Source: Gammaproteobacteria bacterium
GTDB lineage: Bacteria > Pseudomonadota > Gammaproteobacteria > UBA4575
Assembly: GCA_965243395.1 (NCBI GenBank)
Contig: CBDEUS010000002.1
Location: 32,001 to 96,000 of the forward strand
Reading direction: 5' to 3'
Length of the DNA: 64,000 nucleotides
Shown here: positions 1 through 64,000 of the stretch, one piece after another
Numbering within the stretch: the stretch's first letter is position 1
How the letters are laid out: each line of letters opens with the position of its first letter
Made by a program: the position numbers and the translations under genes
The notes under the pieces: generated by a model
Database searches by the model: none
The model's input: only the letters and a program-made list of their open reading frames with translations
What the model was told of the DNA's origin: nothing

Positions 1-107
1 ATTGTGGAAGTGCATAATTTGCCGAGACAAATTTCTGCCGACCTAATGTTGATATCTTACAGCTAAGGGTAGAATTGAAATGTTTTCGCAGAAGAGCGAT
101 ATAGAGA

Positions 108-1442
108 TTATTGATCGCCAAACACCGACTTCAATCGGTCTAAATAGCCTGAGTCCTTGTCTTCTTCTTCCTCGAAAATTGGTTTTCCAGACTCTGTTGA
201 TGCACCTTTGTCAGATTGCACCTCATCCAGTATGTCATCATCAAACCCAACATGGCTATCTAATGCGTCTTCACTGACCGAATCAGATAAGGTAGGAGGT
301 GCCTTCTTTCCTTTCGTATTTGCTAGGTCAGGTTGTTCTGACGGGAACACCAATTGATCGCTTGACTCACTAACACTTTTAACGCCACCACCAAAATTGA
401 TTTGCCACTCAAGATTACCGCGTGAATCAGCATTATTTAATGCATCATCTAGTGAGATCCGTTCGCTCTTATATAAATCATAAAGTGATTGATCAAAAGT
501 TTGCATTCCAGAAGCAGCACCTTTTTCCATAATCTCTTTAATCTCACCAATATCACCTCGTTTAATGAGTTCTGAAATGTAAGGTGTGTTGATCATGACC
601 TCAACTGCCGGTACACGACCGCCTTCTACACTTGGAATCAAACGTTGTGAAATGATACTGCGTAAGTTTAATGATAAGTCCATTAAGATTTGCGCCTTAC
701 CTTCCGGTGGGAAAAAGTTAACAATACGATCAAGCGCTTGGTTAGAGTTAACAGCGTGTAATGTTGTCAAACATAAATGACCCGTATCAGCATAAGTAAT
801 AGCTGCTTCCATGGTTTGCTTGTCACGCACCTCACCAATCATGATTAAATCGGGTGCTTCACGCATTGCCTCACGCAAGGCATTTTCATAAGAAAGAGTA
901 TCCAATCCCACTTCACGTTGACCAATAATCGATTTCTTATGGCTGAAAGCGTACTCAATGGGGTCTTCTATGGTAAGAATATGTCCAGTTTGCTCGATGT
1001 TACGGTGCTCAATCATGGAAGCCAAAGATGTTGACTTACCTGAACCGGTGGAACCTACAACCAGCACTAGTCCATTTTTTTGCATCACCAGTTTTTTAAG
1101 AATGGGTGGCAATCCTAGTACTTCCAAATCAGGAATATCACCTTTAATGTAACGAATCACCATTGAAATTTCGCCACGCTGATAATATAAATTGACACGG
1201 AATCGGCCTGCACCTGCGACTGAAATACCAAGGTTCATCTCCTTAGTCATTTCGAATTCTCTGATCTGCTGATCATCCATGATGCTGTATGCGATTTTCT
1301 TCACTACACCTGGCTCGAGAACATTTCTACTCACACGACGCGTGACACCTTCAACTTTTGTGCACACGGGAGCGCCTGTAGTAAAAAACAGGTCAGAAGC
1401 ATTTTGCTCCACCATCAGTTTTAGGTAAGGATCAATGTTCAT
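108..1442 (-). CDS. PilT/PilU-family type IV pilus ATPase (second PilU-like paralog) with long acidic C-terminal extension
   Basis: Walker A GSTGSGKS, Asp box TIEDPIE, Walker B IMIGEVRD, His box TGHLCLTTLH, GMQTFDQ; ~90-aa acidic tail. Confidence 0.9.
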   Translation of the reverse strand: MNIDPYLKLMVEQNASDLFFTTGAPVCTKVEGVTRRVSRNVLEPGVVKKIAYSIMDDQQIREFEMTKEMNLGISVAGAGRFRVNLYYQRGEISMVIRYIKGDIPDLEVLGLPPILKKLVMQKNGLVLVVGSTGSGKSTSLASMIEHRNIEQTGHILTIEDPIEYAFSHKKSIIGQREVGLDTLSYENALREAMREAPDLIMIGEVRDKQTMEAAITYADTGHLCLTTLHAVNSNQALDRIVNFFPPEGKAQILMDLSLNLRSIISQRLIPSVEGGRVPAVEVMINTPYISELIKRGDIGEIKEIMEKGAASGMQTFDQSLYDLYKSERISLDDALNNADSRGNLEWQINFGGGVKSVSESSDQLVFPSEQPDLANTKGKKAPPTLSDSVSEDALDSHVGFDDDILDEVQSDKGASTESGKPIFEEEEDKDSGYLDRLKSVFGDQ

Positions 1443-1459
1443 TGCGTATATTTTATAAC

Positions 1460-2650
1460 TTATCCAAGATTGACGCGTTTAACTGGTGAGATTAAACCAG
1501 CATCTTCGTCAGTCTCTTCGACCATTAAGTCATCTGTACCATCCAGTAAGTCTTGATTCTTAGATTCCTTACTATCGAGCTTCAAGCGTAAGCGTAGATC
1601 GTTCACCGAATCAGCATTACGCAATCCATCTTCCATGGTAATCAAACCTGATTCGATAAGATGGAATAGATGTTGGTCAAAGGTTTGCATGCCCAGCTCA
1701 TTCGATTTTGCTATTAAGCCTTTCATTTCATGCACTTGCCCTTTGAAAATTAAATCTGCCATCAATGGTGTGTTTAGCATTATTTCTACTGCAGGGACTC
1801 GACCGTCTTGACCCTTGATCGGCAATAATCTTTGTGAAACCACTGACTTTAAATTTAACGAGAGATCCATTAACAATTGATCGCGTCGGTCATCAGGGAA
1901 AAAGTTAATGATACGATCCAGTGCCTGGTTTGTACTGTTAGCGTGCAAAGTGGATAAACACAAATGACCCGTTTCTGCGAAAGCAATTGCATGCTCCATG
2001 GTTGCACGATCACGAATCTCACCAATTAGAATCACATCAGGCGCTTGTCGAAGAGTATTTTTTAAGGCAATTTCATAATCTTCTGTATCTACACCAACTT
2101 CGCGTTGAGTGATAATGCAATTCTTGTGCTTATGCACAAATTCGATCGGATCTTCAATGGTTACAATGTGTCCAAAACTATTTTCATTTCGATAACCCAC
2201 CATCGCAGCTAGCGAAGTAGACTTACCACTACCAGTTCCACCTACAAAAATCACCAAACCACGTTTAGTCATCGAAATGTCACGCAATACTGGAGGTAAT
2301 CTTAAAGACTCGAATTTCGGAATTTCAGAATTAATAACACGCAACACCATGCCGGGACTACCCCGTTGTGCAAAAGCGTTGACACGAAATCGAGATACAT
2401 TAGGTAAACTAATTGCAAAGTTACATTCCTGAGTTTCTTCAAATTCTCTAGATTGTTTGTCGTTCATAATTGAACGCACTAACACTTGGGCATGACTAGT
2501 AGTAAGTGGCTGGTTAGTTACTGGAACCATCTTGCCATCAATTTTCATTGAGGGTGGAGCGCCCACAGTAACGAATAAGTCTGAACCGCCTTTAGTTAAA
2601 AGGTTGCGCAATAAATCATGCATAAAGCTTATGGCTTTATCTCTATTCAT
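1460..2650 (-). CDS. pilU: Type IV pilus retraction ATPase PilU
   Basis: GGTGSGKSTSLAAM, TIEDPIEF, LRQAPDVILIGEIRD, AETGHLCLSTLHANSTNQALDRIINFFP; directly downstream of pilT. Confidence 0.93.
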   Translation of the reverse strand: MNRDKAISFMHDLLRNLLTKGGSDLFVTVGAPPSMKIDGKMVPVTNQPLTTSHAQVLVRSIMNDKQSREFEETQECNFAISLPNVSRFRVNAFAQRGSPGMVLRVINSEIPKFESLRLPPVLRDISMTKRGLVIFVGGTGSGKSTSLAAMVGYRNENSFGHIVTIEDPIEFVHKHKNCIITQREVGVDTEDYEIALKNTLRQAPDVILIGEIRDRATMEHAIAFAETGHLCLSTLHANSTNQALDRIINFFPDDRRDQLLMDLSLNLKSVVSQRLLPIKGQDGRVPAVEIMLNTPLMADLIFKGQVHEMKGLIAKSNELGMQTFDQHLFHLIESGLITMEDGLRNADSVNDLRLRLKLDSKESKNQDLLDGTDDLMVEETDEDAGLISPVKRVNLG

Positions 2651-2693
2651 AGTTTCTACCTTTAGCTACAACTTTTCCTTGAATTAGAAAATT

Positions 2694-3728
2694 TTAAAAA
2701 TCATTTTTGTTCTCGGCTTTACGACGTGCTTCTTCACGCGCAATTAATCCTTTTGCCAAAATATCTTGTAAATTTTGATCCAATGTTTGCATACCCACAT
2801 TGTTACCCGTTTGAATCGCCGAATACATTTGTGCGACTTTATCTTCATTAATTAAGTTACGAATCGCGGGTGTACCAATCAAAATTTCATGTGCTGCAAC
2901 ACGACCACCACCAATCTTGCGACACAGTGTTTGTGATATGACAGCACGTATCGATGCGGCTAACATGGAGCGCACCATATCTTTTTCAGCACCAGGAAAT
3001 ACGTCGATTATTCGGTCAATGGTTTTTGCCGCTGAACTTGTGTGCAATGTTCCTAAAACTAAGTGACCCGTTTCTGCAGCCGTGAGTGCCAGTCGAATTG
3101 TTTCCAAGTCACGCAATTCGCCTACAAGAATCGTATCGGGATCTTCACGCAAGGCGGAACGAAGTGCTTCATTAAAACCTAAAGTATCGCGATGTACTTC
3201 ACGTTGGTTAATCAAACTTTTTTTACTTTCATGAACAAATTCGATCGGATCTTCAATAGTAAGAATATGGCTGTATTCGTTATCATTTTTATGATCCAAC
3301 ATGGCTGCAAGTGTAGTTGACTTCCCTGAGCCGGTTGGTCCTGTTACTAACACCAATCCACGTGGATAACTTGCAATCTCTGCGAAAATTTTTGGGCAGT
3401 CTAATTCTTCGAGAGTAAGGATTTTGCTAGGAATCGTTCTAAAAACTGCACCTGCGCCACGATTCTGAATAAATGCGTTGACACGAAATCGAGCCAAACC
3501 AGGGATCTCGAATGAGAAATCAGTTTCTAAAAATTCTTCGTAGTCTTTGCGTTGTTTATCGTTCATGATGTCATAAACCATTTCATGAACTTGACGATGT
3601 TCCATTGCAGGAACATTAATCCTTCTAACGTCACCATCTACACGAATCATGGGTGGCACACCTGCAGAGAGGTGTAAATCTGAAGCGCCATTTTTAACGC
3701 TAAATGCAAGCAACTGCGAAATGTCCAC
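2694..3728 (-). CDS. pilT: Type IV pilus retraction ATPase PilT
   Basis: MDISQLLAFSVKNGASDLHLS N-terminus, GPTGSGKSTT, ALREDPD, AIRNLINE (AIRNLIRE-like); 344 aa; GTG start; divergent from yggS. Confidence 0.97.
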   Translation of the reverse strand: MDISQLLAFSVKNGASDLHLSAGVPPMIRVDGDVRRINVPAMEHRQVHEMVYDIMNDKQRKDYEEFLETDFSFEIPGLARFRVNAFIQNRGAGAVFRTIPSKILTLEELDCPKIFAEIASYPRGLVLVTGPTGSGKSTTLAAMLDHKNDNEYSHILTIEDPIEFVHESKKSLINQREVHRDTLGFNEALRSALREDPDTILVGELRDLETIRLALTAAETGHLVLGTLHTSSAAKTIDRIIDVFPGAEKDMVRSMLAASIRAVISQTLCRKIGGGRVAAHEILIGTPAIRNLINEDKVAQMYSAIQTGNNVGMQTLDQNLQDILAKGLIAREEARRKAENKNDF

Positions 3729-4024
3729 GAATACTCCTTTATCTAGCTCGGTTGAACACGCGTGGGGGGTATATGTACTTCCTGTATTTAAAATAACTCA
3801 GCATTAACCCTACCTTCCTCAGTCAGTTAGAGGCAGAATTATCCTTACCACTGACTCTGGACTGAGCATCTAATAACGCTAGTGTCGATGGAATATAGAG
3901 GTGTGGACTTTGATTCTCGACAAGCCGCCAATTTCATGCGACTAAATGGCCGGGAACACTTCATTGTGACAAAAAATTGAGCAAAATAGAGTTACTTATC
4001 ACAACTTTACCGTTAATCTGAAAG

Positions 4025-4040
4025 TGTGAAACACATCAAA
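4025..4040. promoter_or_regulatory. Putative CRP/Vfr-like binding site in the pilT/yggS divergent intergenic region
   Basis: TGTGA-AACACA-TCAAA, 9/10 match to TGTGA-N6-TCACA with A/T-rich flanks. Confidence 0.45.
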
Positions 4041-4090
4041 TTTTGGCTCAAGAATACCTCTTAATAGATCAAACAAATTACAACAAAAAC

Positions 4091-4798
4091 ATGGCCGATA
4101 ATTTTCAAATTGAGCACAATCTAAAACAAGTTTTATTAACTATACGAGAGTTAGAAAAAAAATATAAACGTCCAAAAAATAGCGTGCGGCTACTTGCAGT
4201 GAGTAAAACAAAACCTATTGAAGACATAATTACGGCACACGCTTATGGACAAATATCATTTGGTGAAAATTATGTGCAGGAAGCAGTCGAAAAAATAAAT
4301 GCATTAAAAAATAATTCAGATGAAACAAATAAAATAGAATGGCACTTTATTGGGCCTTTACAAAAAAATAAAACACGCTTAATTGCTGAAAATTTCGACT
4401 GGATACATAGTGTAGATCGGTACATCATCGCACAACGGTTAAGCGAGCAACGACCAAAAGACCTTCCTCCACTACAAGTATGTATACAGATAAATATTGA
4501 TCAAGAAGAATCAAAATCAGGCGTAACAGTCGACAAAATTCAACGCTTAGCAGAAGATATTGCAGATTTAAAAAATCTTAAATTGCGTGGTTTAATGGCA
4601 ATTCCCAAGATAAGCAGCGATACTACGCAGCAACGTAAATCATTTGCAGCGTTAAGTGAACAGCTAGAACACTTGAATCAGCAAGGCTTCGAGCTTGACA
4701 CCTTATCGATGGGTATGAGTGCTGATCTGGAGGCGGCCATTGCTGAAGGTGCAACTATAGTGCGTATTGGAACAGCAATTTTTGGCAAACGTGATTAA
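4091..4798 (+). CDS. yggS: PLP homeostasis protein YggS (PROSC family)
   Basis: LLAVSKTKP (PLP Lys), FGENYVQE, WHFIGPLQKNK, LSMGMS, VRIGTAIFG; ATG 4091 preferred over the upstream TTG. Confidence 0.96.
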   Translation: MADNFQIEHNLKQVLLTIRELEKKYKRPKNSVRLLAVSKTKPIEDIITAHAYGQISFGENYVQEAVEKINALKNNSDETNKIEWHFIGPLQKNKTRLIAENFDWIHSVDRYIIAQRLSEQRPKDLPPLQVCIQINIDQEESKSGVTVDKIQRLAEDIADLKNLKLRGLMAIPKISSDTTQQRKSFAALSEQLEHLNQQGFELDTLSMGMSADLEAAIAEGATIVRIGTAIFGKRD

Positions 4799-4811
4799 AT
4801 AGAGTTTAGAT

Positions 4812-5645
4812 ATGAATTCACTTCAGCATAACCTAAATATTGTATTCATTGGTGGCGGCAATATGGGTCAAGCTTTAGTTACGGGTCTACTTGACAGTGG
4901 TTGGCCTGCGGACAACATTGCCATTGTTGACAATGATCACGCCATGACAGCAATTCTCAAAGAAAAATTCCCGCGTTGCCATATCTATTCTCAATCTGAA
5001 GCTGCTCTTAACTTAGCAGACGTAGTTGTATTAGCAGTAAAGCCCCAGGTCATACAAACAGCTTGCGAACAAATTGCTGCGCAGTGCCAAATCAAACGCC
5101 CTTTGATTATCTCCATCGCTGCAGGAATACTAATTAATAGTATTGATCACTGGCTGGGGGGTGAGCTGCCTATTATTCGCTGCATGCCCAATACCCCGGC
5201 TCTCGTACAAGCAGGAGTCACGGGTTTATATGCAACCGAGGAGGTATCAGCAGAACAACATGAGATTGCGGATCAAATATTGAGTTGCGTAGGCGATGTA
5301 TGTTGGCTAGATGATGAAACATTACTCGATGCAGTAACGGCTTTATCCGGAAGTGGTCCTGCATATTTCTTTTATTTAATCGAAGCCATGATAGAAGCAG
5401 GAAAAAGCCTAGGACTTACTGAAACTCAAGCTCGCGAGCTCACCGTGGCGACCGCCGCCGGTGCCGCCAAACTCATTAAGAAAAGCGGCAAATCTGCACA
5501 AGATCTACGTCTTGCGGTAACCTCTAAGGGTGGAACTACAGAGGCTGCAATAAACTCTTTACAAGAACATGAAATGAAAAAAATAATCGATACTGCAATC
5601 AACAAAGCAGCAGAAAAATCCAAATTGTTAGCAAATACTAAATAA
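4812..5645 (+). CDS. proC: Pyrroline-5-carboxylate reductase
   Basis: FIGGGNMG, LAVKPQ, RCMPNTP, ALSGSGPAY, VTSKGGTT; yggS-proC-yggT synteny. Confidence 0.97.
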   Translation: MNSLQHNLNIVFIGGGNMGQALVTGLLDSGWPADNIAIVDNDHAMTAILKEKFPRCHIYSQSEAALNLADVVVLAVKPQVIQTACEQIAAQCQIKRPLIISIAAGILINSIDHWLGGELPIIRCMPNTPALVQAGVTGLYATEEVSAEQHEIADQILSCVGDVCWLDDETLLDAVTALSGSGPAYFFYLIEAMIEAGKSLGLTETQARELTVATAAGAAKLIKKSGKSAQDLRLAVTSKGGTTEAAINSLQEHEMKKIIDTAINKAAEKSKLLANTK

Positions 5646-5652
5646 ATACCTA

Positions 5653-6204
5653 ATGAACGCAATTAGTAATGTTTTAGACTTTTTAATACATGTTTTATTT
5701 ACCATGTATATTTATGCAGTTATTCTCCGCATGCTGCTTGGTTACACTCGTGCTGATTTTTACAATCCTTTTTCGCAATTTATTTTAACTGTCACCAATC
5801 CAGTCCTAACTCCATTACGAAAATTCATTCCAAGCCTGGGTGGAATAGATACTTCTGCAATTATTTTAATTTTAGTTTTAAAATTTGTTGAACTTGCTTT
5901 ACGTAGTTTTCTAATTGGTAAACAAGTTTTATTAAGCGCTCTTATCGTGCCGTCTATTATTGGTGTACTGCAACAGATTCTGAATATATTTATTTTTGCA
6001 ATAATTATATTGGTAATCATCAGCTGGGTCGCCCCTCATATGCATGGACAAAGCAATCCTATTACTCCTATTTTACGGGCAATCACTGAGCCCTTAATAC
6101 GCCCTGCCCGCAAGTTGATCCCTCCGGTAGGAATATTTGATCTTTCAACACTTGTGGTTTTGTTAGCCCTCTATTGCATAAAAATCTTTTTGCACTCTTT
6201 ATAA
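5653..6204 (+). CDS. yggT: YggT family membrane protein
   Basis: Two YggT repeats (ADFYNPFSQ...PLRKFIP..GGID; NPI...TEPLIRPARKLIP..GIFDLS). Confidence 0.93.
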   Translation: MNAISNVLDFLIHVLFTMYIYAVILRMLLGYTRADFYNPFSQFILTVTNPVLTPLRKFIPSLGGIDTSAIILILVLKFVELALRSFLIGKQVLLSALIVPSIIGVLQQILNIFIFAIIILVIISWVAPHMHGQSNPITPILRAITEPLIRPARKLIPPVGIFDLSTLVVLLALYCIKIFLHSL

Positions 6205-6271
6205 GAGATTGCACGTATACCAAGTGACGATTACACTGGGTAAGTAATAACCGTTAATTTATTATTTAAAC

Positions 6272-7408
6272 GTGCCTGATACTCTTCCTGCAGATTCCGT
6301 TGGTCTCGTAGAGACACAATTTCTTACGGTCAAGGAAACTTTAACTCTTGATTGTGGGCGTTCATTACCTGATTTTACGCTTGCATATGAAACCTACGGA
6401 ACTCTTAATGCTGAAAAAAGTAATGCGATATTAATTTGCCATGCACTTTCTGGTGACCAACATGTTGCAGGTTACAACAGCATGGAAGAACGCAAACCTG
6501 GTTGGTGGGATAATTGCATTGGACCTGGCAAACCATTTGATACAGATCATTTTTTTATTGTTTGTCCAAATAATTTAGGTGGATGTAAAGGTAGCAGTGG
6601 ACCAAATACACTCAACCCTAAAACAGGTAAACCTTATGGCCCAGACTTCCCTCTAGTGACTGTGCGAGACTGGGTAAACAGTCAAACTTATCTTGCTGAT
6701 TCGCTTGGCATTAAACAGTGGGCTGCACTAATTGGCGGCAGCTTGGGAGGTATGCAGGTCATGCAATGGGCCATTGATTACCCTGAGCGATTACGACATG
6801 CATTAGTCATTGCAGCTACGCCAAAATTAACTGCACAAAATATTGCGTTTAATGAAGTAGCACGCCAGGCAATATTTTCTGATCCTGATTTTTATGCAGG
6901 TCGATATTATGAACACAATACTATACCTCGCCAAGGTTTAATGCTCGCACGTATGCTTGGACATATAACTTATTTATCTGATGATGCTATGCGTGAAAAA
7001 TTTGGTCGCGATTTGCGTGAAGGTAAACTAAATTTCGGATTTGATGTTGAATTCCAAGTTGAAAGTTATTTGCGATATCAAGGAAAATCTTTTGTAGATC
7101 GTTTTGATGCCAATACTTATTTGTTAATGACTAAAGTACTTGATTACTTTGATCCTGCTTTACAATTTAATCATGATTTATCTCTTGCATTTAAAAATAC
7201 AGATGCAAATTTCTTAGTAGTCTCTTTCACAGGAGATTGGAGATTTACACCTGCCCGTTCTCGCGAAATTGTTCGCGCGCTAATTGCTGCAAACAAGAAA
7301 GTTAGTTATGCAGAAATAGAAGCAGAATTAGGTCACGACGCATTCCTTACTCGTATCCCTGAGTATCATGGTGTGTTGAACGCGTATATGGATACGATAG
7401 AAATATAA
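6272..7408 (+). CDS. metX: Homoserine O-acyltransferase MetX
   Basis: [21 protein letters not shown] nucleophile, DWRF, GHDAFL; followed by metW. Confidence 0.96.
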
Positions 7409-7428
7409 TTGAATAGTTAAAACTAACT

Positions 7429-8055
7429 ATGAGCAAATCACCAACAAATACATTAAGACCTGATTTAGAGCTCATATGTGAGTGGATTAAACCTAACACA
7501 CGCATTCTTGATCTAGGCTGCGGTGATGGTGCACTACTGAACCATTTATATAAAACTCGCAATGTTACAGGTTATGGTTTAGAAATTGATCAGGCAAATA
7601 TTATTCAATGTATTACAAAAGGCGTTCAAGTTATCCAAACAAACTTGGATGAAGGTATTACTGAATTTTTTGATGAAAATTCGTTTGACTATGTAGTCAT
7701 GACCCAAACCTTGCAGGCGATTCAGCACCCCGATCAACTATTAAGTGAAATGATGCGCATTGGCAAGGAAGGTATTGTCACTTTCCCGAATATGGCCTAT
7801 TGGCGAAACCGTTTGCAATTGGCCCTTGGGGGTCATATGCCTATCACGCGCACTTTGCCAAATTCATGGTATGACACACCAAACATTCATCTCTGCTCAT
7901 TACATGATTTTGAGCTTTTATGTGAGCAAAACAGTATAAATATTATACAAAGGACTGTCGTCGATCACGCCCATCGATACAGTGTTCGCACCAAGCTATT
8001 TCCCAATCTACTCGGCGAGATCGCGATTTATCGTTTCTGTAAAAACTCGGGCTAA
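7429..8055 (+). CDS. metW: Methionine biosynthesis protein MetW
   Basis: LDLGCGDG SAM motif, QTLQA, VTFPN, WYDTPNIHLC. Confidence 0.95.
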   Translation: MSKSPTNTLRPDLELICEWIKPNTRILDLGCGDGALLNHLYKTRNVTGYGLEIDQANIIQCITKGVQVIQTNLDEGITEFFDENSFDYVVMTQTLQAIQHPDQLLSEMMRIGKEGIVTFPNMAYWRNRLQLALGGHMPITRTLPNSWYDTPNIHLCSLHDFELLCEQNSINIIQRTVVDHAHRYSVRTKLFPNLLGEIAIYRFCKNSG

Positions 8056-8241
8056 ATTCAATATTAAAAATTGATAAAGTCGTAGGTCAATTCAAGAAGT
8101 TTAGTTTTAAAATTCATTTTTTTGAAAAAAGTGCTATGTTCTTCGCATTTTTTAGAACATTGCTATTGTATTTTTTTTCATAGTGTTTGATCATACTGCC
8201 GCACTTTATTACTGTTCATTATCGAATTAGAGGATTTATGC

Positions 8242-8571
8242 ATGGCCGCTACAAAAAGCTCATCTGTTAAGAAACCACCTACAAAATCAGAAATATTGAA
8301 TTTCATCTCAGGTGAAACCGATCTCTCCCGCAAAGAGGTCTCATCAGTATTTGATGCTCTAGAAAAAATTATTGCTAGAGAATTAAAACCACGTGGCGCA
8401 GGATATTTTAATCTTCCAGGTCTGTTGAAGATCAAGGTTGTGAAAAAGCCTGCTCGTAAAGCTCGCAAAGGCATCAACCCATTCACGGGTGAAGAAATGA
8501 TGTTCAAAGCAAAACCTGCTAGCAAAGGAATTAAGGTTCTACCGCTTAAAGGTTTGAAAAGCATGGTTTAA
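8242..8571 (+). CDS. HU/IHF-family DNA-binding protein
   Basis: TKSEIL N-terminus, LPGLLKI...KPARKARKGINPFTGE...KAKPAS arm motif. Confidence 0.92.
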   Translation: MAATKSSSVKKPPTKSEILNFISGETDLSRKEVSSVFDALEKIIARELKPRGAGYFNLPGLLKIKVVKKPARKARKGINPFTGEEMMFKAKPASKGIKVLPLKGLKSMV

Positions 8572-8572
8572 T

Positions 8573-8612
8573 AAAAAAGGGTGCGCAATAATTGATTGAC
8601 GCACCCTTTTTT
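8573..8612. terminator. Bidirectional intrinsic terminator between HU and the TerB-family gene
   Basis: AAAAAAGGGTGCG...CGCACCCTTTTTT inverted repeat between convergent genes. Confidence 0.85.
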
Positions 8613-8641
8613 AATTTTACAATTTATGTTTTAGCTAGTTG

Positions 8642-9094
8642 CTAAAGCTCTACAACACTCAGTTTAGTTTGAATATAAACACTATGTGGTATATAGAGTA
8701 AGTCAGCAATTTTTCTAATTTGGTACTCCTCATACTTATCTAAATTATTGTCTGCGTAAGCCACGCGCCATAAATCTTCTAACAAAATTCTTTTTTCCTC
8801 TTCATTACAACTTTCGTTAATTATTTTAACGAATGGATGAATAGAAACATGGCTTTCCTGTTCTGTTCGTGCCAAATTTATCAAATTATCTACTTCTTCA
8901 TTGGAAAAATTAAATCTCTCTGATAATGAATTTGCAATTTCTACTAACTCTTCATCTTGGATATCAAAATCAGCACGACTCACTTCTAACAACAATGCGG
9001 CAGATGCTAAATGCAAAATTTGTTGCTCATCGACTTCATGGTCACTATTTTTACTTATCTTTTCTTGAATAAAGTCGGCAATTGATCGAAACAT
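8642..9094 (-). CDS. TerB-family protein
   Basis: LASAALLLEVSRAD...EE, LWRVAYADNNLDKYEEYQIRKIADLL. Confidence 0.88.
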   Translation of the reverse strand: MFRSIADFIQEKISKNSDHEVDEQQILHLASAALLLEVSRADFDIQDEELVEIANSLSERFNFSNEEVDNLINLARTEQESHVSIHPFVKIINESCNEEEKRILLEDLWRVAYADNNLDKYEEYQIRKIADLLYIPHSVYIQTKLSVVEL

Positions 9095-9120
9095 GTTATT
9101 ACTATGAAGTAAATTGCTTG

Positions 9121-9432
9121 TTAATTATTCGCTCTATAGTTTTGATATGCGCCGTTTTCAAAGCAATCAAAAAAGTCTTCGGTTAGCGGGTGTGTAATGG
9201 GTTCTGCACTTGCATCTATCTCTAAATGTCTTTCCGCAACATAGGTCGTCATCAACTGCCCATCAACTAACACGTGATACCATGGCTTATCTTTGGGAGG
9301 TCGGGACTTTGCAACCTTCATATACCACTCTTCGGTACCTGTGTATTCAGCATCTACATCGTAAATTACACCGCGATAATTAAATTTTTTATGCACGATT
9401 AGCTGGCCAATTGAAAATTGTGCTTTATGCAT
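9121..9432 (-). CDS. hspQ: Heat shock protein HspQ (YccV-like)
   Basis: FSIGQLIVHKKFNYRGVIYDVD, RPPKDKPWYHVLVD, TYVAERHL. Confidence 0.9.
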   Translation of the reverse strand: MHKAQFSIGQLIVHKKFNYRGVIYDVDAEYTGTEEWYMKVAKSRPPKDKPWYHVLVDGQLMTTYVAERHLEIDASAEPITHPLTEDFFDCFENGAYQNYRANN

Positions 9433-9604
9433 AATCCTGACTCCTGATGAATTAATTTGTGATTAAACTTAATGATTTTTATACCTACCATACTCTATAT
9501 CTATAAAAGATCCATGGTATATACGACATAATCTGCTAGGCTATGGAAATTATAATTCATTGTAATTTTTTGAATAATCTCTTTACGTATGTATCGGCCA
9601 AAAA

Positions 9605-9901
9605 ATGACACCTCGAAGTAAAGAACAACGTATATTAATTGTAATGCGTAAATTATTAGCGCAAATTGTAAAAGATACAACGCCAGGACCTGGCATGCGA
9701 CACCCTCTGAGCGAACAAACTATAAAGGATATACGCGACTGCTTTGGTCTAATTTCAGCAAGAGAACGCGAACTCACTGAACAGGCGGGCATTGTAAACA
9801 AAGACCGGCCACGTTACATAGATGAACCAAAAACCTCAACAGTAATCGAATTTAGAAAGCCCAATAAATCTTCAGATGACAATTCATCAGAAGACGAATA
9901 A
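9605..9901 (+). CDS. Small conserved-looking hypothetical protein
   Basis: 98-aa ORF, SKEQRIL..MRK.L..IVKDTTP.PGM.HPLS pattern; co-oriented with the next two genes. Confidence 0.75.
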   Translation: MTPRSKEQRILIVMRKLLAQIVKDTTPGPGMRHPLSEQTIKDIRDCFGLISARERELTEQAGIVNKDRPRYIDEPKTSTVIEFRKPNKSSDDNSSEDE

Positions 9902-9933
9902 TTTCATGAATTACGTGCATCAGCATATTTCCA

Positions 9934-10338
9934 ATGCCCTCACGAACTGCCCAACAGCAAATAGAAGTTACACGACATACGATGCGCATTCTTGACGAAT
10001 GGGGAGTACCTGGTAAGAATATAATTACTCTTTTAGCATTACCAAACAAAATTAGACTTCGTCACTTAGACCGCTATCGCGATGGCGAGGCTTTTCCAGA
10101 GTCTTCTGAAATTATGGAACGTGTCACTCATATTGCAGGAATAGCAGATGCACTGCGAACCAGTTTCCCACGCAACTCACACATGGGTGTTCTATGGATG
10201 CAAACACCGCATCGACGCTTTCAAAATCAAACGCCTTTACATATGTTATTAGAACAAGGATTAAACGGATTACGCATGGTTCGCTCCGAGTTAGACTGTG
10301 CATTTTCCTGGGACGAATCACATAATAATTACAAATAA
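9934..10338 (+). CDS. DUF2384 / Xre-MbcA-ParS antitoxin C-terminal-domain protein
   Basis: WMQTPHRRFQNQTPLHML...GL..VRSELD matches the W..P...F...TPL pattern of DUF2384. Confidence 0.7.
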   Translation: MPSRTAQQQIEVTRHTMRILDEWGVPGKNIITLLALPNKIRLRHLDRYRDGEAFPESSEIMERVTHIAGIADALRTSFPRNSHMGVLWMQTPHRRFQNQTPLHMLLEQGLNGLRMVRSELDCAFSWDESHNNYK

Positions 10339-10423
10339 TTAATCCAGGCATTTACATTGTTTGTTTCATCTACAAACATGCATGTTTATAATGTCCTTAC
10401 AAGTAACTCTTTAGCATTTTCAA

Positions 10424-10840
10424 ATGGAATTATTAGCCGACATTAAAGTAAAACTTGAGCCTGGAGTAGAAATTACTCCCGAGAACAAGTGCGGATTTTG
10501 TACAAATTCGTATTGCTGTAGCTATGTAACTGAAGAATTAGAAACACCAAAGAAAAAAGAAGACTATGAGCACATGCTATGGCAAGTGTCGCATGAGAAT
10601 GTTTCGGTTTATAAAGATGATGAAGGCTGGTGGGTATCTTTTGCAGCTAAGTGTAGCCATTTGCAGCCCGATGGAGGTTGCGGTATCTATGATGTGCGCC
10701 CACAAATCTGCCGTGACCATTCTAACGATTATTGTGAATTTGACTCACCGGCAGAAGATGACTTCGACCTATACTTCCCTGACTATGAATCCTTACTGAA
10801 GTATTGCAAAAAACGTTTCAAACGCTGGAAAAGAGGGTAA
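10424..10840 (+). CDS. YkgJ-family cysteine-cluster (Zn/Fe-chelating) protein
   Basis: CGFC...CC, C.HL..DGGCGIYDVRPQICR. Confidence 0.88.
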   Translation: MELLADIKVKLEPGVEITPENKCGFCTNSYCCSYVTEELETPKKKEDYEHMLWQVSHENVSVYKDDEGWWVSFAAKCSHLQPDGGCGIYDVRPQICRDHSNDYCEFDSPAEDDFDLYFPDYESLLKYCKKRFKRWKRG

Positions 10841-10845
10841 GCACT

Positions 10846-11508
10846 TTATTCCGGCATAATCTCTGCAAAATCGGCTATAGCATTAAAATGCAAAGTATCT
10901 TGTATCGGCTTTGAACTATCTGGCTGTTTGATCGAGATTAGATGCTTTACTCCGTAAGATTCTGCTGCAGCCAAGACCGAAAGATTATCGTCTATGAAAA
11001 GAGTCGTCTGTGGATCAAATGGTTCAGCCTCCATCAGTTTATGCCAAAATTCCTGTTCTTCTTTGGCGTAGCCATAATCATGTGAGGAAATTATTTTTCC
11101 AAAGTGCCTTTCGAGCTCAAGATGATCCATTTTGACTGCAATACTTTTACGGTGTGCATTTGTTACTAAAGCAATATTTTTATTATGGTGGCTGAGCTTT
11201 TTCAGGAACTTTTCAACATTCGGGAAGATCTGAATGTGTTTAGCCACCTCACGCTTTAATGCTGCAATATCTAAATCAAGCTCATTGCTCCAGTAGTCAA
11301 CACAATACCAGTCTAATGAACCAGACTTACTCCTGTAATGCGCCAGTAACTTCTGCTTGGCAACATCCAATTCTATTGCATGTTTTTGACTGAATCGCAG
11401 CGGTACATGCTCATGCCAAAAATAGTTATCAAAATACAAATCTAACAATGTACCATCCATATCTAAAAATACTGTGGTAATCGTTTTCCAGTCCATTGGT
11501 ATTTGCAT
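10846..11508 (-). CDS. yrfG: HAD-family GMP/IMP nucleotidase
   Basis: LDMDGTLLDLYFDNYFW, VTNAH, SSHDYGYAKE, FIDD. Confidence 0.93.
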   Translation of the reverse strand: MQIPMDWKTITTVFLDMDGTLLDLYFDNYFWHEHVPLRFSQKHAIELDVAKQKLLAHYRSKSGSLDWYCVDYWSNELDLDIAALKREVAKHIQIFPNVEKFLKKLSHHNKNIALVTNAHRKSIAVKMDHLELERHFGKIISSHDYGYAKEEQEFWHKLMEAEPFDPQTTLFIDDNLSVLAAAESYGVKHLISIKQPDSSKPIQDTLHFNAIADFAEIMPE

Positions 11509-11538
11509 TAAATATCAGATGCTTGATAATTACATAAC

Positions 11539-12366
11539 ATGGAAATGAATGATAAACGGCTCAAGGAATTGGTCAATCCTGTTTGTGAAATTGCAAAACA
11601 GGCTGGTGCAGAGATCATGAAAATTTATTCTGAAGGATTTGAAATTCAGGAAAAAAATGATCATTCACCGCTCACAACAGCAGACCTCGCATCACATACT
11701 CTAATTATTAACAAGCTAACAGACCTCACACCCGAAATTCCAATTTTATCTGAGGAATCTGCTTCAATTTCTTTTGATGAACGCTCTAGTTGGGAGTCGT
11801 ATTGGCTGATTGACCCATTAGACGGAACACGTGAATTTATAAAACGTAATGGTGAATTTACGGTAAATATCGCTTTAGTTACTGAACATAACTCAAGCCT
11901 TGGAGTTGTTCATATCCCCGTGCAAGATATCACGTATTTTGCATCCAGGAATCACGGCGCATGCAAGCAAGTTGGAAATGGTGCTGCCGAAAAAATAACA
12001 GTTCGTAATTCAACGCCTGATAGTAAACCCACCATCTGTGGGAGCCGTTCTCATGCTGGAAAATCTTTACAAGCCTTACAAAATGAAATTGGTGAATTCG
12101 AACTTATTAGCATGGGCAGCTCAATAAAAATGTGTTTAGTTGCTGAAGGTGTTGCGGATATTTACCCGCGTTTTGGGCCGACATCAGAATGGGATACGGC
12201 TGCTGCACACTGTGTTGTAAATGAGGCCGGGGGCAAAATTGTGAATACTGATCTAGAAACTTTACCTTACAATACTAAAGATTCTTTACTTAACCCTTCG
12301 TTTATTGCAATTGGCGATATGAATCAACAATGGCGAGATTTTTTAACTAACCACCTAAACAACTAA
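11539..12366 (+). CDS. cysQ: 3'(2'),5'-bisphosphate nucleotidase
   Basis: SPLTTAD, ILSEE, WLIDPLDGTREF, GSSIKMCLVAEG.AD.YPR.GPTSEWDTAAAH. Confidence 0.96.
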   Translation: MEMNDKRLKELVNPVCEIAKQAGAEIMKIYSEGFEIQEKNDHSPLTTADLASHTLIINKLTDLTPEIPILSEESASISFDERSSWESYWLIDPLDGTREFIKRNGEFTVNIALVTEHNSSLGVVHIPVQDITYFASRNHGACKQVGNGAAEKITVRNSTPDSKPTICGSRSHAGKSLQALQNEIGEFELISMGSSIKMCLVAEGVADIYPRFGPTSEWDTAAAHCVVNEAGGKIVNTDLETLPYNTKDSLLNPSFIAIGDMNQQWRDFLTNHLNN

Positions 12367-12782
12367 AAAGCTGGTAAATCTCCGTCCAGAAACCAAGTTT
12401 CGGCCTCTTCTACGTACCACCAACTTTGTGTATCACGTAGCGTCTTCACTGCATTAGTAGTTTCAAAATAGTATGAAACTTCAGCTTCCACTATAGCCGT
12501 TTTTAGCTCTTCGCCCATAGCTACTCTCTTAATTTCATAATCCGTAACACGTATATCTTTATAGTCGTCAAGATTAACTTCTACTTCAGATTCATCCTGT
12601 CGACGGATCATATTCACAGCACCTTCATATTCCCGCCAACGTAGTAATCGTCCATATAGTTTGGATCGTTCATCAAAAGAATTAAGCGTTTTGTTTTTTT
12701 GTGTCGAAGCGCAGCCTTCTATAGATAAAACTGAAACAAATAAGATACTAATTGCGAATAAAATTAAATTGGTTTTCATCAC
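12363..12782 (-). CDS. Putative lipoprotein (NTF2-like fold possible)
   Basis: Hydrophobic signal followed by lipobox-like IEGC. Confidence 0.7.
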   Translation of the reverse strand: MMKTNLILFAISILFVSVLSIEGCASTQKNKTLNSFDERSKLYGRLLRWREYEGAVNMIRRQDESEVEVNLDDYKDIRVTDYEIKRVAMGEELKTAIVEAEVSYYFETTNAVKTLRDTQSWWYVEEAETWFLDGDLPAF

Positions 12783-12796
12783 TAATCAGAGCCTTC

Positions 12797-13816
12797 TTAA
12801 CCCCAACCTTGTAAGACAATTTTGCCAATAGTATGGCGACCTTCAATTTCTGCATGTGCAGATTTTAAATTCGTTGCGTTGATCGGCTCTAGCACTTTAT
12901 TAGAAGTAGTTTTAATTGCCCCAGAATCAACTAATTCAGCAACACGGTTTAATAAATTATGTTGTTCAATCATATCCTCTGTTTCATACATGGAACGCGT
13001 AAACATAAACTCCCAAGCAAAGGTTGCACTTTTACTTTTGAGCGCACCTAAATCAACATTACCCGCAGTTTCTACTATTGAACATATTTTACCTTGCGGT
13101 TTTATTACTGTGGCCATAGATTGCCAATGCTCGTCTGTGTCATTAAAACATAAGATATAGTCGTATCCATCGATACCAATTTCTTGTACCTGCTCCGATA
13201 TATCCAGGTAATGATTAATAATATGATCCACGCCTAATTCTTTACACCATTTTTTTGACTCAGGTCGTGAAGCTGTAACCGTAATAGAAAGCTTGGTGAG
13301 TTGTTTAGCAAATTGCGTGGCCATAGAACCAACACCACCTGCTCCACCTATAATCAGTAATTCTTTGCCAGCTTCTTCATCCCCCTGAATAATTCCTAGA
13401 CGATCAAACATCGACTCCCATGCCGTAATACTCGTTAAAGGCATTGCCGCAGCTTGCGTAAAGTCTAATGATTTGGGTTTATTGCCAACAATTCGCTCAT
13501 CGACAATATGAAATTCACTATTACAACCCGGTTGCACAAAACTACCAGCATAAAAAACTTCGTCACCCACTTTAAACAAAGTTGCCTCTGGCCCAACAGC
13601 GGCTACCACCCCTGCTGCGTCCCAGCCTAAAATTCTTGGGCTTTCTTCCACTTTATCTTGAGGGGCACGCATCTTAGTATCCACAGGATTGACCGCAACC
13701 GCTCGCACCTCCACCAATAATTCACGACCCTGTGGACTTGGTTTTTCAATCTCTACATCGACTAAAGAATCGGGGGCATCAATGGGAAGATATTTATATA
13801 AGCCAACTGCTTTCAA
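12797..13816 (-). CDS. MDR-superfamily zinc-type alcohol dehydrogenase-like / quinone oxidoreductase
   Basis: AVNPVDTKMR, ILGWDAAG, IIGGAGGVGS, WEFMFTRS; TTG start. Confidence 0.92.
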   Translation of the reverse strand: MKAVGLYKYLPIDAPDSLVDVEIEKPSPQGRELLVEVRAVAVNPVDTKMRAPQDKVEESPRILGWDAAGVVAAVGPEATLFKVGDEVFYAGSFVQPGCNSEFHIVDERIVGNKPKSLDFTQAAAMPLTSITAWESMFDRLGIIQGDEEAGKELLIIGGAGGVGSMATQFAKQLTKLSITVTASRPESKKWCKELGVDHIINHYLDISEQVQEIGIDGYDYILCFNDTDEHWQSMATVIKPQGKICSIVETAGNVDLGALKSKSATFAWEFMFTRSMYETEDMIEQHNLLNRVAELVDSGAIKTTSNKVLEPINATNLKSAHAEIEGRHTIGKIVLQGWG

Positions 13817-14099
13817 GATCGGTCTCCATACAAGTTTTATTAATGAATTATTTGTTAATACATATTATTTCATAGTGAGGACATGGATGTCCGAATATGA
13901 GTTAAATCATGGGTTATTTGAACAAATTAAAGCCATGTGAACTATAAATGACCAATATGATGTCAATATTATATGGGCTCGTGAATATGATCGCTTCGAC
14001 CGCCATGGACGACGGGAGTGCAGAAATTACTAAAAAATATTCTGTCGGCGTAAAAAAGTTGCAACTTGGATGTTGCTGTAGGAGCAATATTCTACGATT

Positions 14100-14411
14100 T
14101 TAAAATTTATCTAATCTAAATACCTGTGCATCACTTAGATACATAACTATTGCATAATTCTCGAAATATTTGTCCTTTAGGTAAGCTGAAATTTGTTTAG
14201 CTAGCTCTATGTTGCATATTATTTCAACACGAATATTACTTTCTGTTTCCCAACTTCCCATTCGTGAGCCACGACGGCCTTTACCGCGCGCATTAACTAT
14301 CGTGTAACCATTCACACCCAGTTTTTCAAAATCATCTACTAAAGAAGACTCGATAGTTGCTTCAGTTATAATTGTTAGAACTTTAATTTTGTGAATATTT
14401 TCAGTAGCCAT
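14100..14411 (-). CDS. P-II-like protein (SbtB-like)
   Basis: GVNGYTI...RGKG.RG, NIRVEIIC, C-terminal VFRLDKF; 5 bp downstream of the SbtA-like gene. Confidence 0.85.
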   Translation of the reverse strand: MATENIHKIKVLTIITEATIESSLVDDFEKLGVNGYTIVNARGKGRRGSRMGSWETESNIRVEIICNIELAKQISAYLKDKYFENYAIVMYLSDAQVFRLDKF

Positions 14412-14416
14412 AAATT

Positions 14417-15358
14417 TTATCCCGTAGTGACACTATACAAAAACTCGGCTAATGATAAATAAATTGGAATTCCTAAAATTACATTAAACGAAAATGTAAT
14501 TCCAAGTGACGCAGTAAGCGAGAGTGTGGGATTTGCTTCAGGAACAGAAATACGCATCGCGGCAGGAACTGCAATGTATGACGCGCTTGCTGCTAAAGTC
14601 GCTAACATGCCAATGCCGCCGATTGATAATCCTAAAAGTAAACCGATAAATCCTCCAATGACTGCAGATAATAATGGCATTAGGATTCCGAAAATAGCCA
14701 AAAATAAACCGTGATCTTTCAGGGTGCCTACTTGCATGGCTGCAATTAGTCCCATTTCAAGCAAAAAGATTGCAAGCACTCCTTTGAATAAATCAAAAAA
14801 TAGTGGTTGTATTGATGATATTCCATCTGGCCCTGCTATCCACCCAATAAATAAACCACCTACTAACAATATAATTCCTTTACCGAGGAAAACTTCATGA
14901 AATACAAATGACCACTGCGTATCTCTAGAGATTCCTTTTGCAAGAATAATTCCAACCAAAATTGCGGGAATTTCCAGAAGAACTAAAAGTAGAGGCATGT
15001 ACTCTTCGTAGAAAATATTTCTAGTTCCATAATAAGCTACAGCGACAGCAAATGTACCAACACTAACAGACCCATAGTGAGCGGCTATAGATGCTGCATC
15101 TGCCTTTTTAAATCTTCCTAAATAACGCAAAATTGGGAATGCAACCAATGTCAAAATTGCTCCCATTAAAATCACGGCCAACATATCCGGAATAAGGCTA
15201 ATGAGAGATTGTTTTGCCAGCTCAACTCCGCCCTTTAATCCAATCGAGATAAGAAGCAGAAAACTAATAAACTCATAAATCTGAGTAGGCAATCGCAACG
15301 TAGAACGAAAGATACCAGCTAAAAATCCCAATAAAAAAAATAAGATAATGGGGTCGAT
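14417..15358 (-). CDS. sbtA: Sodium-dependent bicarbonate transporter family permease (SbtA-like)
   Basis: IGLKGG, AAHYGSVSVGTF, FLLEMG, ASASYIAVPAAMR, SLGITFSFN; frame extends upstream of TTG 15331 to DPIILFFLLG behind an AAAGGA SD (start uncertain, see findings). Confidence 0.88.
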   Translation of the reverse strand: MDPIILFFLLGFLAGIFRSTLRLPTQIYEFISFLLLISIGLKGGVELAKQSLISLIPDMLAVILMGAILTLVAFPILRYLGRFKKADAASIAAHYGSVSVGTFAVAVAYYGTRNIFYEEYMPLLLVLLEIPAILVGIILAKGISRDTQWSFVFHEVFLGKGIILLVGGLFIGWIAGPDGISSIQPLFFDLFKGVLAIFLLEMGLIAAMQVGTLKDHGLFLAIFGILMPLLSAVIGGFIGLLLGLSIGGIGMLATLAASASYIAVPAAMRISVPEANPTLSLTASLGITFSFNVILGIPIYLSLAEFLYSVTTG

Positions 15359-15628
15359 GTTATTTCCTTTAATTTTTTCTATTCAATGCGTACTCAAGAC
15401 TTAAGCTACTAAATACTTCTTGAAACCCAACGATATCAGGCTACGCGTTCTTCAATATATGCATGGACCAAGTAATTTTTTGTTCATGCTCATCCGGAGT
15501 AAAAGCGGGTTGTTCGTAATAACGAACGCCTGGACGCACTAGATGTAGAAAATTAAATTAAGCAACACGAAAATTCATTTATCTATTTCGTGCACATTTG
15601 AAAAACAGTTTATTAAAACTGTACTTAA

Positions 15629-15910
15629 TTAATGCGTATGTACAACCTCGCCTTTTCGATGCAAATAAATTGCACAAGCTACGCGTAAAAAGGAAGTAAA
15701 ATTTTGTACGTCTTTATGCGTGTCTAAAATCTCATCGTACAGTACATTGATAAATTGAGGCACGCTTTGGCTTTCTTCCTCTGCCATTTGGTCAAGTATT
15801 TCCCAGAATTCATTTTCTAATCGAATACTGGTTACACAGCCTTGAATGCGAATGGATCGACAATCACTATCGTAGCGATCCGGAGGTGTACCGGTATATA
15901 TATTACACAT
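15629..15910 (-). CDS. Ribbon-helix-helix (RHH_4-like) regulator
   Basis: RSIRIQGCVTSIRLENEFWEILDQMA...NFTSFLRVAC; divergent from the glyoxalase/GMC operon. Confidence 0.85.
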   Translation of the reverse strand: MCNIYTGTPPDRYDSDCRSIRIQGCVTSIRLENEFWEILDQMAEEESQSVPQFINVLYDEILDTHKDVQNFTSFLRVACAIYLHRKGEVVHTH

Positions 15911-16068
15911 AGGACTGAACCTTAATTAAATTATGGTTTTAATTATTGTTATATATTTTTTAGTACTCTTATTTATAGTGCAACTAATATATATGTACAA
16001 GTAGTATTCCTTTACTACCTGAATATTCGTTAGGTTTTTATACTTAATTTATAAACAAGAGGATAAAA

Positions 16069-16464
16069 ATGGCAAAAGTAATTCATTCAATGATACGAGT
16101 GCTCGATGTAGATCGCTCTAAAGAATTTTATGAAAAAGCATTTGGACTTAAAGAAAAACGCTATTTGGATTTCGATGATTTTGCTCTGGTGTATCTAGGT
16201 AATGATGAAAACGATTTTGAAATCGAACTGACTCTAAATAAGGGTCAAAAAGATGCTTACACTCATGGCAATGGCTATGGACATATAGCGGTGTGTGTAG
16301 ATGACTTAGATTCAGAGCATGCACGTATAAAATCCTTGGGTTATGCGCCACAGGATGTGGTGGAATTTAGCCCTGGCGGTGAATTACTAGCAAAGTTTTT
16401 CTTCATTAAAGATCCGGACGGATACGAAATTGAAGTTTTACAGAGGCACGGAGCCTATACATAA
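16069..16464 (+). CDS. VOC / lactoylglutathione lyase (glyoxalase I) family protein
   Basis: HSMIRV.D, ELTLN, YTHGNGYGHIAV, DPDGYEIEV; AGGA SD. Confidence 0.9.
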   Translation: MAKVIHSMIRVLDVDRSKEFYEKAFGLKEKRYLDFDDFALVYLGNDENDFEIELTLNKGQKDAYTHGNGYGHIAVCVDDLDSEHARIKSLGYAPQDVVEFSPGGELLAKFFFIKDPDGYEIEVLQRHGAYT

Positions 16465-16536
16465 AAAGGAAATCTATAAATAAATTTATCGCCTCACAAA
16501 AATAATAATAATTGAGGCTTAGCGGAGGAGGTATCT

Positions 16537-17103
16537 ATGTTAGACCTTGATCTAACGCGTCGTGAGTTTTTACAAACTAGCGGCACAGTCCTTATGGGGA
16601 CGATTGCAACTGGCTCAGGTATTTTAAGCATGTTGGCACCCAGCCAAACATGGGCCTTAGAGCTTACAAAACTAGATAAATCTACAGGACATGCGCTGTT
16701 ACTGGCCACGCGGCAAATTCTTCCGCATGACACTCTCGATGATGCTGTCTATGCACTTGTTGTGAAGGATTTAGATGCTGCTGCGGCAGGCGATGATGCA
16801 GTAGCAAAATTACTCACAGATGGCGTTGCTCAGTTAAACGCAGATGCAGGGGGTGATTGGTCTGGAGCAAATGGGGACAAACAATCCGCTGTAATTGAAA
16901 AAATGGCCGGCAATGATTTCTTTGAAAAAATTCGCGGTACAGCCATTGTTTCGCTTTATAACAATGAAATGGCCTGGGCACATTTTGGCTATGAAGGGGA
17001 TGCGTGGAAACATGGTGGTTATTTAACTCGTGGTTTCGATGATTTGAATTGGCTGCCTGATCCACCCGCGGATGCAAGTCCACCGGCTTATGCTGCTGAA
17101 TAA
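16537..17103 (+). CDS. Tat-exported small subunit, gluconate 2-dehydrogenase subunit 3-like
   Basis: TRREFL twin-arginine motif, C-terminal LY....W..FGYEG...GGY; GGAGG SD; directly upstream of the GMC flavoprotein. Confidence 0.8.
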   Translation: MLDLDLTRREFLQTSGTVLMGTIATGSGILSMLAPSQTWALELTKLDKSTGHALLLATRQILPHDTLDDAVYALVVKDLDAAAAGDDAVAKLLTDGVAQLNADAGGDWSGANGDKQSAVIEKMAGNDFFEKIRGTAIVSLYNNEMAWAHFGYEGDAWKHGGYLTRGFDDLNWLPDPPADASPPAYAAE

Positions 17104-17114
17104 GGAGAATTACA

Positions 17115-18683
17115 ATGGCTAAATATGATTTAAATGATAACGGCGTAGTAGTTGTAATCGGGTCCGGTGCAGGCGGAGGAACACTTGCAAATGAGTTATG
17201 CCAAAAAGGCATCCAAGTAGTTTTACTTGAGGCAGGTAAACGTGAAAACAATGAGAGTTTTGTTAATGATGAGTGGTCATCATTCGGACAAATTTCGTGG
17301 CTCGATTCACGCAGCTCTTCTGGCACTTGGAGAGTAGGCAAAGACTTTAACGGCTTACCAGCATGGATTTGTAAAACGGTCGGCGGTTCAACTACACACT
17401 GGGCAGGTGCAAGCTTACGATTTCAAGAGCACGAATTTAGAGTAAAAACTGAATACGGTGATATAGACGGTGCCAATATGCTCGATTGGCCTATTACTCT
17501 AAAAGATCTTGAACCTTACTACGCAAAAGCCGAAGACAAAATGGGCGTTACGCGAACGAATGATGTCCCGGGCTTACCTGGTAATAATAATTTCAAAGTG
17601 ATGTATGCCGGTGCAAAAAAACTGGGTTACAAGCACTGCCATACCGGGCGCATGGCAATTAACAGTAAGCCACGTGATGGGCGTGGAGCATGCTTGCAAT
17701 TAGGTTTTTGTTTCCAAGGTTGTAAAACCGGGGCTAAATGGTCCACCTTAGTTGCAGAAATTCCTAAAGCTGAAAAAACTGGAAAATTAGATTTACGCCC
17801 TGAATCACATGTCTTAAAAATAGAACAAGACAAATCAGGAAAAGTAACCGGTGTTGTGTATGCGGATGCCGATGGTAATCAGCACATGCAAAAAGCGCGT
17901 GCGGTTTGTGTTGCAGGAAACTCCATTGAAACACCGCGCTTATTATTAAATTCTGAGAATAGTCATAGTCCAGATGGCCTCGCAAATTCATCCGGCCAAG
18001 TGGGTAAAAACTACATGCGTCATATGACGGGTTCCGTGTATGCAGCATTTGAAAAACCTGTACATATGTGGCGTGGTACTACCATGGCAGGAATCATCAC
18101 CGACGAATCCATCAATGATCCAAAACGAGGTTTTGTGGGAGGCTATGAGATGGAGACCTTATCCATAGGCCTACCCTTTATGGCAGCATTTTTGGACCCC
18201 GGCGCATGGGGCCGGGACTTTACCAGAAAGATGGATACTTATAGTCATATGGCAGGTATGTGGCTAGTAGGAGAAGATTTACCGCAAGAAACCAATGCCG
18301 TAACTTTACATTCAGAAAATAAAGATCAGCATGGTATGCCCACACCGAATGTGCATTTTGATGATCATGAAAATGACATTGCAATGCGCAATCATGCTTA
18401 TAAGCAGGGATCTGCGATATATGATGCGGCCGGCGCTAAAGAAAACTATTTAGTTCCACCGTATCCTTCTACACATAACCTTGGTACTTGTCGTATGAGT
18501 GCCGAAGCAAAAGATGGCGTGTGCAATGCGCATGGCCAAACTCATGACATTTCCAACTTATTCATATCAGACGGTAGTCAGTTCACAACAGGTGCAGCAG
18601 AAAATCCAACTCTCACTATTGTAACCTTGGCTATTCGTCAAGCAGATTACATTGCGAAACAATTAAGTGAAAAAGCAATCTAG
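17115..18683 (+). CDS. GMC-family flavoprotein oxidoreductase
   Basis: IGSGAGGG FAD motif, VGGSTTHWAG, Cys motif CLQLGFCFQGC, HNLGTCRM, ENPTLTI. Confidence 0.93.
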   Translation: MAKYDLNDNGVVVVIGSGAGGGTLANELCQKGIQVVLLEAGKRENNESFVNDEWSSFGQISWLDSRSSSGTWRVGKDFNGLPAWICKTVGGSTTHWAGASLRFQEHEFRVKTEYGDIDGANMLDWPITLKDLEPYYAKAEDKMGVTRTNDVPGLPGNNNFKVMYAGAKKLGYKHCHTGRMAINSKPRDGRGACLQLGFCFQGCKTGAKWSTLVAEIPKAEKTGKLDLRPESHVLKIEQDKSGKVTGVVYADADGNQHMQKARAVCVAGNSIETPRLLLNSENSHSPDGLANSSGQVGKNYMRHMTGSVYAAFEKPVHMWRGTTMAGIITDESINDPKRGFVGGYEMETLSIGLPFMAAFLDPGAWGRDFTRKMDTYSHMAGMWLVGEDLPQETNAVTLHSENKDQHGMPTPNVHFDDHENDIAMRNHAYKQGSAIYDAAGAKENYLVPPYPSTHNLGTCRMSAEAKDGVCNAHGQTHDISNLFISDGSQFTTGAAENPTLTIVTLAIRQADYIAKQLSEKAI

Positions 18684-18700
18684 TTAATCTGTTTTCATAA

Positions 18701-18736
18701 GTATAAAAAAGCCTCTACTCAGAGGCTTTTTTATAC
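18701..18736 (+). terminator. Intrinsic terminator after the GMC operon
   Basis: GTATAAAAAAGCCTCT-ACTC-AGAGGCTTTTTTATAC perfect hairpin with U-tract. Confidence 0.88.
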
Positions 18737-19259
18737 CTTGTTAATAAATTTTATTAATAGAAAATATAAGATTTACGTGAATACCTGCAGTTTCAATCAT
18801 TAATGTTAATAGCTGAACAATAAACAAACTAAATACTGCTAAGACATCGAAAAGATATCACTTAAAAATTAGTGTTATTCGATATCCGAGAGTTAATGCT
18901 TTTAAATCAAGAGATTATTGACTATTTATGTCATAAATAAATATTTTCAGCTTCATAAATAGATATGAATTCGCTTATGAAGAACATTTAAAACTATTAT
19001 CAAGAGGCATCTACTTATCATGCATAATAAATATGTGTTATCGGTCTATGCCCTTCTTAAAATAATTTTATTCAAGAACACCGTATTGCCGATAAGTTTT
19101 TTAAACCCAAGATATAAGTAGATTGGCGGTTTAAACACAATAAGAAAATCGATAGATTAGAAGTGCAGATAAACTGCACCACTTAAATTATAAAAGCAAA
19201 AAACGATTAGCATACGCCACGTAAGTTAATTGGGACGTGCTATAGACGAGGGGTTATCA

Positions 19260-19799
19260 ATGAAAGCTAATTATTATCTTTCTCCTACTTTAAAAAGTAC
19301 GCATCAAATTTCAGATGATTTACATGAGGTTGGTATAAATGATTGGTTTATACATGTCATCAGTAAAGATGAATCTGGACTCAATAAAGAACATGTACAT
19401 TCTAGTAATTACTTAGAAACACTAGATGTTCTTCGTAATGGTGGTATTGGAGGTTTGATTGGTTTCATCATTGGTGTATTCGCGGCAGGCGCACTTATGT
19501 TTTTTAAACCCTTTGGACCTAATATGCCTGAATACGTGTACCTGATTGTGATTGTATTATTTACTTTATTTGGGATTTGGGAAGGCGGTTTAGCCGGTGT
19601 AGCGTGTGAGAATAAAAAACTCGCTAAGTTTCATGATGAATTAGAAGAAGGGAAATATTTAATCCTTATCTATACTGGTAAAAACCAGGAGGATGTAGTT
19701 AACGAAATGATGGTTCGCAAACATCCTGAAGCGCAATTAGTTGCAACGGATACTCAGTACTTCAACCCCTTCAGCCAGTTAAAAAGATTAGAAAGCTAA
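19260..19799 (+). CDS. Two-TM membrane protein (DUF1269-like), first gene of the oxidase cluster
   Basis: GAGG SD before ATG 19260; Gly-rich hydrophobic hairpin GGIGGLIG...GIWEGGLAG. Confidence 0.7.
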   Translation: MKANYYLSPTLKSTHQISDDLHEVGINDWFIHVISKDESGLNKEHVHSSNYLETLDVLRNGGIGGLIGFIIGVFAAGALMFFKPFGPNMPEYVYLIVIVLFTLFGIWEGGLAGVACENKKLAKFHDELEEGKYLILIYTGKNQEDVVNEMMVRKHPEAQLVATDTQYFNPFSQLKRLES

Positions 19800-19841
19800 T
19801 CTGAATAAATTTTAGAATACTTATTAATAAAAGATACTGCA

Positions 19842-20735
19842 GTGAACGCAACCTTAACAGCAACTAGAAATGTTTTAAGTGATTTTGTTGAGATCTGCAA
19901 ACCTCGTATTGCATTATTAGTTTTGGTAACCACTTTTTCAGGAATGTGGTTAGCAAGTAGTGCCAACTTATCCTTTGATCTTATCTTCTTAACTTTACTC
20001 GGAACTGGACTGGCTTCGGCGGCAAGTGGAGCATTTAATAATTATGTTGATCGCGAAGTAGATAAACTTATGGCGCGTACGCGCACTCGTGCCCTACCCT
20101 GCTCACGTCTACACCCTCAACAAGCTTTATGGTTGGGCGTAATGTTAAGTCTGTGGTCATTCGCAATTCTTTTCTATTTAGTCAATCCACTGACTGCTTT
20201 TTTAGTTCAAGCAACTACATTTTTTTATGTTGTGATCTACACCATGTGGTTGAAACGCACGTCTCCACTGTGTACTGAAGTTGGTGGCGTTGCCGGTGCG
20301 ATGCCACCCGTAATTGGCTGGGCTGCAGTAACCAATGAAATTGCATGGCCCGCACTAGTGATGTTTTTAATAATGTTTATTTGGCAACCTCCACATTTTT
20401 GGGCATTAGCATTATTGCGAAAAGATGAGTATCGAAAAGCAAATTTACCGATGTTGCCCGTAGTTAGCGGTGATCGCGCCACTAAAATTCGAATGTTGCT
20501 TTATACCATCGCCTTAGTGCCAGCAAGCTTAGCGATGTACTACTTAGATCTAGTTGGACCTACTTATTTAGTTTTAGCGTTAATACTAGGCATTGCATAT
20601 TTGGTTTTAACTATAGACTTTGCACGCAAACCGATTACACATAAAAGCACTCGAAAATTATTTGGGTTTTCGATTTTGTACTTATTAGGTTTATTCACAT
20701 TAATTTTTATTGATTGCCAATGTTATGTTGGATAG
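19842..20735 (+). CDS. ctaB: Heme O synthase (protoheme IX farnesyltransferase), copy 1
   Basis: KPRI, NNYVDREVDKLMARTRTR, YTMWLKR, WQPPHFWAL, EYRKA..PMLP. Confidence 0.94.
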   Translation: MNATLTATRNVLSDFVEICKPRIALLVLVTTFSGMWLASSANLSFDLIFLTLLGTGLASAASGAFNNYVDREVDKLMARTRTRALPCSRLHPQQALWLGVMLSLWSFAILFYLVNPLTAFLVQATTFFYVVIYTMWLKRTSPLCTEVGGVAGAMPPVIGWAAVTNEIAWPALVMFLIMFIWQPPHFWALALLRKDEYRKANLPMLPVVSGDRATKIRMLLYTIALVPASLAMYYLDLVGPTYLVLALILGIAYLVLTIDFARKPITHKSTRKLFGFSILYLLGLFTLIFIDCQCYVG

Positions 20736-20792
20736 GACAGTAGGGGCTTGTCTGATTACATATTAAAAAGTTTGAAATAGGGAGTAACTGAT

Positions 20793-22151
20793 ATGGCTGT
20801 TGCCATTATTTTAATATTACTTGTTGTCGGATCTGTAATTTTCCATTTTATGAGCCCGTGGTATTTCACGGAACTTGCTTCTAATTGGGGTGCAATTGAC
20901 ACCACAGTGACGATCACTTTTGTTGTGTGCGGAATTGTATTCGTGTTAGCCAATTTATTTATGGCGTATTGCATAATTAAGTTTCGCAATAAGAGTAAAG
21001 ATCAACGCGCGGCCTACGAACCAGAAAATAAGAAACTTGAAGCATGGTTAACTGTGATCACAACAATAGGTGTAGTCGCGATGCTTGCTCCGGGCCTTGT
21101 GGTTTGGGCAAAATTTGTATCCCCGCCTGTTGATGCCAACATTGTTGAAGCAGTAGGACAACAATGGCAATGGAGTTTTCGCTTACCCGGCAAGGATCAG
21201 CGCTTAGGCACAGTGGATGCCAAAAAAATAAGCATCGATAATCCATTTGGAATGAATGCAGATGATCCATATGGACAGGACGACATTTTAATTCCAGGAA
21301 ATGAACTACACATACCGCTCAACCAAGCCGTTAAATTTAACCTACGTTCCAAAGACGTTTTACATAATTTCACCGTTCCACAATTTCGCGTAAAAATGGA
21401 TTTGGTTCCTGGCATGGTGACATGGCAGTGGCTAACACCAACACGTGTAGGTGAATTTGAAATACTTTGTGAAGAACTTTGCGGCATTGGTCACCACACA
21501 ATGCGTGGCAAAGTGGTTGTTGACGAAGAAAAAGATTATCAAGCATGGTTATCGCAACAGAAAACCTATGCCCAATTCCTAGCTGAAAAAGAAATTCATG
21601 CCGATGTCGCTGCGGGCAAAGCACTTTATCAAGTTTGTGCTTCGTGCCATGGGCTAGAAGGTGAAGGTAATCCTGCTCTCAATTCTCCTAAGATCAGTGG
21701 TCAAGAGACTTGGTACCTTAAAAGACAGTTAGGGTATTTCAAACACGGGATTCGTGGCAGTGATCCTAATGATACCTATGGTGCACAAATGGCACCCATG
21801 GCAGCAACGCTTGTTGATGATGCTGCAATGAACAACATAGCGGCCTACATACAAACTCTTCCCGACAACCCCGCACCTCAAACTATTAAAGGTGATGCTG
21901 AAAAAGGCAAAAGACTTTATGTCACTTGTGGTAAATGTCATGGCAAGAGTGCTGAAGGTAGATGGGCCGTTAATGCACCGCGGATAAAGGGCATGAGCGA
22001 TTGGTATTTGCTCACTCAACTTCAAAACTTTAAACAAGGATTACGTGGTGCACATCCTGGCGATGTCACGGGTAGGCAGATGGAATCTATGGTGCTGAGT
22101 TTAAGTGATGAAAAAATGCATGATGTGATTGCATACATTAATTCTTTATAA
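20793..22151 (+). CDS. coxB: Heme-copper oxidase subunit II (CuA) with two fused C-terminal cytochrome c domains (CoxM-like)
   Basis: DVLHNF and CEELCGIGHHTM CuA ligands; heme c motifs CASCH and CGKCH. Confidence 0.95.
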   Translation: MAVAIILILLVVGSVIFHFMSPWYFTELASNWGAIDTTVTITFVVCGIVFVLANLFMAYCIIKFRNKSKDQRAAYEPENKKLEAWLTVITTIGVVAMLAPGLVVWAKFVSPPVDANIVEAVGQQWQWSFRLPGKDQRLGTVDAKKISIDNPFGMNADDPYGQDDILIPGNELHIPLNQAVKFNLRSKDVLHNFTVPQFRVKMDLVPGMVTWQWLTPTRVGEFEILCEELCGIGHHTMRGKVVVDEEKDYQAWLSQQKTYAQFLAEKEIHADVAAGKALYQVCASCHGLEGEGNPALNSPKISGQETWYLKRQLGYFKHGIRGSDPNDTYGAQMAPMAATLVDDAAMNNIAAYIQTLPDNPAPQTIKGDAEKGKRLYVTCGKCHGKSAEGRWAVNAPRIKGMSDWYLLTQLQNFKQGLRGAHPGDVTGRQMESMVLSLSDEKMHDVIAYINSL

Positions 22152-22195
22152 ATTTTTTAGTAACAAGTAAATAGTAGAGTAACGAGGTAAATAAG

Positions 22196-23941
22196 ATGGC
22201 ACACGTTGCACTCGCCGACGAAGGTCAAGCGCTTCATCATCCTAAAACGTGGATTGGAACCTACGTATGGAGCCAAGATCATAAAGTAATAGGCATTCAA
22301 TACATATTAACTGCAACTGCAGTAGGTGTAGTCGCGCTCGTGCTATCCGGCATGATGCGTTTACAACTGGGTTTCCCAGGGGTATTTGATTTAATTCAAC
22401 CGGATGAATATTACCAAGCCGTGACTATGCACGGCATGATCATGATTGTATTCATGCTTACGGCATTTTTCCTGGGTGGTTTTGGCAACATACTGGTGCC
22501 GTTAATGTGCGGAGCTCGGGATATGGCCTTTCCGTATATGAATATGCTCAGCTATTGGGTGTATTTATTATCTGTAATTGTTGTATGTGCAAGTTTCTTT
22601 GTACCCGAAGGTCCTACTGGAGCAGGTTGGACACTCTACCCGCCTCAAGCTGTCACGGAAGGTACAGCCGGTGCCGACTGGGGAATTGTTTGTATGACGG
22701 TGTCTTTGGGTTTATTCGTTGTCGCGTTCACTATGGGCGGTTTGAACTACGTGACGACTGCATTTCAGGCTCGTACACGCGGTATGACTCTTATGCGTAT
22801 GCCTTTGTCAGTATGGGGCATCATCATGGCAACAATTTTAGGTCTGCTTGCATTTCCTGCTTTGTTAGTAAGCGTAATTATGATGACGCTAGACAAAATG
22901 TTAGGTACAAGCTTTTTTATCCCCGCAATTTCTTCCTTAGGTGAAAACCTAAGTCATGAAGGTGGTAGCCCGATTTTATTCCAACACTTGTTCTGGTTCT
23001 TTGGGCATCCCGAAGTGTACATTGTTGCATTACCTGCTTTCGGTATCGTTTCTGACTTGGTCAGTACTCATGCGCGTAAAAATATATTTGGTTTCCGCAT
23101 GATGGTATGGGCTTTAGTTGCGATTGGTGGTTTAAGTTTCATTGTATGGGCACACCATATGTACGTCAGTGGTATGAACCCGTATTTCGGATTTTTCTTT
23201 GCCACAACAACATTAATTATTGCGGTTCCGACGGCGATCAAAGTCTATAACTGGGTGCTGACGTTGTGGCAAGGCAACATTCATTTGAATGTGCCGATGT
23301 TATTTGCCATTGGCTTTATCTTTACCTTTATTCATGGCGGCATCACGGGTTTATTCCTCGGTAATGTGGTTGTAGACGTTCCTCTGTCTGATACCTATTT
23401 TGTAGTGGGACACTTTCATATGGTCATGGGAGTATCACCGTTCTTAGTTGTATTTGGTGGAATTTATCACTGGTTTCCGTTGCTCACTGGACGCATGTTG
23501 AATGACACCATGGGCAAGATTCACTTCTGGATGACCTTCTTAGGCACCTATGCCATTTACTTACCAATGCACTACATTGGCATTTTAGGTGTACCACGTC
23601 GTTACTTTGCCAATGGTTCGACAGAATTCTTACCTGAATCTGTTCAGACAGCGAATGTGAGCATTACGATTGCTGCATTAGTTGTAGGTACGGCGCAATT
23701 CTTATTCTTGGTTAACATCTTCTGGAGCATCTTCAAAGGCAAGCGAGCAGAAAAGAACCCTTGGCGTGCCACCTCACTGGAATGGCAAACACCGGACATG
23801 CCTCCTAAACATGGTAACTGGGGACCAGAACTTCCTGTAGTCCATCGTTGGGCATATTCCTACAGTGTTCCAGGCGCACGTGAAGACTTCATTCCGCAAA
23901 CGGAAGAACCAAGTGAAAATACTAAAGGTGATGTGCACTAG
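22196..23941 (+). CDS. coxA: Heme-copper oxidase subunit I, A1 type (CoxN-like)
   Basis: QDHK D-channel, TMHG, WFFGHPEVY, WAHHM, IAVPTAIK K-channel, HFHM. Confidence 0.96.
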   Translation: MAHVALADEGQALHHPKTWIGTYVWSQDHKVIGIQYILTATAVGVVALVLSGMMRLQLGFPGVFDLIQPDEYYQAVTMHGMIMIVFMLTAFFLGGFGNILVPLMCGARDMAFPYMNMLSYWVYLLSVIVVCASFFVPEGPTGAGWTLYPPQAVTEGTAGADWGIVCMTVSLGLFVVAFTMGGLNYVTTAFQARTRGMTLMRMPLSVWGIIMATILGLLAFPALLVSVIMMTLDKMLGTSFFIPAISSLGENLSHEGGSPILFQHLFWFFGHPEVYIVALPAFGIVSDLVSTHARKNIFGFRMMVWALVAIGGLSFIVWAHHMYVSGMNPYFGFFFATTTLIIAVPTAIKVYNWVLTLWQGNIHLNVPMLFAIGFIFTFIHGGITGLFLGNVVVDVPLSDTYFVVGHFHMVMGVSPFLVVFGGIYHWFPLLTGRMLNDTMGKIHFWMTFLGTYAIYLPMHYIGILGVPRRYFANGSTEFLPESVQTANVSITIAALVVGTAQFLFLVNIFWSIFKGKRAEKNPWRATSLEWQTPDMPPKHGNWGPELPVVHRWAYSYSVPGAREDFIPQTEEPSENTKGDVH

Positions 23942-23943
23942 TC

Positions 23944-24609
23944 ATGACCGCAACACTCATCTTTCTAGCAGTAATAATGGGCGGAGTCGTAATATGGCTC
24001 ATTCGCCAAACGATCAATGTGCAACCCTGGGCTGAAGAAGGGCCAATAGGTCAACATCATGCGGGAGGCGCATTTTCTATTCCTGCTGCAAAAATTGGTT
24101 TAGTTGTATTTCTTGCGGTAGCAAGCTCGTTATTTTCATTATTTATCAGTGCTTACTTTCAACGCATGGAGTATGGAGACTGGACACCATTACCTGAACC
24201 AGGTTTGTTGTGGATAAACACTGGCATGCTTGTTCTGGCCAGTGTGTTCTTTCAACGCGCACGTAATGCTGCAATTAAAAGTTTAGCTAGAAATGTGAAA
24301 TCGAATTTAATGATTGCAGGTTTATTTACTTTTGCATTTATTGCTAGCCAGCTGTGGGTCTGGAAAGGACTACACGATGCAGGCTTTTTCTTAACCAGCA
24401 ATCCTGCCAATTCGTTCTTTTATGTGCTTACCGCCATTCATGCTTTACATATCTTGGGTGGTTTGTGGGTATGGAGTAAATCGGTTTTCAAACTTCAAAC
24501 TAATGCTGAAGTTCACAAAGTTCGTATGAGTGTCGAACTATGCGCAATTTACTGGCACTTTTTATTACTAGTTTGGTTAGTGCTATTTGCACTACTGTTA
24601 TCAACCTAA
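23944..24609 (+). CDS. Cytochrome c oxidase subunit III family (CoxO-like)
   Basis: FFYVLTAIHALHILGG, YWHFLLLVW. Confidence 0.9.
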   Translation: MTATLIFLAVIMGGVVIWLIRQTINVQPWAEEGPIGQHHAGGAFSIPAAKIGLVVFLAVASSLFSLFISAYFQRMEYGDWTPLPEPGLLWINTGMLVLASVFFQRARNAAIKSLARNVKSNLMIAGLFTFAFIASQLWVWKGLHDAGFFLTSNPANSFFYVLTAIHALHILGGLWVWSKSVFKLQTNAEVHKVRMSVELCAIYWHFLLLVWLVLFALLLST

Positions 24610-24632
24610 ATTTTCAAAAGGAATAACAAAAC

Positions 24633-25307
24633 ATGTCAAGTTCAGGACAAGTCACAGATCAAGGTGTAGTGAATGATCTGGTAGACGATTGGGCAGAAGA
24701 AAAAGAAGTCTTTAAGGTTCATTGGGGCAAAGCCATGATGTGGATCTTTCTGTTAAGTGACACATTTATTTTTACTTCATTCCTTACCGGTTATATGAAA
24801 GTTCGTGCGAGCTCTACGATCCCATGGCCAAATGCAAGCGAGATCTTTGCGTTGAGTTTTGGTGGAGACCCTATTCCATTAATCTTGATTGCGATCATGA
24901 CATTTGTACTTATTACCAGTAGTGGCACGATGGCGCTTGCGGTGAACTATGGTTACCGTCGAGACCGTGGGAAAACAGCAACGCTATTATTTATAACTGC
25001 CGCCTTCGGACTTTTATTTGTTGGCATGCAAGCATTTGAGTGGACCAAGCTTATTGTTGATGAAGGCGTACGTCCCTGGGGTAATCCATTTGGTGCACCA
25101 CAGTTTGGTGCCTGCTTTTTTATGATTACGGGATTTCACGGGGCTCATGTATCAGGTGGTGTCATCTACCTAACCTACGTTGCCATTGGCGTGCTCAATG
25201 GTCGCTATGAGAAAAAAGGCTATGACATTGTTGAGATATGTGGCCTGTATTGGCACTTCGTGGATTTGGTTTGGGTATTTATTTTTGCATTCTTTTATCT
25301 TTGGTGA
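24633..25307 (+). CDS. Cytochrome c oxidase subunit III family (CoxP-like)
   Basis: MWIFLLSD, FFMITGFHGAHV, GLYWHFVDLVW. Confidence 0.92.
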   Translation: MSSSGQVTDQGVVNDLVDDWAEEKEVFKVHWGKAMMWIFLLSDTFIFTSFLTGYMKVRASSTIPWPNASEIFALSFGGDPIPLILIAIMTFVLITSSGTMALAVNYGYRRDRGKTATLLFITAAFGLLFVGMQAFEWTKLIVDEGVRPWGNPFGAPQFGACFFMITGFHGAHVSGGVIYLTYVAIGVLNGRYEKKGYDIVEICGLYWHFVDLVWVFIFAFFYLW

Positions 25308-25316
25308 GGTATAACC

Positions 25317-25682
25317 ATGTCAGCATCAAAATCAGGACACCAAGAACATCCTCTTAGCATTTATCTTTGGATTTGGGTCTTATTGTTCGTGCTTAGCACA
25401 TTTTCTTATATGGTAGATTATTACCAGCTACAAGGTGCCTTGCGCTGGAACCTCATCATCATCTTTATGATGCTAAAAGCAGGTTTCATTGTTGCAATCT
25501 TCATGCATATGACCTGGGAGCGCATCACCTTGATCACCGCTATCTTGGTACCTCCGCTATGCCTGCTGGTTTTAATAGTGTTGATGTCAATTGAAGGTCA
25601 ATACACACATAAGTCTAGAGCTACTTTCTTTGGCCTCGAAGAAGCGCCCGTTGTTGAACATCATGGCGAGAAGAGTCATTAA
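25317..25682 (+). CDS. Cytochrome c oxidase subunit IV family
   Basis: Three TM helices, KAGFIVAIFMHMTWE. Confidence 0.88.
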   Translation: MSASKSGHQEHPLSIYLWIWVLLFVLSTFSYMVDYYQLQGALRWNLIIIFMMLKAGFIVAIFMHMTWERITLITAILVPPLCLLVLIVLMSIEGQYTHKSRATFFGLEEAPVVEHHGEKSH

Positions 25683-25762
25683 TTGCGGACTCATATTTTT
25701 TATTCAACTTAATTACGTAACGGTGTATTCTTAATTGATAATTCATTCATAATTAGAAATCT

Positions 25763-26371
25763 ATAATTCGCCCTTTCCGTAATATTCTCATTTGCTACAT
25801 CTGTAGCATCTTTATTTGCACAAATGCATTTGCGCATGGGGGCGTGTTTCTTGAAGATGATATTTGTGTTATTCAAATTGATTTCTTTCAAGCACATTTC
25901 ACAATCTATCAACCTCAAATCACTCAGCATGAGGAATTTTGTGAGGATATTCCTGAAATTGGAGATACAATTTTTGTAATGGAATATCTACATGATGGCT
26001 TAAGAGAAATGCCCATAGATTTTCGCATTATCAAAGACACACAAAAGTTAGGGCGTTTTGCAAAATTAGAAGACGTTGAGAAAATCGAAAATCTCGATTC
26101 ACATACTGTTCTTTATCAACCCCCGCAAACCGGACCTGATGGCATCTACTTAGCCAAGTACGACTTCTTGGAAGAAGGCTATTACATTGGTATTGTAAGT
26201 GCTGAACGATTGAGCGATGGAATGGTCTACACGGCTGTATTCCCTTTTCAAGTTGGTAGCAATAGTTGGGGATATATACCTTTAATAATTATTATTGCTA
26301 TCTTTTTACAACTTAATTACTGGCTAATGAGCGGAGGTTTTGCGCGTTTACGCAAAATATTTTCATCATGA
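25763..26371 (+). CDS. PmoD/AmoD-like periplasmic copper-binding protein with C-terminal TM anchor
   Basis: In-frame signal peptide ending AFA|HGG upstream of GTG 25844; C..., YQP, EEFCEDIP.G.TI, RI, G.YIGIV, FPFQVG, C-terminal TM, all recalled PmoD/AmoD hallmarks; start codon uncertain. Confidence 0.72.
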   Translation: MIRPFRNILICYICSIFICTNAFAHGGVFLEDDICVIQIDFFQAHFTIYQPQITQHEEFCEDIPEIGDTIFVMEYLHDGLREMPIDFRIIKDTQKLGRFAKLEDVEKIENLDSHTVLYQPPQTGPDGIYLAKYDFLEEGYYIGIVSAERLSDGMVYTAVFPFQVGSNSWGYIPLIIIIAIFLQLNYWLMSGGFARLRKIFSS

Positions 26372-26763
26372 AATTTGCAAATATCATAGTTCTATTATTC
26401 GTAAGTTTTTCTGTTTTGGCTAATACCAATATAGAAGCTACCAAGGAATCAAATAATCAACTATTTAAAGTTAGTTTTATAAGCAAAGCAGATCCAATCA
26501 AAATTAATAAAATACATACATGGATTATTCATATCGAAGACATAAATGGTAACAATATCGAAGATGCAACTATTACTGTAGATGGTGGTATGCCGGCACA
26601 TGACCATGGGCTCCCTACACAACCACAAATAACAAAGCATTTAGGTGATGGCCGCTATTTACTCGAAGGTATGAAATTCCATATGTTGGGATACTGGACC
26701 GTAACCATATCTATTTCCCATGGCAACCTAAGCGATGAAGTAACTTTTGAATTAAATTTTTAA
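26368..26763 (+). CDS. YtkA/FixH-like secreted Ig-fold protein
   Basis: Signal peptide; GGMPAHDHGLP, G.YLLEG.KFHM.G.W; ATGA overlap with the upstream gene. Confidence 0.8.
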   Translation: MKFANIIVLLFVSFSVLANTNIEATKESNNQLFKVSFISKADPIKINKIHTWIIHIEDINGNNIEDATITVDGGMPAHDHGLPTQPQITKHLGDGRYLLEGMKFHMLGYWTVTISISHGNLSDEVTFELNF

Positions 26764-26772
26764 ACTTGATTC

Positions 26773-28056
26773 ATGAGTTTTATAAACCTTCCCAGAATCC
26801 AATACATCATTTTTGCTCTAGTTATTTTATTAGTTGCTTATTGGCTAGTATCAAATAAAAATTCTAAAATCGATTGGTCTGCAGAAGAAATAAAAGTTTT
26901 AAATACTTTATCTTTAGACAGCATAGATAAACTACCTAAAAGTCACAGCAATATCGTTGCTGATAATCCTGCTGCTGCAGAATTAGGTTGGTTGCTCTTT
27001 TTTGACGAGCGCTTGAGTCATAACGGCAAAGTTTCCTGTGCAACCTGCCATATTCCGGAACTTAAATTCACTGACGGCTTAAAAACTGCAGCGGGTGCCC
27101 AAGCAGGTTTACGCAATACCAATACACTAATTGGTGTTGCATACAGTCCTTGGCAATTTTGGGATGGACGCAAAGATAGCCTGTGGTCACAAGCATTATC
27201 ACCTTTGGAAAATGAATTGGAGCATGCAGGCACGCGAACACAATTTATTCATATCATTTCCAATGATGAAAATTACAAAAAAAAGTATCAACATTTGTTT
27301 GGACCGTTGCCTGATTTTTCAGACCCAACTCGTTTCCCCAAGTCTGCTGGCCCTATTAACAATAAAAATATTAATCAAGCTTGGCAAAAAATGGCAAGTG
27401 AAGATAAAAATTTGGTTACCAATGTATTTGTGAATATCGCGAAAGTAATTGAAGCATATGAACGACTACTGCTTCCAGGTCGAAGTAGATTTGACGATTA
27501 TGTACAGGGTGTAGTTGAAAATAATACTGAAAAATTAACTGCACTCTCCAAAGATGAAGCTCGAGGACTAAAATTATTCATTGGCAAAGCACAATGTATT
27601 AATTGTCATAACGGGCCTTTGTTTACCAATAATGAATTTCATAATACCGCTATACTTTCCCCTACTCGTCAACTGCCGAGCATAGGTAGAGTTGAAGGTG
27701 TCCGTAAAGTATTTGATGATCCGTTTAACTGTCTAGGACAACATAGTGATGCAGAAAAAAATCAATGCGCTGACTTACGCTTTGCAAAATCAGGGGACGA
27801 ATTAATTGGCGCCCACAAAGTGCCCACGCTAAGAAATGTCGTGGAAACAGCCCCCTATATGTATGCTGGACAATTAGAAACGCTTGAAGAAGTAATTGAA
27901 CATTACGATAGCGCACCGCTGGCAATGATTGGCCATAATGAAAGTAAACCACTTGAACTAAGTAACAAAGAAAAAAAACAACTCGAGCTATTTTTATCTA
28001 GCTTATCTAGCCCATTAGCCACAGATCCTAAGTGGCTTAAAAACCCTCATTTATGA
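26773..28056 (+). CDS. Di-heme cytochrome c peroxidase / MauG-MbnH superfamily protein, N-terminally anchored
   Basis: LFFDERLS..GKVSCATCH, QFWDGR, CINCHNGP, KVPTLRNV..TAPYM. Confidence 0.9.
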   Translation: MSFINLPRIQYIIFALVILLVAYWLVSNKNSKIDWSAEEIKVLNTLSLDSIDKLPKSHSNIVADNPAAAELGWLLFFDERLSHNGKVSCATCHIPELKFTDGLKTAAGAQAGLRNTNTLIGVAYSPWQFWDGRKDSLWSQALSPLENELEHAGTRTQFIHIISNDENYKKKYQHLFGPLPDFSDPTRFPKSAGPINNKNINQAWQKMASEDKNLVTNVFVNIAKVIEAYERLLLPGRSRFDDYVQGVVENNTEKLTALSKDEARGLKLFIGKAQCINCHNGPLFTNNEFHNTAILSPTRQLPSIGRVEGVRKVFDDPFNCLGQHSDAEKNQCADLRFAKSGDELIGAHKVPTLRNVVETAPYMYAGQLETLEEVIEHYDSAPLAMIGHNESKPLELSNKEKKQLELFLSSLSSPLATDPKWLKNPHL

Positions 28057-28215
28057 AAAGAAAGCACTAAGCTATTGCTAAAGAAATAGTCATAGGGCTC
28101 AAACAATCTATCCTGTTAAAGATATAATTTTGTTCAACAATTTCTTACTATTAAATGAGTAATATCACATAGATTAATATTCATACTATCCCTCCTTTAT
28201 TGCGGAGCTTATAAA

Positions 28216-29112
28216 TTGAACGCCACTATTACTGCGGTTCGCACACAAGCAAGTGACTTTTTTGAACTGTGTAAACCACGAATTGCTTTACTGGTCTTAC
28301 TTACCACTTTTACGGGTATGTGGTTAGCTGGCGGCGGTTCTGTACCACTTGAACTAGTTATTTATACTTTACTTGGAACCGGTCTTGCCTCTGCTTCGAG
28401 CGGCGCATTAAATAACTATGTAGATCGTGAAGTAGATAAGCTGATGGCACGCACACGTACACGCGCCTTACCTTCAGCTAGGCTTTTCCCACAACAAGCG
28501 CTATGGCTGGGAGGATTATTAAGCATTTCATCTTTTGTAATCCTGTTTTATTTAGTTAACCCACTAACAGCTTATTTGGCATTGGGCACAACATTTTTCT
28601 ATGTAGTGATCTATACCATCTGGCTGAAACGTATCACGCCATTGTGCACAGAAATCGGCGGTGTAGCAGGTGCACTTCCTCCTGTGATTGGTTGGGCGGC
28701 AGTCACCAACGATATAAGTTGGCAAGCCATGGTAATGTTTATCATCATGTTTATATGGCAGCCGCCACACTTTTGGGCTTTAGCATTATTGCGGGCTGAA
28801 GAATATCGACGTGCGAAATTACCTATGCTGCCAGTCGTAAGTGGTATGGAAATTACTAAATTTCGAATGCTGTTATATACCATCGTACTCATTCCTATAA
28901 GTACAATGATGTTTTGGCTTAACTTAACAGGGCCTGTCTATTTAACTGCAGCATTAGTACTTGGCGCAATTTACTTATTTATCACTATTGATTTTGCGCG
29001 CAAACCAATCACCCACCAAAGCACTAAACGATTGTTTGGCTATTCAATAATATATTTATGCGGCTTATTTGTATTTATTTTTGCAGATTGTCAATGTAAT
29101 TCTGCGCTGTAA
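28216..29112 (+). CDS. ctaB: Heme O synthase, copy 2
   Basis: Same motifs as copy 1 (NNYVDREVDKLMARTRTRALP, WQPPHFWALALLR); GGAG SD, TTG start. Confidence 0.93.
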   Translation: MNATITAVRTQASDFFELCKPRIALLVLLTTFTGMWLAGGGSVPLELVIYTLLGTGLASASSGALNNYVDREVDKLMARTRTRALPSARLFPQQALWLGGLLSISSFVILFYLVNPLTAYLALGTTFFYVVIYTIWLKRITPLCTEIGGVAGALPPVIGWAAVTNDISWQAMVMFIIMFIWQPPHFWALALLRAEEYRRAKLPMLPVVSGMEITKFRMLLYTIVLIPISTMMFWLNLTGPVYLTAALVLGAIYLFITIDFARKPITHQSTKRLFGYSIIYLCGLFVFIFADCQCNSAL

Positions 29113-29253
29113 TTTACATTTACAGCAACAAAGTCATATTCTCTTGATGGCAACATCCATCACTCTCAATTCTTAAAGCATTTTCTAAGAATTTTAGTTT
29201 CAAGAATAATAGCCGATATAGTCATATCAGCTTAACTACCTGCCACTAAAATT

Positions 29254-29628
29254 ATGAAAATAGTGCTTTGCATAGTCATCGTATTTTTACTCGCTTCTGA
29301 AAACGCATACTCTTCAGTAAAAACCATTACCTGTAGCTATGATACTTTTGCATCTGTGCAAAAAGTTGATAGAACTACTGAAGTAATGAAGCTAACCTTC
29401 ACCGTGAATACTGAAACCAGTGAGGCTAAAATAATTCGCAAAAATGGAATTACTGAAGTTGATTTGTATCCAACTGGGGGCGGATTTACGTTTATTGAAG
29501 TTAATGAGCGAGGCAACGTGCTTACCACAACCGTAGACGTCCATGGAAAATCAGCACACAGCCGTAACACTATTTTAGATAGTGAACTGGTGCCAAGTCA
29601 GTTTTATGGAACATGCGATTACAAATAG
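29254..29628 (+). CDS. Secreted hypothetical beta-rich protein
   Basis: Signal peptide; N- and C-terminal Cys (TCSY...GTCD), possibly a disulfide. Confidence 0.7.
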   Translation: MKIVLCIVIVFLLASENAYSSVKTITCSYDTFASVQKVDRTTEVMKLTFTVNTETSEAKIIRKNGITEVDLYPTGGGFTFIEVNERGNVLTTTVDVHGKSAHSRNTILDSELVPSQFYGTCDYK

Positions 29629-29645
29629 TACATTTAACTTTCTTC

Positions 29646-30398
29646 TTAGCCCTGATCATATAATTCACACGGACTGCGTAGCTCATCCGGAATATTGGGT
29701 GGACATATTCCACATACCTCGTTACCTGGTACCGCAAAATCAATTTTTTTAGGATAAGGTAAATCCAAGTCATTCATAATTTTTACAAACTGCTCTTTAG
29801 GCATACCATTTCCTAAACGTGGATTACGCGCTTTTTCCTGTGCAATGCTGCTTACATGACGACCGGCATAATCATGTGCTGGATATACCAAGGTTTCTCC
29901 AGGCAAGGAAAATAATTTTTCTTGAATGCTTTCATATAATTGACCCGCATCGCCTGATTGAAAGTCAGTGCGACCACATGCATCAATTAATAATGCATCT
30001 CCGGTAAATACCATTTGCTGAGACCCTTGTTTGATTAAATACGCATAATGATGGTCAGTATGCCCGGGTGTAAACAAGGGATGTAATTGTATTGAGCCTA
30101 TTTTAAATACCTGGCCTTCTTCGGCGTATAAATCTGCGCAAGGAAGTTGTGTTTGTTTTGGATAAACAATTTCACATTGAGTTATTGCCTTAAGCTTAGT
30201 TGCACTGGTTAGATGATCAGCGTGTATATGTGTATCGATTGTATAATTTAACTTTAAACCCAATGTCTGAAGCACGTCCAAATCACGTTCCACTGTTTCC
30301 AAAACAGGGTCAATTAAAGCGACCTGACCCTGTTCTGGGCAAGCAATCAAATACGTATATGTTGAAGAACTACTCTCAAATAACTGACGAAAAATCAT
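29646..30398 (-). CDS. Persulfide dioxygenase (ETHE1/Sdo-like, metallo-beta-lactamase fold)
   Basis: MIFRQLFE..SSTYTYL, THIHADH, TPGHT, GDALLI..CGRTDFQ, YPAHDY, AVPGNEVCG. Confidence 0.88.
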   Translation of the reverse strand: MIFRQLFESSSSTYTYLIACPEQGQVALIDPVLETVERDLDVLQTLGLKLNYTIDTHIHADHLTSATKLKAITQCEIVYPKQTQLPCADLYAEEGQVFKIGSIQLHPLFTPGHTDHHYAYLIKQGSQQMVFTGDALLIDACGRTDFQSGDAGQLYESIQEKLFSLPGETLVYPAHDYAGRHVSSIAQEKARNPRLGNGMPKEQFVKIMNDLDLPYPKKIDFAVPGNEVCGICPPNIPDELRSPCELYDQG

Positions 30399-30406
30399 TT
30401 TAAATT

Positions 30407-30694
30407 TTATCCATGTGCGATTGGTTTATCTGTAAAAAGAAAATCTTTTAACTCATTATCAAATGTTGGATCTTGCCTACGAATCCATTCTAATACCATA
30501 GCTGCATGCTCTTTCTCCTCGTCACGATTATGGGCGAGAATAGCTTTTAGGTCTTTATCCTTACATGCATCCACGCGTTGGTTATACCAATCAACAGCCT
30601 CAAGCTCTTCCATCAAGGAAGTAATCGCTCTATGCATATCTCGCGTTTCATCCGATAATTCATCTATTGGTTCATGATAACCTTCATTTGCCAT
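30407..30694 (-). CDS. Encapsulin-type ferritin-like protein (EncFtn/Flp) lacking a targeting peptide
   Basis: HEP..ELS..TRDMHRAI.SLMEELEAVDWYNQR...HNRDEEKEHAAM.LEWIRR.D; GAGG SD. Confidence 0.9.
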   Translation of the reverse strand: MANEGYHEPIDELSDETRDMHRAITSLMEELEAVDWYNQRVDACKDKDLKAILAHNRDEEKEHAAMVLEWIRRQDPTFDNELKDFLFTDKPIAHG

Positions 30695-30769
30695 ATTTAA
30701 CCTCTTATTATCTAATTAGCTTAACCGTAGTTTACTAAACCAAACAATAATTTATCCAGAAAGTTAGCT

Positions 30770-32146
30770 ATGCAATACGATGTGATTGATGCCCAGGTAT
30801 ACCCTGACGGACAACTCGATGTTTTATCTAAGATTGAAGTCAGCCGACTGTTAGATAACAGCCAAGGGGGCTTATTCAGCTTATTTCGTAATTCATCTCT
30901 AGCAGTACTAAATTGCGGTAATCCGCTAGACGATGGCCGTGAATTATTACAACGTTATGAATCCTTTGATATCTCGTTAGTTCAGGAAGAAAAAGGCATC
31001 AGCCTTAAATTAAGCAATGCACCTGCTAGTGCATTTGTAGATGGCTCAATAATTAAAGGAATAGGCGAGCATTTATTTTCTGTTTTGCGTGACGTTATCT
31101 ACGCCAATGATGAAATCTACGCAAACCCAAAATTAAATCTGCAAACATCTGAAGGCATAACTGATGCAGTTTTTCATATTCTTCGCAATGCCGATGTCTT
31201 GCAACCTAATGAAGAACCTAATTTAGTCGTTTGTTGGGGAGGACACTCTATCAGCAGAAAAGAATATGATTATTCTAAAGAAGTGGGTTATCAGTTAGGT
31301 TTGCGCGGCTTTGACATTTGCACAGGTTGTGGACCAGGAGCAATGAAAGGACCCATGAAAGGCGCAACGATTGGGCATGCAAAACAGCGTGTTAAGAACT
31401 CTCAATATCTTGGTCTAACGGAACCCGGAATTATTGCAGCCGAACCACCTAATCCAATCGTTAATGATTTAGTCATCATGCCGGATATCGAAAAACGCTT
31501 AGAAGCTTTTGTGCGACTTGGTCACGCCATGATTGCATTTCCTGGTGGAGTCGGTACTGCAGAAGAAATATTTTACACGTTGGGCATGTTGTTGCACCCA
31601 AGCAATAAGGACATACCTTTTCCATTTGTTTTTACCGGCCCCGAGAGTGCAAAAGATTATTTCACAGAAATTGATAACTTCATTGGTATTACTCTCGGCA
31701 AGCAAGCACAAAGCTTCTACAAAATAATTATCAATGATCCAAATGCAGTAGCTAAAGAAATTCAATCCGGTATTGATAATGTAAGCAAATATAGAGAAAG
31801 CAAAAATGATGCTTACTACTTCAACTGGACATTGAATATCGACCCAATTTTACAAATACCTTTCAAACCCACTCATGAGAATATGCAGGCATTAGCTCTC
31901 CATGATGATCAAGACGAGTTTCAGCTAGCCGCTAATATTCGTAATGCTCTATCAGGAATAGTTGCAGGAAATGTAAAAGATGAAGGAATTAAAGCCGTCG
32001 AAAGTCAAGGACCTCTAAAACTAAGGGGTGCTCATAATATACTAGAACCATTATCCTCATTATTAGAATCATTTACAGCCATGCAAAGAATGAAGATATC
32101 TAGCAGTGGCTACAAACCCTGTTATGAAATAGAGTTCTCTGATTGA
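30770..32146 (+). CDS. ppnN: Pyrimidine/purine nucleotide 5'-monophosphate nucleosidase (YgdH)
   Basis: VVCWGGHSI, CTGCGPGAMKGPMKGA.IGHAKQR, FPGGVGTAEE, SGIVAGNVK. Confidence 0.95.
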   Translation: MQYDVIDAQVYPDGQLDVLSKIEVSRLLDNSQGGLFSLFRNSSLAVLNCGNPLDDGRELLQRYESFDISLVQEEKGISLKLSNAPASAFVDGSIIKGIGEHLFSVLRDVIYANDEIYANPKLNLQTSEGITDAVFHILRNADVLQPNEEPNLVVCWGGHSISRKEYDYSKEVGYQLGLRGFDICTGCGPGAMKGPMKGATIGHAKQRVKNSQYLGLTEPGIIAAEPPNPIVNDLVIMPDIEKRLEAFVRLGHAMIAFPGGVGTAEEIFYTLGMLLHPSNKDIPFPFVFTGPESAKDYFTEIDNFIGITLGKQAQSFYKIIINDPNAVAKEIQSGIDNVSKYRESKNDAYYFNWTLNIDPILQIPFKPTHENMQALALHDDQDEFQLAANIRNALSGIVAGNVKDEGIKAVESQGPLKLRGAHNILEPLSSLLESFTAMQRMKISSSGYKPCYEIEFSD

Positions 32147-32195
32147 TTGCTGGTTTCAATTCTTGATAAGAATTATTCATTCTGAATCAAGAAAC

Positions 32196-32426
32196 TTATT
32201 TCCAAAAATCCCAAACCTCATAGTAAGTATGATCATTTTTGAAAATAGTTCGAATACCTGCTTGACGATTATGTTTTTTACATCTTTCCACTGCGTGGTT
32301 ATAGGCAGAAGAACCATCCGAGTCTTTTCGCGCGCGAAAATGAGTAACCAGATACCAACCTTTGCGGTTTAAAATATCTGTATCCTCACCATCGAGAGTT
32401 TCAATTTTTATAGAATTTTCTGACAC
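32196..32426 (-). CDS. Small hypothetical protein
   Basis: GGGAGG SD upstream of a GTG start; 76 aa. Confidence 0.55.
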   Translation of the reverse strand: MSENSIKIETLDGEDTDILNRKGWYLVTHFRARKDSDGSSAYNHAVERCKKHNRQAGIRTIFKNDHTYYEVWDFWK

Positions 32427-32686
32427 GCTAGTCCAACCTCCCTTGTTTTTGAATCTAAATTCATTTTAAATCCATGTAATACATAGACTTATAGTATTCA
32501 CACTATACATATAACTACTAAGGATCATGAGTGAATACCGATGTTGTGCAAAATTCTAGGTTTAAATGGCTGGACTTTACAATTATTACAAACACATATT
32601 ATCTTGGATGAGAGCGTTTAATAAAACTCAAAAAATTGATCGCTTTTTTTATATAAAAATTCAAAAAAATTAACCATCTTTAATGT

Positions 32687-33280
32687 ATGCCTTTATCTAA
32701 TCGCACAAACTTACTACCAAAAGATGGAGAGGTATATTTTCATCCCGGTTTATTTTCTGAATTCGAGAGTCAAATATTATTTAATTCATTATGTGATTCA
32801 ATCGAATGGAAACAAGAAGAAATCAAAATTTTTGGAAAATGGGTAAAACAACCAAGACTAAGTGCATGGTATGGAGAACTGAATAAAGAATATTCCTATT
32901 CAGGAATTACTCTCAAAGCCAAACCCTGGAATCAACCACTTCTTGCAATAAAAAATAAAATTCAATTGGCTATAAACTATGAGTTTAACAGTTGTTTGTT
33001 AAACTTTTATAGAAACGGACAAGACAGTATGGGCTGGCACCGCGATAATGAAAAAGAACTTGGTCGTAGACCCGTGATCTGCTCTGTAAGTCTAGGGACA
33101 AGTAGAATTTTCCGTATGCAACATATTAAAGAAAAGAAATCGAAAGTAAGTATTGATTTACCTTCGGGTAGTTGTTTATTAATGCGAGGAGATGCGCAAC
33201 AATTTTGGAAACATGCTATACCCAAACAGCCTAAATGTAGCAAAGCTAGAATTAATCTTACTTTTAGAAAAATTTTCTAA
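32687..33280 (+). CDS. AlkB-family 2OG-Fe(II) dioxygenase (ALKBH2/3-like)
   Basis: QPRL.AWY, FNSCLLNFYRNGQDSMGWHRD.E, WKHAIPK, RINLTFR. Confidence 0.92.
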   Translation: MPLSNRTNLLPKDGEVYFHPGLFSEFESQILFNSLCDSIEWKQEEIKIFGKWVKQPRLSAWYGELNKEYSYSGITLKAKPWNQPLLAIKNKIQLAINYEFNSCLLNFYRNGQDSMGWHRDNEKELGRRPVICSVSLGTSRIFRMQHIKEKKSKVSIDLPSGSCLLMRGDAQQFWKHAIPKQPKCSKARINLTFRKIF

Positions 33281-33346
33281 TCATTATTTTCTAAAATCCA
33301 ATGGATAGTAAAATATTTATGACATTACTCTGAATAACTCACTAAA

Positions 33347-34549
33347 TTATGCAGTCACTGTTTCTTTTGCTTCCTGTGATAAACTCTTGTTTAATACGAA
33401 ATAACCTAATATTCCTGAAAGAAGTGAGCCTATAAGAATACCGATGCGTTCATCAACTAAATAATTGGCGCCTGTTTCTTCAAATGCTAACGAGCCAATG
33501 AATAAACTCATTGTAAAACCAACCCCACAAAGTGCTGCAGTGCCATATAATGACATCCAGGAAATATCCTCAGGTAATGTAGTGAGACGCAATTTAACGC
33601 CTACCCAACAAAAGATAAAAATTCCTATTTGATTTCCAAAAAATAATCCAAGCGCAATTCCAAGAGGAATGCCATGCAAAATTTTATCCAGCCCAAAATT
33701 TGAGAAATCTACGCCAGCATTACAAAATGCGAATATGGGTAAAATAATGAGCGTAACAGCTGAATGTAAGTCTTTTTCTAAACTTTTCAGTGGTGAAATA
33801 TTTGGGTTTGAGGTTGAACGAAATGGAATAAACAACGCAAGTATTACGCCTGCAAGAGTCGCATGTACCCCTGATTTCAGCATAGCAACCCACATTACTA
33901 TCCCTAAAATAATGTAGATACTTTTATCGGTAACTCCTTTTCTGTTGATAATAAAAAGAATCAAACATGAAAATGCTACCACTATCAAAGCAGTCAAAGA
34001 TATTTTACTTGTATAAAATAAAGCGATAATCAAGATTGCACCAATATCATCTAAGATCGCTAACGAAGTAAGAAAAACTTTCAAACTGATAGGTACTCTT
34101 GAGCCTAAAAGTGAAAGAATCCCAAGTGCAAATGCAATATCAGTAGCAGCAGGAATTGCCCAACCCTGTAACGCTATTGGATCATCAAAATTAACCGCTG
34201 TATAAATTAATGCAGGAATCATCATTCCACCAACAGCACCTAACGCTGGCAGAACAATTTTTTTACGATCAGATAATTCCCCCTCTACAAATTCACGCTT
34301 AAGCTCAAGGCCAATTAAAAAGAAAAACACCGCCATGAGCCCATCATTTACCCAGAGTAACAACGGCTTATATATCTCTAAACCCCCAACTTTTACCGCC
34401 ACAGGAACATCAATCAGCATCGAGTAATAAACGCTCAACGGCGAGTTCGCAACAAGAATAGCCATGAAAGCAGTGGTAACTAAAAGAACACCTGCAAATG
34501 ACTCCTCCTGGATATACTTGGCTATAAATGTATGATTTTCGTTTTGCAT
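33347..34549 (-). CDS. nhaA: Na+/H+ antiporter NhaA
   Basis: WVNDGLM, GLELKRE, GWAIPAATDIAF, LAILDD, GVGFTMSLFI. Confidence 0.97.
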   Translation of the reverse strand: MQNENHTFIAKYIQEESFAGVLLVTTAFMAILVANSPLSVYYSMLIDVPVAVKVGGLEIYKPLLLWVNDGLMAVFFFLIGLELKREFVEGELSDRKKIVLPALGAVGGMMIPALIYTAVNFDDPIALQGWAIPAATDIAFALGILSLLGSRVPISLKVFLTSLAILDDIGAILIIALFYTSKISLTALIVVAFSCLILFIINRKGVTDKSIYIILGIVMWVAMLKSGVHATLAGVILALFIPFRSTSNPNISPLKSLEKDLHSAVTLIILPIFAFCNAGVDFSNFGLDKILHGIPLGIALGLFFGNQIGIFIFCWVGVKLRLTTLPEDISWMSLYGTAALCGVGFTMSLFIGSLAFEETGANYLVDERIGILIGSLLSGILGYFVLNKSLSQEAKETVTA

Positions 34550-34553
34550 AGGA

Positions 34554-35453
34554 CTATATGAAGAGTTTCTCTCTTGCAGTTTCGGTAATACACATCACAC
34601 CTGGATGTTTTAACTTACGCTCAGGCGATATCGCATAATAAGTTTCTTTCAGTTCTTCAACGGTACCAATCAAACCAGCGTGATACATATGTTCAACATG
34701 ATCAGAAATAGCGGTTGGAGCAGGGAAAACACCTGCACCTGCGCTCCCAAATGCCTTTAATAAAGCGCTGTCGTCAAATTCTGAAACAACACTGACATCG
34801 ATTCCAATTTGGTCAAACCAATCTTCCAAATTTCTTCTCAATACATTTGATTTTACCGGCATTAGCATCGGCGCATTATTTAGTGATTGTGGAAATTTTT
34901 TTTTATAAGGGTGAGCTATTCGTTTTTGTGCAAAAAATGAAATCGTACTATTTCCAAGAATATGGTTGTAAGCCTTAACATTAAGACCGGTAGGCAGAGG
35001 TCGGTCTGATAAAACTAAATCTAACTTATGAACCGCTAAATCACCAAGAAGTTTTTCTAAATTACCCTCGTAGCAGACTACTCTTACTGGGTCTTCTAAC
35101 TTGAGCACGGGCTCTAGAATACGGTAAGCAATCAGCTTAGCTATTGAAAAAACTACTCCTACATTCAATTCAAGAGGTTTACCAGGTTCCTTGCTTTTCA
35201 GGCGCTGTGAAAGCTCAGCACCAAGTGAAAAAATTTCATCTGCATAAATATGGACAATTTGCCCTGTATCTGTGAGCACTAAACCTCGGCCTTTCCTTTG
35301 AAAAAGTGCTTCGCCAACGGTTTCTTCTAACAGTTTCAACTGTCCACTGATGGTTTGAGGCGTAATGTGCAGCACCTCCGAGGCCCTGGCGATACTTCCT
35401 TCCCGCGCAACCGTCCAGAAATAAAGCAAGTGATTGTAATTAAGGTGCCTCAA
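34554..35453 (-). CDS. nhaR: LysR-family transcriptional activator NhaR
   Basis: LNYNHLLYFWTVAREGSI..A...LHITPQTISGQ, EFDDSALLKAFG; directly upstream of nhaA. Confidence 0.95.
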   Translation of the reverse strand: MRHLNYNHLLYFWTVAREGSIARASEVLHITPQTISGQLKLLEETVGEALFQRKGRGLVLTDTGQIVHIYADEIFSLGAELSQRLKSKEPGKPLELNVGVVFSIAKLIAYRILEPVLKLEDPVRVVCYEGNLEKLLGDLAVHKLDLVLSDRPLPTGLNVKAYNHILGNSTISFFAQKRIAHPYKKKFPQSLNNAPMLMPVKSNVLRRNLEDWFDQIGIDVSVVSEFDDSALLKAFGSAGAGVFPAPTAISDHVEHMYHAGLIGTVEELKETYYAISPERKLKHPGVMCITETAREKLFI

Positions 35454-35536
35454 GTGTTCTTTTTATCAAGGTAAAGGAAGGTAGATATAATGCCTGAAGT
35501 CTTTTATAAGGAAAAGTCGTATTTTAATACTTTATT

Positions 35537-35553
35537 ATTCGGTTTTATCGAAT
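35537..35553. promoter_or_regulatory. Putative NhaR (LysR-type) operator
   Basis: Palindrome ATTCG-GTTTTAT-CGAAT containing the T-N11-A box, in the nhaR divergent promoter region. Confidence 0.55.
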
Positions 35554-35696
35554 TATTGATACGGACGAAACAGATCTATTTCCAGACAAAAACTAATCAT
35601 CTAGTTAAAACGAAGTATGCCTCAAAAATAAACGAATTGTGGTAGTGGTTTTGTTTGATTAGCCTTTACACATCATTAACGACAGTAAAGGTAAAC

Positions 35697-36098
35697 ATGC
35701 AACTTAGTATTCAGTCTCATAATATTGAGATAACTGATCATTTACACAGTTTCACTGAAAAGAGAATAATCGAAACATTTTCTAATTTGAACAAGAACGT
35801 CAAAAAAATAAATGTTCGTTTGTTTTTGCTTAACAGTAACTCAAAAACCTCTAAAGTAGCATGCCAGCTACAGGTGCACACCCGCTGCCTCCCTACAATT
35901 TATAGTGAGTTACGTGCAAACGACGTTTATAAAGCAGTTAATTCAAGTGCGAAACTTGCTCGTAAAAGTGTTAGCAAAAGACTCACAAAATTTGAAGCAT
36001 TACTTAAGAAAATTAAGTTTCTTAATAAACAAAAGGCTCGCACCTCAACTCTGAAATTACCTTATCGTCAACAACAACTAACAAGAGAATACGCATGA
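35697..36098 (+). CDS. Divergent HPF/RaiA-like protein
   Basis: MQLSIQSHNIEITDHL...EKRI, beta-strand core, D.Y.AV..A; AAGG SD before ATG 35697. Confidence 0.7.
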   Translation: MQLSIQSHNIEITDHLHSFTEKRIIETFSNLNKNVKKINVRLFLLNSNSKTSKVACQLQVHTRCLPTIYSELRANDVYKAVNSSAKLARKSVSKRLTKFEALLKKIKFLNKQKARTSTLKLPYRQQQLTREYA

Positions 36099-36769
36099 AG
36101 ACATTTAATTTAGCATCAATAAACAAACCAAGATTTTTATTTGCATTGGTTTTATTTTTACCTTTTGCTACTCAAGCAGAAATTCAGAAAAATAATATCT
36201 CAGGAAATAACATAGATACCAATACTGTCAATATATTGGTTGAAAATATTCTCAAAGAAACTGAGGATGCATTAAGGAAAGTAAAATCTGAACCTGACAA
36301 TTCTCTTGAACATGTTAAAAGTGCTATAACTACCATTCGCTCGCTTGAGCGTCAGCTATCACCTGACACTCATGTGGAAAATAAAAGTCCTTTGATTGTT
36401 GATAATTCGAAGGAATATTGGTTTGCATATCCATCCATTCGAAAAGAAGTTGTTGATAACAAAACTATGTTTCCAACCATTCACACCAAATTTGAATCCG
36501 GTATCTTATACCAGGGCTCTAGCACTGACGTTAAGGATCAATTTAACGCCTACTTCGATTATCCCTTCGCACACGCAAGTTTAATCACGGCAAGAGAGGC
36601 ATTGGTTGCTAACAACGAACGAGAGGCTATAAGCTCACTCAAATGGGTTTTCGAAGCTATATATATAAGTCCTGACTTTTATGTAGCTGATTTAGAAGAT
36701 GAATTTTTAATGGATAAACTATTCAACCTTAAGGGTGAATTCCCTTCTTTTACAAGTTTAACTAAATAG
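36095..36769 (+). CDS. Secreted helical hypothetical protein (weakly YfdX-like)
   Basis: Signal peptide ...ATQA; ATGA overlap with the upstream gene; L..AREAL...A...L helix. Confidence 0.65.
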   Translation: MKTFNLASINKPRFLFALVLFLPFATQAEIQKNNISGNNIDTNTVNILVENILKETEDALRKVKSEPDNSLEHVKSAITTIRSLERQLSPDTHVENKSPLIVDNSKEYWFAYPSIRKEVVDNKTMFPTIHTKFESGILYQGSSTDVKDQFNAYFDYPFAHASLITAREALVANNEREAISSLKWVFEAIYISPDFYVADLEDEFLMDKLFNLKGEFPSFTSLTK

Positions 36770-36871
36770 CAATTGTAGAAATTGGTGACGTTTATCAATC
36801 AATAAACTTACATTCATTTTTGGATTTGTTTTATTACTGTTTATTTAGAAATAATTATAGGATTAGAACTC

Positions 36872-37333
36872 ATGTTAAGAACAGACGATATATATGAAGA
36901 AATCATTAGAGAGCATATATTTCATTCTAAAAACTATATGAAATCTCTGGATAGTGCACATTATCATTCACATGGCGTTAATTTAGCATGTATTGATGAT
37001 ATTAAAATACACATCAGTATGCATGATAATGTAATTCATGATGTCAGTTTTGAAGGCGTATGCTGTTCAATTACTAAAGCTTCAGCCTCTTTAATGACCG
37101 AAGAACTAAAGGGGAAACCTCAAATTGAAGTATTAAATTTATTCAAGAAAATTGATCTGCTATCGACTACCAATTGCGATTACGATGGTATTTTTGAGCT
37201 CTTAATTAAACATTTATTTGAAGTTTCTTCAAAAAAGCAGAAGCATGAAACGAGTGCGTGTGTAATGCTCCCATGGAAAACGATGATAAAGGCTATTAAG
37301 AGTAGTAAATTAACAAGCCAAAGCTATAACTGA
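36872..37333 (+). CDS. Divergent SufU/IscU-like (NifU_N) protein
   Basis: YEEII.EH, NLACIDD (NPxCGD), FEGVCCSITKASASLM, CVMLPW. Confidence 0.8.
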   Translation: MLRTDDIYEEIIREHIFHSKNYMKSLDSAHYHSHGVNLACIDDIKIHISMHDNVIHDVSFEGVCCSITKASASLMTEELKGKPQIEVLNLFKKIDLLSTTNCDYDGIFELLIKHLFEVSSKKQKHETSACVMLPWKTMIKAIKSSKLTSQSYN

Positions 37334-37431
37334 TGATAAATTTAACACCAAGGATTTAAAGTTTACCTTGTTGACAGCACACGATTAAATCCCTTACCCA
37401 TTAGTGCTGATATCCTCCCCCCAAGGTATTT

Positions 37432-37472
37432 ACCCCGACTTTACATTAATTATTTGTAAGTCGGGGTTTTTT
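37432..37472 (+). terminator. Intrinsic terminator after the SufU-like gene
   Basis: ACCCCGACTTTACA...TGTAAGTCGGGGT followed by a T-run. Confidence 0.75.
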
Positions 37473-37578
37473 ATATATATAAAGACTATAAAAATCGAAT
37501 TATTAATGCGTCATAAACGACTAGTCGATTAATGCTACATCAAATAAACTTTTAATTAATTTGATATAAGGTCATAAA

Positions 37579-37950
37579 ATGGAAGAAATAAATATACAAT
37601 CACACGGCATTAAACTAACAGAGCAAATGAGAAAACATATAATGCAACGTTTAAACAGTGTTTTTGGTTTTGATAAAACAAAAGTCCAAAAAATTGTTAT
37701 TAAATTATTCGAACATGATCAGAATAATAGCGGTTCAGAAATTACCTGTCACATTAAAATTTATATCAAAAATAAACCTGTAATTATTACTAAACTAAAG
37801 TCTCTAGATGTTTTAACAGCAATTACTTTAGCCATAGAACGTACAAAACTTAAACACGACCATCAATTAAACGATCAACACAATAAGAATAAACGAATAC
37901 TACTAAACCAAAAGCCACTTGCGTATGGCTCATACAGAATTTATCAGTGA
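37579..37950 (+). CDS. Second divergent HPF/RaiA-like protein
   Basis: INIQSHGIKLTEQMRKHI.QRL, C.I.I, D...AI..AIER; AAGG SD. Confidence 0.68.
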   Translation: MEEINIQSHGIKLTEQMRKHIMQRLNSVFGFDKTKVQKIVIKLFEHDQNNSGSEITCHIKIYIKNKPVIITKLKSLDVLTAITLAIERTKLKHDHQLNDQHNKNKRILLNQKPLAYGSYRIYQ

Positions 37951-38036
37951 TTAACAATTAAGTGTCTAGTAAATATGAAGACTATGAGTAATTGTGATCA
38001 TAATGAATTACAATCTACGCTAACCTACCAATGTGG

Positions 38037-38933
38037 TTAATAGAACTCGTTTTCTTGAGAAAATAAAACAAGCTCTTCTAAAACGTCGTTAGCTTTATAA
38101 AATCGATCTTTAGGGTATTTGGCTAACATTTTATTTATGATGGGCTGTAATTTTCGTAACTCATAGGGAAGTTCAGGAATTGGGTTGCGTAAATGTGCAA
38201 ATAATACGGTAATGATATCTTTTCTTGTATAAGGCGGTGTACCGCAGTCGTATGGGGGTTCACCTGTTAACATCTCATAGAATACAACTCCTAAAGAGTA
38301 GATATCTGAGCTAGGACCAATCGGCTTTTTACGCAAAATGTCGGGGCTCATATATCGTGGAGTACCTTGACTGGATTTATTCATAACTTCCTTACGGTGC
38401 TCTAGCTCATCGGCGATTCCGTAATCTGATAAAACCACAGAGTTCTCATCTCTAAATAAAATATTTTCTGGTTTAATATCACGATGAATAAAACCATGTT
38501 CATGCGAATAAGCGAGTGCGGAAGCCACTTGTTTCACTACATTAAAGGTCCACTCTAGATCGAATGATCCTTTCATATGTCTGCGCAAATTACCCCATGG
38601 CATATACTCCATAGCAATGTAGTGATATTCATCAACTGTACCAACATCATGGATGGGAATGATATTTGAATGTGAAAGGTTGGCGTTTATGCGTCCTTCT
38701 TGAAAGAAATTTGCAACACGCTCTTCATCATGTACCAGATGCGGATGCATGATTTTCAAGGCAACTTGCCTACTTAAAGATCTTTGAATGGCTACATAGA
38801 CTTCTGCCGTCCCACCAGTTCCGCATATGCCGACAATTTCGTAACCCGGGACATTTATGTTATACGAGCTTTCTTTAAAATCACTAGCAGTTTTACCATC
38901 TGCCCGAAAGGTAAGATCTAAGATTTCAGTCAC
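38037..38933 (-). CDS. Hanks-type Ser/Thr protein kinase (kinase domain only)
   Basis: GTGGTAEVY, VALK, HRDIKPEN, DYG, GTPRYMSP, SDIYSLG; GTG start. Confidence 0.92.
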   Translation of the reverse strand: MTEILDLTFRADGKTASDFKESSYNINVPGYEIVGICGTGGTAEVYVAIQRSLSRQVALKIMHPHLVHDEERVANFFQEGRINANLSHSNIIPIHDVGTVDEYHYIAMEYMPWGNLRRHMKGSFDLEWTFNVVKQVASALAYSHEHGFIHRDIKPENILFRDENSVVLSDYGIADELEHRKEVMNKSSQGTPRYMSPDILRKKPIGPSSDIYSLGVVFYEMLTGEPPYDCGTPPYTRKDIITVLFAHLRNPIPELPYELRKLQPIINKMLAKYPKDRFYKANDVLEELVLFSQENEFY

Positions 38934-39021
38934 ATGTACCCCTATCCTTGTATTACAGATAGCTTAACAACAACTATCTCATTTTTATACTTTTTGCAGT
39001 ACAGAGCAATTCTTCTTTCAC

Positions 39022-41886
39022 TTATGATGCAATCTTGAAGGAGTTTATAAGCGTTATTAACTCGTCTTCATTATACGGTTTAGTAATATAAGCATTCACA
39101 CCTAATCGTTGGGCTTCTTTTCGATGTTTTGCCGTCGCTTTGGAGGTAATCATAATGATCGGTGTTAATGCCGTTTCAGTGTTCGCTCGTAAATGGTCGA
39201 TTAGCTCAAGTCCATTCATACGCGGCATTTCCAAATCAGTGAGCACGATTGACGGCACTTGTTTTCGAATTTTATCAATAGCCTCAACTCCATCTTTCGC
39301 AGTGCTGACATTGAAACCTAAATCTTGCATGAACAGTGCTAAAGATTTTCGCGTACTAATAGCATCTTCAACAATTAGTGCAGAGTATTCTAACTGCTGT
39401 GTATTTATAAAATCTTTTTGAGGTGCTTCATTGGTAGAACGTGAACTTATATTATCGAGCAATTCAACTATATCTATCACGGCAGTGACCGTGCCATCTC
39501 CTAATATTGTTGTTCCATGCAATCCTGAAATTTTAGGAATAAACTGGCTCAATGGTTTTGTCACTATATCGCGAGTATCAAATATTTCATCAATCATAAT
39601 CGCGTATTTTTTATTTGTTTCATCTCTAATAATTAAACTTATTTTATTTTCAATCGGCTTGTTATGAGAAACTTTATCAAGCATAAACTGTAAGTCATAC
39701 AGATCGTATTTTTCTTTCCCATATTGCAAAAAATATTTACCAACTTCAGAAATAATTTCGCCTGCACCCGCAAACAATATCTCGTCAACACCACGGTTTG
39801 AAATTGCTATTATGCTTTCTGCACAACGTACAATTAAAGCATGCACAGAATTAAAAGTTGTAGGTACAACAATATCTACTTTGACACCTAGCCCACTTTC
39901 ACTATCAACTATTACTGACCCTTTTAAATCCTTGATCTTATTATGTACTGCAGCTAATCCAACACCACGGCCTGATAATTGTGAAACTTTTTTCTTTGTT
40001 GAAAAGCCATGCTTAAGGATAAATTCAATAGCAAGTTCTTTAGTTAATTCGTCATTTTTGCCAAGCCAACCATTGGCGATCGCTTTCTTTTGTATGCCCA
40101 ACATATCAAGGCCTGCTCCATCATCCTTACATACAACTCGGACAAGATTACCTTCTTTTTTAAAATTAAGTTGAATCTTTCCGTTTGGCTCTTTCCCATG
40201 TTTAACTCGAAACTGACTATCCTCTATTCCGTGATCAATTGCATTTCGCAGCACATGCATTACAGGATCAACAAGTTGATGAATATATTCACTGTCAATT
40301 AGCGTCTCTTCTCCTTTAATTTCAAGATCTACTGTACGACCGGATAACTTACAGGCTTGTCTCACGGAGCGTTTTAATCTTGGTAAAATGCTTTTAACTG
40401 AAACCATACGTATACGCAGTACAGCTTCTTGATTCTCATGTAAAGTTCTAACTTGTGTAGTAGAAAGTTGCTCCAACTTTGATGCTGATTGCTCAATTTG
40501 CTTGGAAAACTCCATTGAGTCGTCCGCACCCTCCAATATTTGATTGGCAAAGGTGTGCAATTCATTAAATTGATCAATTTCAAGTGAATCAAATTTTTCA
40601 TCTTTAGAAAAAGAATCAAGTTGTGGTAAAAATCCACGCAGCTCGATCATATTCTCAAGTTCTTGAGCTAGTGCTTTGACTTTTTCATTACTTGCAGCAA
40701 GACGTCGAATAGAAGAAGTTAATTGATAAGCCAATTCCTGTATTTGCTCATTTGAAATAATGTTCTCACCTGCTCGTTTTAGCAAATCATCTACAAGATT
40801 CACAGAAATATGCAGAGTTGGTTCTACTTGTACTTCTTTATTTGATTTTTCAATTGTTTCATTGTGCGTGCTTAATGCTTCTGATTTTGAATATAAAGCC
40901 TCTTCCTTTTCAGGGTAGTCATCTATTCTGCTATCAACACCATGCAAATTAATTTTATTGACCCAATCCAGTACATTTTGTAAAACTTCTAAAGATTGTT
41001 CAGGAAAAACTCCATTACCGTTCAAAAACTCTGTCATTTCTTGCAGGCAATCGCTGGCATTAAGGATACATTGGTGAAGATCATCGGAAGGTTTTTGTTT
41101 TGATTTCAGTAATGCCGAAAAAATTCCTTCCAAATAATGTGTAAAGTTTACAATACCAGCAATATTTGCGGTATTTCCTGCACTTTTTAAAGTATGAGCT
41201 ATGCGTTCCGAAATTTCTAACTGTTTAATAAAGTTATCATTTTGCAACTCAAGAACCGAAAGACAAAGCTCTTCCGTTTGCCTGGTTAAATCTAGCATCA
41301 GACTATTAAAAATCTCATGATCAACATCTTCTGAAATGTTTAGACTTACTAAATCAGGTGTGGCTTCATGTATAAACTCGGAAGTATCTGCATTGATTCG
41401 AGATTTTTTAAAATATTTTTCTATATCATTTCTTTTTTCCTGTGTGAGCTTAACAGGAAATTCTTTTTGACTTAAAAAATCTATCATTAAGTTAATATAA
41501 TCCTTATCATCCGGCGAAATAAGGTATGTGCGGGAAATATCTGGCCAAAATAAAATAGTTGACCTCAACGAAATTATTATTGCTGGGTTAACATCAATAA
41601 TAAACTCAAAATTATCTTTTATATGCATGCAAAACATATATAAGCCATGCATACCAATCATTTGTGCAGCAGATCCTATGCGTTCCGCATGCCGGATCTG
41701 TAATTCAATTATTTCAGGCAACCGTTCTTTGCTATCAGAAAAATTATTTAAACTAACTGAGAGCTTTACCTGATCCACAAGCAAGTCTGAAACTTCATCG
41801 TATATAACATTCAGTAGTTCTTGCTCTATATGTGTAAGGTCTGACGACAAACTAGGATCATCAACATTTATGATGTTCTCATTCAT
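39022..41886 (-). CDS. ChpA/CheA-like hybrid histidine kinase (Hpt, HATPase, CheW, REC)
   Basis: AHTLKSAG Hpt, HVLRNAIDHGIE, DDGAG, GFST, SGRGVGL, CheW domain, REC DLEMPRMNG...KP. Confidence 0.92.
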   Translation of the reverse strand: MNENIINVDDPSLSSDLTHIEQELLNVIYDEVSDLLVDQVKLSVSLNNFSDSKERLPEIIELQIRHAERIGSAAQMIGMHGLYMFCMHIKDNFEFIIDVNPAIIISLRSTILFWPDISRTYLISPDDKDYINLMIDFLSQKEFPVKLTQEKRNDIEKYFKKSRINADTSEFIHEATPDLVSLNISEDVDHEIFNSLMLDLTRQTEELCLSVLELQNDNFIKQLEISERIAHTLKSAGNTANIAGIVNFTHYLEGIFSALLKSKQKPSDDLHQCILNASDCLQEMTEFLNGNGVFPEQSLEVLQNVLDWVNKINLHGVDSRIDDYPEKEEALYSKSEALSTHNETIEKSNKEVQVEPTLHISVNLVDDLLKRAGENIISNEQIQELAYQLTSSIRRLAASNEKVKALAQELENMIELRGFLPQLDSFSKDEKFDSLEIDQFNELHTFANQILEGADDSMEFSKQIEQSASKLEQLSTTQVRTLHENQEAVLRIRMVSVKSILPRLKRSVRQACKLSGRTVDLEIKGEETLIDSEYIHQLVDPVMHVLRNAIDHGIEDSQFRVKHGKEPNGKIQLNFKKEGNLVRVVCKDDGAGLDMLGIQKKAIANGWLGKNDELTKELAIEFILKHGFSTKKKVSQLSGRGVGLAAVHNKIKDLKGSVIVDSESGLGVKVDIVVPTTFNSVHALIVRCAESIIAISNRGVDEILFAGAGEIISEVGKYFLQYGKEKYDLYDLQFMLDKVSHNKPIENKISLIIRDETNKKYAIMIDEIFDTRDIVTKPLSQFIPKISGLHGTTILGDGTVTAVIDIVELLDNISSRSTNEAPQKDFINTQQLEYSALIVEDAISTRKSLALFMQDLGFNVSTAKDGVEAIDKIRKQVPSIVLTDLEMPRMNGLELIDHLRANTETALTPIIMITSKATAKHRKEAQRLGVNAYITKPYNEDELITLINSFKIAS

Positions 41887-41935
41887 TTTATGCCAACTGC
41901 CTGCTCAAAACATTCTGTTAAGATAATTGAGAGGT

Positions 41936-44230
41936 TCAAGCACTAAGAAGTTGTTTTTCTTCCCTTGCTGTTGATTTTCGACTTACAATTTTTGCAGTCG
42001 TAACCCCTTGTGGTGCTTTCTTCCTAGTTCTTATCTGTTGTTTGGCTTGTTGAATATCTTCTTCTTTGACAGGGAGTTTAAATACGCCAACAGTAGTAAG
42101 TAATAAATTCGAATAACGAACTAAGTTATTCGCCGTAGTCATCTGTTGATGCAAATGCTCATCCGTTTTACGTGTGCTCTCTACAATTTCATTTGAGTTG
42201 TCAGCTAACTGGAAAGTGGCATTTGCTTGCGCTTTTGAACTCTCGGTAATCAGATTCACCGCCTGCACAAGATCTTCAGTGGATTCTTGTGTTCGTTGCA
42301 TCGCAAATCCGGCTTGTTCAGCTAATGCGGTACCCTCTGCTACTTGTGAAATTACAGTATTCATTGCAGTAACTGTATCTTTTGTTTCTATACGAATGTT
42401 ATTTACCAGTGAATCAATTTCAGTTGTTGCTTCTCGTGCATTCTCGGCCAAACGCTGAACTTCTTCAGCAACTACAGCAAACCCTCTACCCGCTTCACCT
42501 GCGGACGCTGCGTGCATACTGGCATTTAAGGCTAGGATATGGGTTCGCTCAGCAATGCTATTAATTAAATTAACAATACCTGTTATCTCTTGAGAACGTT
42601 CGCCCAAGCGTTTTAGACGCTTTTCAGTTTCACGTATAGTATCGCGAATACTATTTATTCCCTCTATTGAACTGTTTACTGTTTGTAGTGCTGATTGAGT
42701 ATTATTCAATGCATTATCCGCGCGTTTGTTTGCATCGATTGCATCCCATGAGATTTTATTCATTGCATCAGAAGCTTTATTTAATTCATCTTTCATAGCT
42801 TCTACCTGGCGTCTTTCTTTTTCTGCTACTGCCATTACAAATTTTGCCTGACGCTGCACACGGTTAGATTCAACTACAACACGTACAGATATTTCTTTTA
42901 CATCACTTAACGCTGTAGCCGTTTCTTTAGTCAATAAATTTAGAGAATCCCCTAATGCCCCTGTAACGTCCTCAAATACTGGCGCTTTAATAGTGAAATC
43001 TTTTTTACTTAATAGTGCAACAGAACCAAGTAATGAAATTACTGATTCATTTAATTCATCATTATTTTTTTCTGTTATGGAAAGTTGAGTAACCTTTTCG
43101 TCTAACAATTTATCAAACGCAGTAGATAACTCACCTAATTCGTCATTACGATTTAAATTTGATCGTGCTCTTAAATTTCCACTATTCACCTCGTGAATAG
43201 TGTTTGCCATGGTGTTAATTGGTTTAGTTAATGTTTTTCCAAATAAATACAGCAGGAATGTAATCAGTGCCCCTATCAGTAACAGTGTAAATCCTACAAT
43301 ACCTGTAATTGCGTTCGTGGTTATTGCCTGTGAAGACTGGTTTTGAATGATGCTTAATGATGAAGATTGGCCCATCTCATCAAATAGAGGGCCTAATATG
43401 AAATCGTAAAGTTCAGTGTATTCGTTTGCATTACGTTTATTTGAAACAATATCGTTGATCACATTTATGTAACTATTACTGTAACCTTGTAAAATTGGCT
43501 TTACAGTATCATCATCAAACGTTGTATTTTGTAACCACCTGTTTAAAAACTGATGGTTAACTTTTAAAGCTTCATGGGACTCAGTTAAATCAATAGACTG
43601 TAATATATGTTTCTCGTCTGCTTTAATTTTTGCCAAAATATTGAATATATCTGGGTTTGCTATACCACTAATACCCTCCTCTATACGTGAAATTAAAAAG
43701 TTTGCTTTTTGTCTTAATCCATCCGCATCTGTAAATCCGATGATCTGATTAAACTTTAGAATATCTGAAAAAGATTCTTTATAGTCGTTAACAGTCGTAG
43801 ACGCTTGATCCACTAGGTGCAACTGGTATTCAATAGGCATCGCTACTTCATTTATGACTATCTCCTCTTCAGAGCTTGCATCAATCAGCTTACTCAATGT
43901 GCGAAGATCTTCCATGTTCAATTCTAGCAACTGAATATGTTTGGTATGCTCTTCTAAAGGAGTGTTGTTATATGTCTGCCCTGTTGATGCGGTAATACTT
44001 AATAAGAAATCTTTTTCAAAACGCCTAACTTTGAAATAATTTTTTTGTGCTTCACTTACTAGCTGACCATATTTTATAAACAAATTGGATCTATCTGTCG
44101 CTTCACGCTCGTTTTTAATTACTAGCCAGTAGGTAATTGCTACAGCAATAAATCCTATAGCAACGGCAGCGAACAATATTGCTAGCTTCTTGGTGATATT
44201 GATATCAGAAAATCTGTATAGATTAATCAT
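41936..44230 (-). CDS. Methyl-accepting chemotaxis protein, PilJ-like signalling domain
   Basis: Two TMs, HAMP (DELGEL..AF), ETEKRLKRLGERSQEI, LALNAS..A..AGEAGRGFAVVAEEVQRLAE. Confidence 0.93.
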   Translation of the reverse strand: MINLYRFSDINITKKLAILFAAVAIGFIAVAITYWLVIKNEREATDRSNLFIKYGQLVSEAQKNYFKVRRFEKDFLLSITASTGQTYNNTPLEEHTKHIQLLELNMEDLRTLSKLIDASSEEEIVINEVAMPIEYQLHLVDQASTTVNDYKESFSDILKFNQIIGFTDADGLRQKANFLISRIEEGISGIANPDIFNILAKIKADEKHILQSIDLTESHEALKVNHQFLNRWLQNTTFDDDTVKPILQGYSNSYINVINDIVSNKRNANEYTELYDFILGPLFDEMGQSSSLSIIQNQSSQAITTNAITGIVGFTLLLIGALITFLLYLFGKTLTKPINTMANTIHEVNSGNLRARSNLNRNDELGELSTAFDKLLDEKVTQLSITEKNNDELNESVISLLGSVALLSKKDFTIKAPVFEDVTGALGDSLNLLTKETATALSDVKEISVRVVVESNRVQRQAKFVMAVAEKERRQVEAMKDELNKASDAMNKISWDAIDANKRADNALNNTQSALQTVNSSIEGINSIRDTIRETEKRLKRLGERSQEITGIVNLINSIAERTHILALNASMHAASAGEAGRGFAVVAEEVQRLAENAREATTEIDSLVNNIRIETKDTVTAMNTVISQVAEGTALAEQAGFAMQRTQESTEDLVQAVNLITESSKAQANATFQLADNSNEIVESTRKTDEHLHQQMTTANNLVRYSNLLLTTVGVFKLPVKEEDIQQAKQQIRTRKKAPQGVTTAKIVSRKSTAREEKQLLSA

Positions 44231-44261
44231 ACTATTCTTCCTTATGGATATATTTCTTAAT

Positions 44262-44846
44262 TTATTTACTTTTAAACGAATTTATTAAAGCTAGAAAATC
44301 AACACATAACCATTGATTGTGATTTTTTTTATAGGCAATGCTAACGAAAGGTTTTAGTAGTTCGGGGGTTTTAATTATTTTTTCGGATTGTTCCTCTTTT
44401 TTAAACTGAATTGCTTTGGGTATTTTATTTAAAATTATACCTATTGCTTTTTCTGCACTCCCAATCATTAAAATTATATTCTGTTTAGCAGTGATTTCAG
44501 TTTTTTGATTATTTAGAATTTGGTTTAGATCTATAATCGGCAAGATATCGCCACGAACATTGCATGCACCAATTAACCATTTAGGCGCTAAAGGTATGCT
44601 GTGCACATAACTATCTTCTAAAACCTCTGACATAGCGTCTTTGTGAACAAGAAAATTTAATCCTGCAGAACTGAATGAGTAATAACGTCTAGCTAGTGAA
44701 TCGTCACTAGCCCCTTGAGGTTGCTGATATTCAGCTTCTAGTTTGGTAATTAACTCGGCATGTTTCTCTACCCAGTTTGACCGAGAACTCTTGTTTGTTA
44801 GTTCCTCAGAAGTCGTTCCAACAGCGACTGTCGTTGTATCTTCCAT
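44262..44846 (-). CDS. CheW-domain protein (PilI-like)
   Basis: IPLAPKWLIGACNVRGDILPIIDL; TAATG overlap with the upstream REC gene. Confidence 0.88.
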   Translation of the reverse strand: MEDTTTVAVGTTSEELTNKSSRSNWVEKHAELITKLEAEYQQPQGASDDSLARRYYSFSSAGLNFLVHKDAMSEVLEDSYVHSIPLAPKWLIGACNVRGDILPIIDLNQILNNQKTEITAKQNIILMIGSAEKAIGIILNKIPKAIQFKKEEQSEKIIKTPELLKPFVSIAYKKNHNQWLCVDFLALINSFKSK

Positions 44847-45208
44847 TAAATATACTTATTTATTTGCTGCACTATTTGATCAGTTGTGTATGGCTTGGAT
44901 ACCAATGCTTTACCACCTTGAAGCTCGGCCCAAACGCGATCAACTTTTTGACATTTAGCAGTTACAAAAACGACAGGGATGTTTTTTGTATTACTATCGG
45001 AAGTTATTTCGCGGCAAGCTTCAAAACCATCTTTGTTGTCCATGATGACATCCATAAAAATCATGTCTGGACGCATGCTTTTAGCTTTTTCAACTGCCTC
45101 CTCACCGGATACAGCGGTTATGACTTGATACCCTTGGCCAAGAATGATTTTTTTCAAACTTTCTAAATCAGGCTGTGAGTCATCCACTACTAGCACTTTA
45201 TTGATCAT
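44846..45208 (-). CDS. Single-domain response regulator (PilH-like)
   Basis: VLVVDDS, FMDVIM...GFEACR, IPVVFVT, D..WA..QG, KP; ATG 45208 preferred. Confidence 0.9.
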   Translation of the reverse strand: MINKVLVVDDSQPDLESLKKIILGQGYQVITAVSGEEAVEKAKSMRPDMIFMDVIMDNKDGFEACREITSDSNTKNIPVVFVTAKCQKVDRVWAELQGGKALVSKPYTTDQIVQQINKYI

Positions 45209-45339
45209 GTTATCTCGACCCAATTCATTAAACACACGTCCACAAAAAAGCTAGTACTTGTCATAAGCACTGCCAAGAACTTAAATTTATTATTGTTATT
45301 ATGCTGTGGATGTTCCCAGCAAATCACTGGTAGTTAAAC

Positions 45340-45355
45340 TGTGAAGGGATTCACA
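45340..45355. promoter_or_regulatory. CRP/Vfr-type binding site upstream of the Chp-like operon
   Basis: aaac-TGTGA-AGGGAT-TCACA-tttt, perfect match to the TGTGA-N6-TCACA consensus. Confidence 0.65.
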
Positions 45356-45496
45356 TTTTTTGTCAATGTAATAGTGTGACTATCCAGCACCATTTTTAAG
45401 TTACGTTCGCCTATAAGAACGCTTTATTAAAACTAAAACTTTGACGTATAGATTAGAATCTCGCCCGAACTAGTTGAAATATTGTTAATTTATTAT

Positions 45497-45519
45497 ATGG
45501 GGCTACGTTCTAGCCCCAT
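45497..45519 (-). terminator. Hairpin just downstream of the giant adhesin gene
   Basis: ATGGGGCTA-CGTTC-TAGCCCCAT 9-bp stem 12 nt after the stop; U-tract weak. Confidence 0.5.
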
Positions 45520-45531
45520 GTGCGTGATTCT

Positions 45532-48500
45532 TTAAAACATTTCGATTGCATTATCAACAGCCGGATCAACAAGCGACTCATCCATATCTGGATCGATTGG
45601 AGAGTTTTGTATCACTGGCTGTAAATTAATTATGTTTGATTGATTTGCATTCAAATTATTCTGCGTCATTTGTTGTTGTGATGACTGTAGTGTTTGCAGG
45701 TTACTAAAATCGAACGCACCGTCATCTTCCATTAACAACTGAACTTGTTGTGTACCACCGACAGCTAACGATGCCGACATGGCTGATCCTGCTGCTGGCG
45801 TAAACTCAACATAGTCCACCCGTGCCGGTTCACCACCACTTCGGAATGCCTCCAGGGTCAATACATCTCCTAACTGTATATCGATTCCTGAAATCGTTTC
45901 CGTTCTAAAACTTTGCGTGGTCGGACCCCCCGTTCCTGCTGTGGAGTCATACACAATCGTACCTACTTGAACTCCGTTCAATAAAACATTCAATGTACTC
46001 ACACCATCCGTTTCATCAAAAATTCCTACGGTGATGTCATTCACACCTGCAACTATTCCTGTACCACTATCAATATTTAAGTTGGCAAAGGCAGGGTTCG
46101 CTATATTGCCCGTATGTGCAATCAACTGCCCTTCATCTGCAGCAGGTCTATCCTGTATCGAGTAGCGAGTGAAACTATCAAAGTCTTCCGCTTGAATGCG
46201 TACCGGATCTTGAGGAATCGGAGCATCATCTTCTGTAACATTGCCAACACCCGTGTCGTTTCCACTGTCAATCACGGCATCCCCTGCAGTGATTCCAGTC
46301 AACATGACCGTGACCGTCTCGGTGCCGTTATCTAAGTCATCATTCGCTACATCTACATTGATGATGCCGCCAACCGCTGCAATGACTTGTGTGAGTCCTG
46401 TTGTTGTTGAACCATTAATGTCTACTGAGTATTGAACGGTTACCGGACCCGATGGCGGAGTATCAAAACTCACTGCATAACTTAATGTGGTATTCCCTAC
46501 ATCACCACTCTCTTGTACTGATCCTGCATTACCAATCGATACGACTGATGGAGGAATCGGAGCATCGTCTTCTGTAACACTACCAACACCCGTGTCGTTT
46601 CCACTGTCAATCACGGCATCCCCTGCAGTGATTCCAGTCAACATGACCGTGACCGTCTCGGTGCCATTATCTAAGTCATCATTCGCTACATCTACATTGA
46701 TGATGCCGCCAACCGCTGCAATGACTTGTGTGAGTCCTGTTGTTGTTGAACCATTAATGTCTACTGAGTATTGAACGGTTACCGGACCCGATGGCGGAGT
46801 ATCAAAACTCACTGCATAACTTAATGTGGTATTCCCTACATCACCACTCTCTTGTACTGTGCCTGCATTGGCTATGGAAATCGAAGGGGTCACTGGACCA
46901 GTAGGCGTAAACTCAACATAGTCCACCCGTGCCGGTTCACCACCACTTCGGAATGCCTCCAGGGTCAATACATCTCCTAACTGTATATCGATTCCTGAAA
47001 TCGTTTCCGTTCTAAAACTTTGCGTGGTCGGACCCCCCGTTCCTGCTGTGGAGTCATACACAATCGTACCTACTTGAACTCCGTTCAATAAAACATTCAA
47101 TGTACTCACACCATCCGTTTCATCAAAAATTCCTACGGTGATGTCATTCACACCTGCAACTATTCCTGTACCACTATCAATATTTAAGTTGGCAAAGGCA
47201 GGGTTCGCTATATTGCCCGTATGTGCAATCAACTGCCCTTCATCTGCAGCAGGTCTATCCTGTATCGAGTAGCGAGTGAAACTATCAAAGTCTTCCGCTT
47301 GAATGCGTACCGGATCTTGAGGAATCGGAGCATCATCTTCTGTAACATTGCCAACACCCGTGTCGTTTCCACTGTCAATCACGGCATCCCCTGCAGTGAT
47401 TCCAGTCAACATGACCGTGACCGTCTCGGTGCCGTTATCTAAGTCATCATTCGCTACATCTACATTGATGATGCCGCCAACCGCTGCAATGACTTGTGTG
47501 AGTCCTGTTGTTGTTGAACCATTAATGTCTACTGAGTATTGAACGGTTACCGGACCCGATGGCGGAGTATCAAAACTCACTGCATAACTTAATGTGGTAT
47601 TCCCTACATCACCACTCTCTTGTACTGATCCTGCATTACCAATCGATACGACTGATGGAGGAATCGGAGCATCGTCTTCTGTAACACTACCAACACCCGT
47701 GTCGTTTCCACTGTCAATCACGGCATCCCCTGCAGTGATTCCAGTCAACATGACCGTGACCGTCTCGGTGCCATTATCTAAGTCATCATTCGCTACATCT
47801 ACATTGATGATGCCGCCAACCGCTGCAATGACTTGTGTGAGTCCTGTTGTTGTTGAACCATTAATGTCTACTGAGTATTGAACGGTTACCGGACCCGATG
47901 GCGGAGTATCAAAACTCACTGCATAACTTAATGTGGTATTCCCTACATCACCACTCTCTTGTACTGTGCCTGCATTGGCTATGGAAACAATTGAAGGTAT
48001 GTCATCTTCTGTAACATTGCCAACACCCGTGTCGTTTCCACTGTCAATCACGGCATCCCCTGCAGTGATTCCGGTCAACATGACCGTGACCGTCTCGGTG
48101 CCATTATCTAAGTCATCATTCGCTACATCTACATTGATGATGCCGCCAACCGCTGCAATGACTTGTGTGAGTCCTGTTGTTGTTGAACCATTAATGTCTA
48201 CTGAGTATTGAACGGTTACCGGACCCGATGGCGGAGTATCAAAACTCACTGCATAACTTAATGTGGTATTCCCTACATCACCACTCTCTTGTACTGTGCC
48301 TGCATTGGCTATGGAAACAATTGAAGGTATGTCATCTTCAGTCACCATGCCTGTGCCACTGGTAGTACCCCCCAGCAGAATTCCGTTAGTAGCTGCTGTT
48401 AGGGTTACCGTTACATTTTCCGTACCATTATCAATGTCATCATTGGCCACATCGACACTAATTGAACCGTCACCAGTGAATAGTTGAGTATTGCCTGTTG

Positions 48501-51500
48501 TAATAACACCGTTATTGTCAACGGTATAAGTAACGGTAGTTGAACCAGCTAAAGCAGGGCTAAATGTAACTGGGAATAATAATGTTGTATTGCCTGCATC
48601 ACCGGTCTCTTGTAACACGCCAGCGTCTGCAATCGACACTGAAGGGGTTACTGGTCCTGCAGGAGTGAAATCAACATAGTCCACCCGTGCCGGTTCACCA
48701 CCACTTCGGAATGCCTCCAGGGTCAATACATCTCCTAACTGTATATCGATTCCTGAAATCGTTTCCGTTCTAAAACTTTGTGTGGTCGGACCCCCCGTTC
48801 CAGCTGTGGAGTTATACACAATCGTACCCACCTGGACTCCGTTCAATAAAACATTCAATGTACTCACACCATCCGTTTCATCAAAAATTCCTACGGTGAT
48901 GTCATTCAATCCCGGGGTAATTCCAGTGCCACTATCAATATTTAAGTTGGCAAAGGCAGGGTTCGCTATGTTGCCCGTATGTGCAATTAACTGTCCTCCA
49001 TCAGCATTACTATTATTTTGTGTCGAGTAACGTAAGAAACTATCAAAGTCTTCCGCTTGAATACGTACCGGATCAAAACTGATTACTTTTATTTCTGCTG
49101 GATCAGATAGCAAACTCGTCAACACACCACTTGCATTTACAACACCTGCAGAAAGGAAAAACAAATCATCAACTGTAGCAGGAACCGCACCATCGGTACT
49201 GGTATCTAGGTTAACTGTAAAAGTTGCAGTACCTGTACCATCTGCTATTTCTGAAGCAATGGTCGGCGCAGTATCAAGTTGGTTTGCATGAAAAAGATCA
49301 TCGGGTAACGTTTCCGTACCATTTCCTCCATGCTTTTCATATCCTGATGCATCAAGTAAATATAACTCAACAGTGTCGCCCGGATTTACACCACTGACTA
49401 CAACTTCATGAGTGGTCTGTAATGTTTCAACACGTCTTACACCATTAGTAAGACCTGTAACTTGCAAGGTTGGAGCAGCTGATGGTCCATTACCATCGAA
49501 TTGTGCAAATGAACTATTTAACCCTGTAATTTCTAACTGTCGTGTTTCGGTAAACTGGTTACCATTATTATCTTCAAAAGTAATCGTCGCGGTAACGCCG
49601 TGCATCTCACCTGGAGAGTAAGCACCTGCTTGGCCGGTACCACTTGCATTTTGAATAGATTGCGGATCTACATCCACACCAAATAAGAAAGTATCACCAG
49701 CGTCGAAACTATTGAAATTGAGATCCATAAACTGGTAACCACCAGGCTGCCCATTATCACCACCGAGTAGCTGATTCGAGAAAGGATAAGGCGAAGTGGT
49801 TGTGTTGCCAGGTGCGACAACTGGCACACCGTTCTGATCCAAGAACCCTGCGACATTTCCAATTCCTGGATTAATAATAATTCCTTGGCTGCCCGCATCA
49901 CCCGCTTCACCCGTTGGATCCCAAACTGCACCAAGAAATTCTCCATTTACATCAAGACCTGTTGATAAGACCGCAGAAGCAATGTCGAACTGAACATTAA
50001 TTATCTGAACACCTGGGTCAGAAGTATTAACAATTTGAATTTTATCGTTGCCAAAAGTAGTGTCACCACCACTCATGGTTATGGTGGCACCAATATTGGC
50101 GTCATCATCTGCAATATTTACGGTTGCTGTATCGGTGGTGCCGATACTGACATTGGCATCACCCGTTACATTAGTGAGCGTAACGGTTACATTCTCTAAA
50201 CCCTCAATATCAGAATCATCGATAACCGTGACATCAATAGGAGCGGAGAGAGAACCAGCAGGAATAATGACGGTACCCGTAAGTGCTGTGTAGTCAACAC
50301 CCGGAGTTGCAGCGCCTGCACTCACATCATCTACTGTGTATGTAACTACTGTATTCGTTTGTGCAATTGCGGTAAGACTTACAAGGAATTGTCCATTAAC
50401 ATCTGGCTCAGCCGCATCTCCATTGTTTGCTATGGATACTTCATTAGGTACATCATCATCACCTATATTGACAGTTGCTGTATCTGTAGCTCCGATTGAA
50501 ATGTTTGCATCACCCGTCACCCCGTTTAGTGTGACGATTACATCTTCAGAACCTTCAAGTTCTAAATCATCAATGACTTCAACATCAATTGGTGCAGTTA
50601 ATTGACCTGCTAAAATTGTTACGGTCCCTGTTAATGCAGTGTAGTCGCTTCCTGCGGTTGCAGAACTTGTAACATCAACAGTGTATGTAATGATTGTGTT
50701 TGTTGTAGCAATTTGGCTTAAGCTAACCAGGAATTGGCCGTCTACATCCGGTTCGGAAGCATCTCCATTGTTTATAATGCTTAATTCGTTAGGTACATCG
50801 TTATCTATGATGTTAACTGTAGCAGAATTATTACTTGTACCAATTACAACACTTGGATCTCCAGTTGCACTGGTAAGAGTCACAATTACATCTTCTAAAC
50901 CTTCTACTTCGAGATCATCTAAGACCAAAACATCAATGGGTGCAGAAGTTGTACCTTGTGCAATTACAACAGTTCCGCTTAAAGCAGTGTAGTCGTCTCC
51001 TCCTGTTGCTGAACCTGCAACCGTATAATTAATTGTTGTTTCAACACTTGCAGCTTCTTCTAAGCTAACGACAAATTGTCCATTGATGTTTGGTTCTTCT
51101 GCATCAGTAATGGCTAAAATTGTCGCTTCGTTTTGACCTGTTGATGTGGGTAAGACCATTACAGTAGCATCATCATCATCGCCTACAGAGTCATCGCCTG
51201 GAGTTGAATCTGGGTCGGCTAAGTCTGAAGTTAAAATCTGAGCATAGTTGTCAAAATCCAGAACTGATTGCGAGGCATCTCGAATTACAATCGCACTAAC
51301 CTTGGCGTTATCAACAGATGCATCGAACGTGATATCTAAATTATTTAAATCTCCAAAGTCACTTGGATCAAATGTCCCTGGAACATTCACTACAATCGGA
51401 ACATTTATATCCTCACCGTTTAGAGCGAGGATATCGAAGTCGGTTAAAATTTGTTGTCCCTCTATACTTACATCGAAAACGCGACCACCTGAGGGTGGAT

Positions 51501-54500
51501 TAGCAAAAATTTCTGCAAAGTAAAGATCAACTGCATAATCACCGGCAGCTAATGGTGCAGAAAATTGCAACGGATCAAACCAGCGTTCGGTTTCATACAC
51601 GGTTCCATCAAAGATAGTTTGATCACCATTTGCGCCACCGCCGCCTGTATCTGAGAAAATATTACCGTTTAAAAATCCGGTATCTGCATCGAAGTTTATG
51701 CCATCCTGAACTAATGCAGGTCCACCAGCATTGACAGCAAGTACGATGGGTCTTGGATCATTTACAACTGCAGTAATTTCCAAGCTGGCGCTTGCACCAC
51801 TTGCAATATCGCCGATGGTCCATACACCAGTAATAGGATTATAGTCACCACCGCCGTTATCACTTATATAAGTAAAGCCATCAGGCAAAAGATCCTGTAC
51901 GGATACACCGCTTGCATTGGAGCCAGAAACATCAACATGGTCTACGGTTAATGTAAACGTTACGGTATCTCCAAATGCCGGAGTAGAATCGGATACAGTC
52001 TTAGTGAGTTCTAAATCTGCAGTGATATCGGGTGTTACAACAACTGTGGAATCATCATCTTCTAATGCGGCACCATTTCCAGGTGTTGAATCGGGGTCTG
52101 CTCTATCAGATGTGAGAATTTGTGCAAAATTTGTGTAATCAGGAACGACGGGAGTGGTGTCATTGATTTGAATAATCTCAATGCCGTTAACGAGTGTATT
52201 TTCTACTCCGTGAATAAACTCAATATCAATAGTACCATCGGTAATTTCAACAACATTTGAAATCAAACCTCCTACTTGATGACCAAATTGATCTGATAGA
52301 TCGACATCATCAAGGTTTGGCAATACGCTGCCTTCAATTTCAACATCGAATACTCGTTGTCCGGGTTGACTGGTTCCGTTAAAACCATTGCCCATATAAA
52401 GACGCACTTCATAAAAGCCATCATCAGGTACATCAAACGCCCATAACATTTCACCGGCAGCATCATTACTGTTGTCCCAGCGCTCGGTACTGAAAATATT
52501 ACTTGGTGTAGTTGGTGGAACAGTAGTGCCCGCGCTGACCGGAAATGCGCCTGTATCATTTGAACCTGCATTTATAAGATTAGTATTATTTGCAGCAGCC
52601 GTATCTGCAGCCCAATCAAGACCACCGTCAATTGCAGAAATTTGTGGTCCTCCAGCATTAACACGATAAAGCACGACTTCCGCAGGCGGAACTTCGGGAG
52701 CATTAACTGTCACATCGATATTTAATGTGGCAACACCACCGTTTGCGAGATCGCCAATGGTCCATATCCCCGTACTTGAATCATAATCACCACTGCTGTC
52801 ATCACTCACATAGGTAAATCCATCTGGCAAAATGTCTTGCACGGTAACATTTGAGGTATCGGAACCCGAAACATGATTCACAGTTAGTGTGAAAGTTATT
52901 TGCTCACCCAACACAGGTGTATCATTCGAAACTGATTTTACTAATTCTAGATCAGCCGTATTATCAGGTGTTACTGGTGTAGTGACATCATCGTCGTCAC
53001 CAACAGAATCATCACCTGGAGTTGAATCTGGATCTAAAACATCCGAACTTAAAATTTGAGCATAGTTGTCATAGGCTTGTGTGACGATATCGCCGCCAGG
53101 ATCTAGAGCATTAATTGCGATAGCACTTATTTTTGCGTTATCAACTATTGTGGTGAAATCAATGTCAATATTTCCATCCACTACATTAATATCGAAGCTT
53201 TTCACAACCGCTACATTTTGTCCGCTGCCACCCGTTTGCGAAGCGGCGTCTGCAAATATGTCGTAGTTATCTAATACCGTGTTCCCCTCAATTGAAACAT
53301 CGAACACTCGACTGCCCGCAGCAGTTGCAAAGATCTCTGCAAAATAGAGCTCTACTTCGTAATCACCATTGGCTACGGCAAAATCCCATTGTTGATTGCC
53401 AAATCGTTCTGTTTCGAATACAACTTCAGGTGCTGGGTCACCACTTGGTAACAAAGAAAGGTCAAAAGTTGGTGCACCATTTTCATTTCCAAATTGATTT
53501 CCTCCCGTACGACCTGGAAATGGGGATCCATCTGTGTCAACGGCCCAATCGGGTGCTGATGCATCCGTTGCAACTTGATTTGTACCACCTGCATTAACAC
53601 GGAACAGCGGTGTTTCAACACGTGGTGATAAAATTTCATTCACTGTCACCGTTATTGCATGACTGACACTCGCACCATTCGCTACAGCACCAACATCCCA
53701 TATGCCTGTACTATCGTCATACGTTCCGTCACCTTCCGCACTCACAAATGTGTATCCGGCAGGTAAGATGTCTTCTACTTGTACACCGGTAGCATCACCT
53801 GTGCCATTGTTATCAACAGTCAGCGTGAAAGTAATTTGTTCACCAATTATCGGTGTTGAGTTGTTTGCTGTTTTAGTGAGTTCTAAATCGGCCGGTAATA
53901 TGTCGGTGTATTGCAAGAATATGGGATCACTTACAGAACTAGTTGGCAGGTTACTATTGTTAGGATCGATTACACTCGTAGCAAAAACAAGAGGTAACTG
54001 ATCCACAAGTGCATCGGTAAAACCACCGCCACCAACAGTTTCACCATTTAATAACTGGGAAACATCAAATAAGTTAGAGATGTCCTGATCCGTTCCATCT
54101 AACAATACATCAACGGTTTGAAATTCCACAGCATTGTTAATTGGAGAGTTTGATGCAACCAATGCATTTAATTGTGCATCAAGTTGTGATGCAAAAGGTT
54201 CTGAAAAATTATTTTCACCAGGCTGGATGAAACCTTTCATTAATACAACCCGCGCAGTTTGACCGGCAGGGCCGTTTATAGTTACGGTTGGTGAACCGTT
54301 ATATGTGCCTACACCACCCTCGGTTAAACCATTTACAGTTAAGACGGGCTCCATTACTGAAATATCTTGAGATGCCTGTCCAGTTGCACCTCCCTGTGTA
54401 CCATTTCCTTGTAATTGTCCGGTGGCTGTAGTTCCATCTTCAAATGTGATGGTGAAGGTTGAACCTATTAACTCGGCACCCGAAACACCGCCGATATCCC

Positions 54501-57500
54501 AACCCGCAGGATCTGCACCTGAATCAAGTGTGCCCTTGTCAGAACCTGCGATGGAATTTGGATCCATATCTACAGAGAAGCCAACGGTTTCCCCAGGTTC
54601 AAAACCACCATTAGTATTTACATCAAATAAAAGCTGAAGACCTTCAAAACCTGCAGTACCACCCGCACCTACATAAGGTGCGGGAGCGTTAACACCCGTT
54701 CCACCTGCTGTATCAATCGATAATTCTTTACCGATGGTATCGCCCGCAATCCCAAATGGATCAAATACAGCGTCTGTTAACAAGGCATTCGAAACATCAA
54801 TATCAACTTGGGTAATCTTTTTATTTCCAGTGTTCGTAATTTGGAATGAGTTCGCACCAAAATTTGAACTGTCTACATCGGTTGCGTTTGGAGTAACTGA
54901 AAATTCTGCTGCACCTCCGGAAGGATCGGCTTCACGAATAACAATTGCACTAATTTTTCCATTGTTAACGGATGGGTCAAAAGAAATATCTAGTGTGCCA
55001 TTCGCTCCTGGTGAATAAGTGCCGGGAGCAAGAAATTGAATGGTTTCATTTATATCACCATTGTTCTGCGCAAGAATATCGAGATCATTGATAACTTGCT
55101 GACCTTCTATACTTACATCAAATACACGAGTACCAATTTGATCCTGGAATATTTCTGCAAAGTACAATTCGACCGTGTAATTACCAGGATCGAGTTCAAT
55201 AGAAAATTCAGAAACCGCGGGATCATCACCACCAAAGAAACGTTCTGTTTCAAAGACTGTTCCATCAAAGATCGATTGTATTCCGTTTCCTGGACCCGCA
55301 GCTGTTGCATCATCACCATCTCCATCTGTAAACGGATTTCCCGATGGGAAAGTGAAGTTATTGCCATTTGATGTGCCCATCGTTGGCGCATCCATGCCAC
55401 CACCTTCATTTGCAGCAAAGCTAATACCATCTTGAACTAATGCAGGACCACCCGCGTTTATTGCAGCGACTACTGCGCCTAATGTGACATCATCATCTTG
55501 AATGGTAACCGTGGCACTACCCGTACCGATTTGGGCATTAGCACTTACATTCGTAATATTTACTGTGAAGGTTTCATCTAACTCAACATCCATATCCTGA
55601 AGAATATCGATCAGGAACGTAACGTCTGAAGAACCTCCTGCAATAGAAACAGTATCGGTATAAACCGTGCCATCAAAACTTCCCGAGTTATATTGGTAAT
55701 CTACTCCCGGTGTAATTCCGCCATTAGGAACAATTTCAAAAGTTACATCAACGGTTTCCATTGCCGGCACAGTAATGTTTGTAGCCAATGAGATTTGCAC
55801 TTGCCCATCATTTTCATTGACGGTTTGGTTGCCACTAACAATCGAAACTATTGGATCGGAACTACTACCGAGTTGAATAATTTCAATTCCATTTATAAGT
55901 GGGTTTTCAACTCCATGAATGAAATCAATATCGATAGTGCCATCGGTTACTTGAACAATATTCGATATCATGCCTCCAACTTCATGGCCAAAGAAGCTTG
56001 CGTTATTAGAAAGGTCAATGTCGTCAAGACTTGAAAGAATATTACCTTCAATCGCAACATCGAAAACACGCTGGCCTGGTGAACTTGTACCACTAAAACC
56101 ATTACCCATATAAAGGCGGACCTCATAGAAACCCTGAACTGGAACATCAAACTCCCATTGCATTTCTGTGCCACCGGGTTGATCCCAACGTTCAGTATCG
56201 AAAATTTCCCCAGGAGTTGTAATTGGAACCGTAGCACCAGGATCAACTGCAGGAAATGCTGCTGTATTATTACTGCCTGGATCAGCAAGATTAGAATTAT
56301 TTGCAGCAGTCGTATCTACAGCCCAATCTAGTCCACCATCAATTGCAGCAATTTGTGGTCCACCCGCATTTACACGATAGAGTACTGTACTAGTTGAATC
56401 ACCCGTCGCTGTAATTTCAATGTCATCGAAAATAGCCTGGAAGGCATCATCCGTAGATTGACCGTTATTTGTGTTAAACAAACCTATAGCCAACCCAGTG
56501 GTCTGCCCATTCACCATGAAATCACCATTAATAGCATCCAGCACATTTGTACCGGTCAGTGATATAGCACTGCCTGTTATAGGTGTGCTCGTTCCTCCAC
56601 CTGGAAGTTCATAACTTACAGTCGGAGTTGCGGTTTCAGCAGTCGGATCAATTTCTAATTCAAGAAATATTTTATTTAGATTGATGGGTTGATTGGTAAA
56701 TAGATCATCGGCCTGAATGAATGATTCTGTAACACTATCATTGTTTTCAAGTGATACCTGTATCTCACCACTACCATGCTGGATAGCAACAATCTTTAAA
56801 TAATTACTTTGATCACCCGTACCTATGTAACCACCAATTTGTTGGAAGTTACCTGTGAAGCCTCCATCACCTTGCGTTTGTGAAAGACCTGGATTGAATA
56901 CAGTCCATTTAACCGTAAATGTTTCTGCAATTGGCGCAATGGTTACACCGGTATGAAAAATAAATTCACCATTGTTGTTGGCTTCAAATGGATCACCATT
57001 AGAAGCAAATTCAACTACCGTAGTGCCTCCACCTGCTGCAGTGATAAATTTTACGTTGTCTAAATTAATGTCTTGATCGGGACGCGGAGGGTTAGGTGCA
57101 GCTTGGAAAAAGTCTTCAAAATTAGTAGTTCCATTCACCAAGACACCCGTTAAACCACCGCCATAACCATTAGGTCCTGGTAGATTGCCATCTTGATCGG
57201 CATCAAAATCCCATAGATATTGCTGACCGGGGAATACAATTACGGAACCGCCATTACTAGGGTCACGTATAAACGGATCGACTACATTTAAGAGGCCATC
57301 ATTGTCAAAATCGTCTGGATTTGCGGGCGTATCTCCAGGTGCAAAAACTTGAATACTATTTCCACCAATTTCTGCAACCCAAATCGTGCCATCAGGACCT
57401 TCAATTACATCTAGTGGTGTAGAAAGTCCGGTAATCAAAGGGAACACTCCATCGGCGTCAGCAACAAAATCGTCACCGGTGCCAAGAACACCATCATCAC

Positions 57501-58920
57501 CAGGGTCAATAAGTGCTTCTAGAGCAGTACCTGCATCATTTAAATTTAATAGAGAAATATTCCCATTGAATGAAGCCACAAGAAGTGCACCTTGCAAAGC
57601 ACCATCAAAATTATTACTGGTGTATTCGACTAGACCATTACTTGATGAACCAATTGTTGCTAGTGAGAGTGGATTAGCATCCTTCTCTACACGTACACCG
57701 CTTTGATCCAGCCTTGCTTGATCACCGGTAAATTTCGATGGATCAATAATAAATCCGCTTTGTATGTTTACACTTGCTGGCACCAAAGACGATAGATCAG
57801 TAACTGAGTTTGGTGTCACGCTTGTATCGGGCACACCCGAATCATCATATACAAAGAATTCGAGATCTTGATTGGATCGAGTTGGATTTGGGTGACCGTA
57901 GTAACCTCCATCCGTAATTAAAAACAATGCATCCGGATCACCCGAACCACCATTATTTATTGCATCAGTAGGATCACCATTTAAATCCGTTACAGGATCA
58001 CCACCTAAACCACCATTAGATCCGTTATCAAAGGTATAAAGAATACCGTTTTGAGTGAGCACAACATCGTATTGATTACGAAAGCCGTCTGCAAAAATTC
58101 GTAAAGGCGCATCGGATGGGAGAATTGCTTGGTTAAATCCATCATTACCACCAAATGGTCCATTAACATCTAAACCATTTGCATCTTCTCTTACGCCATC
58201 ATTAGCAACACTTGGATCATCTAATGTAGGCAAATCGTAAACATAATCACGCGCCGTTCCACCTTGGCCTCCATCCGCATCGGTTAATACGGTACGCGAG
58301 TTAATGTCGGTTAAATCAATTTCAAGCAGTGTTCCGGAAAGCGCATATTCACTGGTATAAGAGAAAAACTGACTCGGCGCTCCATTATTTGTGTTACCAC
58401 CCACTTGCACATATAACAACGTTCCATCTGCACTTAGCGTTAAACCGTTATTCGAGTGATTTTCTTCAGAACGCGGTAATCCGCGGACAATATCAACCGT
58501 ATCCCATGACCCGGTTTGGTTTTGAGTTACGCGTGTAATAATTCCCGAGTTGGTATCTAAATTAACTTCACCATTTGCTGCAATACGCGGATCACTAGAA
58601 GTGACATAAAGAACAACATTGCCACTTCCATCTTCGGTAACAACTAAACCCGTTACTTGCCGGTTTCCTTCATTAGAATTTGAACCATCGTCATTATGGT
58701 TTTGAATGTTTTGAACAACATCATTACCGTTTGCATCCAATAGCACTTCACTTGCTGTGGCAACGTAGTTACCGTTTTGAAGTTCAACAGTAAATGCAGT
58801 AATGGTTCCGTTTTGTTGAGATACGTAGAGTCGTCCGTCTGGACCAAATTGTAGTGAAGTTGGGTTTCCAATTCCGCCAATAGAACCAACATTAGAAAAA
58901 CTGATAGCCATTGTGCTCAC
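45532..58920 (-). CDS. Giant (4462 aa) secreted adhesin/lectin: N-terminal GSDH-like beta-propeller, 5 malectin-like, 3 DUF11, multiple Calx-beta-like and 3 CBM-like domains; probable T1SS substrate
   Basis: PTSLQFGPDGRLYV and GLPRSEENH propeller; five (RV/AI/AV)NAGG...RVFDV.IEG malectin units; ADLEL.K DUF11 units; AT.G.DY..L.GTV.I Calx-beta; RIQAEDF CBM-like units; no signal peptide; AAGGAG SD with GTG start. Confidence 0.88.
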   Translation of the reverse strand: MSTMAISFSNVGSIGGIGNPTSLQFGPDGRLYVSQQNGTITAFTVELQNGNYVATASEVLLDANGNDVVQNIQNHNDDGSNSNEGNRQVTGLVVTEDGSGNVVLYVTSSDPRIAANGEVNLDTNSGIITRVTQNQTGSWDTVDIVRGLPRSEENHSNNGLTLSADGTLLYVQVGGNTNNGAPSQFFSYTSEYALSGTLLEIDLTDINSRTVLTDADGGQGGTARDYVYDLPTLDDPSVANDGVREDANGLDVNGPFGGNDGFNQAILPSDAPLRIFADGFRNQYDVVLTQNGILYTFDNGSNGGLGGDPVTDLNGDPTDAINNGGSGDPDALFLITDGGYYGHPNPTRSNQDLEFFVYDDSGVPDTSVTPNSVTDLSSLVPASVNIQSGFIIDPSKFTGDQARLDQSGVRVEKDANPLSLATIGSSSNGLVEYTSNNFDGALQGALLVASFNGNISLLNLNDAGTALEALIDPGDDGVLGTGDDFVADADGVFPLITGLSTPLDVIEGPDGTIWVAEIGGNSIQVFAPGDTPANPDDFDNDGLLNVVDPFIRDPSNGGSVIVFPGQQYLWDFDADQDGNLPGPNGYGGGLTGVLVNGTTNFEDFFQAAPNPPRPDQDINLDNVKFITAAGGGTTVVEFASNGDPFEANNNGEFIFHTGVTIAPIAETFTVKWTVFNPGLSQTQGDGGFTGNFQQIGGYIGTGDQSNYLKIVAIQHGSGEIQVSLENNDSVTESFIQADDLFTNQPINLNKIFLELEIDPTAETATPTVSYELPGGGTSTPITGSAISLTGTNVLDAINGDFMVNGQTTGLAIGLFNTNNGQSTDDAFQAIFDDIEITATGDSTSTVLYRVNAGGPQIAAIDGGLDWAVDTTAANNSNLADPGSNNTAAFPAVDPGATVPITTPGEIFDTERWDQPGGTEMQWEFDVPVQGFYEVRLYMGNGFSGTSSPGQRVFDVAIEGNILSSLDDIDLSNNASFFGHEVGGMISNIVQVTDGTIDIDFIHGVENPLINGIEIIQLGSSSDPIVSIVSGNQTVNENDGQVQISLATNITVPAMETVDVTFEIVPNGGITPGVDYQYNSGSFDGTVYTDTVSIAGGSSDVTFLIDILQDMDVELDETFTVNITNVSANAQIGTGSATVTIQDDDVTLGAVVAAINAGGPALVQDGISFAANEGGGMDAPTMGTSNGNNFTFPSGNPFTDGDGDDATAAGPGNGIQSIFDGTVFETERFFGGDDPAVSEFSIELDPGNYTVELYFAEIFQDQIGTRVFDVSIEGQQVINDLDILAQNNGDINETIQFLAPGTYSPGANGTLDISFDPSVNNGKISAIVIREADPSGGAAEFSVTPNATDVDSSNFGANSFQITNTGNKKITQVDIDVSNALLTDAVFDPFGIAGDTIGKELSIDTAGGTGVNAPAPYVGAGGTAGFEGLQLLFDVNTNGGFEPGETVGFSVDMDPNSIAGSDKGTLDSGADPAGWDIGGVSGAELIGSTFTITFEDGTTATGQLQGNGTQGGATGQASQDISVMEPVLTVNGLTEGGVGTYNGSPTVTINGPAGQTARVVLMKGFIQPGENNFSEPFASQLDAQLNALVASNSPINNAVEFQTVDVLLDGTDQDISNLFDVSQLLNGETVGGGGFTDALVDQLPLVFATSVIDPNNSNLPTSSVSDPIFLQYTDILPADLELTKTANNSTPIIGEQITFTLTVDNNGTGDATGVQVEDILPAGYTFVSAEGDGTYDDSTGIWDVGAVANGASVSHAITVTVNEILSPRVETPLFRVNAGGTNQVATDASAPDWAVDTDGSPFPGRTGGNQFGNENGAPTFDLSLLPSGDPAPEVVFETERFGNQQWDFAVANGDYEVELYFAEIFATAAGSRVFDVSIEGNTVLDNYDIFADAASQTGGSGQNVAVVKSFDINVVDGNIDIDFTTIVDNAKISAIAINALDPGGDIVTQAYDNYAQILSSDVLDPDSTPGDDSVGDDDDVTTPVTPDNTADLELVKSVSNDTPVLGEQITFTLTVNHVSGSDTSNVTVQDILPDGFTYVSDDSSGDYDSSTGIWTIGDLANGGVATLNIDVTVNAPEVPPAEVVLYRVNAGGPQISAIDGGLDWAADTAAANNTNLINAGSNDTGAFPVSAGTTVPPTTPSNIFSTERWDNSNDAAGEMLWAFDVPDDGFYEVRLYMGNGFNGTSQPGQRVFDVEIEGSVLPNLDDVDLSDQFGHQVGGLISNVVEITDGTIDIEFIHGVENTLVNGIEIIQINDTTPVVPDYTNFAQILTSDRADPDSTPGNGAALEDDDSTVVVTPDITADLELTKTVSDSTPAFGDTVTFTLTVDHVDVSGSNASGVSVQDLLPDGFTYISDNGGGDYNPITGVWTIGDIASGASASLEITAVVNDPRPIVLAVNAGGPALVQDGINFDADTGFLNGNIFSDTGGGGANGDQTIFDGTVYETERWFDPLQFSAPLAAGDYAVDLYFAEIFANPPSGGRVFDVSIEGQQILTDFDILALNGEDINVPIVVNVPGTFDPSDFGDLNNLDITFDASVDNAKVSAIVIRDASQSVLDFDNYAQILTSDLADPDSTPGDDSVGDDDDATVMVLPTSTGQNEATILAITDAEEPNINGQFVVSLEEAASVETTINYTVAGSATGGDDYTALSGTVVIAQGTTSAPIDVLVLDDLEVEGLEDVIVTLTSATGDPSVVIGTSNNSATVNIIDNDVPNELSIINNGDASEPDVDGQFLVSLSQIATTNTIITYTVDVTSSATAGSDYTALTGTVTILAGQLTAPIDVEVIDDLELEGSEDVIVTLNGVTGDANISIGATDTATVNIGDDDVPNEVSIANNGDAAEPDVNGQFLVSLTAIAQTNTVVTYTVDDVSAGAATPGVDYTALTGTVIIPAGSLSAPIDVTVIDDSDIEGLENVTVTLTNVTGDANVSIGTTDTATVNIADDDANIGATITMSGGDTTFGNDKIQIVNTSDPGVQIINVQFDIASAVLSTGLDVNGEFLGAVWDPTGEAGDAGSQGIIINPGIGNVAGFLDQNGVPVVAPGNTTTSPYPFSNQLLGGDNGQPGGYQFMDLNFNSFDAGDTFLFGVDVDPQSIQNASGTGQAGAYSPGEMHGVTATITFEDNNGNQFTETRQLEITGLNSSFAQFDGNGPSAAPTLQVTGLTNGVRRVETLQTTHEVVVSGVNPGDTVELYLLDASGYEKHGGNGTETLPDDLFHANQLDTAPTIASEIADGTGTATFTVNLDTSTDGAVPATVDDLFFLSAGVVNASGVLTSLLSDPAEIKVISFDPVRIQAEDFDSFLRYSTQNNSNADGGQLIAHTGNIANPAFANLNIDSGTGITPGLNDITVGIFDETDGVSTLNVLLNGVQVGTIVYNSTAGTGGPTTQSFRTETISGIDIQLGDVLTLEAFRSGGEPARVDYVDFTPAGPVTPSVSIADAGVLQETGDAGNTTLLFPVTFSPALAGSTTVTYTVDNNGVITTGNTQLFTGDGSISVDVANDDIDNGTENVTVTLTAATNGILLGGTTSGTGMVTEDDIPSIVSIANAGTVQESGDVGNTTLSYAVSFDTPPSGPVTVQYSVDINGSTTTGLTQVIAAVGGIINVDVANDDLDNGTETVTVMLTGITAGDAVIDSGNDTGVGNVTEDDIPSIVSIANAGTVQESGDVGNTTLSYAVSFDTPPSGPVTVQYSVDINGSTTTGLTQVIAAVGGIINVDVANDDLDNGTETVTVMLTGITAGDAVIDSGNDTGVGSVTEDDAPIPPSVVSIGNAGSVQESGDVGNTTLSYAVSFDTPPSGPVTVQYSVDINGSTTTGLTQVIAAVGGIINVDVANDDLDNGTETVTVMLTGITAGDAVIDSGNDTGVGNVTEDDAPIPQDPVRIQAEDFDSFTRYSIQDRPAADEGQLIAHTGNIANPAFANLNIDSGTGIVAGVNDITVGIFDETDGVSTLNVLLNGVQVGTIVYDSTAGTGGPTTQSFRTETISGIDIQLGDVLTLEAFRSGGEPARVDYVEFTPTGPVTPSISIANAGTVQESGDVGNTTLSYAVSFDTPPSGPVTVQYSVDINGSTTTGLTQVIAAVGGIINVDVANDDLDNGTETVTVMLTGITAGDAVIDSGNDTGVGSVTEDDAPIPPSVVSIGNAGSVQESGDVGNTTLSYAVSFDTPPSGPVTVQYSVDINGSTTTGLTQVIAAVGGIINVDVANDDLDNGTETVTVMLTGITAGDAVIDSGNDTGVGNVTEDDAPIPQDPVRIQAEDFDSFTRYSIQDRPAADEGQLIAHTGNIANPAFANLNIDSGTGIVAGVNDITVGIFDETDGVSTLNVLLNGVQVGTIVYDSTAGTGGPTTQSFRTETISGIDIQLGDVLTLEAFRSGGEPARVDYVEFTPAAGSAMSASLAVGGTQQVQLLMEDDGAFDFSNLQTLQSSQQQMTQNNLNANQSNIINLQPVIQNSPIDPDMDESLVDPAVDNAIEMF
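45797..47987. repeat. Near-perfect tandem duplication with 1107-bp period inside the adhesin gene
   Basis: 45797-46880 matches 46904-47987 by eye; ORF-track antisense peptides recur identically at +1107 (46114/47221, 46487/47594). Confidence 0.93.
46225..48340. repeat. Five near-identical ~330-bp units encoding Calx-beta-like domains
   Basis: Peptide QESGDVGNTTLSYAVSFDTPPSGPVTVQYSVDING...VTEDD occurs five times, plus one diverged copy near 48350-48640. Confidence 0.9.
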
Positions 58921-59073
58921 TCCTTGTAGAAGTAATTAGCAGCGCGATAACTGCAATTACTACGCTTAATAATACTTGGAGGAGTTACAGGGCTAAGCGG
59001 GCTATAAAAAATTAAACTGTAATTAACTTTTAAATTATTAACTACGAACTTAAAAACAATTTATTGCAGCCTC

Positions 59074-59123
59074 TACATACTATTTGTACATACTATTTGT
59101 ACATACTATTTGTACATACTATT
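59074..59123. repeat. 13-bp tandem repeat (TACATACTATTTG, 3 full copies plus an 11-bp partial)
   Basis: Read directly; lies in the adhesin/T1SS divergent intergenic region. Confidence 0.95.
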
Positions 59124-59394
59124 AGCGCCTATAAAATAAAGCATTGTCCCCTCCTTCAGCATCATTAAAAAAACCGTATTAAACAAAAGTAATTTAATAC
59201 GATAACAGTTTTATTTTTATTGAGTTTTGATAATACTTCGTTAAAAAACTCAATCAACGGTATTTTTATTGATGAATTATAGATAAAAACGATATTTTTT
59301 TTATTAACTAATCATCTTATAAGTTAGTAATACCACATAGTGACAGTTAGTTATCTTGAATATAAGTATTAGTCCACAAAAATTTAATGAAGAA

Positions 59395-59410
59395 TGTGTT
59401 CTGTTTCACA
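59395..59410. promoter_or_regulatory. Putative CRP/Vfr-like site between the adhesin and T1SS genes
   Basis: TGTGT-TCTGTT-TCACA, 9/10 match to consensus. Confidence 0.4.
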
Positions 59411-59647
59411 GTTAAAAGTTTCTAAATCAACGCTAATTAGTGAGTTATTAGCACGCGGCTACTAGACGCGATAATTATAATTTATAAAGCTAATATTACT
59501 TTTAGAGAATCAAATAAGAAGTAATCTTTCATACTACAATTAAATTTTTTATCTAAGGAGATAGATTTAATACAAATAATTTTTAACGATCATTATTTTT
59601 ATGAATCGTCTAGTCAGGATTAGTTGAAGAACAGTTAAGGGGCAAAA

Positions 59648-61396
59648 ATGCAAGAAGGCAAGATTGCTAAAGATGCAAAAATGGCAAACGTGCTGAAATC
59701 CGTGCGCAGCATTCTTATATATGCCGCAGGGCTAAGCTTTTTTGTCAACTTGCTAATGCTAACCGGTCCACTGTATATGCTACAGATTTACGACCGTGTG
59801 TTATCCAGTCGATCATATGAAACATTGACTGTGCTGACAGGTTTAATCTTAGTTCTATTTGCCGCAATGGCATTGATTGATTTTACGCGAAGTGCATTGC
59901 TTGCACGCGCAGGCACAACATTTGAAAATGACTTGAAATCTATTGCTTTCGACTCCGCAATGGATATCGCACGCACAGGCTCATCAAAAAAAATTAACCA
60001 CAACGCAGTTGAAGAACCATTAAAGGATTTGCGCCAAGTACGTCAATTTATGAGCGGACCAGGATTAACCGCTGTTTTTGATGCGCCTTGGACACCTTTT
60101 TTTATAGGCGTTATTTTTTTAATGCATCCATTATTGGGTTGGGTCGCATTAGCTGGCTTATTCATACTATTAGCACTGGTACTTTTAAATCAAAATTCTA
60201 CTCAGCAAACCAATCTTCATGCACAAACAAAAGTTAATGAAGCTGACAACCTCGCAATTGCTACATTAAAGAATGCTGCTGCAACCGACGCAATGGGAAT
60301 GCGCAGCGCATTAAAAAATCGTTGGCTTACGCTTGGTTCTGATGCATCAAATAGCTCATTAATTTCTAACGACAGAATTAGTGGCTTCACAGCCTCCACT
60401 AAAGCCGTACGTCTTTTTCTGCAGTCTGCAATTCTAGGTACAGGTGCCTATTTGGCCATTCAAGGAATTGTTACACCCGGAGTAATGATCGCAGCATCTA
60501 TCATAGCGGGGCGAGCACTAGCACCTGTAGAGATTGTCACCAGTCAATGGAGAAATTTTGCATTAGCCGGATTCGCATATCAGCGATTGTGTTCTCGTAT
60601 TGGAGATATTAATGAATCACCAGTACGCACTAGTTTGCCTGCACCTACTGGTGCGCTCTCGGTTAATCATTTATTTTGCCAACCACACGGTGCGAAAAAA
60701 CCCATCATAAAAGATGTAAATTTTTCTTTAGAAGCAGGTGAAGTTTTAGGAATAATTGGTCCAACCGCTGCAGGCAAAACAACTTTAGCAAGAGCTTTAG
60801 TAGGAGTTGAAAATGTTACGAGCGGCGAAGTTCGGCTCGATGGTGCAGATATTACACAATGGGACAAGAATGAGTTAGGCACTCACCTTGGGTTTTTACC
60901 ACAAGAAGTAGAACTTTTCAGCGGGACCGCTGCAGCTAACATTGCACGATTTACGGATCAACCTTGCGATAAAGAAATTATTGCCGCCGCCAAAGCTGCA
61001 GGCGCGCACGAGATGATACTAAATTTTGAAAATGGTTATGACACTGAAATTGGCGACCAAGGTAAACATTTATCTGCGGGTCAACGACAACGTTTGGCAT
61101 TAGCGCGAGCACTATTTGGTAACCCAACTTTTGTTGTGCTGGACGAACCTAATGCAAATCTAGATTCTATGGGTGATGCTGCATTAGCAAATGCAATTCA
61201 TGGTTTAAAAATGCGGAAAGCGACTACAATAATTATTGCTCATCGTCCTGCTGCAATTGCAGGTGCAGATAAACTTTTACTATTGTCTGATGGAATGATG
61301 CAATCTTTGGGTACTCGAGACGAAATTTTGCAACAACTTGCGCCAAAAAAAGTTACGCCTTATAGGGGAACAAATAAAGCAGGTGTACAAATATGA
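59648..61396 (+). CDS. Type I secretion ABC permease/ATPase (PrtD/AprD/RsaD type, no C39-like domain)
   Basis: NLLML.GPLYMLQIYDRVL.SRS, DAPW.P, GPTAAGKT, LSAGQRQR, LDEPNANLD. Confidence 0.95.
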   Translation: MQEGKIAKDAKMANVLKSVRSILIYAAGLSFFVNLLMLTGPLYMLQIYDRVLSSRSYETLTVLTGLILVLFAAMALIDFTRSALLARAGTTFENDLKSIAFDSAMDIARTGSSKKINHNAVEEPLKDLRQVRQFMSGPGLTAVFDAPWTPFFIGVIFLMHPLLGWVALAGLFILLALVLLNQNSTQQTNLHAQTKVNEADNLAIATLKNAAATDAMGMRSALKNRWLTLGSDASNSSLISNDRISGFTASTKAVRLFLQSAILGTGAYLAIQGIVTPGVMIAASIIAGRALAPVEIVTSQWRNFALAGFAYQRLCSRIGDINESPVRTSLPAPTGALSVNHLFCQPHGAKKPIIKDVNFSLEAGEVLGIIGPTAAGKTTLARALVGVENVTSGEVRLDGADITQWDKNELGTHLGFLPQEVELFSGTAAANIARFTDQPCDKEIIAAAKAAGAHEMILNFENGYDTEIGDQGKHLSAGQRQRLALARALFGNPTFVVLDEPNANLDSMGDAALANAIHGLKMRKATTIIIAHRPAAIAGADKLLLLSDGMMQSLGTRDEILQQLAPKKVTPYRGTNKAGVQI

Positions 61397-62718
61397 ATTC
61401 TGCTGCTAATACAAACGCTGTACCTAAACCGAAAGGAATTGGTTTTTTTGTTGTCTTTGGATTTAGTGTAGTAGCAAGTGTATTTGGTGGATTATTACTT
61501 TGGTCATTGTTGGCACCCATTGATGGTGCGGTTTTAGCTGTTGGACAAGTTGCGGTAGAAAGTAATCGCAAAGCTGTACAGCATTTAGAAGGTGGTGTTA
61601 TTGGTGAAATTTTTGTGCGAGAAGGAGATGCTGTAATAGCTGGTCAAACGGTTGCGCGTTTGGACGATACTATGCAAAAAGCGAATGTAGCACTCATAGA
61701 TGGTCAATTAAGTGAACATTATGCAAGACGTGCGCGACTTGAAGCCGAACGCGATGGATTGGAAACAATGACTTTACCTAGAGGAAATGAAGCTGTTCTA
61801 AACTTACCTCAATTCAACGAAAAACTTGACGGCCAACAATCTCTTTTTATTGCACGTCGAACAACACGTTTAACTCAGAAAAATTTACTTCAAAAACGCA
61901 TTGATCAACAACAAGAGCGTATCAGTGGTCTTAAAGTTGAAATGAAATCTTTTGAGGAACGTCTTACGCTTTCTCAAAATGAACTTGTTGATATGCGTGA
62001 TTTACATGAAAAAGGTTATGTATCTAACACAAGAATGATGGAGCTTGAACGGGAAGGTAAAAGTCTGGAAGGTGAACGCGGATCATTACGTGCAGATATC
62101 GCTGAAGCACGTGGCATTATTGCTGAAGCGGAACTTGAAATAGAACGATTAGCAGAAACAGTACGTGAAGAAGCAATTGAAGAATTACGTGAAACTGAAG
62201 TATCTATTGCCGAATTAGAAGAACGACGTATCACCGCAATCGAAACATTAACGCGTACGGATATTAAAGCACCTCAATCTGGTCATGTTCTTGGCTTAGC
62301 CGTTCACACAATTGGGGGTGTAATTGGAGCTGGTGATCCTTTAATGGAAATCGTACCAGTAGGAGATCGGCTTCAAGTTACAGCAAGAATAGCGGCACAG
62401 GATGTAGATAAAGTACATTCAGGCCAAGAAACACTATTACGATTTTCGGCATTTGGCTCAACAAATTCGCCTGAAGCTAATGGCAAAGTACGCATCGTAT
62501 CTGCTGATAGTAAAGTTGATGAATTAAGTGGTGAACCCTACTACTTAGTTGAAATTGATATGCCCGAGGCAGAGATTTTAGCAACTGTTCTGGAGGATAA
62601 AACGCTTATTCCCGGTATGCCTGTTGAAGCTTTTATTCGCACCGGATCAAAACCTGCTATTAGTTATTTGTTAAAACCACTGACGGATGCTTTTGCTCGA
62701 TCATTACGAGAAGACTAA
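61393..62718 (+). CDS. HlyD-family T1SS membrane fusion protein (PrtE/AprE type)
   Basis: VQHLEGGVI, coiled-coil, IKAP..G, LIPGMPVEAFIRTG....SYL.KPL...SLRE; ATGA overlap with the ABC gene. Confidence 0.95.
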   Translation: MNSAANTNAVPKPKGIGFFVVFGFSVVASVFGGLLLWSLLAPIDGAVLAVGQVAVESNRKAVQHLEGGVIGEIFVREGDAVIAGQTVARLDDTMQKANVALIDGQLSEHYARRARLEAERDGLETMTLPRGNEAVLNLPQFNEKLDGQQSLFIARRTTRLTQKNLLQKRIDQQQERISGLKVEMKSFEERLTLSQNELVDMRDLHEKGYVSNTRMMELEREGKSLEGERGSLRADIAEARGIIAEAELEIERLAETVREEAIEELRETEVSIAELEERRITAIETLTRTDIKAPQSGHVLGLAVHTIGGVIGAGDPLMEIVPVGDRLQVTARIAAQDVDKVHSGQETLLRFSAFGSTNSPEANGKVRIVSADSKVDELSGEPYYLVEIDMPEAEILATVLEDKTLIPGMPVEAFIRTGSKPAISYLLKPLTDAFARSLRED

Positions 62719-62764
62719 CGTTTCTAAAAGCAATTCTATATTTGACTTTTCAATGGAGGGAAAT

Positions 62765-63046
62765 ATGGCTACTAAAACAAACCCAAAAACTACTAACTCA
62801 GAAAATAAGTTAGATCAATCAACAAACAATAAAGCTGAAGCTATCACAGAAAATCAGCAAAAAAGAATGACCTTAACTCCTGAACAAGTACAGGTTCTAG
62901 TCATGCGTCAACTAAACCAAGTAAACGCAAAAAAAGATGAGTTAACTATTGCAATTAAACAACTTGGTGACCTTGCTACACAATTAAGCAATATCTGTGC
63001 ACAACAAAACAAAGCGCTCGGTCAATTAAAGACAGAAGAAAAATAA
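62765..63046 (+). CDS. Small coiled-coil hypothetical protein
   Basis: GGAGG SD before ATG 62765; heptad-rich C-terminal half. Confidence 0.65.
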   Translation: MATKTNPKTTNSENKLDQSTNNKAEAITENQQKRMTLTPEQVQVLVMRQLNQVNAKKDELTIAIKQLGDLATQLSNICAQQNKALGQLKTEEK

Positions 63047-63342
63047 ATCTGTAGTGACTGATTAAATGATGGCAGGGGACATATGCGAGTAATATACATG
63101 CGCTATTAAATTGTTGCGTATGCGCGCATAGAAAATACCTGTTGGATAGTAATTATCCAATATTCTATTGTGTGTTTTTTAACTATTGTTTTCGTGTGTG
63201 TCTAATAGCTAACCATTATATAAATACCAAACTATCATCCTTGTTGATTTGCGAGTTACATATGCTCCGGCCGACATGATTGCCACAGATTCTAATATAG
63301 AAATTAATAACCATAGATTATCAATGATCATATATAAGTAAT

Positions 63343-64000
63343 CTACACCGAGAGATAACTGCTAATTTTTTCAGTATCTACTTCGTTTTTATTGCCTTCA
63401 TAAATAAATTGGCCACGATCGATCACGGTAATTCGATCTGCTACTTCAAGCGCAAAATGCAAAACCTGCTCTGAGACAATTATAGTAATCTTTCGTAGCC
63501 TGCTAATTTCATTCAAGATTTTTGCGATGTCTTTTATGATTGATGGCTGAATACCTTCTGTTGGCTCATCTAATAAAAGAACCTTGGGGTTTGACACCAG
63601 AGCACGCGCAATGGCTAATTGCTGCTGTTGCCCTCCTGATAGATTGCCGCCCTTACGATTACGCATGTCGTGTAAAACGGGAAACAATGCATAAATTTCA
63701 TCAGGTATTTTCTTTTGCTTAACTGTTTCCATTCCTGTTTGTATGTTCTCAGTAACCGTAAGCGTGGGAAAAATCATTCGTCCTTGAGGAACATAGGCAA
63801 TTCCAGAGTCGACTCTTTTATGCGGAGGGAACTTTGAAATATCCTGTCCATCAAGCTTTATTTGCCCAGTTGTTGTTGGCAAAATTCCAATTAGTGATTT
63901 GAATAAGGTTGTTTTACCCATGCCATTTCGACCCATAATGGCAAGTGTTTCACTATTTGAAGTAGACATGCTCATATCTTTAATCACATTGCTTTGCCCA
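63343..64000 (-). CDS. UrtE/LivF-like ABC ATP-binding protein (urea/amide transporter), 5' end outside the window
   Basis: GRNGMGKTT, AYVPQGRMIF, LSGGQQQQLAIARAL, DEPTEGIQPSIIK; frame open to the window edge. Confidence 0.88.
   Translation of the reverse strand, partial: GQSNVIKDMSMSTSNSETLAIMGRNGMGKTTLFKSLIGILPTTTGQIKLDGQDISKFPPHKRVDSGIAYVPQGRMIFPTLTVTENIQTGMETVKQKKIPDEIYALFPVLHDMRNRKGGNLSGGQQQQLAIARALVSNPKVLLLDEPTEGIQPSIIKDIAKILNEISRLRKITIIVSEQVLHFALEVADRITVIDRGQFIYEGNKNEVDTEKISSYLSV

Follow-up and report, generated by a model that had tools for sequence, protein, structure and literature searches.

The three genes embedded in the operon of a ccaa3-type oxidase in a gammaproteobacterial genome form one functional unit, as indicated by gene fusions and by a predicted complex between the products of the first and the third gene. 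The trio encodes a PmoD/AmoD-family protein, a YtkA-family periplasmic protein and a di-heme enzyme, and is best explained as a membrane-tethered periplasmic unit that oxidises copper and hands it off with the assistance of an oxidant (probability of roughly 0.4). In the window's family, the ccaa3-type oxidase is the likeliest candidate client of this unit, and a plausible one; the trio would then assist Sco and PCuAC without obligately taking their place. The window is the whole stretch of 64,000 nucleotides that was analysed.

The genes of the cluster are the following:

19230..19799, + strand: two-helix membrane protein without a Pfam family, at the head of the operon (profile scan, hydropathy)
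19842..20735, + strand: heme O synthase, first copy (TIGR01473, 330 bits, cut-off 210)
20793..22151, + strand: oxidase subunit II, CuA motif complete, two c-heme motifs at the C-terminus (ccaa3/CoxM-like layout)
22196..23941, + strand: oxidase subunit I (HPEVYI, WAHH and HFH motifs)
23944-24609, + strand: subunit III, first gene (profile scan)
24633-25307, + strand: subunit III, second gene (profile scan)
25317-25682, + strand: subunit IV (profile scan)
25763..26371, + strand: gene 1, PmoD/AmoD-family protein of the Cx9H class (sequence and fold)
26368..26763, + strand: gene 2, YtkA-family periplasmic protein with a CrdA fold (PF13115 and fold)
26773..28056, + strand: gene 3, di-heme enzyme of the CCP/MauG superfamily (PF03150)
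28216..29112, + strand: heme O synthase, second copy (73% identity with the copy at 19842..20735)

The gene order given in the preliminary description is correct: the trio lies on the + strand between subunit IV, which ends at 25682, and the second heme O synthase, which starts at 28216, and both the ATGA overlap of genes 1 and 2 and the 9-bp gap between genes 2 and 3 are present. The terminator scan detected no strong terminator inside the cluster, and the promoter scan of the cluster stayed at chance level (26 observed, 33.3 expected). The layout of subunit II matches that of CoxM as described in PMC5492768. The protein at the operon head travels with the operon and is still found beside the trio in one genome (G422) after the loss of the oxidase.

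The assignment of gene 1 to the PmoD/AmoD family, initially made from motifs that are all found in the translation, is borne out by sequence (phmmer against 6CPD, E 3.6e-15) and by fold (Foldseek match 6cpd, E 8.7e-13, TM to target 0.86; structure model pLDDT 88). Hydropathy and conservation delineate a signal peptide, His25, Cys35, His45, His56, Cys60, His77 and a C-terminal membrane helix, with the mature protein predicted to begin at His25. Cys35 and Cys60 are invariant among the 120 closest homologs (120/120); gene 1 thus has the two invariant Cys, the N-terminal signal and the C-terminal membrane helix by which the family is delimited in PMC6189053. Pfam and NCBIfam contain no model for gene 1, and the protein atlas returned, apart from one YtkA cluster (96%, 326 aa), just clusters named 'hypothetical protein'. 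Two further His residues are specific for subgroups: His77 for the clade (116/117 versus 0/21) and His56 for the PmoDs of the trio type (50/51 versus 0/66 in the others).

The start of gene 1 is likely a non-AUG codon, probably the ATA at 25763, since no ATG, GTG or TTG precedes the signal peptide in a frame that opens just 26 codons upstream of His25, and since this ATA is retained in the two closest relatives. The ORF lister begins the gene at the GTG at 25844, which removes the signal peptide and His25.

According to PMC6189053, the PmoDs that form CuA carry the motif Cx7MxHxnC, and a PmoD of the Cx9H class binds copper without forming CuA. The Met position, the eighth residue after the first Cys, is Gln43 in gene 1, and Met is absent there in the 120 closest homologs, with Lys, Ser, Gln and Thr as the commonest residues. 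Without the Met ligand, gene 1 has no PmoD-type CuA; the motif rules out its identity as a CuA-forming PmoD, and the CuA-like site initially proposed for it had to be abandoned. A CuMMO in the genome, another feature of CuA-forming PmoDs, is not found here either: pmo/amo genes are absent not just from the window, as first noted, but from the whole genome (100% complete), by searches whose positive controls were detected, and amoC/pmoC are absent in 79/79 other PmoD-bearing genomes tested. The nearest relatives outside the gene 1 clade are located in pmo/amo operons.

Gene 2 belongs to the YtkA/CtaK family, with a PF13115 match of 48.4 bits (cut-off 25.9) and conserved His and Met residues. 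Its structure model (pLDDT 95) resembles CrdA (9ll2), with a Foldseek E of 3.6e-7, a Z of 15.0 and an rmsd of 1.8 over 103 residues. Seven residues, His50, Trp52, Met75, His78, His80, Met106 and Trp110, are kept in 48/48 homologs, and no WxW motif occurs in the translation. In Bacillus subtilis, the assembly of CuA is aided by YtkA domains (PMC9145763, PMC13344008).

Gene 3 matches PF03150 with 143.3 bits, and comprises an N-terminal membrane anchor, CxxCH motifs at 89 and 275, and invariant Cys320 and Cys332. In the alignment, Tyr378 corresponds to MauG position 294 and to Met258 of 1IQC, the heme-2 ligand of the classical bacterial cytochrome c peroxidase. This alignment would place gene 3 among the Tyr/His di-heme enzymes, with Tyr at the heme-2 ligand position, and the Tyr is conserved in 36/36 gene 3 homologs. 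Several known identities were rejected. A classical bacterial cytochrome c peroxidase does not fit Tyr378 in place of the heme-2 Met ligand. The MbnH-type identity previously suggested is not upheld, as the TIGR04039 score is 149.5 bits for a cut-off of 362.85, and the neighbours are YtkA and PmoD, with no adjacent MbnP bearing WxW. Scores also remain under the curated cut-offs for MauG (TIGR03791, 130.6 bits, cut-off 443.85) and for the His-Xaa-Ser enzyme. Judged by its sequence, gene 3 appears to represent an unnamed subfamily of the CCP/MauG superfamily.

Gene fusions tie the three proteins together. PmoD and YtkA are fused in at least 11 of the 150 cluster representatives listed (15 long ones were scanned), and 12 of the 28 PmoD-YtkA pairs in Woeseiaceae lie in one frame; a single YtkA-diheme ORF of 521 aa is encoded in the same genome as the trio, and YtkA-diheme fusions also occur without PmoD. 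In addition, a complex of PmoD with the di-heme enzyme is predicted with a score of 0.74 (best of 3 controls, 0.00), with the runs agreeing in 100% of contacts and a partner pLDDT of at least 84. The mark for this score is reached by 116/157 solved pairs and 2/215 mismatched pairs, a calibration only roughly valid for this three-chain job with custom alignments. No direct PmoD-YtkA contact was named in the complex job, in which the control keeping YtkA and replacing gene 3 scored 0.00; this absence is no evidence against their binding.

In the predicted complex, PmoD sits on the heme-2 domain of the di-heme enzyme, at the loop right after Tyr378. The predicted interface fits the genomic context: it contains His56, and positions 56, 132 and 128, the best separators of trio-type from other PmoDs, all fall within it. 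On the gene 3 side of the interface, residue conservation is 0.33 in the 5 homologs not located beside PmoD, versus 0.74 for other conserved positions, a comparison of related and hence non-independent sequences in which p-values are overstated.

In the preferred explanation, that of copper oxidation and hand-off, gene 2 would gather Cu(I), and peroxide-activated gene 3 would pull an electron from the copper held by PmoD, for which the N-terminal His25, His45, His77, the Cys pair and the interface His56 are candidate ligands. The oxidised copper would then be handed to membrane copper enzymes. A compatible but rather unlikely alternative is that gene 3 is a maturation enzyme in the manner of MauG or MbnH, which would complete a copper site through a single oxidation of a partner residue, either Trp52 or Trp110 in YtkA or else His56 in PmoD. 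The Tyr at the MauG ligand position in all 36 homologs, the two invariant Trp of the YtkA homologs, the YtkA-diheme fusions lacking PmoD and the predicted position of PmoD on the heme-2 domain are all in keeping with such a role, and MbnH has been described to convert a Trp of MbnP into kynurenine at the copper site (PMC11951088). Nevertheless, the soluble part of PmoD has no invariant Trp among the 120 closest homologs, the same PmoD core (Cys35, His45, Cys60 and His77) also goes with a multicopper oxidase and no adjacent di-heme gene, gene 3 misses the MbnH cut-off and gene 2 lacks WxW.

The heme-2 domain is the donor-binding place in classical peroxidases. The predicted docking could reflect electron transfer, an unlikely alternative in which membrane-anchored PmoD feeds the peroxidase (or a multicopper oxidase), H2O2 or O2 is removed, and the operon is shared because the same conditions call for both this branch and the oxidase. 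In its favour, the fold of PmoD is that of a cupredoxin (PMC6189053), the Tyr/His di-heme enzyme BthA consumes H2O2 using electrons from an external donor (PMC6405878), and a blue cupredoxin motif is present in the alternative module described below. However, gene 1 lacks the CuA ligand set and no blue-copper motif was seen among its conserved residues, and electron transfer leaves the invariant His/Met set and the CrdA fold of gene 2 unexplained.

The link to the oxidase is real in the window's family, though not obligate. All 33 genomes of the family with the ccaa3-type oxidase have PmoD, and all 21 without PmoD also lack this oxidase, a match that amounts to the gain or loss of a single cassette in one piece. 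Moreover, the PmoD tree has at least three separate regions in which PmoD adjoins subunit IV. To this extent, the idea of an oxidase-serving module and the expected co-occurrence in other genomes hold. A dedicated role is not supported: of the 23 trio loci for which 1.5 kb or more of upstream sequence is available, 19 have no oxidase gene nearby, and G422 (91% complete) has exactly lost the oxidase genes and kept the trio; G423 (96% complete) is also without the ccaa3-type oxidase. In Woeseiaceae, PmoD is missing from 14 of the 55 genomes with this oxidase, and the raw association (41 with both, 4 with PmoD only, 14 with the oxidase only, 42 with neither) is not separable from kinship. The kinship-controlled sign test gave a median p of 0.29 over 9 independent pairs, of which 4.9 point the same way, 1.3 the opposite way and 2.8 show no difference (86/101 genomes entered; G467, G525 and G538 long or mis-extracted; G544 under a default label).

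The strong form of the preliminary description, dedicated delivery to CuA/CuB by a PmoD with a CuA-like site that replaces Sco, PCuAC and CtaG, is very doubtful. Its argument from missing assembly genes fails because Sco, PCuAC, CtaG, Surf1 and CtaA, none of which is among the 20 ORFs around the cluster, are all encoded elsewhere in the genome. Dedicated delivery would agree with the 33/33 co-occurrence and with the finding of CtaG in 0/9 genomes of the window's family having only the ccaa3-type oxidase. One of the family's genomes, G415 (99% complete, one contig), has this oxidase as its sole oxidase and CtaA beside the trio; neither CtaG nor PCuAC was detected in it, and Sco gave no strong match. 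Against this, Sco-family matches were found in 4/4 and PCuAC in 3/4 of the single-oxidase genomes tested, the Met ligand of a PmoD-type CuA is missing, and the Woeseiaceae include the 14 oxidase genomes lacking PmoD. PmoD as a stand-in for CtaG was rejected, as no complementary pattern exists in Woeseiaceae oxidase genomes, where PmoD occurs in 8/12 of those without CtaG and in 33/43 of those with it.

An alternative partner set is also known from these genomes. YtkA is adjacent in 28 of the 45 Woeseiaceae genomes with PmoD; among the remaining ones, 16/16 fetched carry a multicopper oxidase (1 was not fetched). In this module, a two-domain multicopper oxidase and a blue cupredoxin take the place of YtkA and the di-heme enzyme. 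Both versions are found after subunit IV, and the multicopper oxidase version is also located in pmo/amo operons. PmoD with neither partner adjacent is a common third context (22 rows). In the genome of the window, the best match to the alternative multicopper oxidase reaches just 23%.

This partner exchange, together with the closest fold of gene 2 being a copper resistance determinant, would suit copper tolerance, in which the unit binds and oxidises toxic periplasmic Cu(I) without a role in oxidase assembly and owes its operon position to co-regulation or inheritance. The trio being mostly unlinked outside the window's family and outliving the oxidase in G422 points the same way. Even so, copper tolerance is improbable, given that no copper efflux family recurs among the neighbour clusters annotated (19 representatives) and that PmoD comes after subunit IV whichever partner set it has, and does so in several subclades.

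Under the preferred copper-oxidising explanation, the multicopper oxidase and blue cupredoxin of other lineages would fill the oxidant slot using O2. A broader generalisation is possible, though rather speculative: PmoDs may be general copper-loading adaptors for membrane copper enzymes, always with an oxidant partner. One clade would have left the pmo/amo operon for the ccaa3-type oxidase, and some of its lineages would have swapped the multicopper oxidase for a PmoD-binding Tyr/His di-heme subfamily, giving a peroxide-driven copper loading able to run without CtaG and PCuAC, as in G415.

The role of PmoD/AmoD has been stated as open (discussion of PMC6189053; PMC13058606), and the family has been called specific to methane and ammonia oxidisers (PMC6189053, PMC13058606). 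A large PmoD clade without CuMMO, in which the oxidant partner can be either of two and a binding partner is predicted, makes PmoD function testable in bacteria independently of pMMO or AMO; in turn, the unnamed MauG-like subfamily of gene 3 gains a predicted partner. Literature searches found nothing relevant on YtkA with MauG, PmoD with peroxidase in methanotrophs, PmoD homologs with Woeseia, or the module with cytochrome c oxidase.

The description of the trio as previously undescribed holds for the two searched main texts, but the gene order is tabulated in Supplementary Data 2 of Fisher et al. 2018 (PMC6189053), where entries with 'Species contains CuMMO = 0' resemble the trio and are labelled 'Neighborhood Cu genes: none'. 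They include PmoD-YtkA fusions in a Woeseiaceae bin and in JGI_02_L16 (subunit I at -3), and PmoD with YtkA in a named strain, Pseudohongiella spirulinae KCTC 32221. In RIFCSPLOWO2_02_FULL_56_15, PmoD is surrounded by subunit I (-4), subunit IV (-1), YtkA (+1) and a peroxidase (+2). The word 'peroxidase' is absent from the main text of PMC6189053, whose supplementary figures and discussion may comment on these entries.

Compared with known systems, the oxidase resembles the ccaa3/CoxMNOP type in its subunit II with CuA and two c-heme motifs and in its two subunit III genes, a name given here from gene layout; the operon differs in adding two heme O synthases and the trio. Gene 1 matches the PmoD/AmoD Cx9HxnC class (6CPD; PMC6189053) in sequence and in fold, and also has the signal peptide of that class, its pair of invariant Cys, a His in the second ligand position, the His at the N-terminus and the C-terminal membrane helix. 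It is set apart by a genome without CuMMO, the lack of the CuA Met, the clade-specific His77 and trio-specific His56, and its partners YtkA and a di-heme enzyme, with fused forms. Gene 2 has PF13115, the CrdA fold and the conserved His/Met in common with CtaK of Bacillus subtilis and CrdA of Helicobacter pylori (9LL2), and is unlike them in its link to a di-heme enzyme, through gene coupling or fusion. The lipoprotein Cys and His-rich tail described for CtaK are not seen in gene 2, and CrdA has no HxH motif in the stretch aligned to it. Finally, gene 3 has two CxxCH motifs and a Tyr at the MauG 294 position, as in MbnH-MbnP, MauG and BthA, a small copper-type partner next door, as in MbnH, and two conserved Cys in its C-terminal portion, a feature also reported for BthA. 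It differs from these enzymes in scoring below the curated cut-offs for MbnH, MauG and His-Xaa-Ser and in its N-terminal membrane anchor, and while the partners of MbnH and MauG are MbnP and methylamine dehydrogenase, respectively, that of gene 3 would be YtkA/PmoD.

The preliminary description was confirmed by checking the ORFs and their translations: the three genes are present, with the junctions and motifs it names. This trio shares its strand with a gene for a membrane protein, two heme O synthases and a heme-copper oxidase of five genes, whose subunit II has a complete CuA motif as well as two c-heme motifs. The features discussed here are as follows:

19230-19799, + strand: unclassified two-helix membrane protein at the operon head
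20793-25682, + strand: ccaa3-type heme-copper oxidase (window-type oxidase)
25763-26371, + strand: gene 1, PmoD
26368-26763, + strand: gene 2, YtkA
26773-28056, + strand: gene 3, di-heme enzyme

Weak homologs of the 19230-19799 protein are found just 3' of PmoD in a pmo/amo operon (locus L066) and in locus L153. An encapsulated-ferritin-like gene (30407-30694) adjoins a persulfide dioxygenase-like metallo-beta-lactamase gene (29646-30398), which comes after the trio cluster in relatives.

The probable start codon of gene 1 is the ATA at 25763: the reading frame opens 26 codons upstream of His25 and contains no ATG, GTG or TTG there. The ATA (25763-25765) is kept in loci L008 and L009, and in L010 and L080, too, the gene has no usual start codon. 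Gene callers place the start at GTG 25844, cutting off the signal peptide and first His, and several database entries have only 169-175 aa.

The proposed identity of gene 1 as PmoD was borne out both by sequence (6CPD, E 3.6e-15) and by fold (E 8.7e-13 to 6CPD, next match 2e-4; model pLDDT 88). Sequence search found 1,268 homologs. The 120 homologs listed all have Cys35, His45 and Cys60, 119 have His77, and His25 stands in all 111 ungapped rows, but at the CuA Met position they mostly have Lys, Ser, Gln or Thr. According to the available text of the 2018 PmoD paper (PMC6189053), PmoDs of the Cx9H class bind copper and do not form CuA. Because the CuA Met place differs and this class forms no CuA, the CuA-like site previously suggested for gene 1 has to be abandoned. 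One PmoD homolog (P0270) is fused to a CopC domain, with the same two-helix linker as in YtkA fusions.

The absence of pmo/amo, initially claimed for the window, extends to the whole source genome (100% complete, 2 contigs), where no PmoA, PmoB or PmoC match was found in searches in which some positive-control sets gave hits and one set gave none. A PmoD homolog occurs in 17 of the 401 class genomes sampled, and the 14 weaker-scoring ones all carry PmoB (14/14; one of them, the unpublished genome G039, enters this tally only). PmoB was not found in genomes G135 and G336 or in the 12 genomes behind L008-L019, nor AmoC in any of the 79 genomes with PmoD that were searched in the own family and in Woeseiaceae. 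A quick tree of 138 rows places 117 in one PmoD clade (SH-aLRT 99), the nearest rows outside it coming from pmo/amo operons, and His77 marks this clade (116/117 inside versus 0/21 outside). Its lack of monooxygenase was tested on the genome-derived rows only.

The trio is a real, conserved three-protein unit of this monooxygenase-free clade. That the three proteins work as one functional unit has a probability of roughly 0.85, and that this unit handles copper is likely. PmoD–YtkA fusions number 11 among the 150 cluster representatives listed, 12 of 28 adjacent PmoD–YtkA pairs in Woeseiaceae share one frame, and the di-heme gene adjoins PmoD in 31/35 genomes of the own family. Twelve Woeseiaceae YtkA matches sit in frames of 530-631 aa, read from length alone as putative YtkA–diheme fusions; 10 of these genomes have neither PmoD nor the window-type oxidase. 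The source genome has a separate YtkA–diheme single ORF (G000:C1:864003-865565; L025:9004-10566, - strand), without PmoD and 3' of rhodanese, DUF6969 and sulphur-transport genes. In G135, DUF2282, MbnB/TglH/ChrH-family and DUF2063 genes lie about 1.2 kb 3' of the trio (L057:4135-6134).

Gene 2 passes PF13115, and its modelled fold is close to that of CrdA from Helicobacter pylori (Z 15.0, rmsd 1.8 over 103 residues), with the next match at Z 9.4. All 48 homologs keep three His, two Met and two Trp; a fourth His is kept by 47 of them. Gene 3 encodes a CCP/MauG protein, scoring below the cut-offs for MbnH, MauG and His-Xaa-Ser enzymes alike. Its Tyr378, invariant in 36/36 homologs, aligns to Met258 of a classical peroxidase (1IQC) and to MauG position 294, an axial ligand according to a reference title in PMC6405878.

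In a three-chain prediction PmoD binds the gene 3 product, with a score of 0.74 versus 0.00 for the best control, contacts agreeing at 100% and partner pLDDT of at least 84. The score mark is met by 116/157 solved versus 2/215 mismatched pairs, a calibration only roughly valid for this three-chain prediction. The predicted contacts on gene 3 fall in the heme-2 domain (residues 293-308, 341-345 and 382-387). On PmoD, the predicted contact His56 is present in 50/51 trio-type versus 0/66 other PmoDs, and the three positions at which trio-type and other PmoDs differ most clearly all lie within the predicted interface. The gene 3 interface residues are mostly lost in five homologs not adjoining PmoD (kept at 0.33, versus 0.74 for other conserved positions), a comparison of related, not independent, sequences.

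The oxidant is exchangeable. Of 535 metagenome loci, 80 were kept: 33 with the trio, 17 with a multicopper oxidase, 3 with YtkA at the end of a contig and 27 with neither. YtkA is present in 28/45 Woeseiaceae PmoD genomes and a multicopper oxidase in all 16 others fetched (16/16), 15 of these loci adding a small protein with a blue-copper His/Cys/His/Met pattern. The best solved relatives of the multicopper oxidase are two-domain enzymes. A PmoD–multicopper oxidase–cupredoxin block lies directly 3' of pmoB in five monooxygenase genomes (L059-L063). In these loci and in L070, also from a monooxygenase genome, the genes after PmoD encode the two-domain oxidase and a blue cupredoxin that has a membrane anchor and an N-terminus rich in His and Met. 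PmoD is thus paired with one or the other of two periplasmic oxidants, a pattern that forms the base of the best explanation, a periplasmic copper-oxidising and hand-off unit.

The proposed co-occurrence with the oxidase stood in the own family (56 genomes), where PmoD is present in 33/33 genomes with the window-type oxidase (same contig in 29, split in 4) and the oxidase is absent from 21/21 without PmoD. Among the metagenome trio loci, oxidase genes lie at just 5/33, and 19 of the 23 with at least 1.5 kb of upstream DNA have none. Where the partner is the multicopper oxidase (L155, L157, L158), PmoD also follows subunit IV, as it does in L152 and L153, members of a distant subclade. In genome G422 the oxidase genes that would stand between the membrane gene and PmoD are gone, and the other genes remain; at its locus L160 (G422:C138:20000-30500) a clean deletion has removed the first heme O synthase and every oxidase subunit, with the order membrane gene, trio, second heme O synthase kept. 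In Woeseiaceae, PmoD and the window-type oxidase lie apart; both occur in 41 genomes, PmoD alone in 4, the oxidase alone in 14 and neither in 42, an association lost under kinship control. In L168, L169 and L171, window-type and canonical oxidase operons face each other with a Sco gene in the locus and the PmoD module elsewhere. We regard the oxidase as a possible, still tentative, client of the trio.

A stronger version, in which the trio is an obligate replacement for CuA delivery, is unlikely. CtaG was not found in 9/9 tested genomes having the window-type oxidase alone, nor, in G415, PCuAC or a strong Sco match. The earlier argument from missing assembly genes fails, however, as a second oxidase operon in the source genome, of canonical type, includes CtaG, Surf1, a Sco-like gene and CtaA, and there are additional Sco genes and PCuAC. 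PmoD and CtaG show no complementary pattern in Woeseiaceae. The source genome has another copper enzyme needing loading, the SBP56 enzyme, which we take to be methanethiol oxidase-like. Its gene is grouped with a Sco-like and another MauG-like gene, next to formyltransferase (FTR) genes (G000:C1:657-663 kb; L001, L003, L006, L026).

In the available main text of PMC6189053, all PmoDs come from monooxygenase species (98.5% of 860 in its methods) and the family is called specific to monooxygenase-bearing bacteria, a restriction repeated in the portion available of a 2026 review (PMC13058606). Supplementary Data 2 of PMC6189053, as far as available, already holds monooxygenase-free rows, PmoD–YtkA fusions and one genome in which the genes stand in exactly the order seen here, listed there as lacking copper neighbours. 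No account of a PmoD–YtkA–diheme module was found in the literature searched, most subscription journals (including the MbnH paper) being outside its scope. PmoD with an unnamed MauG-like enzyme is a new partnership predicted from modelling, with an exchangeable oxidant, and the neighbouring oxidase is alike in gene layout to the ccaa3/CoxMNOP oxidases described in the available text of PMC5492768.
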